Shown: piece after piece, positions 1-25,084 of the stretch
Position numbering within the stretch: position 1 is the stretch's first letter
Layout: each line of letters opens with the position of its first letter
IMG/VR virus record: IMGVR_UViG_2778261154_000008
Source: a virus
Lineage: Duplodnaviria; Heunggongvirae; Uroviricota; Caudoviricetes
Length of the DNA stretch: 25,084 nt
Reading direction: 5' to 3' (one strand)
Position numbers and translations under genes: made by a program
The notes under the pieces: model-generated
What the model was told of the DNA's origin: nothing
The model's database searches: none
The model's input: only the letters and a program-made list of their open reading frames with translations

Positions 1-868
1 GGGCATCAAAGTTTCCGTAGTCTGACGGTGTTACCCGTCCTGTAACGTTTACAGCTTTATTACTCTGGATACTGCCACTCTGAAAACGCAACACATGCAC
101 GCTATTGGCATAAACATCCAGCAGGCCATCACCATTCTGTTTAAATCCGGTGTCATTATCACCAAGAACAATTGAATTCCCCCCCAGGGCGTTCTGAACG
201 CCGATACCCAGCGCACCATTGACCTGCGAACCACCGCCAACAGACACTTTATGCGACATGGATATTTCACCCGTCCGCAGATTAATGGTGAACGGGCGCA
301 GGGGACCAATATCGCCATTCTCGCCCTGACCTTCACTGGTAGGGATAAGGTGCAGGCACTCTTCCGAACGACGAAAAATCAGGCCAAAAGCTTCGTTGAA
401 AATCCTCAGCGCATTAACACCACGGATTTTCAGCTCTCCTGTCATCGTGCCGCCTGATTGTTTTATGACTTTCAGTGCATCTGCAAAATCTGTTGCACTC
501 TCTTTGCCGAGAATACCGCGCACAAAAGCACTGAGCGGCGTTAATGCCATTGTGTCTTTGCCGGTAAAATACGGGAACATATTATTCTGACCGGTTAATC
601 CGGCAATAGCCCCGGCTGAACCACTGTTCGTAATAAACAGCTTTTTCAGCGCCGTCATAATCTGGTTGGTTGTGTTTTTATCCGGTTTGATATTTGCCTG
701 CCGGAGTATTTCCAGTAATTCAGACTGAATAATATTAAACCAGTCCGGCCCCGGATAGGTGGGCGGAATACCGTTCCCGCCTTCGGTGAAATAAAGCGTT
801 GTTTTGCTTAATTCTGCCGCGACAGGTGGCATTACCGGCACACCCGTCGGGTTATCCACATAAAACAT
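1..868 (-). CDS. Tail fibre protein, N-terminal part (Mu S / P2 H-like position); partial, continues past the window start
   Basis: ATG at 868 lies 3 nt after the upstream stop with GGAG upstream. My own translation (MFYVDNPTGVPVMPPVAAELSKTTLYFTEGG...GALGIGVQNALGG...) stays open to position 1. Gly/Asn/Ser-rich fibre-like composition; lower GC than neighbouring tail genes. Confidence 0.65.
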   Translation of the reverse strand, partial: MFYVDNPTGVPVMPPVAAELSKTTLYFTEGGNGIPPTYPGPDWFNIIQSELLEILRQANIKPDKNTTNQIMTALKKLFITNSGSAGAIAGLTGQNNMFPYFTGKDTMALTPLSAFVRGILGKESATDFADALKVIKQSGGTMTGELKIRGVNALRIFNEAFGLIFRRSEECLHLIPTSEGQGENGDIGPLRPFTINLRTGEISMSHKVSVGGGSQVNGALGIGVQNALGGNSIVLGDNDTGFKQNGDGLLDVYANSVHVLRFQSGSIQSNKAVNVTGRVTPSDYGNFDA

Positions 869-871
869 AAA

Positions 872-1456
872 TTATTCTCCGGTGTAATAATATTCATATT
901 CCGTGCCCGCCAGCCGGTAATGCTTCAGCAGGCATTCCAGCTCGCGGGTCCGTTCGCTGATTAATGGTGTCATGACGCCATCAATACAGGTAAACCGCCC
1001 GGCATCTTTACCCGGGACGTTCACTTTCAGCATCCAGCGATACCGCGCCGGATGCAGCGGATACATGCAGTCGCGCAGACAGTGGTGCGGCAGAACGGCT
1101 GTCACCTTAATGGTGAAGCCCAGCGCCGCTGCTGCGGCTTCAGTCTGCCAGGTTGCCAGCCCGCCCCTGCGACGGTATTTCTCCACCACGGCACGGCGGC
1201 GGGCTTCCCTGGTGGTGGGGGCAATTCCGCATTCCGGCAGCGCCAGATACTGCTCCCACTCCGGCAGCAGCCGGAGCGTGGTTTCCGGGCGCATCTCCAC
1301 ATGCAGACGCGAGGCGTCGTATTCAGTGCGGTTTAAACGTTCTGCAAGCGCCCTTAAAAAGCGGTTTAAATCCGCGTCGTTATCACGCGGCCATGCCTTA
1401 CCCCGTGGCATGACCTGTTGCAGTGCGGCCAGCCATTCCGTCACGCTGTGAGCCAT
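872..1456 (-). CDS. Tail/baseplate protein, Mu gp48 / P2 gpI-like (DUF2313-like)
   Basis: 194-aa ORF immediately downstream of the baseplate J-like gene, with overlapping start/stop; position and size fit Mu gp48. Family assignment from memory. Confidence 0.65.
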   Translation of the reverse strand: MAHSVTEWLAALQQVMPRGKAWPRDNDADLNRFLRALAERLNRTEYDASRLHVEMRPETTLRLLPEWEQYLALPECGIAPTTREARRRAVVEKYRRRGGLATWQTEAAAAALGFTIKVTAVLPHHCLRDCMYPLHPARYRWMLKVNVPGKDAGRFTCIDGVMTPLISERTRELECLLKHYRLAGTEYEYYYTGE

Positions 1457-2517
1457 GTCACCTCCCCGATGGTGATAAGCTCATCCACATCACTGGTGGT
1501 GTCCTCCCCGATGTTAAGGAAGTAATCCGTGATGCCGGACGTCATACCGATGGCCGTGCGCAGCGAGGACACCGGCAGCGTCTGACCGGGTGCCAGTGTC
1601 TTCTGTAACGCGGTCAGGTTTGCCCGGACGGCGCTCCTGTTCGCCAGGCTGTCCGGTGTCAGACGGATGGATATGCTGACTTTCTTCAGCCTGACCTGTA
1701 CCGGCCAGACCTCAATGCCGCCCGGTTTGCCCACCATCACGCCCGTGGCCGGGTGTTTGTGGCAGAACAGATACTGCTCCATTGTCTTCAGGTCTTCGCG
1801 GGTTGGCACGATGTTTTCCCGGTCATCATAAAGCCATGCCAGCCCGACCGTGCCGGGGCCGTGCCATGCATCCCACGCCCACGCGCGGCTGACGCCCGGC
1901 ACTTCACGCGCCCATATCACGTAGTCATGCAACGCGCCGCCTGTCGGTGGATTGCGGCGCACATACAGCAGACGGTCCAGCAGCGCTGCGATGGATTCAG
2001 TGTCTGCGCCACCGGTGATGCCACCTTCAGCCACCGCGCCTGTGCTGGCCGTTCCGGGCAGCGGGGACAGCAGGGTGAGTACGGCACCGGCAGCAAGATT
2101 GCCCGCCACACCGGCTTCTTCAGCCTGCACGATGACGGTGACCTCGCCGTCCTGCACCTCGCCGGACGTGAGTACCTGATACACCTGGTTCGTGTCGGAC
2201 TGCATCCGGGTTTCTGCCGGAAGGGGGGACTGACTGGTGAAGGTCACCCGCCCGCTGGCAAAGGTGGCCTGCTTGCGGATAACCCCTTCATACTTTGCTG
2301 TTTTGATAATGGTTTCATCATCAGACGTGGTGGACGGGATTATCTGGTCCTTAATCCAGCTCTGATGGTCGTATAAATCCCGGACCTGACTGCTGAATGA
2401 CACGTTCAGCGCCTGCTCAACACTGACAGGCGGCAGCTTTTGCAGGCCGAGTTCATACGCAATATCTTTTTCGCCGTCGGCAATCAGTTTGCCCAGCGTG
2501 GGGATTTCATACGGCAT
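1441..2517 (-). CDS. Baseplate J-like protein (Mu gp47)
   Basis: 358-aa ORF overlapping its upstream neighbour; size and position in the baseplate module. Confidence 0.75.
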   Translation of the reverse strand: MPYEIPTLGKLIADGEKDIAYELGLQKLPPVSVEQALNVSFSSQVRDLYDHQSWIKDQIIPSTTSDDETIIKTAKYEGVIRKQATFASGRVTFTSQSPLPAETRMQSDTNQVYQVLTSGEVQDGEVTVIVQAEEAGVAGNLAAGAVLTLLSPLPGTASTGAVAEGGITGGADTESIAALLDRLLYVRRNPPTGGALHDYVIWAREVPGVSRAWAWDAWHGPGTVGLAWLYDDRENIVPTREDLKTMEQYLFCHKHPATGVMVGKPGGIEVWPVQVRLKKVSISIRLTPDSLANRSAVRANLTALQKTLAPGQTLPVSSLRTAIGMTSGITDYFLNIGEDTTSDVDELITIGEVTWLTA

Positions 2518-2959
2518 TAATGGTGGCCTCCCATCGACGGGTGATTTCGATTCTGAGTGTGGTTTTGTCCGGGCGGGTTAACACCACCAGAAAGGCAATA
2601 CGGTCGGGAATGATGATGCTGGCCGTGACGGTGGCGTTACGGGCGTAACCGGCACGCAGAAGCGGCTGCATGGACAGCCGCGCGTAATCTTCCACGCGCA
2701 GGCGGACATCTTCCGTCAGCTTTTCACGCTCAAGCAGCCACAGGCGGGAACCCCACGAAAAATCGCTGTACGTGTCGCCCGGCCAGCCGCGCGGGTCGCC
2801 GGAGCCGTCAGGAATGACATCATCGTCATCAGCGCGGGCATCGGTGAAAAGGCAGATAAGAACCTGAGTGACCAGCCCCTCATCCCGTGAGAGGCCGTTA
2901 TGGGTGACGGTGATGTCACCCCGTGAGAGCATGTTATTCCAGCGGATTTCTGTCGTCAT
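2507..2959 (-). CDS. GP46-family baseplate protein (Mu gp46 / P2 gpW-like)
   Basis: 150-aa ORF between the spike-like and J-like genes, with ATGA-type coupling to its neighbours. Confidence 0.65.
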   Translation of the reverse strand: MTTEIRWNNMLSRGDITVTHNGLSRDEGLVTQVLICLFTDARADDDDVIPDGSGDPRGWPGDTYSDFSWGSRLWLLEREKLTEDVRLRVEDYARLSMQPLLRAGYARNATVTASIIIPDRIAFLVVLTRPDKTTLRIEITRRWEATINAV

Positions 2960-3492
2960 ACGGGCGGTGATGTCTTCTCATTGTCGCCGTCCTTATGAAT
3001 GTGTTCGCTGAATGATTTACCCTTGATTCTGACATCTTCAGTAAATTCACAGGGACCGACGAATTTCATTTGTTTACCGATAATATTCAGCAATTCGTCG
3101 GCGGTGAGATTTACCGTTTTCCCTGAAACGTCTACCTGTTCTCCTGTGATTTCAATGACGCCGTTTTCCTTCAGGGTGATGTGTGATTTGCCGTCCCGGT
3201 GATACACCCTGACATCGCCGGGGGACAGTCCTTTCGGGCGACATCGCTTGTCTTCCACCGCGATGGCAACCAGCCCGTCACGCCGTCCGCCAACGGCCAG
3301 CACAATGGCTTCAGAACCTTCCGGCGGAACGGACGTAAACCCGTAGTTCTGGAAGCGTTCCACGTCGTCATCGGTGGCATCTGCCAGCGTCTGAATTTGC
3401 AGGTTCTGCCGTGCCAGACCGTCAGACACCAGGCGGACAACAGCGCGGTCAACCATCAGTCGCAGGCGGCGGGCAATTGCGTTTAATCCCAT
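2956..3492 (-). CDS. Baseplate assembly protein V / central spike (Mu gp45-like)
   Basis: 178-aa ORF downstream of the Mu P-like gene; size and position typical of the gpV spike. Confidence 0.65.
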   Translation of the reverse strand: MGLNAIARRLRLMVDRAVVRLVSDGLARQNLQIQTLADATDDDVERFQNYGFTSVPPEGSEAIVLAVGGRRDGLVAIAVEDKRCRPKGLSPGDVRVYHRDGKSHITLKENGVIEITGEQVDVSGKTVNLTADELLNIIGKQMKFVGPCEFTEDVRIKGKSFSEHIHKDGDNEKTSPPV

Positions 3493-4553
3493 GTGGCCAC
3501 CGCCTTTGTTTTTTTCGTCTTCGCTTTCATTTCCGGCATGTCCAGTGATTCAGGCGGAACCAGCGCCAGAACCGTCATCCTCCCCTGTGCGCCATCCGTC
3601 CATGTCACCCCGGATATCAGCCAGGTGGTTTTCAGGTTCTGAATGCTGTCGTCGATATCGACAAGGCGGTTGGTCTGCCACAGCGGGCCGCTGTCGCCCT
3701 GTTCGCGCCAGCCTGCCACCGTGATTTCCGTCGTGCGGGACTCTCCCAGCATCCGGGCTTTGTACCATTCCCCGCGAATGCTGGCCCCGCCCACGGTCAG
3801 GCTGTCTTCATTGACCAGAATGCGCGGGCGGTAACGGTTAATTTCCGGGTCTTCGGTGATGTACTGGCGACCGCCCACCATCGGGGCAGGCTGGCTGTCC
3901 CACAGTTTGCCACCGGCACTGGTGGTGCCCTTGATGATGTACTGGCTGTTACGCTCCCGCCAGCTGAAGCGCCCACGGGCGGCGAGGATATTTTTTCCCA
4001 GCACCAGTGACACGCCCGCGCGAACGGAAGAGGCGCGGGTGATAATCAGGTTACCCGCGCCGTCAGACGTCAGCAGAACGCCGCGCTGTTTTGCCAGCCG
4101 GTCGAGCAGTTCAAAGCCCGTTTCACCCTGTTCCAGAACGACAGACGCAAATGCCTCCCCGGTCGGGGTTTCCGTGATGACGGTTATCCCGAACGGGCGG
4201 CAGACATCAGCCGCCACCTGTTCAAGCCGCACGCCTTTCCATTTCCCGGACGAATGCACCACAGAGCAGTCCACCAGGTCGCCGGTTTTATCGCGCCCCA
4301 TGACGCGAATCTCCACGTTTTCAGCGTCATAGCCGGGGATAAAATCATCGATATACCCCGTCAGCACGGTATCCGCGCCCAGCCTGACCGTGCAGGGTTG
4401 CCCCTCACGAATCACGCGCGGTGCCGCCGCTGACCAGCGGGTTGTCACACTGAGTTCAAACTCACCGGCAATCGCCTTCAGGGAACGGCTGACGGACATT
4501 TCCGTCCAGCCTTCCCACAGTTTGCCGTCAACGGTAAGAATCACGGATTCCAT
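3483..4553 (-). CDS. Tail protein, Mu P (gp44) / P2 gpD-like
   Basis: 356-aa ORF whose start overlaps the stop of the DNA circulation gene; synteny with Mu N-P-Q-V-W-R-S. Confidence 0.7.
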   Translation of the reverse strand: MESVILTVDGKLWEGWTEMSVSRSLKAIAGEFELSVTTRWSAAAPRVIREGQPCTVRLGADTVLTGYIDDFIPGYDAENVEIRVMGRDKTGDLVDCSVVHSSGKWKGVRLEQVAADVCRPFGITVITETPTGEAFASVVLEQGETGFELLDRLAKQRGVLLTSDGAGNLIITRASSVRAGVSLVLGKNILAARGRFSWRERNSQYIIKGTTSAGGKLWDSQPAPMVGGRQYITEDPEINRYRPRILVNEDSLTVGGASIRGEWYKARMLGESRTTEITVAGWREQGDSGPLWQTNRLVDIDDSIQNLKTTWLISGVTWTDGAQGRMTVLALVPPESLDMPEMKAKTKKTKAVATWD

Positions 4554-5827
4554 CAGTCGGTGATCTCCACAGGTTGCGTCGGCAGGATGAATGACGGATG
4601 ACGCAGGCGGTTACGCTGCACGATTTCATCCCGTCGGCGTGTGTCACCATGCTCGCGCCATGCCAGCAATGCGGCAGAGGTGGTTGTGGTCAGCGTCACC
4701 TGCCGGGTTTCCGGCAGACGGGCGGCACGCTCGCGGGCATCCGTAATCACGGCCTGCCGTAAATCGCGCAGCGTTCGCCACAATGTCCGCTGGTTGTTTT
4801 CCACCGCCGCCACCGCCTGCTCATGCAGTTCAGCCGCCAGCGTGTCACCGGCAGATAACGCCGCATCACGGGTATCGAACGTCATCGAGGCCACGGCACT
4901 GGCCTGTCCCAGCAGGGCTCCCAGCACAACCACCTGGCGGAAGTCGTCAATGTTCTTTTGCAGGCTGTCAGATACCGGCTGATAATCCGGTGACAGCCCG
5001 ATGGCAAAGCCGGGGTTGCCGTCTGCCACGCTGCCGGGCTTCACGGTGATATCTTCCGGCAGTGCGCCGGTGGCAATCTGCCTGGCACGTTCTCCGGCCC
5101 ACTGGTTGCGTAATGTCGTGTAAACCGCCAGTGCTTCGGGTGGTTCCGTCACAAGGCCCGCAATATCTTCCACCCGTGCTGACAGCTCACTGACCAGACG
5201 CCCCGGTGTGGCAATGAGGGTTCCGGCCATCGCCTTAAAATGCTTCAGCCTGTCCATCCACTGATTCAGTGCTGCCGGTAACGTGGGCAGGTTAGCCACA
5301 AGGTTTTCCATATCGGCCAGAAAACTGTCGGCCATGTCACCCAGCCCGTCGAGTGCGCCGAACCAGTCGCCATCGTCAATGGCGGCTTTCACCGCATCAA
5401 TGCCTGTCAGCACTTCCTGCTGCGTGTTATCCGCCGCAGACGGGAACAGGCGCTCGCCTGCCTCAAACACTTCAAAGGTGACATACGCAATGCCGTCTTC
5501 CTCCGTGCTGAGGCGATGGGTGACCTTGCCAACCTGTACGGTCTGTATCCCGAACCACGGGTGGACAAGCTCGCCGGGGCCGGGGGTATTGAGCGCATCT
5601 AAAAGGGCGTTTAAATCATCCCGGAAGTTTTTACCTGGCAGCTTTGCGTTAATCTGCTGTTGCCCCGGAACGGCCCCGTTATCATCCGTCCAGGCGGTTT
5701 CACGCCGGGGATAAGCACGGGGAATGGCACGACGACCACCGGTGCCCTCCGTATCCACCAGAAAGAAGGGGACGCCACGAAACGAGGCGTCGCGCAGCCC
5801 GTCCCATTTACCGTTGCTCGTTGTCAT
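4553..5827 (-). CDS. DNA circulation protein (Mu N / gp43-like)
   Basis: 424-aa ORF directly downstream of the tape measure gene; N-terminus (MTTSNGKWDGLRDASFRGVPFF...) resembles the DNA-circulation N-terminal domain as I recall it. Confidence 0.7.
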   Translation of the reverse strand: MTTSNGKWDGLRDASFRGVPFFLVDTEGTGGRRAIPRAYPRRETAWTDDNGAVPGQQQINAKLPGKNFRDDLNALLDALNTPGPGELVHPWFGIQTVQVGKVTHRLSTEEDGIAYVTFEVFEAGERLFPSAADNTQQEVLTGIDAVKAAIDDGDWFGALDGLGDMADSFLADMENLVANLPTLPAALNQWMDRLKHFKAMAGTLIATPGRLVSELSARVEDIAGLVTEPPEALAVYTTLRNQWAGERARQIATGALPEDITVKPGSVADGNPGFAIGLSPDYQPVSDSLQKNIDDFRQVVVLGALLGQASAVASMTFDTRDAALSAGDTLAAELHEQAVAAVENNQRTLWRTLRDLRQAVITDARERAARLPETRQVTLTTTTSAALLAWREHGDTRRRDEIVQRNRLRHPSFILPTQPVEITD

Positions 5828-7620
5828 TAACCCTGCTCCACGCTGGTGACGCCAGCCTGCGCACTGAGTCTGACGCCGGGTTGATCCACTCTGACGCTTT
5901 TCACGCGGGCATCACCTTCCACCACCACACGGATTTCCCCCTGCAATTGTTGCGGAAGGAAAGGATAATTCTGAGTGGGTTGCATACCAGCCCACGGTCG
6001 CGGGTCGGCAATATTCTTTTTTTCCAGAGAGTTAAACCAGTTCCTGATATCCGTCCATACCGTCGGGCGGTTGTTGTTTTCCTGAACCCGTGCGATTAAC
6101 GCATCTGCTTCCTCTTTGTTCTTAGGGAAAGCAGAGAGCACCATGTCAAGGAGATTAAATCCTGATGCAGTTTGTGGTGTAACCAGCGCTGGCGTCTTTG
6201 GCCCACGTGGGTTGCGGGAGTTACGGGGATTGCGCGATGAATCCGGCGCATCCGGCAGACCGCCGGTATTACCCTTCATCCCGCCACTGCCCATATTGAC
6301 CACATAAACCGGCATCACACCGGAGCCGAAAACATCCGTAATGCTGCCGGGTATCCCTTTGCCTTTCCCTTTGGGATTCATGATGTCGTGGATGGTTTTA
6401 CCGAACTGATACGTCTTTCTGATGGCGATAATGCCGCCCAGCGCGATCGCCATATATTTACCGACCTGCAACCAGTTCTGGGCAGTGTTCTGGTCCACGC
6501 TGTTGAGCGCATCCGCCAGGTCCTGAACGGGCTTTGCCAGTTGCCCTTCAGCAAAACGTTGCCATTCGTTATTCAGTGACTGTATTGCGGCATTAAAGCC
6601 TTCGGCATTGGTCTGTGCGGCCTTTTGCGTGGAACCCAGCTCAATCGTGCCGTAAATCATTTGTTCCATCAGTTGCCGGTTTTCAGGGTTAAGCAGCGCC
6701 TTAATCCCCTGCATTCCGGTCAGATCAAACACATCCTGAAGTTTCAGCGGGTCGTATTTGGCCCGTTTAAGGATTTCCATCATCAGCTCATAGGGCTTTT
6801 TGATGTCTTTTGTGCCTTTGACAAAAACGTCAATGCCGTTTTTTTTCAGGAACTCGATGTTCTTTTTGTCCGACAGGGAAGCATACATGGCCTGAATACT
6901 GGTTACCGTCTCATCAATGCTGCCTTTGTTTTTGGCGAACACCTGAGCAAATGCCCCCATCTGGGCAATGGCTTCCGGTCCCTGATCCTGAATGATGGAA
7001 AACAGTTTCGGGGCAGCGCGGGCAACATCGGCAACGCTTACAGACCCCACTGCGAACTGCGAATACAGCCTGTCCATCATGTTATTGACCGCATCAGCAC
7101 CCCGGACGTTTTTTTCCCAGAACTGGGCCATCAGCCCGGCTGCAACCTGTCCGTCAACACCGAACGCCTGCATCATCAACCCCATGTTGCGGAGGTTGTC
7201 CACCACATACTGATAATCACCGGTTTTCCCCAGAAGTTCGCTGGCCCCCTGACCAAGCGCAGAAGCATCAATACGAATATCTTTCTGGTTCGATACATCC
7301 CTGATTTTGTCGTGAAGCGTCTTTACCTGTTCAGTGGTTAACTGGGCATCCGTACCCATCCGGCGCATCTGCGCATCAAAATCGGCAACCTGTTTGATGG
7401 TAAGACTACTGCCAAGCCCGGCTATCATTGCCGTGTAGCGGTTACCAAGCGTATCAAGGCCGCGTCCTGCGGCCTCCGTTGTGGCTTTGACAAGGCGCAT
7501 GGCCTTCTGGTTGTTCCGGGCGAACTGCGACATGTTTGCGCCGTACTGCCGGGCTTTGGCGGTCAGGTTCCCGGCAAGGTTGATCATGATTTCCGTGCTG
7601 AGACGGTTACCTGTTGCCAT
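5827..7620 (-). CDS. Tail tape measure protein
   Basis: 597-aa ORF, largely helical-looking with a Gly/Pro/Asn-rich C-terminal tract; sits between the chaperone and DNA circulation genes. Confidence 0.8.
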   Translation of the reverse strand: MATGNRLSTEIMINLAGNLTAKARQYGANMSQFARNNQKAMRLVKATTEAAGRGLDTLGNRYTAMIAGLGSSLTIKQVADFDAQMRRMGTDAQLTTEQVKTLHDKIRDVSNQKDIRIDASALGQGASELLGKTGDYQYVVDNLRNMGLMMQAFGVDGQVAAGLMAQFWEKNVRGADAVNNMMDRLYSQFAVGSVSVADVARAAPKLFSIIQDQGPEAIAQMGAFAQVFAKNKGSIDETVTSIQAMYASLSDKKNIEFLKKNGIDVFVKGTKDIKKPYELMMEILKRAKYDPLKLQDVFDLTGMQGIKALLNPENRQLMEQMIYGTIELGSTQKAAQTNAEGFNAAIQSLNNEWQRFAEGQLAKPVQDLADALNSVDQNTAQNWLQVGKYMAIALGGIIAIRKTYQFGKTIHDIMNPKGKGKGIPGSITDVFGSGVMPVYVVNMGSGGMKGNTGGLPDAPDSSRNPRNSRNPRGPKTPALVTPQTASGFNLLDMVLSAFPKNKEEADALIARVQENNNRPTVWTDIRNWFNSLEKKNIADPRPWAGMQPTQNYPFLPQQLQGEIRVVVEGDARVKSVRVDQPGVRLSAQAGVTSVEQG

Positions 7621-7816
7621 GCTGTTTCTCCAGTTGCTTTATCAGGCGGAACAGCTGCCGCAGGGGCAGCTGTTCCAGGTACTGAATGCTGAATCGCGAA
7701 GACAGGTTAACCAGCAGGTTCATCAGTGCCGACGCCAGCGGCATCAGTTCGCCCCCGCGTTGCCACCTCCTCAAGCATGTCATCCAGCACAGCCGCTTTC
7801 GTGCTGATAAGCTCAA
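7607..7816 (-). CDS. Probable frameshift extension of the tail assembly chaperone (G/GT-like arrangement)
   Basis: Frame open from 7816 to 7607, overlapping the chaperone 3' end by 110 nt and the tape measure start by 14 nt. The listed start is TTG with no convincing RBS. This frame is +1 (equivalently -2) relative to the chaperone frame. Confidence 0.4.
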   Translation of the reverse strand: MSLSARKRLCWMTCLRRWQRGGELMPLASALMNLLVNLSSRFSIQYLEQLPLRQLFRLIKQLEKQHGNR

Positions 7817-8102
7817 GGTCTGCCGGGTGGAGCATTCGCAGCTGTTTCATGTCCAGCGGGCCGGGGATATTACCGATTGACGCAACCTGACGGCGCATCA
7901 TCTCCAGTCCCATCAGCACCTCAGAACAGTAGGCCACCGCCTTTCCGTTCCCGCCCATGACGACGCGTTCTGCGGCCAGTTGCGCATCAATCACATCACT
8001 GGCGGTCAGTTCGCGCAGTTTCACGGTTTTATGCAGGGTTTCATCTGCCGTGCCTTTGCCGGTCAGAAGCCCGTGTTTCAGTTCAAATTCCATTGCGGCC
8101 AT
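7707..8102 (-). CDS. Tail assembly chaperone (Mu gp41-like)
   Basis: 131-aa acidic ORF between tube and tape measure genes; its 3' end is overlapped by a second open frame (7607-7816). Confidence 0.55.
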   Translation of the reverse strand: MAAMEFELKHGLLTGKGTADETLHKTVKLRELTASDVIDAQLAAERVVMGGNGKAVAYCSEVLMGLEMMRRQVASIGNIPGPLDMKQLRMLHPADLELISTKAAVLDDMLEEVATRGRTDAAGVGTDEPAG

Positions 8103-8103
8103 G

Positions 8104-8460
8104 TCACACCTTCACGCATTTTTCACCGATAAAGTTGGCACTGATGGTGCCGGAATCCTCGTCCAGCTCTGCCGGGTTATCCGTGGCGGAACCCGTCATC
8201 ATGTAGTTCAGGCCGTTGTCGCCGTAGAACATCACCGTGACATCTTCCCAGCTGCTGATTTCAATCACGTCCATATCCGCTGCCGCCGCAATGGTTACCT
8301 TGATGGACGGCGAGGCCATCTTGCTGGAGATACCCCAGACCTTGCCGCCGCCCATATGCTGGGTGCGGCTGAAGCCGCCCGGATTCAGCGTGGATTTCCC
8401 CTCGGTTTTAATTTCGCGGCCATTCACGCGAATGGTCGCCATACCAAGAATTTTTGCCAT
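8104..8460 (-). CDS. Tail tube protein (Mu M-like)
   Basis: 118-aa ORF immediately downstream of the sheath gene. Confidence 0.75.
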   Translation of the reverse strand: MAKILGMATIRVNGREIKTEGKSTLNPGGFSRTQHMGGGKVWGISSKMASPSIKVTIAAAADMDVIEISSWEDVTVMFYGDNGLNYMMTGSATDNPAELDEDSGTISANFIGEKCVKV

Positions 8461-8469
8461 GTGGCCCCC

Positions 8470-9945
8470 TTAAAGCTTGAACTGAATCAGGCCTGCCAGC
8501 ACACGCAGCTGGTTCACCAGATTCGGGTGGCAGATAAAGTTCAGGCGGTTTTTATCACTGCTGTCACGTGTCACCTGAAGCGTGTCTTTGTAATCGCTGA
8601 AGTTCTCCACAAGGCCCGCCGGGAGAAGTTCGGTCTGGCAGATATCCAGCAGTTCTGCGGTGCACAGCTTCGGCGTCATCACCGGCTGCCCCGCATCCAG
8701 CGAGTCCAGCACGTCATCATCCGCCAGCTTGTGGCGCGGATAACGGTTCGTGAAACGGTTCTTGATGATGTAACGGATACGGCCCAGCGTGGCGGGTGAC
8801 TGCACATCCAGGTACGACACATCCGCATCACCGTACTGGTTAACCCGGTACATGGTGATTTCGCGCTCGATGCAGACGTTATCCCCGGCGTCCACCATGT
8901 GCGTGGCAATGCCGTCATGCAGCAGCAGATTACGCTCCGGCATATCCCAGCGAACATTACGCGCAGGCGGCAGAATGCCGGTCAGGACCAGCGTCTGAAG
9001 CGGTCGCGCCGGGTCAATGGCAAGGTGATACGCTGCCGTTGCGCCGTATGACGCGGCCCACATCCACGCCGGGTGCGGTGACAGGTTGGTGCCGATACAG
9101 CTAATCAGCCAGTCATTGCGGGTTTCACCAAACGTGCCGGTTTCCCCGTGTGTGCCACGAAACGCCGTCCACAGCTGCGCTTCCATCATTTTGAGCGGCC
9201 CCCAGCGGTTCAGCAGTTCATCACGCAGGGTGTTCAGGCTTTTCGTGTCGGTGAACGGGGCGATGATATCGGTAAACCACTCCGGGCCGATGGCCGCAAC
9301 GGCGTCTGCCATTTCCGGTGTCCCGGTGCCGCCGGTAAACGCGGTTGCGGTCACCTTCACACCTGCCGGGAAGGCTTCACCGGTGTGGTAGTTCAGGCGA
9401 ACGTCGGCACCGTTGCCGGTGACGCCGTGCCAGTTCACGGTCAGCTCCACGGTATCCGTGGCATCATCCTTCACCGCAGCGGCCACCTGCGTGGCAGGCT
9501 TTTTCGTCACCGCATCAGCAATGGCTTTTGCAATGTTTTCCTTCGTATCCCCGGCGCTCACGCTCACCTGAACGGACACACCGTTAATCAGCAGTGCCAC
9601 CGTTCCGGCTTCGGTCGCTGTACCCAGCACGGTCAGCGTGGCTTTTGCGGCAGCGCCTTCAGGAGCGGCAACCGGCATCGCCCAGGTTTCCGTGTACGTG
9701 TTGGCACGACGCAGCATTTTGAGCATTTCAGCCAGCATCGACCCTTTGCCATAAAGCTGGTCTGCCTGGCTGTCACTGGTGATGCGGGTCAGTGACAGGG
9801 CGTCTGCGCTGCCGGACGATACCGCATGGCCCATGACCAGAATTTTTCGGCTTTGCGCGGATGCACCCTCCAGCGCCTGTGAATTGTCGATATCGATCCA
9901 GACAAGCGGGACGCGGATATCATCAGGAATGGAACCCAGCGACAT
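8470..9945 (-). CDS. Contractile tail sheath protein (Mu L-like)
   Basis: 491-aa ORF with the size and composition of a sheath protein, followed by the tube gene. Confidence 0.85.
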   Translation of the reverse strand: MSLGSIPDDIRVPLVWIDIDNSQALEGASAQSRKILVMGHAVSSGSADALSLTRITSDSQADQLYGKGSMLAEMLKMLRRANTYTETWAMPVAAPEGAAAKATLTVLGTATEAGTVALLINGVSVQVSVSAGDTKENIAKAIADAVTKKPATQVAAAVKDDATDTVELTVNWHGVTGNGADVRLNYHTGEAFPAGVKVTATAFTGGTGTPEMADAVAAIGPEWFTDIIAPFTDTKSLNTLRDELLNRWGPLKMMEAQLWTAFRGTHGETGTFGETRNDWLISCIGTNLSPHPAWMWAASYGATAAYHLAIDPARPLQTLVLTGILPPARNVRWDMPERNLLLHDGIATHMVDAGDNVCIEREITMYRVNQYGDADVSYLDVQSPATLGRIRYIIKNRFTNRYPRHKLADDDVLDSLDAGQPVMTPKLCTAELLDICQTELLPAGLVENFSDYKDTLQVTRDSSDKNRLNFICHPNLVNQLRVLAGLIQFKL

Positions 9946-10145
9946 TATTTTTTCCCTCTGGTTTTGTTGTTATTTTTCGGAAGTGTGGTTATTTCCACAT
10001 CTCCCTCGGCTTCACGGCGCAGCCAGTAAGCGCAGACGTTGAGACGTTCCCCTTCCGGGGATAAATGTGCGCCATCCGGTTTACGGACACGGACGTTTTC
10101 CCGCGCTGGCTTAATCAGTTTCTGTTCCATCGTCACCCCGTACAT
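9945..10145 (-). CDS. Small conserved Mu-like protein (gp38-like position)
   Basis: 66-aa basic ORF whose stop overlaps the sheath start by 1 nt; start may be the internal Met. Confidence 0.4.
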   Translation of the reverse strand: MYGVTMEQKLIKPARENVRVRKPDGAHLSPEGERLNVCAYWLRREAEGDVEITTLPKNNNKTRGKK

Positions 10146-10722
10146 GGATCACGTCGTTAATTTCAGTGTGTTCGCCGCAGCGCAGCGTTGCCCCGAGGCG
10201 CAGGAAATCAGGGAGCGCGGCGAGATCAATCTCTTCATCCAGCCGGAATTCCTGCTCCCACGTCACCGCCCACATGGTGACACCCAGCCCGTCGAGGCTG
10301 ACGGAGTAAATGTTGTCTGCCCGCACATCAGCGGCCATACGTTCAGCCCCCATGCCCCCGGTGGCATCCGACGACAGCAGGCGTTTGATCACCTTCCCGG
10401 CCAGCACTTCACAGCGCACGTCGCGGGAGTACCCCCACGAATCCGTCGCCATGATGTAAGCCACCCAGGTAACCAGACCGGACAGCCCGCCGCGCGGGTT
10501 GATATCCCGGACACGCAGGGCAGCTACCCGGATACAGCCGGTGCGACCGGACAGATAGCGTTTCACTTCATCCGTGCTGTTGAACTGGCCGATGTGACGC
10601 TCCACCACATCAGCCCGGTCGGGGGTGTCCCCCTGAAGGGCCGTCTGCAGCCAGGCCACAATGCGCTCTGCGGCCGCAACGGTGCTCCCCGGTGTGCGCA
10701 GTTCAGGGCGTTGTTCTGTCAT
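10111..10722 (-). CDS. Mu gp37-like head-tail joining / tail completion protein
   Basis: 203-aa ORF in the head-tail junction module, coupled to its upstream neighbour. Confidence 0.5.
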   Translation of the reverse strand: MTEQRPELRTPGSTVAAAERIVAWLQTALQGDTPDRADVVERHIGQFNSTDEVKRYLSGRTGCIRVAALRVRDINPRGGLSGLVTWVAYIMATDSWGYSRDVRCEVLAGKVIKRLLSSDATGGMGAERMAADVRADNIYSVSLDGLGVTMWAVTWEQEFRLDEEIDLAALPDFLRLGATLRCGEHTEINDVIHVRGDDGTETD

Positions 10723-11264
10723 GGCAGAACCTCCTTCCAGAAATGACTGATAACCTGTTGCAGCTCCTGCTGGCTGGCAGAAGACAGCCCCAGAAATTCA
10801 CGTTGCGGAATGTTCATCATGCGGTGATGTGCACCGACGGTCTGCCAGACCGGATATTTCAGCGCCCGCCCGAAACACTGCGAGATAAGCCGTTTGTGGG
10901 CGCTGACCGGCACGCTGCCGGAAAAGCCGTCATTCATGATGCGGGCATAATCCAGCGGTGAACCGATACGCACCACGCGGTTTTCCACGATGTACTGGAT
11001 ACTCTCCAGCAGATGGCCTTCACCGCGCAGCAGACTCTGGTTGCCGTGGCGGGTCTTTTTGTACCCGTCAGACCAGTCCGGCCAGCGTTCGCCACCCGGA
11101 CTGGTTTTCTCATCGATGATGCGGCGGCGGGTCTGTGATTCCACCACCGCACCGATGCTTTCCAGCAGCTCTGACTGCAATGAACCCTCTGCCAGCTTTT
11201 CAACGGCGCGGCGGATATCCTCCAGACGCTGGTCACCGCTGACCTGTACAGAAATCCCCATCAC
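10719..11264 (-). CDS. Phage virion morphogenesis protein (P2 gpS-like tail completion)
   Basis: 181-aa ORF with ATGA start/stop overlap to the upstream gene; position between head and tail modules. Confidence 0.55.
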   Translation of the reverse strand: MMGISVQVSGDQRLEDIRRAVEKLAEGSLQSELLESIGAVVESQTRRRIIDEKTSPGGERWPDWSDGYKKTRHGNQSLLRGEGHLLESIQYIVENRVVRIGSPLDYARIMNDGFSGSVPVSAHKRLISQCFGRALKYPVWQTVGAHHRMMNIPQREFLGLSSASQQELQQVISHFWKEVLP

Positions 11265-11698
11265 AGCACCCCTTTCAGGTTGTTACGGGTGAACAGCCGG
11301 GCATTGGCACCCACCACAATAATTTTCCCGTTGTCGGTTTCTGCCGGGGTGGCATACGTCGGCAGGCCCAGGTCACGGGTGCCGTTCGCCATTTCACGCA
11401 GGGTTTTAATGGCGTCGTCGTAGCGTTTCTGGATCAGCTCCGTGATTTGATTGTCACGCTCTGATAACCAGTAAAACGCCAGCGATACCGCCACGCGTTG
11501 CAGCGGGCGCGGGATTTCCGTCACCCCCAGCGGCAGCTGGTAGCGGCGGGACAGAAACGAATCAATTTCCGCTTCCGCATCACTGATGGCCTGACGGATT
11601 TTGTCTTCATCCAGCCCGTTGGTTTCCCGGTTAATCGCCATGTTCCAGACAAGATTGCCGTCCGCGCGTAACAGGTCTTCCTGCGTGATGTATCCCAT
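11261..11698 (-). CDS. Mu gp36-like protein (DUF1320-like), probable head-tail connector
   Basis: 145-aa ORF, translationally coupled on both sides. Confidence 0.5.
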   Translation of the reverse strand: MGYITQEDLLRADGNLVWNMAINRETNGLDEDKIRQAISDAEAEIDSFLSRRYQLPLGVTEIPRPLQRVAVSLAFYWLSERDNQITELIQKRYDDAIKTLREMANGTRDLGLPTYATPAETDNGKIIVVGANARLFTRNNLKGVL

Positions 11699-12009
11699 CA
11701 GCCTTTCTCCGCTTCCCGGACAATCAGATTCGGCTCTGCCATCAGGCGGGTGGCAACCGCAGCGCTCACCGCCACATCCTCACCGATATGTGACCAGAAA
11801 CGGCCACAGCGCCAGAACCCGTTTTCAGACACGGCCCTGACGTTCAGCCGGACAGGGGCGTCACCCTGTACAGCAACCGGGTCTTCAGCCGGACGTGGTT
11901 CATTCGCCTGACCGTCAGCCACAATAACGTCTGCCAGCGGTGCCGGGTTTTCCTGTGCAGCGCTGTTCTTTGCGGCTTTCGCGCCTTTGGTTTCTGCTTT
12001 TTCACTCAT
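11698..12009 (-). CDS. Hypothetical head-associated protein (first gene after the major head gene)
   Basis: 103-aa ORF with an Ala/Pro/Glu-rich N-terminal half; ATG at 12009 preceded by a palindrome-rich leader. Confidence 0.45.
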   Translation of the reverse strand: MSEKAETKGAKAAKNSAAQENPAPLADVIVADGQANEPRPAEDPVAVQGDAPVRLNVRAVSENGFWRCGRFWSHIGEDVAVSAAVATRLMAEPNLIVREAEKG

Positions 12010-12013
12010 GACT

Positions 12014-12063
12014 CTGCCTTTTAAAAGGCAGTTAAAAGGGCATTCACAGCACCTTTTAACTGC
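12014..12063 (-). promoter_or_regulatory. Nested palindromes between the major head gene and the next gene (attenuator or RBS-sequestering structure)
   Basis: 18-bp perfect palindrome ctgccttttaaaaggcag (12014-12031) overlaps a 12-bp perfect inverted repeat gcagttaaaagg-N12-ccttttaactgc (12028-12063); the downstream gene's RBS/ATG (12007-12009) abuts the first palindrome. Confidence 0.45.
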
Positions 12064-12080
12064 GGTTTACGGATGACGGG

Positions 12081-12986
12081 TTATGCCGGGGTGGTGATGT
12101 ACGGGCTGTCCACGATCTTCACATCCTTGTACCAGATGTTGGAATCGCCGCCGTTAACCAGCATGGCGTCAATAATGAGCTTCGCGTCCGCACGGTTTTT
12201 CGGCCCCACCACAAGGGTGGTCGGGCGGATGCCCAGCGGCTCACCGTTGGTGCCCTTCATGCCCCGCAGCAACTCATTGGCTTTTTTGTAGTTCTCCACC
12301 GTCAGTGCTGCATGGGAACCGACGGCGGTCTGCCAGAAGCCGAAGCCCGCATTACAGCGACCGTCCACGCCGTACAGGAACTCGTGGTTCTTGAAGGTGT
12401 GCTCGCTGTTCAGATCGTCCAGGGCTTCAAACTTAAAGGCGCGTCGCGTCTGCCAGATGATGGGTTTCAGCACCTGCGACTCATCAATCAGGAACCACGG
12501 TTCGCCCTTGTCTGATGCCGGGGTGCCGACAACGTTGCTGTACGTACCGTCACCCAGCGGGTGGTCTTCATCAAAGAAGTTCTGGCCGTCAAAGCACAGG
12601 GTGTTAAAACCGGCACACAACAGGGCGTAACACAGCTTGTCCGGGAACACAGCAGTCATACGGCCATAGCGTTCGGCGGTAATGCTGTACTGACCAATCT
12701 GGTCATCTTCAATGTGTTCACGCTTAACGCGAATGGAACTTTCCCAGAGTTTGTTGGTGATGGTGTAACCATAACCGTCCAGCGTTGCCAGCTGACGCTC
12801 ACCGACCCATTCTTTGATGTCCGGTAAATCTTTCATCCAGCCGTAAGTGTTGGAGGCGGACGAACTCGGCACCTCAGAAGCAATACGATTCCACTGCGGT
12901 TCGACACCACTCAGTCCACGGGTAAAGGCGGCGCTCAGGCAGGTGGTCAGTGCATGAAGGATTTCAGAACTGATAGTCTGTGACAT
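12081..12986 (-). CDS. Major head subunit (Mu T / gp34-like)
   Basis: 301-aa ORF directly downstream of the protease/scaffold gene, followed by a strong stem-loop, as is common after major capsid genes. Confidence 0.85.
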   Translation of the reverse strand: MSQTISSEILHALTTCLSAAFTRGLSGVEPQWNRIASEVPSSSASNTYGWMKDLPDIKEWVGERQLATLDGYGYTITNKLWESSIRVKREHIEDDQIGQYSITAERYGRMTAVFPDKLCYALLCAGFNTLCFDGQNFFDEDHPLGDGTYSNVVGTPASDKGEPWFLIDESQVLKPIIWQTRRAFKFEALDDLNSEHTFKNHEFLYGVDGRCNAGFGFWQTAVGSHAALTVENYKKANELLRGMKGTNGEPLGIRPTTLVVGPKNRADAKLIIDAMLVNGGDSNIWYKDVKIVDSPYITTPA

Positions 12987-12993
12987 GTGTTAC

Positions 12994-13950
12994 TTACTCC
13001 TGTTTCGGTTTAGCGGCGAGGAACTCTTCCCCGGTAATACCCATGCTGCGACACATCGCCAGTTCGGCATCGGTCAGTGTCTGCGCGGGTTTATCCTTGC
13101 CCTGGCTGGGCTTGTCGTTGTTAACCAGCGGCTGTGCACCTTTGGTGTACTCCGCAAACTGTTTGCGGCCTTCTTCCGTGCGGCAGGTGGCAAGGAACAT
13201 GTCACGGTTTGCCGGGGCGACTTTTCCGGCCCCGATGGCCGCATCCACAAGCGCCTCGGCTTCCTTCTCTTCCAGTTGCTGAAGGCGTTTTTCTGCGGTT
13301 TCGGCACGGTTCAGTGCCAGATTGTGGGTTTCCACCGGCACAAACTTCGTCAGGTCAGGTGTCTGTGCGCGGTTCAGCGCCACCTGTTCGTTCTCCTGAA
13401 GTTGTTTAATGGCGGCCACGGTATCGTCCACCGTGGCGGATTCAGCCAGCCCAAGCAGGCCGGTGATTTGCACAGGTACTGTCATCGGGTTTTTCTCCGT
13501 ATTCAGTGCAGGAAAATCCAGGTTAGGTTTGTTGGTCAGCCCGACGCTGGACAGGCGCGTCACCGCACCGTCTGCGTCATGGAAAAACGCCGGGCTGTAA
13601 TAGCGGTAGCGGCGCTCGCTCAGCATCCACCGGGCGGACTCACTCCAGACAACACGCCCTTCAATGGTGCCGCTGTCCGTCACCCGCAGTGCTTCCACCC
13701 AGCCATACGCCGGAGCCTCTTCACCCCGCGGGCCTTTAATTTCGGTGGCATGTTCAATGTCCACCGGAATGTTGATGTCGGACGAACGGGCAACCACCTC
13801 ATGTGGATTGCGGTTCATCCACGTCCGGCCATCGCGCCCGGTGAACTCACCCGCAGGAACGAGTTCAAGCCATTCCGGCAGTTGAGCGGGTGTCAGCTCA
13901 GGGATGGGTTCTGGCAGGGAAAAACACAGCGCCAGCAGTTCCGGTTGCAT
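12994..13950 (-). CDS. Head maturation protease / scaffold (Mu I / gp32-like)
   Basis: 318-aa ORF with a C-terminal helical Ala/Glu/Lys-rich scaffold-like region; first gene after the F-I intergenic gap. Confidence 0.8.
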   Translation of the reverse strand: MQPELLALCFSLPEPIPELTPAQLPEWLELVPAGEFTGRDGRTWMNRNPHEVVARSSDINIPVDIEHATEIKGPRGEEAPAYGWVEALRVTDSGTIEGRVVWSESARWMLSERRYRYYSPAFFHDADGAVTRLSSVGLTNKPNLDFPALNTEKNPMTVPVQITGLLGLAESATVDDTVAAIKQLQENEQVALNRAQTPDLTKFVPVETHNLALNRAETAEKRLQQLEEKEAEALVDAAIGAGKVAPANRDMFLATCRTEEGRKQFAEYTKGAQPLVNNDKPSQGKDKPAQTLTDAELAMCRSMGITGEEFLAAKPKQE

Positions 13951-13999
13951 GTCAGTCTCCGTCGTCTGGGGTTACCGACGGTCAGTATGCGGAAGGCAG

Positions 14000-14025
14000 A
14001 AAAAAAGCCGGATTTACCGGCTTCA
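14000..14025 (-). terminator. Exact second copy of the same 26-bp hairpin plus T-tract element, ~50 nt upstream of the protease/scaffold gene
   Basis: aaaaaaagccggatttaccggcttca is identical at 14000-14025 and 21712-21737; flanks differ. Position matches where Mu has its late promoter for gene I. Confidence 0.5.
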
Positions 14026-14043
14026 CTGAAAACGGGGAAATAC

Positions 14044-14066
14044 CCCCTTCAAAACCCCTTCAAAAA
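14044..14066. repeat. Tandem direct repeat CCCCTTCAAAA x2 (third, degenerate copy GCTTCAAAAAA at 14077-14087) in the F-I intergenic region
   Basis: Read directly from the sequence; minus-strand form TTTTGAAGGGG. The TGAAG core also occurs in both copies of the 26-bp element and in the endolysin-leader hairpin. Confidence 0.4.
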
Positions 14067-14113
14067 CGCCACAGACGCTTCAAAAAAGCCAGGGTGTACA
14101 TTCATGCCATCAG

Positions 14114-14140
14114 AATAAAAAACGCGTTTCTGATGCGTTT
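14114..14140 (-). terminator. Candidate intrinsic terminator just downstream of the head morphogenesis gene
   Basis: Minus-strand RNA AAACGC-AUCAGAAAC-GCGUUU-UUUAUU, starting ~25 nt after the stop at 14165; the stem is short and AU-rich, so the call is weak. Confidence 0.3.
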
Positions 14141-14164
14141 CAGGGGTATTTACGGCGGGGTGGG

Positions 14165-14929
14165 TTATTCACTGTTAAAACGGGCCTGTCTGGCCGCCAG
14201 CTGGCGCGCCAGCTCCTGCTCACGGTTTATACCGGGATTGTAGTTCCAGCCCGGATCAATCCCTTCCGGCACATCTTCCTCTTCGCCCGTGCGTTTGTTC
14301 ACCCAGCGGACAGTTCTGATTTCCGGCGCTTCGGTGTGAATGGTGCCCTGTGCCGCCAGTTGCGCATACTCACCACGGCTGACCTGACGGATGGTGCATT
14401 TGCAGCCCCAGCCGTTAGGGGCAAAATGCGTCTGCCAGAACGGATGATCTACCGGCAGACACAGACGCGCCCATTTCACATGCTCCACCCGGTGCTCACG
14501 GGATGGCCCCAGCTCGTACATCAGATACGGCATGGCCTGCTTTGTCCGCTGAATGCGTTCCCACTGGCCCGCCGCGCGGGCGGTGCGCATGTTGGTATCA
14601 AAAATCGTGCGGAGGCGGCGGTCGCTGCCCAGTTGCACGGTGCGGGTTTCACCCGTCAGCGGATCATCCATCTCCTGTACGCCCCACCATCCGCGTTTTA
14701 TCAGCAACGGTTGCAGCATCTCCCGGAACTCGCTGAACGTCTGCCCGCTTTGCAGGGCGTCTTCCACAAGGGCTTTCACATCCGACAACAAATCCAGTTG
14801 CAGCATTCTGGCCACGGGGAAGCTGTACCGGTACTCTTCCCGCCACACATCCCGGTAATCAAAACCGGGACGCAGCTTCTTCGCCTTCAGCCACGCCAGC
14901 GCCTCTTTCGGGATGAGGGTTTCACGCAT
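14165..14929 (-). CDS. Head morphogenesis protein (Mu F / gp30-like)
   Basis: ORF listed as 14165..14986. I prefer the internal ATG at 14929, which has GGGAGA 9 nt upstream and overlaps the portal stop by 8 nt. Confidence 0.75.
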   Translation of the reverse strand: MRETLIPKEALAWLKAKKLRPGFDYRDVWREEYRYSFPVARMLQLDLLSDVKALVEDALQSGQTFSEFREMLQPLLIKRGWWGVQEMDDPLTGETRTVQLGSDRRLRTIFDTNMRTARAAGQWERIQRTKQAMPYLMYELGPSREHRVEHVKWARLCLPVDHPFWQTHFAPNGWGCKCTIRQVSRGEYAQLAAQGTIHTEAPEIRTVRWVNKRTGEEEDVPEGIDPGWNYNPGINREQELARQLAARQARFNSE

Positions 14930-16493
14930 GAGCAGTGTCTCCCAGCGCACGCGCCTTAAAGCACACCTCCGCCAGTTGCAGGGCAAAGTCGTCCGCGTTC
15001 AGCGTTTCCTGAAGCTCAGGCAGGCGTTTCAGAAAGTCATCAAAACTGTCGCACTCCTGCGCCAGTGTCAGCACCGGGTTCGTGAACGCCTCGCCGGTTT
15101 TCTGCCAGTCACGCAGGGCATCATCCACCATCTGTGCCAGTTCGTCGGGGTGTTCCCTGTTCAGGGCGACGCGCTCGCGGTTCATCGCCATATCACCCGG
15201 CATCCCGGCGGAAACCGGATGCAGAACATCAGCCCCTTCGTCTGGCTCAGTCAGGCCGAACCGGTCCCGCAGCTCCGATTCCTGAACCCGCATCCCCCGG
15301 TCAATCAGCGGCACCAGAGCATCCGTCAGCGCCTTCAGATCTTCGGCTTCACTGATACGCAGAACAACACGGGGGTAGTGCGCCTGTGGCCCGTAGTTGG
15401 CCTCGATGTAGGGCCGCACCAGATATTCATTCAGCGTGTTAGCCAGCTGTCGCGCGTCCCAGCGCACAATGTCCATGCGCACCTGATTGTGCACGTCCGC
15501 CTGTGAACGCGAACTGCCGTTATCCGTGGTCATGGTCTGCCCCAGCACAGCCTTACTGATTTGCGCATCGCACCATTCCGCCATTTCACGGAACAGTGCG
15601 CCGCCGTTATTCCGGCTGGCGGTTTCCTGCATCTCCAGTTGCATGGACTGCGGAATGGCACACCCGGCATCCGAGGCAATGGAGGCAATCGCATCAATCA
15701 GCACGCGGATTTGCTCCTCCGTGGCGTTGGGACCGTATTTCCCCACCGTAACCGGAATGCCGAATTTTTCCGCAAATGCCCACCAGTCGCGCACGGTAAA
15801 TGATTTCAGCATGTACATCACAGCCACCAGACGGGCCAGACCGTTACGCAGCGGCAGACCGGATTTCAGACGCGGCTGGTGAACAATGAATTTTCCCGGT
15901 GTCAGCGGTACGCCATCCACCGGTTCATCGTCCGTCAGCAGGCGGAACTGGCGCAGTGTGGGCTTTTCGGCTTTCAGAAAACGGGGATCAACCCACTCAT
16001 AATCACGGGGCATCCAGTGGTTGTTGCGGGTGTCCCACAGGATTTCACAGACCGCCACGCCTTTTCCCAGCCCGTCGAGCAAATCAAACATCAGTTCGGG
16101 GATTTGCGGGGCTTCCATCAGCGCACGGATGGCGTCCGCCAGCTGCACGTCGGCATCGTCATCACTGGCGGCCACCACCACCGGTTCGATACCTGCCACT
16201 GTCAGCTTGCGGGTGCGCAGCACCGAGGCGTAATGCAAATCACGTTCTTCCATCTCTTCGGCAAGGATAAAAAAATCACGCGTGATGCCGTCGGCGGCAT
16301 TGCGCAGAATGCCTGCCAGCCTGCCGGGGTTCAGCCCGGAGGCGACGCTGATACCCGGCGAGGCCGGACGCACACCGGCATGACGCGGACGGGCCTGTGC
16401 TTCGTTGAGCGCCTCTTTTTTCAGCGTGTCTTCCTCACCGGTTGCCGGATTCAGCAGACGGCGAACGGCCCCGGCCAGTTGTTTCAGGTTCAC
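14922..16493 (-). CDS. Portal protein (Mu H / gp29-like, DUF935-type)
   Basis: 523-aa ORF immediately downstream of the terminase large subunit, with overlapping stop/start. Confidence 0.85.
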   Translation of the reverse strand: MNLKQLAGAVRRLLNPATGEEDTLKKEALNEAQARPRHAGVRPASPGISVASGLNPGRLAGILRNAADGITRDFFILAEEMEERDLHYASVLRTRKLTVAGIEPVVVAASDDDADVQLADAIRALMEAPQIPELMFDLLDGLGKGVAVCEILWDTRNNHWMPRDYEWVDPRFLKAEKPTLRQFRLLTDDEPVDGVPLTPGKFIVHQPRLKSGLPLRNGLARLVAVMYMLKSFTVRDWWAFAEKFGIPVTVGKYGPNATEEQIRVLIDAIASIASDAGCAIPQSMQLEMQETASRNNGGALFREMAEWCDAQISKAVLGQTMTTDNGSSRSQADVHNQVRMDIVRWDARQLANTLNEYLVRPYIEANYGPQAHYPRVVLRISEAEDLKALTDALVPLIDRGMRVQESELRDRFGLTEPDEGADVLHPVSAGMPGDMAMNRERVALNREHPDELAQMVDDALRDWQKTGEAFTNPVLTLAQECDSFDDFLKRLPELQETLNADDFALQLAEVCFKARALGDTAHA

Positions 16494-18025
16494 AGTAAAC
16501 CTCCCTCATTTTTCAGGCCGCGTGTCAGCTTCATCTGGCGGCGCGCGTTGCCTTCTTCCGGTTTCGCCGGGCGGTTCAGGCGGTGCAGCTCGTAACGGTG
16601 GCAGTCATCCTTGCTGGCAAGGAAGCCCAGGAAAATGGCCACAGCGGCGTCGCCGTGACGCTTGCGGCCATCACTGCCTTTAGTACGGGCATCGTCAATG
16701 CCGGGAACACCACGCAGTAACTGAATGGCCCCGAGGTCATTGATCACGTCTTCATGCTTCGGAAGGATCAGCTCATCATCTTCAAACGCTGCACGGAAAC
16801 GGGGCATGTTTTCGCGGTAGAACGCCACGGACAGCATCACCTGTTCCACCTCATCGCCGTACCGCTCCGCCGCCTGTTCTGCCAGATACTGACCATTCCC
16901 CCGCGCATCCATTTTGATACCGTCACGACGGGGCAGACGATCGCAAAGCCAGAACAGCACCTGCTCCTGCTGTTTAAACGGCACATTGGCAAGCTCAACC
17001 AGGAACGGCACCTCGCGGGTGGTGTCGTCGTTCACCGTTACCGGGGCCAGCACGGTCAGGTCACCCGAACGCGCAAAGTCTTCCCCCAGACAGTGGCGCA
17101 GGCTCTGCGGGAGTTTTTCCAGTTCAGGGCGCACCACCGTTTCCAGCCATTCCCGGATATCTGCCCGGCGCTGGCTTTCCGTCAGTGCGTTAAACTCCGG
17201 CGTGCCGGTAAAGCGCAACACTTTTCCGGTGCCACGGGCCGCACGTTCACGCAGTGAGCGGGGGATATACGTGCCGCCGCCGTTTTTCGGGACGCAGTAA
17301 TACTCCTCCAGCGCATCTTCGCGGGTGGCGGTATTTCGCAGCAGGCCTTCTTTCCATTCCGCCTCGGCTTCCGGTGACCACACCATGCCGCGCACCTGAC
17401 AGATACGCCGGTACAGACCGTCATTGCAGGCGTCATCCAGCGTGATGGTGTGAATACGGTAATCTTTTTTGCCTGCGCGGCTTTCCTGAATCAGCTGGTT
17501 AAACGGGTTGTCCACGCCGTCATGGGTGGAGATAAGGCGAACCTTACCGCCCCACGTGGTCAGTGGTGTGACCGCCTTGAGTACCTCATCCAGCTTTTCA
17601 TGAAACGCCGCTTCGTCGATGGTGACATTCCCCTGCATCCCGCGAATGTTGCCCGGATTACTGGACAGCGCCTTGACCTTAAATCCGCTGGCGAAGTACA
17701 CGACGAACGTCAGAATGTCCTTGTCTTCGTCGGTGATCACTTCCTCGCGGATTTCTTCCGCGGCTGCATTAAACGCTTTCGCCCACATCGCCACGGCGTC
17801 GATAAATTCGCGGGCCATCTCCTTATTCGAACCGATGTAAAAGTGATCGCGCCCGCCGTTTTCCTTCTTCAGTGATGCGGTCAGTGCCGCATCTGCCGCT
17901 TCTGCCCAGGTTAAACCGGTACGGCGGGATTTTTCGGCGATTTTCAGTTTTGAATCATCCGCCACCCAACGTTTCTGATACGGCAGCAGAACATCGGATT
18001 CACTGAATGCGTTCATCTGTGTCAT
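16490..18025 (-). CDS. Terminase large subunit (Mu gp28-like)
   Basis: 511-aa ORF with an ATPase-like N-terminal half (acidic NVTIDEAAF motif resembling a Walker B / catalytic carboxylate) and a nuclease-sized C-terminal half; ATGA overlap with the small subunit. Confidence 0.9.
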   Translation of the reverse strand: MTQMNAFSESDVLLPYQKRWVADDSKLKIAEKSRRTGLTWAEAADAALTASLKKENGGRDHFYIGSNKEMAREFIDAVAMWAKAFNAAAEEIREEVITDEDKDILTFVVYFASGFKVKALSSNPGNIRGMQGNVTIDEAAFHEKLDEVLKAVTPLTTWGGKVRLISTHDGVDNPFNQLIQESRAGKKDYRIHTITLDDACNDGLYRRICQVRGMVWSPEAEAEWKEGLLRNTATREDALEEYYCVPKNGGGTYIPRSLRERAARGTGKVLRFTGTPEFNALTESQRRADIREWLETVVRPELEKLPQSLRHCLGEDFARSGDLTVLAPVTVNDDTTREVPFLVELANVPFKQQEQVLFWLCDRLPRRDGIKMDARGNGQYLAEQAAERYGDEVEQVMLSVAFYRENMPRFRAAFEDDELILPKHEDVINDLGAIQLLRGVPGIDDARTKGSDGRKRHGDAAVAIFLGFLASKDDCHRYELHRLNRPAKPEEGNARRQMKLTRGLKNEGGLL

Positions 18026-18603
18026 ACACTAATCCCCAGAATTTCACGTTTGATGGTGTCAGCCGCACCGCCTGACAGACCGCCCGCTCTGACCAGCTCT
18101 TCGGTTTTCTCTGCCATTTCCTGCGCAAACGCATCGCGGATTGCTTTTTCGCGTTTATGGCTGGTCATGGCTGCCGCTTCCAGACGCTGGGCAACCAGCG
18201 CCAGTTGCCCCAGCGCCTTCGGTGCAACAGGTTTGTCATCTTCTGCCATCGACATGGACGTTTCAAAGGCCAGCGTTTTTACAAACTCCATCAGCAGCTT
18301 GCCGACGTCTGACGTCGGCGCGGAACCCAGCTTTGCCGCCCAGACTTCGGCCATTTCGCGGGAGGCGCGGATTTTTGCCCCGACTTTTTCCATGCGGATG
18401 GCATAGCGGTTTAAGCCCGTCCGGCTTAACTGCATCTCCCCCGGCAGGTTGTGTTCGTCAATCAGGGCATTGATGGCTTCGCGGATTTCTTCCTGCGTGT
18501 GCCGCTTTTCCCGCAGCATCTGATGCAACTGCTCCCGGATGCTGTCCGGGAGTAAATCCACTTTGGAAAGACGGCCACGGGTGGGGCGTTGTTCATTTTC
18601 CAT
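18022..18603 (-). CDS. Terminase small subunit (Mu gp27-like, DUF3486-type)
   Basis: ORF listed from a GTG at 18624; the ATG at 18603 (MENEQRPTRG...) has GGAGG 7 nt upstream. Stop overlaps the terminase large start. Confidence 0.7.
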   Translation of the reverse strand: MENEQRPTRGRLSKVDLLPDSIREQLHQMLREKRHTQEEIREAINALIDEHNLPGEMQLSRTGLNRYAIRMEKVGAKIRASREMAEVWAAKLGSAPTSDVGKLLMEFVKTLAFETSMSMAEDDKPVAPKALGQLALVAQRLEAAAMTSHKREKAIRDAFAQEMAEKTEELVRAGGLSGGAADTIKREILGISV

Positions 18604-18740
18604 GTGTGCCCTCCTGTTGCTCACTACGCTGTGAACTTTCGTATGCAGATTTCAGTGCGCCGCTCTGGATTTCCCGCCATGTCAGGTTGTGCGCCAGACG
18701 GCGGAGCTCATCACGGGACGCTTTACTTATCGGATTCTTT

Positions 18741-19040
18741 TTACGGTTCACGACGGCCCCCGTCTTCAGTTCCCGGTGTTTTCAGACCGGCGTATATTTC
18801 TTCACGAACGGACTGAATATCCTTACTTAACAGCTTCCACAGCCGCGCACATGCCGGTGATGACCGCAGGGCGCGTTTCATGGGGGTATCCGGTGCATCC
18901 GGGTTCCAGGGCTTTCCTGTATGTTTTTCGTATGCACGGACAATGGCGTTTTGCTCAATGTCTGCCAGCACAAGGCAGTACGCCAGCTGCCGCACGACGG
19001 CCCGTTCTCCACGACTTAACGGCTTCAGTTTTCGGGCCAT
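18741..19040 (-). CDS. Hypothetical small basic protein upstream of terminase (Mu gp26-like position)
   Basis: 99-aa ORF; part of a chain of tightly coupled small genes. Confidence 0.45.
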   Translation of the reverse strand: MARKLKPLSRGERAVVRQLAYCLVLADIEQNAIVRAYEKHTGKPWNPDAPDTPMKRALRSSPACARLWKLLSKDIQSVREEIYAGLKTPGTEDGGRREP

Positions 19041-19042
19041 GT

Positions 19043-19336
19043 TCAGTCCCTCGCACGGGGTTTTTTAACGCCCGGCACACCGGACAGGCCGTTTGCCACA
19101 TCCTCGCCGCTGCCGGTGATTTCAGCCACGTAACAGCCGCCCACATCAGACAGACGAACCAGCCCCTGCTCGCGCAGCCATGCAAGCTGGGTGCGCACCA
19201 CATCACGGGATACCTTATGACCGTAGGCCTGAAGGCAGGTCTGCAACACGGATTCATTCGCGCTGTCGCCACAGTCCAGCAGGGAACGCAGCAACACCAG
19301 ACGACGGTCTTCAGTGAGGATCTCTTTCATCGCCAT
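19043..19336 (-). CDS. Hypothetical protein, possible winged-helix fold
   Basis: 97-aa ORF; start overlaps the upstream stop by 1 nt (TAATG). Confidence 0.45.
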   Translation of the reverse strand: MAMKEILTEDRRLVLLRSLLDCGDSANESVLQTCLQAYGHKVSRDVVRTQLAWLREQGLVRLSDVGGCYVAEITGSGEDVANGLSGVPGVKKPRARD

Positions 19337-19641
19337 TAATTTTTTTCCTTTAATTCGTTCTCTAATAACAAATCGCTGATGCGGGATACCTGGCGGATGG
19401 ATGGCCCCAGCTCTTTGATTTCACCCCGCAGGTTGCTGATATCCAGTTGCAGGCGGTGAAATTCATTGCGGTCGGGTAGCTGATTCACCAGGCCTTCCAT
19501 CACCGACACGCGGGAACGCAGCGAATCAAACTCTTCGCGTTTGACGTAAGTCTTCGCCAGAATCAGCTGAATCAGGTTTATTGCTGTCATCAACAGCGCC
19601 CATAAAACAGGCCAGTTGGCCCGGATCACTTCCCAGGACAC
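19336..19641 (-). CDS. Membrane-anchored coiled-coil protein (Mu gp25-like position; possible lysis/spanin-like role)
   Basis: 101-aa ORF with an N-terminal hydrophobic segment (WPVLWALLMTAINLIQLILA) followed by a heptad-like region. Confidence 0.45.
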   Translation of the reverse strand: MSWEVIRANWPVLWALLMTAINLIQLILAKTYVKREEFDSLRSRVSVMEGLVNQLPDRNEFHRLQLDISNLRGEIKELGPSIRQVSRISDLLLENELKEKN

Positions 19642-19853
19642 GTCTTCCTCCTGTGTTCCCGCGCCTGCTGGCAGTCAATACAGGTCACCACATCCGGCAG
19701 CACCGCAAGGCGCTGTGCCGGAATAACGTTCCCGCAGTCATTGCAGAAGCCCCGACTGTGGGGTGCTTCTTTTATCCGCATCAGCCAGGCGTTAACGACG
19801 TCCTGACGTTCGTTTAAAACCACTTCACTGATGCGGTCGGTTTCATCGGTCAT
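19626..19853 (-). CDS. TraR/DksA-family C4 zinc-finger protein
   Basis: 75-aa ORF with CxxC...CxxC (FCNDCGNVIP...VTCIDCQQ), typical of phage TraR-like proteins; ATGA coupling to the upstream gene. Confidence 0.65.
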   Translation of the reverse strand: MTDETDRISEVVLNERQDVVNAWLMRIKEAPHSRGFCNDCGNVIPAQRLAVLPDVVTCIDCQQAREHRRKTCPGK

Positions 19854-20458
19854 TTCGGCCCCGCTGATATTTTGTGACAGCTCGATTTGCTGTAACGGGC
19901 AAAGCCGTCAAGGGTTCTTACCCCGAGATAGCCCAGCGCCGGGGTAAACAACATCAGCGTGATATCCCAGTCCGGTGACGGCATATGCAGCGTGATACCG
20001 TTCGCACCGGCAACCGCACCGGCAATCTGGCCACAGGAGAGCAACAGCACATAGGCCAGACTGCTGTAACAGGACAGACGGGCCAGCAACGGGCGCGTCT
20101 GGCGCACATAGCTGTCCGTGGCGTTGTCACCGTTGCGGATGGTTTCCTGTTGTTCGTGGTGAGCGGCCTGCTGGTCAGCCAGCACCAGCTTCTGCCGCTC
20201 CACCTCCAGCTGTTGCAGCTGGACTTTCAGGGTTTCCAGCTGCACCAGTTGCTCCGGTGACAGCATCACCAGTTTTTGTTCCAGAATGCGTTGCTGTTCA
20301 GCCACCGGCAGGCTTTCCCGGACGCTTTCCACCATACCGGCCACCGAGTCAGCGGCGGCAGATGTGCTGCCACCAAACCAGCGCCCGACGGAACGAATCA
20401 GCCCCGGCCCGGCTTTCAGCAGAACGGAGGCGATGCCTGAAAGGGTTAACGGGTCCAT
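19850..20458 (-). CDS. Lysis-associated membrane protein (holin or lysis-regulator candidate)
   Basis: 202-aa ORF: amphipathic N-terminus, central coiled coil (LETLKVQLQQLEVERQKL), C-terminal hydrophobic segments; AAGGGGGA RBS upstream of the ATG. Confidence 0.45.
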   Translation of the reverse strand: MDPLTLSGIASVLLKAGPGLIRSVGRWFGGSTSAAADSVAGMVESVRESLPVAEQQRILEQKLVMLSPEQLVQLETLKVQLQQLEVERQKLVLADQQAAHHEQQETIRNGDNATDSYVRQTRPLLARLSCYSSLAYVLLLSCGQIAGAVAGANGITLHMPSPDWDITLMLFTPALGYLGVRTLDGFARYSKSSCHKISAGPK

Positions 20459-20856
20459 GAATCCCCCTTATGAAAACGGCGCTGATGTTTATAAAGTGCC
20501 GCACAAAAGATACCGCCCAGCCAGAACGCCAGCTGATAAGGCTCCTTCAGATAAAGAAGGCCGAATGTCAGCATGAAAAAACCAACGGCCCAGACCACCC
20601 ATGACCACACGACAATTCGAAGGGAGGCGGCCCGGAAACGCCTTTTGGGTTGCAGGCGATAAGGTACGTTGCCCAGCTGGAAACTGTGAATCAGGCAGAG
20701 TGTCGCGCCGTATGCCAGCACCATGACCGCAAACGCCTGCCATCCGGCAAAACAGCTCGCCAGAAAAAGGACTGCCGACAGCCCCAGAAACGACCACTGG
20801 CACAACATAAAGCGGGAGTAAATAACGCGAACAAAAAGACTATTCATTCTGTGCAT
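20446..20856 (-). CDS. Polytopic membrane protein, ~4 predicted TM segments (holin or superinfection-exclusion candidate)
   Basis: Start taken at the internal ATG 20856 (MHRMNSLF...) with AAGGA upstream; four hydrophobic stretches by eye. The longer listed form (to 21027) would overlap the adjacent 75-aa ORF. Confidence 0.45.
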   Translation of the reverse strand: MHRMNSLFVRVIYSRFMLCQWSFLGLSAVLFLASCFAGWQAFAVMVLAYGATLCLIHSFQLGNVPYRLQPKRRFRAASLRIVVWSWVVWAVGFFMLTFGLLYLKEPYQLAFWLGGIFCAALYKHQRRFHKGDSWTR

Positions 20857-21067
20857 TGAGTTTTTCCTTGTACTTCTGGCACTGCCAGAAAATGTCCCGT
20901 GTATCCACGGTGTTCCAGCCACGCATGTAGTGGCTGGCGTGTGTGCCGTCATGACCGGTATAGTCCAGCGGTTTCGGGGGCGGACCTCCGGCCATACGAT
21001 GTAAAACCTCCTGACGCAGGCGGTCACGCCGCCCGGCTCTCAGCGAGGCATCCCAGCCTTTGCCCAT
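20840..21067 (-). CDS. Hypothetical 75-aa protein downstream of the endolysin gene
   Basis: Start 2 nt after the endolysin stop with GGGGA upstream; hydrophilic, no TM segment; no family recognised. Confidence 0.3.
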   Translation of the reverse strand: MGKGWDASLRAGRRDRLRQEVLHRMAGGPPPKPLDYTGHDGTHASHYMRGWNTVDTRDIFWQCQKYKEKLNAQNE

Positions 21068-21068
21068 A

Positions 21069-21656
21069 TCATCCCCGCGTGACGGACGACACGTTGTCGA
21101 TAATTTCCAGACAGGCGTCGGTCACTTTCTCCATGCGGTTAAACCAGCCGTTCAGGTATTTGCCCTGGGCAGGTTTGGATTTGATGATGTCGGCATAAAA
21201 GCGGGAACGACGGACAATGCAGCGGGTCAGCAACCAGTCCGGGGTGGACAGGCTCACTGCCTTACGGGTACGCGGACCGATGATGCCGTCAGCATCCACA
21301 TCAGCGGCTTCCTGCAAAATCCTGATAGCTTTTTTAACGCCATGCTGAACCGCCGCATCGAACACAAACATCGCCACGCCATCAGGCCACTGGTCACATC
21401 CGGCAGGCAGCCAGTAATCGCGCCAGTAAATCTGCGCGACCTGTTCGCGGGTTAAATCCCTGATGCGGGTATCCGGTTTACCGTCGCCGCTGACATCGGT
21501 TTTGCCGTCAATCACACCGTCGCGGCGGTCAGAAATGCCGTATCTGGTTTCGCCGCCACGGTCAGTGGGGTCATTGACATAGACGCCTTCGATATCGGGA
21601 CGCAGAATAAAATTCAGCGCATACTCAAAGGCCGGGGAGAATTTTTGATTTTCCAT
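21069..21656 (-). CDS. Endolysin, GH108-type muramidase with C-terminal peptidoglycan-binding domain
   Basis: 195-aa ORF; N-terminal FEYALNF...EGVYVNDPTDRGGETRYGIS matches the GH108 signature as I recall it; C-terminal DGIIGPRTRKAV resembles a PG-binding domain. No N-terminal hydrophobic/SAR segment. AGGTG RBS. Confidence 0.8.
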   Translation of the reverse strand: MENQKFSPAFEYALNFILRPDIEGVYVNDPTDRGGETRYGISDRRDGVIDGKTDVSGDGKPDTRIRDLTREQVAQIYWRDYWLPAGCDQWPDGVAMFVFDAAVQHGVKKAIRILQEAADVDADGIIGPRTRKAVSLSTPDWLLTRCIVRRSRFYADIIKSKPAQGKYLNGWFNRMEKVTDACLEIIDNVSSVTRG

Positions 21657-21667
21657 AAAAGCACCTG

Positions 21668-21696
21668 TGAAGCAGATTTAAACGTGGTCTGCTTCA
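21668..21696 (-). promoter_or_regulatory. 9-bp perfect inverted repeat in the endolysin leader, immediately upstream of its RBS
   Basis: tgaagcaga-N11-tctgcttca; on the mRNA the hairpin ends 12 nt before the ATG, next to AGGUG. Shares the TGAAGC motif with the 26-bp element. Confidence 0.4.
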
Positions 21697-21711
21697 TGGT
21701 GCCGGAGGCAT

Positions 21712-21737
21712 AAAAAAAGCCGGATTTACCGGCTTCA
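21712..21737 (-). terminator. Hairpin plus T-tract between the Mor/C gene and the lysis operon: intrinsic terminator and/or late-promoter activator site (copy 2 of a 26-bp repeat)
   Basis: Minus-strand RNA reads UGAAGCCGG-UAAAU-CCGGCUU-UUUUUUA: 7-bp GC-rich stem, 5-nt loop, U7. Begins 4 nt after the Mor/C stop and lies ~55 nt upstream of the endolysin ATG. Confidence 0.55.
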
Positions 21738-21741
21738 TTGA

Positions 21742-22191
21742 TTAAGGACGTCGTGGCGGACGACGAACGGGGTGAGGCAGGTTCGGGGAGTGGTAAAACA
21801 AATCCGGCTGGTATTTATTACACTCCAGACGCCGCATCCGCTTGATGGCCTTGTAGACGGTTTTATACGTCACCCCGTAACGCTGAACCAGTTCAGGAAT
21901 ATTATGGCCGTTAAAATCACGCCAGATACGCATATCCCGGACAAGATTCTCCAGAATATTCCCCCTCGGAACATAAACCTGCATCCCGCCGATATAGCGA
22001 CAAATCGCCACAACCAGCTCAAGGGAATGGGCAGGGTCTGCGCCAATCCGGGCCAGCTCTTTACGCAGCAGTGCGTTCAGTTCAGAAAGTAACGCCGGAT
22101 AAGCCGTGTTTTCCTGGTAATCGTTAAGGTATTCCAGAACGCTGTCGTCCCGGAAGTCTTCGAATAAATCCTGCTCTTTCATCTGTTTCAT
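21742..22191 (-). CDS. Mor/C-family transcriptional activator of middle/late genes
   Basis: 149-aa ORF; the segment DPAHSLELVVAICRYIGGMQVYVPRG...YGVTYKTVYKAIKRMRR closely resembles the Mu Mor/C family as I recall it; ATGA overlap with gemA; sits directly upstream of the lysis operon. Confidence 0.75.
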   Translation of the reverse strand: MKQMKEQDLFEDFRDDSVLEYLNDYQENTAYPALLSELNALLRKELARIGADPAHSLELVVAICRYIGGMQVYVPRGNILENLVRDMRIWRDFNGHNIPELVQRYGVTYKTVYKAIKRMRRLECNKYQPDLFYHSPNLPHPVRRPPRRP

Positions 22192-22739
22192 ACAGCAATT
22201 CTCCCGCTGTTTCGTGCGCGGGCATATGCACTGGTCAGTGCATCATAGCCGCGCAGCTTCCGCCCGGTTTCGCTCACAGGTAAAGGCACACCATGTCGGG
22301 CAAAGGCTTCCCGGATGCAGCGCATATGCCACTGTTTGAGCGTTTCGAGCACAACATGCAACGATTCCCCGTGACACCAGGCCAGCGTGGAAACACCCTG
22401 ACCGCCATTACGTCTGACCGTCAGGCGTTCAACGTATTTGTCCAGCGCAGCGTCGCTGATATCGGAGACGAAACCATCAAGGAACATCTGCTGCCAGATT
22501 TTATAAATCTTCTCGCGCGGTGTGACATGCCCCTTAAAGCGACGGCGGGGATGTTTTTTCTGCTTCTTAAAACCGCGCTCTTTCATGGCATCGAGCACAC
22601 GTTCCAGTTGTGCAACGGACAGCTCGCGGCAACTGGTTTTGCCCGTGTGCTGCACCAGAAAGGCGCGGTAAGTGTCATCGTCGAGTTGTAGATCACGACG
22701 GGCGACATGAATTAATTTAATCAGGGATGTGCGATTCAT
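22188..22739 (-). CDS. gemA: GemA-like regulatory protein (Mu gp16, DUF1018-type)
   Basis: Start taken at ATG 22739 (MNRTSLIKLIHVARRDLQLDDDTYRAF...) with GGAGG 8 nt upstream, rather than the longer listed form from 22793. Confidence 0.7.
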   Translation of the reverse strand: MNRTSLIKLIHVARRDLQLDDDTYRAFLVQHTGKTSCRELSVAQLERVLDAMKERGFKKQKKHPRRRFKGHVTPREKIYKIWQQMFLDGFVSDISDAALDKYVERLTVRRNGGQGVSTLAWCHGESLHVVLETLKQWHMRCIREAFARHGVPLPVSETGRKLRGYDALTSAYARARNSGRIAV

Positions 22740-22760
22740 TATCGTACCTCCAGAAAAGGG

Positions 22761-22780
22761 GGCGGTGCGGCAACACCGCC
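22761..22780 (-). promoter_or_regulatory. GC-rich hairpin upstream of the gemA RBS (possible attenuator between the accessory cassette and gemA)
   Basis: ggcggtg-cggcaa-caccgcc; on the minus strand it is followed by CCCUUUUCU and then GGAGG...AUG of gemA. It also lies ~30 nt upstream of the plus-strand ORF's ATG. Confidence 0.3.
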
Positions 22781-22812
22781 AGAATCCACTCACTAAACAG
22801 AGGAAACTTTTT

Positions 22813-23079
22813 ATGAAAAACAGTGAACAGCCTTATGATGTTGCAGGGTATGTCATTGCCTCAAGGTTGCTGATACTCCTTGTCAGAAAGGGGCTAATTA
22901 CCGCAGAAGAAGGCAAAACGATCCTCGAAGCCGCAGCAAGCGGAGCGGCAGAGGCTCCGGCATTGAGAACAACGAATAATCCCATCCTGCAAATATCACA
23001 GCTAATCACTGATACCATCAGTTTGTTAGACCAAGATTCTGATGAATATCAAAAGCCTCAGCCATCTGAGCATCCGTAA
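22813..23079 (+). CDS. Hypothetical 88-aa protein on the opposite strand to the phage operons (candidate moron or antisense-regulated gene)
   Basis: ATG 22813 preceded by AGAGGAAA. Lies in an otherwise non-coding 278-bp minus-strand gap in lower-GC DNA (hand count ~44%). Overlaps the 3' end of the convergent minus gene by 62 bp. One hydrophobic stretch (YVIASRLLILLV). Confidence 0.4.
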   Translation: MKNSEQPYDVAGYVIASRLLILLVRKGLITAEEGKTILEAAASGAAEAPALRTTNNPILQISQLITDTISLLDQDSDEYQKPQPSEHP

Positions 23080-23365
23080 GAATATCTTTATTTGATAGTC
23101 CCAGCCTGCGACGAATGTATTCCTCGCGGGCTGCTTCATTTTGTAGCGCCACGGCAGCTTCCACCTGGTTCATTTCACGGTTGATAATGCTCCGGACTTC
23201 TCTGGCGGTGAGGTCATGCTCAATACCATATTTAACAATATCATGCATACGTTCCAGCATCCTTAAATTAGCCATGACGTCATCAATATTAACTGGTGTG
23301 AATTTCATTTCTTTATTCTCTGGTTTATTCATTTCGTAATACCTCTTCGCAATAAAAGATTTCAT
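23018..23365 (-). CDS. Hypothetical 115-aa protein, lower-GC accessory gene
   Basis: ATG 23365 overlaps the stop of the upstream small ORF (ATGA); largely helical-looking; hand-counted GC ~43% over 23101-23340. Confidence 0.5.
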   Translation of the reverse strand: MKSFIAKRYYEMNKPENKEMKFTPVNIDDVMANLRMLERMHDIVKYGIEHDLTAREVRSIINREMNQVEAAVALQNEAAREEYIRRRLGLSNKDILTDAQMAEAFDIHQNLGLTN

Positions 23366-23508
23366 TGGGATAACGTTTTTGTATGCGCTCCATCACCTGC
23401 ATACATGTCTGCTCTGTGGGCCAGATTTTTTTCCGTTACCGGAATGGCATCGCAGGCATCATTTCCGCAGGTGCCAACCAGCAGGACAAAGCCAGTTGAC
23501 TTAATCAT
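23362..23508 (-). CDS. Hypothetical small Cys-containing protein (48 aa)
   Basis: Start taken at the internal ATG 23508 (MIKSTGFVLLVGTCGNDACD...) with AGGAAA upstream; stop overlaps the next start. The longer listed form would overlap the upstream gene by ~100 nt. Confidence 0.3.
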   Translation of the reverse strand: MIKSTGFVLLVGTCGNDACDAIPVTEKNLAHRADMYAGDGAHTKTLSQ

Positions 23509-24040
23509 GCTCGCTGATTTCCTGTGTTTCCGCCGGAACCGGTGAATAATCAAGAATGAGATAGCGCAGGACGTGGTCGGTGATATTCCAGCCACTGGAG
23601 CCACAAATAAAACGACCCAGCCGGATATCGATATAAGCCATCACAAAACGGGGCATTCCCTGTTTACACATCTCGTCATCCACTTCAGCAACGATGTAAA
23701 CCGACTCGCAGGTCAGTACGCCTGTCGCAAATTCTTTTGCCAGTGCCGGAATGGCATTGCCTTCCAGCCAGGGCAAAGAGCGGCGGAACGTGCACCATTG
23801 CGCACCATCAACATCGGGGTGCTCCGTTGAATTTCGCCCGGCAGGCGGCTCTGCCCGGGAGCGCGGAACGTCGTAAAAGCCGTTCAGTTCAGTCAGCACT
23901 CCGGCATCAACCGCATCACGCAGGAAATACACCATTGCAGAGACCGGCATCCTCATTTTGTCCGCCAGAACACCACAGGTCAGACGTCCGTAAGCCCGTA
24001 ATAATGTGCTGACACCGTTCAGAACTTTTGCATCAATCAC
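23501..24040 (-). CDS. Hypothetical 179-aa protein, early/accessory region
   Basis: GTG start at 24040 with GGAGG 7 nt upstream, 3 nt after the upstream stop; no family recognised. Confidence 0.5.
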   Translation of the reverse strand: MIDAKVLNGVSTLLRAYGRLTCGVLADKMRMPVSAMVYFLRDAVDAGVLTELNGFYDVPRSRAEPPAGRNSTEHPDVDGAQWCTFRRSLPWLEGNAIPALAKEFATGVLTCESVYIVAEVDDEMCKQGMPRFVMAYIDIRLGRFICGSSGWNITDHVLRYLILDYSPVPAETQEISEHD

Positions 24041-24043
24041 CGG

Positions 24044-24548
24044 TTATTCCTCCGTCAGTGCCACAAATTCAGAATGTTTAATGCGCTGGCATTCGGCAGG
24101 AACCGGTCCCTTAACCTCACCATCCAGCAGGCACACCTCAAACAAAATGCCGAATCCGTCACGGCTGTGGTGCATCGTCCAGACTGATTTGAGATCAAAC
24201 ATGTTGGGTACAACATCAACCCCGAGTTCATTACACAACCAGACCGGGAATGTGGGATATTTCCGGAGTTGCTCTTCATGTTCCTGAATAAGCGTCGCAT
24301 TGTTTCGGCCTTCCGGTGTTGTTATATCCGGTACAACGCCATAAAACTGAAATCCACCAATAAACAGTCCGTCTGATTTACCACGCCATAATTCCGGCGC
24401 TAATTGATTCATCCAGATACATTCAACCCGTTCATACCCTCTGTTACTGACAAGGGAAACACCGTCTGCGCCAAACGCACGCTGCAATGAGCAGATGATT
24501 TTGTCACGCTTAACAGAAACATCTTTCAGCCAGCGAATCGTATAACCG
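24044..24548 (-). pseudogene. Hypothetical early-region gene, probably 5'-truncated by the IS insertion
   Basis: The listed ORF runs to a GTG at 24574, but its first nine codons lie inside the IS3-family left end (which starts at 24549), so the native N-terminus appears to be missing. An internal Met at ~24412 could still give a shorter product. Confidence 0.45.
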
Positions 24549-24580
24549 TGAGGTAGCCTGAGTTTAACGGACACTCCTTC
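24549..24580. repeat. Left terminal inverted repeat of the IS3-family element (approximate extent)
   Basis: Begins with TG at 24549; the right end is outside the window, so the IR length cannot be confirmed. Confidence 0.45.
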
Positions 24581-24612
24581 CTGAAATAGAATGGCATCAG
24601 AAGGAGCTAATA

Positions 24613-24915
24613 ATGAGCAGAAAAACCCAACGTTACTCTAAAGAGTTCAAAGCCGAAGCTGTCAGAACGGTTCTTGAAAATCAACTTTCGATCAGTGAAG
24701 GCGCTTCCCGATTATCCCTTCCTGAAGGCACTTTAGGACAATGGGTTACCGCCGCCAGAAAAGGGCTCGGTACTCCTGGTTCCCGCACGGTGGCTGAACT
24801 GGAATCTGAAATTCTGCAACTGCGTAAGGCGTTAAATGAAGCTCGCCTTGAGCGAGATATATTAAAAAAAGCAACAGCGTATTTTGCACAGGAGTCGCTG
24901 AAAAATACGCGTTAA
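24613..24915 (+). CDS. IS3-family transposase OrfA (HTH / leucine-zipper subunit)
   Basis: 100-aa ORF MSRKTQRYSKEFKAEAVRTVLENQLSISEGASRLSLPEGTLGQWV... with a helix-turn-helix and a C-terminal heptad region typical of IS3 OrfA. Confidence 0.9.
   Translation: MSRKTQRYSKEFKAEAVRTVLENQLSISEGASRLSLPEGTLGQWVTAARKGLGTPGSRTVAELESEILQLRKALNEARLERDILKKATAYFAQESLKNTR
24864..24871 (+). promoter_or_regulatory. Candidate -1 programmed frameshift site of the IS (A7-G slippery run)
   Basis: AAAAAAAG sits in the orfA/orfB overlap (orfA codons TTA AAA AAA GCA); IS3-family elements classically shift on A6G-type motifs. Confidence 0.55.
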
Positions 24916-25084
24916 TCGAACAATGGCGACAACAATTTCCCATTGAAGCGATGTGTCAGGTATTTGGTGTATCCAGGAGCGGTTATTACAACTGGGTACA
25001 GCATGAACCCTCAGACAGAAAACAAAGTGATGAGCGGCTAAAACTGGAGATTAAGGTGGCACATATCCGCACTCGCGAAACATA
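24872..25084 (+). CDS. IS3-family transposase OrfB, N-terminal part (made as an OrfAB fusion by -1 frameshift); partial
   Basis: -1 frame relative to orfA, open to the window end; my translation reads LIEQWRQQFPIEAMCQVFGVSRSGYYNWVQHEPSDRKQSDERLKLEIKVAHIRTRET, typical of IS3 OrfB N-termini. Exact fusion point not determinable by eye. Confidence 0.75.

Follow-up and report, generated by a model that had tools for sequence, protein, structure and literature searches.

Low-GC genes upstream of gemA in a Mu-family prophage: probably the promoter-distal part of a Mu-type early operon

The segment at positions 22795-24548 of the viral DNA analysed here (the window, 25,084 nucleotides in full) is best read as the promoter-distal part of the semi-essential early operon of a Mu-family prophage, a reading to which we give a probability of roughly 0.88. 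An earlier reading of the letters alone (the sequence-only reading) had flagged a low-GC patch at this place; judging from homology and gene order, the patch consists of the function-unknown early genes normally found between gam and gemA in Mu and its relatives. In tblastn comparisons, all but one of the four minus-strand ORFs, and the plus-strand ORF as well, were orthologous to early genes of Mu or SfMu, and every ORF of the segment had a PHROG match. The synteny of the early operon is also retained, with gemA and mor present in the window and the gam side cut off by an IS600 insertion. On the minus strand the order runs from IS600 through a 5'-truncated DUF5420 gene, gp11, a frameshifted 60-aa ORF and gp14 to gemA and mor, with gp15 convergent on the plus strand (Table 1).

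In an intact phage, these genes would share one translationally coupled transcript, made in lytic growth from the early promoter Pe, and their products would act as non-essential accessory factors. Their description as accessory early factors follows from their position. Among relatives, DUF5420, gp12, gp13, gp14/gp15 and even gp11 have been naturally lost or replaced, which lends indirect support to their being semi-essential, that is, dispensable for plaque formation. The early module as a whole is related to those of Mu and SfMu, its region being 85% identical to SfMu. The late module next to it is unrelated and richer in GC; a search of 50,697 phage records gave no close nucleotide relative for the late region.

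Table 1. Features of the early region and of the adjoining insertion sequence, in window coordinates
Feature	Position	Strand	Details
Mor-family middle-gene activator	21742..22191	-	Pfam Mor, E = 4e-30; 61% aa identity to Mu Mor
GemA (gp16)	22188..22739	-	183 aa from ATG at 22739; Pfam GemA, E = 7e-33; 79% aa identity to Mu GemA
GC-rich hairpin	22761..22780	-	GGCGGTG-N6-CACCGCC, then CCCTTTTCT run; terminator-like match; directly upstream of gemA ribosome-binding site
Mu gp15 homologue	22813..23079	+	88 aa; 54% aa identity to Mu gp15, no indels; phrog_8747, E = 7e-26
Mu gp14 homologue	23018..23332	-	104 aa from ATG at 23332 (most likely start); 72% aa identity to Mu gp14; phrog_6075, E = 1.5e-42
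60-aa early ORF, frameshifted	23325..23508	-	+1 frameshift, T7 run at 23426-23432 (plus strand)
Mu gp11 homologue	23501..24040	-	179 aa, GTG start, intact; 80% aa identity to Mu gp11
DUF5420-family gene, SfMu gp11 orthologue	24044..24548	-	first 14 codons lost to IS600, 168 codons remain
IS600 left end (IS3 family)	24549..25084	+	splits prophage early operon; identical (100%) to copies annotated as 'IS3-like element IS600 family transposase'
IS600 orfA	24613-24915	+	Pfam HTH_Tnp_1, E = 1.5e-20

Gene content and state of the early segment

The gp11 homologue matches PF25754 (Phage Mu Gp11 C-terminal domain, Gp11_C) over residues 90-167 with 133.6 bits (E = 3.3e-39), where the gathering cut-off is 27 bits. 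Its N-terminus gives winged-helix fold matches, and the protein would probably bind DNA through this putative N-terminal winged helix. A scan for gp11 using one genome per species returned one locus, in Citrobacter. The gene is closely spaced with its neighbours: its GTG start lies 3 nt from the DUF5420 stop, and it overlaps the following small ORF by 8 nt (ATGATTAA).

That small ORF is broken. Its frame is open at 23362-23604 on the minus strand, and the 48 aa counted from the ATG at 23508 are a remnant (23362-23508) of a 60-aa gene. When aligned with the window, the intact copies (183 nt) of E. coli STEC388 and RM11911 have six T residues where the window has seven; in E. coli FDAARGOS_943 and VL40 the ORF is likewise annotated as 'frameshifted' by RefSeq. 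The ORF is without a Mu counterpart and sits at the position of Mu gp12 and gp13, both of which are absent here.

The DUF5420 gene has been damaged in another way. Homology with the intact prophage ends at 24549, and the open frame (24044-24574, minus strand) contains phage sequence only over 24044-24548. The truncated gene is probably inactive. A chimeric ORF with a GTG start at 24574 could still express the truncated product. The protein is 99.4% identical to SfMu gp11, listed in the description of SfMu as ORF11, a function-unknown early gene that SfMu has and Mu and D108 lack (PMC4406740). The PF17457 (DUF5420) profile gave no match for the window protein in the Pfam-A copy used; a near-identical RefSeq protein (99.4% aa identity across the 168 residues retained) is named 'DUF5420 family protein', and a profile of the window's own family reaches P0135 (E = 8e-6), which has a precomputed PF17457 match. 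An exhaustive HMM search for relatives of DUF5420 recovered 11 representatives in 1.84 billion proteins, none of them annotated. The structure model of the protein is confident and has no PDB counterpart among solved structures.

Of the five genes two are broken in this copy, and both of them, DUF5420 and the 60-aa gene, are probably dead. Moreover, IS600 would stand between the segment on one side and Pe, gam and the transposase genes on the other. Considering this position between the segment and its promoter, the minus-strand genes are probably silent and the prophage is probably defective, although the window stops inside IS600 and leaves the prophage beyond it out of view.

The sequence-only reading of this gene content was borne out in part. 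Orthology and synteny with Mu and SfMu place the segment, as it had proposed, in the Mu 'semi-essential' early region upstream of gemA; the boundary it drew at 24548 is exact, with the IS600 end at 24549; the convergent plus-strand ORF is where it was expected; and the close coupling claimed for the minus-strand ORFs is seen in the spacing on either side of gp11. The four minus-strand ORFs were all found at their coordinates, but the 48-aa ORF proved to be a remnant and the 115-aa ORF is likely to encode 104 aa. The products are indeed without known function, whereas the statement that none carries a recognisable motif fails on the PF25754 match of the 179-aa protein and on the PHROG matches.

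The convergent gp14 and gp15 genes

The start of gp14 is most likely the ATG at 23332, since Mu gp14 and the RefSeq annotations of VL40 and STEC388 begin there; the longer product read earlier (115 aa, 23018-23365) arose because the open frame extends to 23365. The gene has a dN/dS of 0.25-0.39. Antisense to the early operon lies gp15, the 3' end of which overlaps gp14 by 62 nt. Its dN/dS is about 0.4, and a ribosome-binding site (GAGGA) occurs 8 nt upstream of its ATG. Homologues that have diverged to an aligned identity of 18-24% are found at this position and in this orientation too, and a profile search with gp15 retrieved 26 clusters, all hypothetical. That gp15 might be a spurious ORF was considered and set aside in view of this conservation and of the dN/dS. 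Both genes were present together in 14 of 14 loci belonging to at least four diverged lineages, with overlaps of 20-71 nt, and we infer that they act as a pair.

One way in which such a pair could conceivably work is as a self-immunity system resembling Tab/anti-Tab, in Mu as well as in its enterobacterial relatives. In this scheme, gp15 would be an effector made by the resting prophage, acting on incoming phage or on a host process, and gp14, produced from the lytic early operon, would be the antidote that neutralises gp15 once the prophage itself is induced. The promoter and phenotype of tab are known from the Pseudomonas Mu-like phage JBD26 (PMC10884400), where two genes of 83 aa each, anti-Tab (gp30, plus strand, part of the lytic operon) and Tab (gp31, minus strand), converge with a 47-nt 3' overlap. 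The window, in which both genes of the pair are intact, has the same layout, with gp14 on the operon strand and gp15 antisense to it; common to both is a small, convergent, 3'-overlapping gene pair inside the lytic operon of a transposable Mu-like phage. The consistent co-occurrence of gp14 and gp15, together with the purifying selection on gp15 and its own ribosome-binding site, would favour such a role, and gp15 and Tab are both small, acidic proteins (pI 4.6 and 4.7, respectively). In phage vB_YpM_3, gp14 is kept and most of gp15 is lost, an order of loss that an antidote and its effector would allow.

Against this, the two systems share no detectable sequence homology: hhalign gave a 0.35% probability for gp15 with Tab, and BLASTP an E of 1.6 for gp14 with anti-Tab. 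Their locations also differ, the present pair lying in the early operon upstream of gemA and Tab between the terminase genes. A search for a conserved sigma-70 promoter upstream of gp15 gave no match of 9 or more of 12 positions, the best (7-8 of 12) being neither convincing nor conserved. Furthermore, genes that physically overlap will co-occur whatever their function. All told, we consider the self-immunity reading unlikely. Were it true, it would supply a function for two orphan genes of Mu, a 60-year-old model phage, and would mean that the Tab/anti-Tab gene layout recurs without sequence similarity. Mu itself offers an inexpensive test of the idea, and a positive outcome would be genuinely interesting.

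Base composition and the accessory-cassette reading

Another possibility, put forward by the sequence-only reading, is that the segment is an accessory cassette gained by horizontal transfer, foreign in composition, whose genes make up a so far undescribed module for defence, anti-defence or exclusion. The compositional dip itself is real: the GC content of 22801-23340, counted earlier as about 43-44%, was recomputed as 43.5%. No other 540-nt stretch of the window has a lower GC (z = -3.0), and a value this low is reached in only 0.3% of windows. The figure of 65-68% given for structural genes was too high, the computed range being 54-62% with a mean of 58%, and the contrast between this stretch and the structural genes accordingly shrinks from about 22 points to about 14.

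More importantly, a patch of foreign composition specific to this prophage is contradicted by its relatives. The orthologues in Mu and SfMu carry the same GC content (gp14, 45.5%; gp15, 45.7-46.1%; DUF5420, 46.5%; gp11, 53%). The intact E. coli prophage with 99.9% identity has 49.8% GC in its early genes (gam to ner) vs 57.8% in its late genes, with single genes of the early region as low as 43% (gp7 and the repressor) or 45.5% (gp9). The segment therefore does not stand out as a foreign island or moron would, since its GC equals that of the orthologues and lies within the range of the intact early region. Given the same low GC in the Mu and SfMu orthologues and the roughly 50% GC of the whole early region of the intact relative, the composition is, on these comparisons, a trait of the family beside a GC-richer late module. 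As these sequence comparisons have shown, the low GC of gp14 and gp15 was inherited with the genes; recent acquisition, of which low GC would be the mark, was considered and rejected in view of the equally low values in the orthologues. Considering that the dip is statistically real, gp14 and gp15 may still have had an ancient foreign origin within the Mu lineage.

Apart from the GC minimum, the variability of the interval among relatives speaks for a cassette, as do the function-unknown state of all its products and the confidently predicted DUF5420 fold that lacks a PDB match. Early regions of transposable phages do carry host-interaction genes, Aqs1 of DMS3 being an example, and this too would favour it. 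Nonetheless, the segment consists of Mu or SfMu early-gene orthologues within an early region that is low in GC throughout, identical arrangements already exist in RefSeq genomes, and the damage to two of its five genes also weighs against it. Direct searches for a defensive function gave nothing: a PADLOC-DB 2.0 scan of all ORFs returned no match below E = 0.01 (the single match, of gp14 to PRTase_III-A, had E = 0.018), the NCBIfam scan yielded nothing significant, and neither Pfam nor NCBIfam gave a match to a defence or anti-defence family. Likewise, none of the residents found in the Gam-to-GemA interval matches a known defence or anti-defence family, and when the sequences of DUF5420, gp11, gp14 and gp15 were searched against solved structures, no match at E <= 1 was obtained. 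We therefore regard a cassette of this kind as quite improbable. The sequence-only reading had itself allowed that clear homology to Mu early genes of known housekeeping function, with similar composition in related phages, would make this ordinary early-region content; the homology and the composition were both found, but the genes concerned have no known housekeeping function.

Between gp15 and gemA, the hairpin listed in Table 1 resembles a terminator oriented with the early operon. It is conserved between the window type and the Mu type and, among 42 loci, occurs in every one displayed with an antisense gp15 gene. Related hairpins occur where an antisense ORF starting MKI.YDE precedes gemA; the hairpin is also found in two loci without a recorded gp15 (L032 and L076) and is absent where the last gene of the slot runs in the sense direction. 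An Rfam scan of 21500-25084 gave only a sub-threshold match to sroD. A separate gem promoter was proposed in the older Mu literature. It is very improbable that gp15 is no real gene and that the 278 nt separating gp14 from gemA serve as a regulatory spacer (with the terminator-like hairpin and possibly the gem promoter) holding an incidental ORF: the conserved hairpin, the highly conserved sequence directly upstream of gemA, the proposed gem promoter and the lack of a clear gp15 promoter would fit, but the ORF stays open at 88 aa without indels despite 46% aa divergence between the window and Mu, its dN/dS is about 0.4, its ribosome-binding site is good, and it has a PHROG family and diverged homologues that share its location and orientation.

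The modular Gam-to-GemA interval and its known relatives

The preferred reading, that of an ordinary Mu-type early operon, is also in keeping with the interval's behaviour across 43 related loci. At least 18 architectures were found there, bearing out the expectation that gene content would vary among relatives. Gam and gp11 lie 101-355 bp apart in loci without a DUF5420 match and 652-866 bp apart in those with DUF5420, a single gap of 1299 bp without a DUF5420 match being the exception; the distance from gp11 to GemA ranges from 78 to 3391 bp. These comparisons have shown the interval to be modular, with a near-constant gp11 flanked by two slots that swap small, functionally uncharacterised genes. 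Ten other residents of the variable slot gave only sub-threshold HTH and DUF2513 matches when scanned with Pfam, and nothing usable was found in the literature on DUF5420, Mup11-15 or arm/cim/lig.

In itself the flagged segment matters little. RefSeq already contains prophage sequence that is nearly identical to it, its orthologues in Mu and SfMu have been sequenced and have stood as 'hypothetical' for decades, and this copy is damaged by IS600 and a frameshift. What the analysis adds is the map of the Gam-to-GemA interval in enterobacterial Mu-family phages, the DUF5420 model without a solved counterpart, and the recognition of gp14 and antisense gp15 as an inseparable convergent pair with the layout of Tab/anti-Tab, a defence pair in Pseudomonas Mu-like phages.

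Among the closest known systems are the intact prophages of E. coli FDAARGOS_943 and VL40 in RefSeq, which share 99.8-99.9% nucleotide identity with the window over 22100-24549, along with its gene set and frameshift. In both, the operon that IS600 stops in the window runs on through DUF5420, gam, the kil-side genes, B, A and ner to the repressor, and the 99.9%-identical intact prophage has the order gam-DUF5420-gp11 through to gemA-mor. The DUF5420 gene is full length in FDAARGOS_943 and is split into two short ORFs in VL40. SfMu is another, with 84.8% nucleotide identity between its early region (gp11-gp17; NC_027382; PMC4406740) and 83% of the window's 22100-24600. Where the window has only the broken 60-aa ORF, the slot in SfMu is occupied by gp13, a further gene of 102 aa (SfMu gp14) and what remains of gp12, and SfMu lacks the IS that splits the window's operon. 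Finally, Mu itself (NC_000929, with Mup11-Mup15 between gam, Mup10, and gemA, Mup16) shares the order and orientation of the genes, including an antisense gp15 that overlaps the 3' end of gp14 by 62 nt, and the same per-gene GC pattern. The window differs from Mu in its extra DUF5420 gene between gam and gp11, in the frameshifted 60-aa ORF that replaces gp12 and gp13, and in late genes that are unrelated to those of Mu at the nucleotide level.

Gene content and identity

The segment at 22795-24548 is an already known sequence, namely a Mu-family early region of the ordinary kind, in a copy that IS600 has truncated and that is partly decayed. Its nucleotide identity is 99.8-99.9% to the prophages of E. 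coli FDAARGOS_943 and VL40, 84.8% to Shigella phage SfMu and about 79-80% to Mu-like Yersinia phages, and the same arrangement was found again in three IMG/VR contigs and two RefSeq genomes. All five ORFs reported by the sequence-only reading were recovered by the ORF call, and their location in a Mu early region upstream of gemA is borne out by synteny and by orthology to Mu and SfMu early genes. On the minus strand the order is IS600, DUF5420, gp11, small ORF, gp14 (with gp15 antisense to it), GemA and Mor.

Features of the early region and the adjoining late module
Feature	Position	Strand	Source or remark
Late/structural module	1-22100		58% GC
GH108 endolysin	21069-21656		late module
Mor	21742-22191	-	Pfam
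GemA	22188-22739	-	Pfam
Terminator-like GC-rich hairpin, GGCGGTG-N6-CACCGCC + T-run	22761-22780	-	directly upstream of gemA ribosome-binding site
gp15 homologue, 88 aa	22813-23079	+	ORF call; convergent with 115-aa ORF, 62-nt overlap
gp14 homologue ORF, open frame 115 aa	23018-23365	-	ORF call
Small ORF	23362-23604; 48 aa from ATG at 23508	-	ORF call
T7 run	23426-23432	+	in small ORF
gp11 homologue, 179 aa, GTG start	23501-24040	-	ORF call; Pfam PF25754
DUF5420 ORF	24044-24574; phage sequence only 24044-24548 (168 codons)	-	ORF call
IS600 end	24549-24574		in frame with DUF5420

When the annotated Mu, SfMu and intact E. coli prophage regions were compared by tblastn, amino acid identities to Mu were 80% for gp11, 72% for gp14, 54% for gp15, 79% for GemA and 61% for Mor. 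In the annotated Mu region DUF5420 is absent, and Mu gp12 and gp13 have no counterpart in the window; the DUF5420 protein is 99.4% identical to SfMu gp11. The 179-aa protein matched the Pfam family "Phage Mu Gp11 C-terminal domain" (E = 3e-39), and each ORF of the segment matched a PHROG, all of unknown function. The genes are tightly packed: 3 nt separate the DUF5420 stop from the GTG that starts the 179-aa ORF, which in turn overlaps the small ORF by 8 nt, ATGATTAA.

Decay of this copy

The segment is bounded at its high-coordinate end by IS600, which is 100% identical to annotated copies and has an orfA carrying HTH_Tnp_1 (Pfam). Its proposed boundary at 24548 proved exact, as the match to intact prophages ends at 24549. 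The insertion cost DUF5420 its first 14 codons, corresponding in the predicted structure to the first beta-strand and the beginning of a long helix. With a GTG start and nine codons contributed in frame by the IS600 end, a chimeric ORF of 176 aa arises that read-out from the IS could express.

In the intact relative, the early promoter (Pe), ner, A, B, kil and gam lie directly upstream of this segment. Since IS600 separates the segment from this side, transcription of the minus-strand genes from Pe has probably ceased, and the prophage, in a window that ends inside IS600, is probably defective.

A second lesion affects the small ORF. The 48-aa frame first described does begin at its ATG, yet it is part of a 60-aa gene that is unbroken in E. 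coli STEC388 and RM11911. In the window a run of seven T replaces the six of intact copies and causes a +1 frameshift. RefSeq flags the same frameshift in FDAARGOS_943 and VL40, which makes it a trait of the lineage rather than a sequencing error confined to the window. Unbroken copies terminate in ATGAATAA, which overlaps the ATG at 23332; this ATG is therefore the most likely start of the gp14 homologue, giving 104 aa as in Mu and RefSeq. Thus the open frame of 115 aa was correctly seen, but its reading as the gene is a by-product of the frameshift.

Composition and variability

The measured GC of 22801-23340, 43.5%, agrees with the earlier hand count of 43-44%. No 540-nt stretch elsewhere in the window has a lower GC (z = -3.0), and the value is reached by only 0.3% of windows. 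Structural genes were put at 65-68%, too high against a measured 54-62% (mean 58%). The Mu and SfMu orthologues have the same GC as the window genes (gp14 45.5%, gp15 45.7-46.1%, DUF5420 46.5%, gp11 53%). From gam to ner, early genes of the intact E. coli prophage have 49.8% GC, versus 57.8% for its late genes; gp7 (43%), gp9 (45.5%) and the repressor (43%) are other early genes with equally low values. Because low GC is shared by orthologues and intact early region, the dip is, by these comparisons, a family trait of the Mu/SfMu-type early module, made conspicuous by its junction to a GC-richer late module. A foreign insertion as its source is rejected, the orthologues having the same GC.

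Identity to SfMu is 85% for the early module. For the late region, 50,697 phage records contained no close nucleotide relative; Klebsiella phage Kp4866-3 came nearest (73.6% over 23% of the query). A mosaic junction between the modules lies around gemA-mor, Mor being 61% and GemA 79% identical to the Mu proteins.

Variability was sampled in 73 IMG/VR loci encoding gp11, 43 of them also with Gam and GemA. Gam and gp11 lie 652-866 bp apart in the 26 loci that carry DUF5420; of the 17 loci with no match to it, 16 have a distance of 101-355 bp and one a gap of 1299 bp. From gp11 to GemA the distance ranges from 78 to 3391 bp, and 18 or more gene architectures occur in the 43 loci. Reshuffling of the same kind is seen in sequenced phages, and on this sample the variability of the cassette characterises the phage family as a whole. 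The commonest residents of the gp11-to-GemA slot are gp12 and a 183-aa protein with Myb/HTH-like repeats (WTPEEDALL...), found in 23 loci of the Salmonella type (within L043-L072), with only sub-threshold Pfam HTH matches. Ten other residents had no Pfam match above cut-off.

Defence families yielded one marginal PADLOC match only (E = 0.018) among the segment ORFs, an NCBIfam scan of them gave nothing above cut-off, and solved structures searched by sequence with four of the proteins returned no match; none of these searches connects any of the segment's ORFs with known defence or anti-defence families. The observation of the earlier account is partly confirmed. Its interpretation is partly supported, being right about region and variability and wrong about foreign cargo. 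Orthology and composition are essentially those it would have accepted as ordinary early-region content, except that the conserved Mu genes are themselves without known function.

The DUF5420 family is tiny, with 9 clusters in 5.8 billion proteins and 11 representatives in 1.84 billion, and a distant homologue sits in a Mu-like prophage wholly without gp11. Even homologues of 20-28% identity retain a nearly invariant motif at the C-terminus, IKHSEF(V/I)ALTEE, as well as a YFKL strand at the N-terminus. The structure model is confident, and its fold had no match among solved structures.

Antisense genes beside gemA

By its pattern of conservation gp15 is a real gene, because the open frame is kept (exactly 88 codons and zero indels between window and Mu types at 46% amino acid divergence), dN/dS between these types is about 0.4, a ribosome-binding site (GAGGA) is present, and far more diverged homologues found by profile (18-24% identity in alignment) keep position and orientation.

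In the early-operon direction the hairpin before gemA resembles a terminator. Among loci L013-L082 it occurs in all those displayed with an antisense gp15 gene and in two without recorded gp15 (L032 and L076), and is missing where the last slot gene lies in sense direction. A variant stem, GGCGGC/GCCGCC, that looks compensatory occurs in L037 and L061, whose gemA is preceded by an antisense ORF starting MKI.YDE. The hairpin could attenuate early transcription ahead of gemA-mor or stabilise the 5' end of the antisense mRNA.

In some loci without gp14/gp15 (among L037, L039, L049, L061, L065, L013, L070 and others) a different antisense ORF adjoins gemA, which suggests that this position is a dedicated site for antisense genes. 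Just before gemA the antisense strand reads MKIDYDE in L037 and L061, resembling a 136-aa ORF of L065 with a weak, below-cut-off Pfam DUF2513 match (E = 7e-5), and MKINYDE in L013, L070, L073 and L077.

By profile, gp14 occurs in 14 of 42 loci and gp15 in exactly those 14, always convergent, with 3' overlaps of 20, 41, 62 or 71 nt across at least four diverged lineages; phage vB_YpM_3 has kept gp14 and lost most of gp15. This layout (22813-23332) is that of Tab/anti-Tab in the Pseudomonas Mu-like phage JBD26, two convergent 83-aa genes with a 47-nt overlap (locus L087, 13377-13833). There tab, which is antisense and has a promoter of its own, serves as a defence expressed by the prophage, while atab, within the lytic operon, shields the phage against its own Tab (PMC10884400). 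A similar role for gp14/gp15, likewise an antisense gene convergent with a lytic-operon gene, is nonetheless improbable: the pairs share no sequence similarity (hhalign probability 0.35%, BLASTP E = 1.6) and differ in genomic position, no convincing or conserved sigma-70 promoter was found for gp15, and overlapping genes co-occur whatever their function. In Mu, antisense gp15 overlaps the 3' end of gp14 by 62 nt, identical to the window.

What the first reader, a model, noticed from the sequence alone, without database searches (positions are those of the whole stretch)
22813..23079. Convergent, overlapping gene pair: a plus-strand ORF facing the minus-strand operon
Every other phage gene in the window is on the minus strand. 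An 88-codon plus-strand frame with a plausible RBS fills a 278-bp stretch that is non-coding on the minus strand, and its last ~20 codons overlap the 3' end of the 115-aa minus gene (23018-23079). Transcription of either gene would be antisense to the other's 3' end, an arrangement seen in morons and antisense-regulated toxin/immunity pairs. In DNA of ~44% GC a chance open frame of this length is unlikely.
Basis: partly seen in the sequence, partly recalled or inferred. Interest (0 to 1): 0.6.

Follow-up and report, generated by a model that had tools for sequence, protein, structure and literature searches.

The report
Reverse-strand small gene in Mu-like prophage
The backwards-facing 88-codon frame is a real, conserved small protein gene of phage Mu and its relatives, with its own ribosome-binding site and terminator and always paired tail-to-tail with Mu gene 14; the reference Mu genome annotates the wrong strand here, and the protein's function is unknown.

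Summary
The ORF is at 22813-23079 (+), as described. It lies in the early region of an E. coli Mu-like prophage, between GemA and a gp14/E15-like gene.

ORF length alone proves nothing, because the window holds about 20 longer plus-strand shadow ORFs. Three other lines show it is a real gene:
1. Substitutions between this prophage and phage Mu preserve the plus-frame protein (z = +4 to +4.5). They do not preserve the 61-codon minus frame that Mu annotates as Mu_54 (z = 0.1-0.8).
2. Variants with no alignable DNA (D108, an Stx-phage insert and others) encode a homologous protein in the same place and orientation.
3. An intrinsic terminator for the plus transcript sits inside the gp14 coding sequence. 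It is kept in 13 of 13 variants and is stronger on the plus strand.

The gene is convergent with a gp14 homologue in 28 of 29 loci found through gp14. One natural deletion allele, found in plaque-forming Yersinia phages and one viral contig, removes it.

No promoter was found, no known family or fold matched, and no expression data exist. My best reading is a moron-like unit expressed when the early operon is silent. A toxin/immunity pair is not supported. RefSeq and PHROGs already list the ORF as hypothetical, so interest is modest.

The parts
22813..23079 (+). Small protein gene (88 aa), a member of phrog_8747, annotated in RefSeq as hypothetical protein WP_072035588.1. The AF2 model has three helices (residues 8-25, 31-47, 57-74).
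   Evidence: ORF. PHROG match E = 7e-26. RefSeq, SfMu and Tongde annotations. Plus-frame selection z = +4.0 to +4.5 against about 0 for the minus frame. Homologues in DNA-unrelated variants. AF2 model.
22800..22805 (+). Shine-Dalgarno sequence GAGGAA, about 9 nt upstream of the ATG.
   Evidence: Read from the sequence. A GGAG or AAGGA element 7-10 nt before the ATG is present in all 12 sequence variants despite divergent spacers.
23103..23143 (+). Intrinsic terminator of the small gene. The hairpin is at 23103-23132 and the T-rich tract GCTTCATTTTG at 23133-23143. It starts 24 nt after the stop codon and lies inside the gp14-like coding sequence, antisense to its AREEYIRRRLG codons.
   Evidence: Hairpin plus T-tract found in every variant examined (13 of 13). 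It is more stable on the plus strand (mean -17.6 against -13.0 kcal/mol, 13 of 13). It is more stable than synonymous recodings of gp14 (mean z = -3.4). 95.4% of cells are paired, with 2 compensatory pairs and 17 G.U cells.
23021..23332 (-). gp14/E15-like gene (phrog_6075; 104 aa from Met12; the ORF extends to 23365 and its stop codon is 23018-23020). It is the invariable convergent partner, and its 3' end is overlapped by the small gene.
   Evidence: partner homologous in all 14 loci, 13 sequence variants, E <= 1e-8 against the window protein; 28 of 29 gp14-ascertained loci carry the small gene.
22751..22780 (-). GC-rich hairpin GGCGGTG-N6-CACCGCC (22761-22780) followed on the minus strand by CCCTTTTCTG. 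It is terminator-like for operon-strand transcripts that have crossed the small gene in antisense. It lies between the small gene's start and the GemA SD and marks the mosaic boundary.
   Evidence: Terminator scan. Present in 12 of 12 variants, three of them with unrelated stem sequences, and mostly more stable on the minus strand. D108 similarity to the window ends at 22781.
22833..23018 (-). 61-codon shadow ORF, the positional counterpart of Mu_54 (which I take to be the old gp15) in the reference Mu annotation. It is not a gene.
   Evidence: Protein similarity to Mu is at the random-substitution expectation (z = 0.09-0.83). NG86 omega is 0.63 against 0.35 for the plus frame. The start and stop positions are not conserved. 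No PHROG match. No equivalent ORF in the D108 or Stx-phage-insert variants.
22188..22739 (-). GemA (gp16 family). It is divergent from the small gene, with the two start codons 73 bp apart.
   Evidence: Pfam PF06252, E = 5e-33. RefSeq annotation.

Best explanation
The plus-strand ORF is a real gene for a small (about 9.7 kDa, my estimate), soluble, three-helix protein. With gene 14 (E15) it forms a two-gene convergent cassette in the semi-essential early region of Mu-like phages.

Shown:
1. The protein is under purifying selection, and it is conserved in sequence, position and orientation across variants that share no alignable DNA.
2. It has a conserved SD.
3. It has its own intrinsic terminator, embedded antisense in the gp14 coding sequence.
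4. A second hairpin, terminator-like on the operon strand, lies just beyond the small gene's 5' end.
5. The gene is dispensable for plaque formation.

Inferred:
1. The two transcription units overlap over the whole small gene. A transcript from the early promoter Pe is therefore antisense to the entire small-gene mRNA.
2. The gene would then be expressed when Pe is repressed (lysogeny).
3. On induction, convergent early transcription would shut it off through RNA polymerase collision and sense/antisense RNA pairing.
4. The product most likely acts by binding another protein. gp14 is the prime suspect because of the strict pairing; a host or superinfecting-phage target is the alternative.

The confidence of 0.6 is for the whole statement. 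My separate estimates are about 0.9 that it is a real protein-coding gene, about 0.7 that it is an autonomous unit with its own terminator, and about 0.45 that expression is specific to lysogeny.
For: Coding and conservation:
- Plus-frame selection z = +4.0 to +4.5 (P <= 1e-4) against 0.1-0.8 for the minus frame. NG86 omega is 0.35 against 0.63.
- All 88-codon ORFs are intact and ungapped in six distinct Mu-type sequences.
- Cross-variant protein homology: window against the Stx-phage insert E = 2e-8, D108 against the Stx-phage insert E = 3e-7.
- A profile search of 1.84 billion representative proteins gave 32 hits at E <= 0.001, nearly all 60-119 aa (three longer, multi-stretch hits were not examined), with a protein-like conservation pattern.

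Synteny and orientation:
- Identical arrangement in every Mu-like locus examined.
- Every partner is a gp14 homologue.
- 28 of 29 gp14-ascertained viral loci carry the small gene.

Transcription signals and other traits:
- Terminator evidence.
- Operon-strand hairpin.
- Natural deletion allele in the plaque-forming phages vB_YpM_3 and vB_YpM_23 and in L062.
- GC of 42-47% across the cassette against 51-58% in the flanks.
- The adjacent gem operon is reported to be constitutively expressed in lysogens (Paolozzi & Ghelardini 1992, as cited in PMC3820752). So this neighbourhood is not silent in the prophage.
Against: - No convincing sigma-70 promoter was found on the plus strand. The recurrent weak candidate, with its -35 in the hairpin loop, would start transcription inside the SD.
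- No transcript, ribosome-profiling or proteomic data were found.
- No family, defence-system or fold match gives a function.
- The AF2 model is only moderately confident (pLDDT 68.7).
- Expression in lysogeny is inferred from geometry alone.
- Pairing with gp14 could reflect linkage rather than function.
- Some assemblies carry frameshifted or 5'-disrupted copies.
- The codon-usage test is nearly neutral (+3.8 bits), because the cassette's base composition differs from the training genes.
Confidence: 0.6

Rival explanations
1. Regulatory element of the lytic programme. The small gene, or merely its convergent transcription, modulates read-through of the early transcript into gemA-mor. It would work together with the operon-strand hairpin just upstream of gemA and so time the early-to-middle switch. 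The protein would be secondary, or a regulator of gp14 or the gem products.
For: The gene sits exactly between the body of the early operon and gemA-mor and is bracketed by two hairpin terminators. The Mu record annotates a 'semi-early promoter' (8151-8217) overlapping the small gene's start. At Pm, Mu also overlaps an annotated terminator with a promoter.
Against: Protein-level selection shows that the product itself matters. In L044 and L050 the cassette is not adjacent to gemA. Mu-like prophages of other genera, and several E. coli variants, have gemA-mor without the cassette. The deletion allele is viable.
Confidence: 0.15
2. Toxin/antitoxin-like or immunity pair with gp14. One product or RNA would neutralise the other, and the 3' antisense overlap would provide the control.
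For: The convergent pairing with gp14 homologues is strict, and the two genes are swapped together as a unit. The 3' overlap is conserved although its length varies from 4 to 98 nt.
Against: No match to PADLOC, Pfam or NCBIfam toxin, antitoxin or defence models. The small protein is not hydrophobic enough over a transmembrane length to resemble a type I toxin; this is my own reading of the sequence. gp14 without the small gene is tolerated in plaque-forming phages. An overlap as short as 4 nt (L047, L052) argues against a mechanism that depends on the 3' overlap.
Confidence: 0.1
3. The plus frame is a shadow ORF. The real gene would be the operon-strand 61-codon ORF (22833-23018), homologous in position to Mu_54 and translationally coupled to gp14 through TGATG.
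For: The reference Mu record annotates Mu_54 on that strand. The TGATG stop/start overlap is visible in the window. Both frames are open in Mu and in the window.
Against: Minus-frame protein similarity is at the random expectation, while the plus frame is 4 SD above it. The start codon shifts and the stop moves by 5 codons between Mu and the window. There is no PHROG match. No comparable minus ORF exists in the D108 or Stx-phage-insert variants, whereas the plus protein is conserved there.
Confidence: 0.03

Closest known systems
Morons of temperate phages: autonomous accessory transcription units inserted between genes of a phage operon (my knowledge of the lambdoid literature; general concept in PMC7067206)
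   Same: A small accessory gene with its own SD and terminator. Its base composition is atypical (46% against 56% GC). It is absent from some otherwise collinear phages and dispensable for lytic growth. Its orientation would permit expression while the surrounding operon is repressed.
   Different: No promoter was identified. The absence allele is a deletion, not an empty site. The gene is tied to one particular neighbour (gp14), and its terminator lies inside that neighbour's coding sequence. Expression in lysogens was not tested.
Overlapping genes olg1/olg2 and gene 10 of the Pseudomonas transposable phage Fc02 (PMC9936078)
   Same: A Mu-like (transposable) phage in which small genes on the strand opposite to the early lytic operon overlap an early gene. 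In Fc02 they are transcribed in the lysogen and give superinfection exclusion.
   Different: The Fc02 genes lie next to the repressor/ner switch, not upstream of gemA. No sequence similarity was tested or claimed. Exclusion activity is unknown here.
Phage Mu Mu_54 (which I take to be the old gp15) and the old putative ORF 'F-134' of record M64097
   Same: The same 280-bp interval of the Mu genome. F-134 (1991 record) is the same strand and frame as the gene described here, with an earlier start.
   Different: The current Mu reference records annotate only the operon-strand 55-aa ORF, which shows no sign of selection.
Mu gem operon (gemA-mor) as a lysogenic-conversion unit (Paolozzi & Ghelardini 1992, cited in PMC3820752)
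   Same: It is the immediate neighbour and is reported to be expressed constitutively from the prophage. Its annotated promoter region overlaps the small gene's 5' end.
   Different: It is on the opposite strand, and its proteins are unrelated.

Membership tests
PHROG phrog_8747 (unknown function) | Significant full-length match to the family HMM | tested here: met
   E = 7.1e-26, residues 1-86 on profile positions 1-86 of 88. A second, more distant match to phrog_32893 has E = 4.5e-8.
Moron (autonomous accessory unit in a prophage) | Own transcription terminator | tested here: met
   Hairpin plus T-tract starting 24 nt after the stop codon. It is conserved in 13 of 13 variants, favours the plus strand, and is more stable than synonymous recodings.
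Moron (autonomous accessory unit in a prophage) | Own promoter | tested here: inconclusive
   The consensus scan finds no plus-strand promoter. The weight-matrix scan gives only weak, inconsistently placed candidates.
Moron (autonomous accessory unit in a prophage) | Present or absent between genes that are adjacent in related phages, with atypical composition | tested here: met
   vB_YpM_3, vB_YpM_23 and L062 lack it, leaving gp14 next to gemA, although this arose by deletion at a TGAT repeat. GC is 46% against 56% for the window.
Moron (autonomous accessory unit in a prophage) | Expressed from the repressed prophage | not testable with these tools
   This needs strand-specific RNA-seq or a reporter in a lysogen. 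No published data were found.
Type I toxin-antitoxin | Small hydrophobic, membrane-spanning toxin peptide | tested here: not met
   The longest hydrophobic stretch is about 15 residues and contains an Arg (sequence). AF2 gives a soluble-looking three-helix model. No TA or defence model matched.
Type II toxin-antitoxin | Co-directional two-gene operon with recognisable toxin and antitoxin domains | tested here: not met
   The genes are convergent, not co-directional. No Pfam, NCBIfam or PADLOC match was found for either protein.
SHOCT-like domain (PF22746) | Score at or above the Pfam gathering threshold | tested here: not met
   17.5 bits against a cut-off of 27, covering 18 residues only.
Mu_54 (operon-strand ORF of the Mu reference) | Same strand and reading frame, with a conserved protein | tested here: not met
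   It is on the opposite strand. The window's counterpart of Mu_54 (22833-23018, minus) shows no protein-level conservation.

The most novel reading that the evidence does not exclude
The small protein and gp14 form a previously unrecognised two-gene convergent switch in phage Mu itself. Mutually antisense transcripts with interleaved terminators would make expression of the small protein and of the early operon mutually exclusive. The small protein would then act in the lysogen, for example by holding gp14 or gem functions in check or by excluding other phages. That would add a second lysogeny-expressed gene on the repressor's strand to a model phage in which, to my knowledge, only the repressor c is recognised there.
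Probability: 0.15. Interest if true: 0.6.

Novelty: new member of a known kind. Interest (0 to 1): 0.4.

Why it matters
Phage Mu is a model system, yet its current reference annotation places a gene (Mu_54) on what the evidence here says is the wrong strand. It also omits an 88-aa protein that is conserved across Mu, SfMu, D108-type and other enterobacterial Mu-like phages.

Correcting this defines a compact gp14 plus small-gene cassette with nested terminators. That gives a concrete, testable candidate for a gene expressed from the Mu prophage. It also gives a first handle on the function of gene 14 and of part of the poorly understood semi-essential early region.

It is not a new kind of system. 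Several automated annotations and PHROGs already list the ORF as hypothetical.

Tried and rejected
- ORF length as evidence: rejected. The window has about 20 longer shadow ORFs.
- Codon periodicity: unusable, because the third positions of the two frames coincide (derived).
- Codon-usage log-odds trained on the window's genes: nearly neutral (+3.8 and -7.6 bits, against +30 and -37 for true genes and shadows). The cassette's GC differs from the training genes, and only 11 of them mapped intact.
- Pfam, NCBIfam and PADLOC: no significant hit for the small protein, the D108 or Stx-phage-insert variants, or gp14.
- My guess that the unrelated L009 ORF was DUF2513: not confirmed.
- Foldseek against the PDB: nothing with E < 1.
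- Rfam: only noise.
- Word-indexed protein search with the single sequence: only 2 clusters. The alignment search gave 19 and the exhaustive profile search 32.
- tblastn of phage records: Mu-type only.
- gemA-anchored loci from 17 other species (one a 273-bp fragment, not assessable): neither gene present.
- Promoter search by consensus and by weight matrix: inconclusive.
- Literature: PMID 9454718 (semi-early promoter) is not held. The SfMu and Yersinia-phage papers contain none of the search terms I tried for this ORF. No Mu strand-specific transcriptome was found.
- Three weak family members (P0038, P0041, P0043) lie in short non-Mu contigs. Their homology and context remain uncertain.

Full report
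CONTEXT. The window is part of an E. coli Mu-like prophage lying on the minus strand. From low to high coordinates it holds tail and head genes, the endolysin (21069-21656), Mor (21742-22191), GemA (22188-22739), a gp14/E15-like gene (23018-23365) and further early genes. It ends with an IS3-family orfA at 24613 (+). The 1-kb stretch around the finding is 100% identical to prophages in E. coli FDAARGOS_943 and VL40, and 78% identical to phage Mu itself.

OBSERVATION.
- The ORF runs from the ATG at 22813 to the TAA ending at 23079 (88 codons). GAGGAA lies about 9 nt upstream of the ATG.
- Its last 62 nt overlap the 3' end of the gp14-like gene.
- RefSeq already annotates exactly this ORF (WP_072035588.1). 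In the VL40 prophage it is the only one of 39 features on that strand.
- SfMu (SfMu_16) and Yersinia phage Tongde annotate the equivalent ORF. It matches phrog_8747 at E = 7e-26.

1. The interval is not ORF-free on the minus strand. A 61-codon ORF (23018->22833) starts in a TGATG overlap with the gp14 stop codon. The current Mu reference annotates its counterpart as Mu_54.
2. Long plus-strand ORFs are common in this window as shadows of real genes, so ORF length is not evidence.
3. GC is 46% in the ORF and 56% in the window.

WHICH STRAND CODES? The third codon positions of the plus and minus frames coincide, so periodicity is uninformative. I used three other tests.

(a) Randomised substitutions. 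I kept the observed number of differences between the window and Mu (72 in the 185 nt that overlap no other gene). I also kept their distribution over codon positions and their transition/transversion classes, and placed them at random 20,000 times.
- The real plus-frame proteins are far more similar than expected: BLOSUM62 score 155 against 97 +/- 14, z = +4.0, P = 1e-4. In the reverse direction z = +4.5.
- The minus-frame proteins sit at the expectation: 88 against 87 +/- 15, z = 0.09.
- Nei-Gojobori omega is 0.35 for the plus frame and 0.63 for the minus frame. The minus frame's start and stop codons are not conserved.

(b) Divergent cassette variants. D108 and a Mu-like insert in an Stx1 phage share no alignable DNA with the window here. 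D108 similarity stops at 22781. Both nevertheless carry an opposite-strand ORF in the same slot (119 and 79 aa). It has a homologous N-terminal domain: window against the insert E = 2e-8, D108 against the insert E = 3e-7. No comparable operon-strand ORF exists in either.

(c) Family search. An exhaustive profile search of 1.84 billion representative proteins found 32 relatives at E <= 0.001, nearly all 60-119 aa; three longer, multi-stretch hits were not examined. The shared pattern is D-x-A-G-F-x-L-A-G-N-L-L-x-x-L-x-x-K-G-x-I-x-x-x-E-A-x-x-I-I plus a C-terminal helix, often W-H-L-D-N-L.

Conclusion: the plus ORF is a gene. Mu has an unannotated 88-aa orthologue (complement of about 7896-8162), and Mu_54 is a shadow ORF. 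The 1991 record M64097 had listed this strand as putative 'F-134'.

ANATOMY OF THE UNIT.
- Orientation and partner. In every Mu-like locus examined the small gene is divergent from the preceding operon gene, usually gemA, with start codons 68-115 bp apart. It is also convergent with a gp14/E15 homologue and overlaps that gene's 3' end by 4-98 nt.
- Downstream terminator. Between 21 and 79 nt after the stop codon (24 nt in the window), on the small gene's sense strand, lies a 9-13-bp GC-rich hairpin followed by a T-rich tract (window 23103-23143). It is antisense to the conserved A-R-x4-R-R-x-L-G codons of gp14.
  - It is present in 13 of 13 variants.
  - It is always more stable on the plus strand (mean -17.6 against -13.0 kcal/mol), because of G.U pairs that would be A.C mismatches on the other strand.
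  - It is much more stable than synonymous recodings of the same gp14 peptide: mean z = -3.4, with P <= 0.006 in 11 of 12.
  - 95.4% of cells are paired, with two compensatory pairs.
  - I read it as the terminator of a plus-strand transcription unit.
- Upstream hairpin. A second hairpin (22761-22780) lies between the small gene's SD and the gemA SD. It is followed by a T-tract on the minus strand, so it is terminator-like for operon-strand transcripts. It occurs in 12 of 12 variants, three with unrelated stem sequences.
- Consequence. An early-operon transcript would cross the whole small gene in antisense before meeting this hairpin.
- Promoter. No convincing plus-strand promoter was found. 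The Mu record places a 'semi-early' gem promoter (8151-8217) over the small gene's 5' end. I could not read the paper it cites.

DISTRIBUTION.
- Of 30 IMG/VR loci found with gp14 as the query, 29 can be assessed. Of these, 28 have the convergent small gene; two of the 28 carry a copy with a disrupted 5' end.
- The remaining locus (L062) carries the same TGAT-to-TGAT deletion as the plaque-forming Yersinia phages vB_YpM_3 and vB_YpM_23. The deletion removes the small gene's SD and codons 1-68 and leaves gp14 intact.
- Mu-like prophages ascertained through gemA in 17 other species (one a 273-bp fragment, not assessable), and several E. coli variants, have neither gp14 nor the small gene.
- One E. 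coli variant (STEC383) has an unrelated 131-aa reverse-oriented ORF in the same slot.
- The gp14 plus small-gene pair is therefore a mosaic cassette swapped as a unit. It has lower GC (42-47%) than its surroundings and is dispensable for lytic growth.

PROTEIN. AF2 with a shallow alignment predicts three helices (residues 8-25, 31-47, 57-74). The mean pLDDT is 68.7, with 84-88 over the first two helices and low-confidence ends. Foldseek against the PDB gave nothing with E < 1. Pfam, NCBIfam and PADLOC gave no significant match. The function is unknown.

MECHANISM (best-supported reading). The unit is autonomous and moron-like, and its mRNA is fully complementary to the early transcript. It can therefore accumulate only when Pe is repressed (lysogeny), and convergent early transcription would silence it on induction. 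The product is a small helical binding protein, with gp14 as the leading candidate partner.
- Shown: coding status, SD, terminator, operon-strand hairpin, conserved pairing and dispensability.
- Inferred: the promoter, the timing of expression, antisense silencing and the target.

Rivals, in order of weight:
1. A timing device for read-through into gemA-mor.
2. A toxin/immunity pair with gp14. This is weakened by the viable gp14-only phages, the lack of toxin-like features and overlaps as short as 4 nt.
3. A shadow ORF. This is rejected.

NOVELTY. The ORF is already in RefSeq, in some phage records and in PHROGs as 'hypothetical'. Four things are new here:
1. The demonstration that it, and not Mu_54, is the selected frame, including in the Mu reference genome.
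2. The family's breadth.
3. The obligatory convergent pairing with gene 14.
4. The nested, strand-specific terminator.

This makes it a new member of a known kind (a reverse-oriented accessory gene in a prophage operon). It is useful to Mu specialists and for annotation, but not a new type of system.

Noticed in passing
window 24613-24915 (+), continuing to the window end: An IS3-family orfA (MSRKTQRYSKEFKAEAVRTV...) follows the gene at 24044-24574, the positional counterpart of a DUF5420 gene in near-identical prophages. In FDAARGOS_943 and VL40 the Gam gene comes next instead. This copy of the prophage therefore appears to be interrupted or truncated by an IS element.
   Followed up: partly
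Phage Mu AF083977 / NC_000929, 7960-8127 (L001 2846-3013, minus in locus): The reference Mu gene Mu_54 (55 aa) looks like a shadow of an unannotated 88-aa gene on the complementary strand (about 7896-8162). The Mu annotation probably needs correcting.
   Followed up: yes
window 23362-23604 (-): RefSeq flags the gp13-like gene just upstream of gp14 as frameshifted in the identical FDAARGOS_943 and VL40 prophages.
   Followed up: no
L009 601-996 (+) (E. coli STEC383): A different, unrelated 131-aa reverse-oriented ORF occupies the same slot upstream of gemA and is convergent with a different operon gene. The slot may be a hot spot for backward-facing cargo. The ORF has no Pfam or PADLOC match.
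   Followed up: partly
L045 1052-1387 (+) and L046 950-1378 (+): Other Mu-like prophages carry further reverse-oriented ORFs (111 and 142 aa) between gemA and mor. They have no known domains.
   Followed up: no
L044 about 2950-2990 and L050 about 1950-1995 (+): In two distant variants a second long hairpin lies just upstream of the small gene, and its 3' arm covers the SD (CCTGTTA...TAACAGG). This may be a translational control element.
   Followed up: no
window 22781 (right edge of hairpin 22761-22780): DNA similarity to D108-type phages ends exactly at the edge of the intergenic hairpin, so the hairpin marks a mosaic recombination boundary between gemA and the variable cassette.
   Followed up: partly
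window 22750-23500: GC falls to 42-47% across the small gene, gp14 and the gp13-like genes, against 51-58% in the flanking prophage DNA.
   Followed up: partly
P0014-P0019 and L071/L072: Several database copies of the Stx-phage-insert-type small gene have frameshifted C-termini or a disrupted 5' end. This could be decay in some prophages or assembly error.
   Followed up: no

What the first reader, a model, noticed from the sequence alone, without database searches (positions are those of the whole stretch)
24549..25084. IS3-family (IS600-like) insertion truncates the outermost prophage gene; prophage probably defective
The IS terminus (TGAGGTAGCC...) begins at 24549, inside the 5' end of the minus-strand gene at 24044-24574, whose listed GTG start and first nine codons are IS sequence. 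A Mu-like repressor, ner and the A/B transposase genes would be expected to the right of this point; they are either displaced by the full IS (~1.3 kb) or deleted. Either way the insertion uncouples the accessory cassette from its native upstream promoter and may place it under IS-derived outward transcription.
Basis: partly seen in the sequence, partly recalled or inferred. Interest (0 to 1): 0.5.

Follow-up and report, generated by a model that had tools for sequence, protein, structure and literature searches.

The report
IS600 insertion inside Mu-like prophage
A common Shigella/E. coli jumping gene (IS600) has landed inside a small accessory gene in the middle of the early operon of an otherwise complete Mu-like prophage. 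This is an ordinary event that may silence the phage's late-gene activator but deletes nothing.

Summary
Window 24549-25084 is the first 536 nt of IS600, 100% identical to annotated copies, and the element's end is exactly at 24549. It cuts the minus-strand DUF5420 gene after codon 15, and the listed GTG start is IS sequence.

- The window is a whole contig (NJNE01000068.1) that stops inside the repeat.
- The partner contig of the same assembly (NJNE01000126.1) carries the other IS600 end, the same 3-bp target duplication (CCG), and the missing 15 codons.
- That contig also carries intact gam, kil, B (316 aa), A (698 aa), ner and repressor, followed by the prophage end in astE.
- A near-identical long-read genome shows one 1,264-bp IS600 between the two parts.

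So this is a simple insertion. Nothing is deleted, and the gene is not the outermost one: 5.96 kb of prophage lies beyond it. All 33 complete prophage genes in the window are intact.

Whether the prophage is defective is unproven. The plausible route is polarity on the downstream early genes gemA and mor. No outward promoter was found at the IS end. This is an ordinary, already known kind of event and of low interest.

The parts
24549..25084 (+). Left 536 nt of IS600 (IS3 family), cut off by the end of the contig
   Evidence: 100% identical to annotated IS600 copies. The full reference copy is 1,264 bp (L003 1501-2764).
24549..24575 (+). IS600 left terminal inverted repeat (IRL), TGAGGTAGCC...; 19 of 27 positions match the right end
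   Evidence: Ends compared. The flanking base varies among 8 copies.
24546..24548 (.). CCG, the left copy of the 3-bp target-site duplication
   Evidence: The empty site in FDAARGOS_943 has one CCG. The second copy abuts the IS right end on partner contig L008 at 7114-7116 (CGG in that orientation) and in L004 at 8760-8762 / 10027-10029.
24564..24592 (+). Inward-facing sigma-70-like site (TTAACG-17-TAGAAT), the likely transposase promoter
   Evidence: It is the only promoter-like site found on either strand of IS600.
24613..24915 (+). IS600 orfA (100 aa, HTH_Tnp_1)
   Evidence: Pfam PF01527, E = 1.5e-20; ORF list.
24864..24871 (+). AAAAAAAG slippery motif for the -1 programmed frameshift into orfB
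   Evidence: Read from the sequence. RefSeq copies are annotated 'programmed frameshift'.
24867..25084 (+). 5' part of orfB in the -1 frame, open to the end of the window
   Evidence: Translation has no stop. The complete orfB in the sister genome has rve domains.
24044..24548 (-). Phage-derived 3' part of the DUF5420 gene (last base of codon 15 (24548), codons 16-182 and the stop). It is a homologue of SfMu gp11 and belongs to phrog_2260; function unknown
   Evidence: Alignment to the intact 182-aa gene; PHROG hit E = 6e-56; SfMu annotation.
24044..24574 (-). Chimeric ORF (176 aa) that gene callers report. Its GTG and first 8 2/3 codons come from IRL. The AGGAG lies only 1 nt from the GTG
   Evidence: The exact protein is seen on only two contigs.
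23501..24040 (-). Mu gp11-like gene, the first intact gene downstream of the IS in the early operon
   Evidence: Pfam Gp11_C, E = 3e-39.
22188..22739 (-). gemA homologue, downstream of the IS
   Evidence: Pfam GemA, E = 7e-33; annotated as a gp16 family protein.
21742..22191 (-). mor homologue, the only Mor/C-family activator seen in this prophage and the last gene of the presumed early operon
   Evidence: Pfam Mor, E = 4e-30. No second Mor/C hit appears among the called genes.
21716..21736 (-). Terminator-like hairpin plus T-run just after mor, the presumed end of the early operon

Best explanation
SHOWN. A single copy of IS600 (1,264 bp, IS3 family) transposed into the early operon of a 34.7-kb Mu-like transposable prophage that sits in the host gene astE of an E. 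coli / EIEC-type strain.
- It entered after codon 15 of a 182-aa accessory gene (DUF5420, a homologue of SfMu gp11) and made a 3-bp CCG duplication.
- Its transposase genes point against phage early transcription.
- Repressor, ner, A, B, kil, three small genes and gam lie intact on the far side of the IS.
- All late genes present in the window are intact.
- The window ends inside the IS only because the short-read assembly broke at this multicopy repeat.

INFERRED.
- DUF5420 is knocked out. The native start now makes a 21-residue stub that stops 18 nt into the IS. The downstream chimeric ORF has no usable ribosome-binding spacing.
- Early transcripts from the repressor-controlled promoter must cross about 1.25 kb of untranslated antisense IS RNA to reach the gp11-like gene, gemA and mor. 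This is the classic situation for Rho-dependent polarity.
- In Mu, Mor is made from the early transcript and is required for the middle-to-late cascade. I put about 55% on the insertion strongly reducing virion production and lysis after induction, while A/B-driven transposition and Kil stay inducible.
For: IS identity and end:
- 100% identity to annotated IS600 over 536 nt.
- The end is fixed by 8 copies with different flanks.
- orfA, the A7G motif and an open orfB frame are present.

Empty site and intact gene: found in FDAARGOS_943 and SfMu.

Same-assembly partner contig NJNE01000126.1 (L008):
- It carries the IS600 right end, CGG, and the 15 missing codons.
- It then carries gam 174 aa, three small genes (95, 139 and 87 aa), kil, B 316 aa, A 698 aa, ner and c, followed by an astE fragment and an IS1 end.

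Sister long-read genome UGFN01000003.1:
- It has 0 mismatches to both contigs.
- It shows one IS600 at L004 8763-10026, flanked by CGG on both sides.
- Both prophage ends lie in astE.

Gene integrity: the window is colinear with the intact prophage over 24,549 nt with no gaps, and all 33 CDS are free of internal stops.

Operon context:
- gp11-like, GemA and Mor lie downstream on the same strand, with a terminator-like hairpin after mor.
- The stub peptide ends in TAG inside the IS, and the antisense strand has only short open stretches.
Against: - The functional part is untested. No intrinsic terminators above chance were found on the antisense strand of the IS (3 found against 1.4 +/- 1.4 expected).
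- Rho-dependent polarity cannot be predicted from sequence here.
- An internal promoter for gemA/mor cannot be excluded. There is one weak 9/12 site at 22526-22498.
- This phage's transposase is only about 25% identical to that of Mu/SfMu, so Mu regulation is an analogy.
- In the window's own assembly the IS interior is not assembled. Continuity across it rests on the matching duplication and on the sister genome.
Confidence: 0.9

Rival explanations
1. The insertion is functionally near-neutral for the phage. DUF5420 is dispensable, enough early transcription reads through the IS or starts at an internal promoter to make Mor, and the prophage stays fully inducible and productive.
For: - Every other gene is intact.
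- Terminator-like sites on the antisense strand of the IS are not above chance.
- There is a weak promoter-like site inside gemA.
- From my own knowledge of Mu, the region between B and mor is only 'semi-essential'.
- A 1.27-kb insert is probably within headful tolerance. This is an analogy with Mu and was not tested.
Against: - About 1.25 kb of untranslated RNA lies upstream of mor.
- From general knowledge, IS insertions in operons are classically polar.
Confidence: 0.4
2. One reading: the IS marks a deletion or rearrangement that removed the repressor, ner, A and B region, leaving a truncated remnant.
For: The window ends in the IS, so from the window alone this could not be excluded.
Against: - The partner contig of the same assembly holds the whole early region and the other IS end with the matching 3-bp duplication.
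- The sister genome is contiguous across one IS600.
- The prophage measures 34,715 bp without the IS against 34,716 bp in FDAARGOS_943.
Confidence: 0.02
3. The IS drives the downstream phage cassette (truncated DUF5420, gp11-like, gemA, mor) from an outward-facing IS promoter, independently of the phage repressor.
For: From general knowledge, some IS3-family elements carry outward -35 elements.
Against: - The end facing the phage genes is IRL.
- From knowledge of IS911/IS2/IS3, the known outward -35 of IS3-family elements is in IRR.
- No promoter-like site was found on that strand anywhere in IS600.
- Constitutive Mor would be expected to switch on lysis genes and be counter-selected. This is an inference.
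Confidence: 0.05
4. The junction is an assembly artefact, that is, a chimeric contig end.
For: Contig ends at repeats are error-prone.
Against: - The same junction and the same chimeric protein occur in an independent long-read assembly.
- The reciprocal junction with the duplicated CCG is on another contig of the same assembly.
Confidence: 0.01

Closest known systems
IS600 (IS3 family), expanded in Shigella and EIEC
   Same: 100% identical over the 536 nt present. It has the same ends (TGAGG...CCTCA), orfA/orfB with an A7G frameshift site, a 1,264-bp length and a 3-bp duplication. IS600 is one of five IS elements expanded in Shigella/EIEC and a common cause of gene inactivation (PMC7373316).
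   Different: Nothing about the element itself differs. Only the insertion site is particular to this strain: the exact chimeric protein is on 2 contigs, in assemblies with 0 mismatches between them over the regions compared.
Shigella phage SfMu (Muvirus), gene gp11 (DUF5420)
   Same: The interrupted gene matches SfMu gp11 along its whole length as read by eye (no identity was computed), and it sits in the same place, between gam and the gp11-like gene. The gam-to-gemA module is about 85% identical at the DNA level.
   Different: The rest of the prophage is not SfMu.
- Transposase A is about 25% identical and B about 41%.
- The ends read TATGAC...GCTTTA instead of TGTATTG....
- The late region has no close match among 50,697 phage records.
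- No separate C activator gene is seen.
Polar IS insertions in the phage Mu early region (the Mu 'X' mutants with IS1 in or near gene B; recalled from memory, not found in the searchable library)
   Same: An IS sits inside the repressor-controlled early operon and is expected to act by polarity on downstream early functions.
   Different: The X mutants lie upstream of kil and abolish host killing. Here the IS lies downstream of A, B, kil and gam. Those functions should therefore stay inducible, and only the gp11-like gene, gemA and mor are affected.
IS-'grounded' prophages, e.g. the IS-riddled Stx prophage of Shigella dysenteriae 1 (as reviewed in PMC6379469)
   Same: IS insertion into a prophage is a route to loss of productive induction.
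   Different: Here there is a single clean insertion with no secondary rearrangement, and loss of function is not demonstrated.

Membership tests
IS600 (IS3 family) | Near-identity of nucleotide sequence to reference IS600 | tested here: met
   100% over 536 nt to many RefSeq copies annotated as IS600.
IS600 (IS3 family) | Imperfect terminal inverted repeats starting 5'-TG and ending CA-3' | tested here: met
   IRL TGAGGTAGCC... starts at 24549. IRR ...GTACACCTCA is on partner contig L008 and in L004. 19 of 27 positions match.
IS600 (IS3 family) | orfA (HTH) and orfB (DDE/rve) joined by a -1 programmed frameshift at an A-rich slippery site | tested here: met
   orfA 24613-24915 hits HTH_Tnp_1. 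A7G is at 24864-24871 and the -1 frame is open to the window end. The full orfB with rve domains is in the sister genome. In the window itself orfB is cut off.
IS600 (IS3 family) | 3-bp (occasionally 4-bp) target-site duplication | tested here: met
   CCG is present on both sides and occurs once in the empty site. Other copies show GTT, AGT, GGG, CCG and CACG.
IS600 (IS3 family) | Full length about 1,264 bp at this site | tested here: met
   L004 8763-10026 is 1,264 bp in the sister genome. The interior is not assembled in the window's own genome.
Mu-like transposable prophage (context of the insertion) | DDE transposase with a Mu-transposase C-terminal domain plus a MuB-type AAA+ ATPase, next to divergent repressor/ner genes | tested here: met
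   Precomputed Pfam hits on L008: HTH_35 (ner), Mu-transpos_C (A, 698 aa), Phage-MuB_C (B, 316 aa).
Mu-like transposable prophage (context of the insertion) | Mu-type accessory and regulatory set (Kil, Gam, GemA, Mor, Com/Mom) and Mu-type head and tail genes | tested here: met
Mu-like transposable prophage (context of the insertion) | Integration by transposition at many unrelated sites | tested here: met
   The same ends are found in astE, in mobB and at other loci.
Muvirus (Mu, D108, SfMu) in the strict sense | Ends 5'-TG...CA-3' with a 5-bp target duplication, and close similarity of A to MuA | tested here: not met
   The ends read TA...TA. Three independent insertions show exact 4-bp duplications (TTCT, GAAA, ATCC). 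A is about 25% identical to SfMu A. It therefore works like Mu but is not a Muvirus member.

The most novel reading that the evidence does not exclude
The IS600 insertion may have made a 'half-grounded' transposable prophage. Repressor-controlled A/B transposition and Kil would stay inducible. The sole Mor-family activator, and with it all head, tail and lysis genes, would be cut off from the early promoter by polarity. The element would then behave as a 36-kb inducible replicative transposon or mutator rather than a phage.

The host element also belongs to an uncharacterised Mu-like lineage with TA...TA ends and 4-bp duplications.
Probability: 0.15. Interest if true: 0.3.

Novelty: already known. 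Interest (0 to 1): 0.08.

Why it matters
It matters little beyond annotation.
- It shows that a contig ending in an IS should not be read as the end of a prophage.
- The 'DUF5420 family protein' called here (WP_249546349.1) is an IS-phage chimera.
- The prophage of this strain is complete but interrupted.

If polarity on mor is real, the strain carries a prophage that can still transpose and kill on induction but cannot make particles. That would be relevant only to people working with this strain or with Mu-like prophage induction in Shigella/EIEC.

Tried and rejected
1. A junction-spanning search of 5,426 complete E. coli genomes found no record with this junction, only IS-free relatives.
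2. I first read the fragmented A, B and gam genes in the long-read sister genome as real decay supporting 'defective'. I rejected this for three reasons.
   - The 16 differences are all one-base indels with 0 mismatches against the Illumina contig of the window's own assembly.
   - They are private to that assembly.
   - Correcting only the indels gives proteins that exist exactly, at full length, in many genomes.
3. I tested whether those indels came from a decayed second Mu-like prophage (L007). They did not; only substitution patches are shared.
4. Function of DUF5420:
   - Pfam and NCBIfam gave no hit.
   - The PHROG family has unknown function.
   - There is no PDB relative.
   - The single-sequence AlphaFold model was useless, with pLDDT 32, so no fold search was run.
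   - I ran no further search on this side question.
I reached the partner contig through the corrected A protein instead.
6. A literature search for Mu X mutants and IS polarity in Mu found nothing citable in the library.
7. A search for reports of 4-bp duplications by Mu-like phages found none.

Full report
**What is at 24549-25084**

The sequence from 24549 (TGAGGTAGCCTGAGTTTAACGG...) to the end of the window is 100% identical over all 536 nt to many RefSeq copies annotated 'IS3-like element IS600 family transposase'. It hits 3,540 records in 3,265 of 5,426 complete E. coli genomes.

A complete reference copy (L003 1501-2764) is 1,264 bp, from TGAGGTAGCC to GTACACCTCA. In eight independent copies the common sequence always begins at this TGAGG, while the preceding base differs. 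Most copies are flanked by a 3-bp direct repeat: CCG, CCG, GTT, AGT, GGG, one 4-bp CACG, and one copy with none.

Inside the window the element has:
- an inward promoter-like site at 24564-24592;
- orfA at 24613-24915, a Pfam HTH_Tnp_1 match;
- the A7G slippery motif at 24864-24871;
- an orfB frame that is open to the last base.

**What was hit**

The minus-strand ORF 24044-24574 is a chimera. Its GTG and first 8 2/3 codons (MSVKLRLPH) are the reverse complement of the IS left end.

E. coli FDAARGOS_943 carries the same prophage without the IS. The window is colinear with it from 1 to 24549 at 99.84% identity with no gaps. There the gene is a 182-aa 'DUF5420 family protein' that starts MKAYAYFKLSDAAAN-GYTIRW. 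The IS therefore entered after codon 15.

The gene matches gp11 of Shigella phage SfMu along its length as far as I could read it by eye (no identity was computed), and lies between gam and a Mu gp11-like gene in both. Its function is unknown:
- it belongs to phrog_2260, a family of unknown function;
- it has no Pfam or NCBIfam hit in the copies searched;
- it has no PDB relative;
- a single-sequence structure prediction failed, with pLDDT 32.

**Where the window comes from and what lies beyond it**

The chimeric protein exists on only two contigs.
- One is NJNE01000068.1 of GCA_002467185.1. It is 25,084 bp long and is the window itself, so the window ends inside the IS because the assembly broke at a multicopy repeat.
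- The other is a 4.6-Mb contig of the long-read assembly GCA_900450175.1 (UGFN01000003.1, locus L004).

In L004 a single IS600 (8763-10026, 1,264 bp) is flanked on both sides by CGG (CCG in window orientation). On the far side it is preceded by ATGAAAGCATATGCTTATTTTAAACTGAGTGACGCAGCCGCTAA, which is the 15 missing codons. The empty site has one CCG. This is a textbook simple insertion with a 3-bp target duplication.

I then found the partner contig of the window's own assembly, NJNE01000126.1 (L008, 7,277 bp). It reads in this order:
- an IS1 end;
- an astE fragment;
- the prophage end;
- repressor (187 aa);
- ner (83 aa);
- A (698 aa);
- B (316 aa);
- kil;
- three small genes;
- gam (174 aa);
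- the 15-codon stub;
- CGG;
- the IS600 right end.

Nothing is deleted, and 5.96 kb of prophage lies beyond the IS. The interrupted gene is therefore not the outermost prophage gene.

**Is the prophage otherwise intact?**

- All 33 CDS that lie completely within the window have no internal stops and differ from their FDAARGOS_943 counterparts by 0-2 residues.
- The nine early genes on L008 have the same lengths as in FDAARGOS_943, with 43 substitutions and no gaps.
- In the sister genome the late end continues through the tail-fibre genes and mom into the other half of astE.
- Joining the two astE fragments rebuilds a 322-aa AstE with 321 of 322 residues identical to a reference.
- The prophage is 34,715 bp without the IS, against 34,716 bp in FDAARGOS_943.

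The long-read genome seemed to show A, B and gam broken into pieces. This is an assembly artefact, for three reasons.
- It differs from L008 by 0 mismatches and 16 one-base indels.
- The indels are private to that assembly.
- Removing them yields proteins that occur exactly, at full length, in many other genomes, including on L008 itself.

**Likely consequence**

All phage genes in the window are on the minus strand. Downstream of the IS lie the truncated DUF5420 gene, a gp11-like gene, small ORFs, gemA and mor. A terminator-like hairpin follows immediately after mor, at 21736-21716. This is the layout of the Mu early operon.

[quoted passage not shown] In this prophage Mor is the only Mor/C-family protein seen.

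The IS is oriented with its transposase genes against phage transcription. As a result:
- the native DUF5420 start now gives a 21-residue peptide that ends at a TAG 18 nt into the IS;
- the following ~1.25 kb has only short open stretches.

Untranslated RNA of this length is the classic substrate for Rho-dependent polarity. This rests on established knowledge and was not tested here. I therefore think it somewhat more likely than not (about 55%) that mor and the late genes are poorly induced, while A, B and kil, which lie upstream of the IS, remain inducible.

Against this reading:
- intrinsic-terminator-like sites on that strand are not above chance (3 against 1.4 +/- 1.4);
- an internal promoter cannot be excluded;
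- the analogy with Mu is loose, because this phage's transposase is only about 25% identical to that of SfMu.

The end that faces the phage genes is IRL, and the only promoter-like site in the whole IS points inward. The chimeric GTG has its AGGAG only 1 nt away, so its translation is doubtful. This last point is read from the sequence and is an inference.

**Comparison with what is known, and verdict**

IS600 is one of five IS elements that expanded in Shigella and EIEC and that commonly inactivate genes (PMC7373316). IS insertion is a recognised route to 'grounded' prophages (PMC6379469). This instance is a clean, strain-specific example: the two assemblies that carry it show 0 mismatches over the regions compared.

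The finding is an already known kind of event and of low interest.

Noticed in passing
L004 2425 / L016 15289; L006 8126 and 42841; L017 ~992 and ~15273: This Mu-like prophage lineage has ends reading 5'-TATGACTAGG...GCGCGCTTTA-3' (TA...TA, not Mu's TG...CA). Three independent insertions (astE, the FDAARGOS_943 site, mobB) show exact 4-bp duplications (TTCT, GAAA, ATCC) rather than Mu's 5 bp. Its transposase is only about 25% identical to SfMu A. One literature search found no report of this.
   Followed up: partly
L004 4872-8473 (UGFN01000003.1): The long-read NCTC assembly has 16 one-base indels in 7.3 kb of the early region, against only 2 in 11.5 kb of the late region, and 0 mismatches in both. 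These create false pseudogenes of A, B and gam. The uneven density of errors is unexplained.
   Followed up: partly
window 1-449: The left end of the contig lies inside a tail-fibre gene. Its first 449 nt are about 89% identical to tail-fibre genes of phiP27 and Rac-SA53. A shared module of this kind probably broke the assembly.
   Followed up: partly
window 1-22240: The late region has no close relative among 50,697 deposited phage genomes. The best match is patchy, 73.6% to Klebsiella phage Kp4866-3. Only the gam-to-gemA module is SfMu-like (about 85%). The prophage is a mosaic that is common in E. coli/Shigella genomes but seems uncharacterised as a phage.
   Followed up: partly
L008 1-~90 and L004 983-1680: An IS1 copy sits about 750 bp outside the repressor end of the prophage, next to the astE fragment. 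It forms the other end of the partner contig.
   Followed up: no
L007 (JAQLTH010000004.1, GCA_036577685.1): Another E. coli genome carries a heavily decayed Mu-like prophage, 87-95% identical with many indels. Two substitution patches of the present prophage (B N-terminus at L004 5958-6068, and 7394-7460) carry the L007 alleles rather than the FDAARGOS_943 alleles. This suggests recombination between Mu-like prophages.
   Followed up: partly
L003 1498-1500/2765-2767; L006 6257-6259/7524-7526; window 24546-24548: Three of the eight IS600 copies inspected have the same target duplication, CCG. This may be a mild target preference or chance.
   Followed up: no
L001 7045-7593 (E. coli VL40): In strain VL40 the same DUF5420 gene is annotated as two separate ORFs (7045-7239 and 7405-7593). 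This is either an independent disruption or an assembly error.
   Followed up: no
window ~23325-23508 (L006 35283-35466): A small early-region ORF between the gp11-like gene and the 115-aa ORF is annotated 'frameshifted' in both IS-free relatives. This small gene is probably already a pseudogene across the lineage.
   Followed up: no
window 21657-21741: No separate C-type late activator gene lies between mor and the lysozyme gene, unlike in Mu and SfMu. The single Mor-family protein may control all late genes in this lineage.
   Followed up: no
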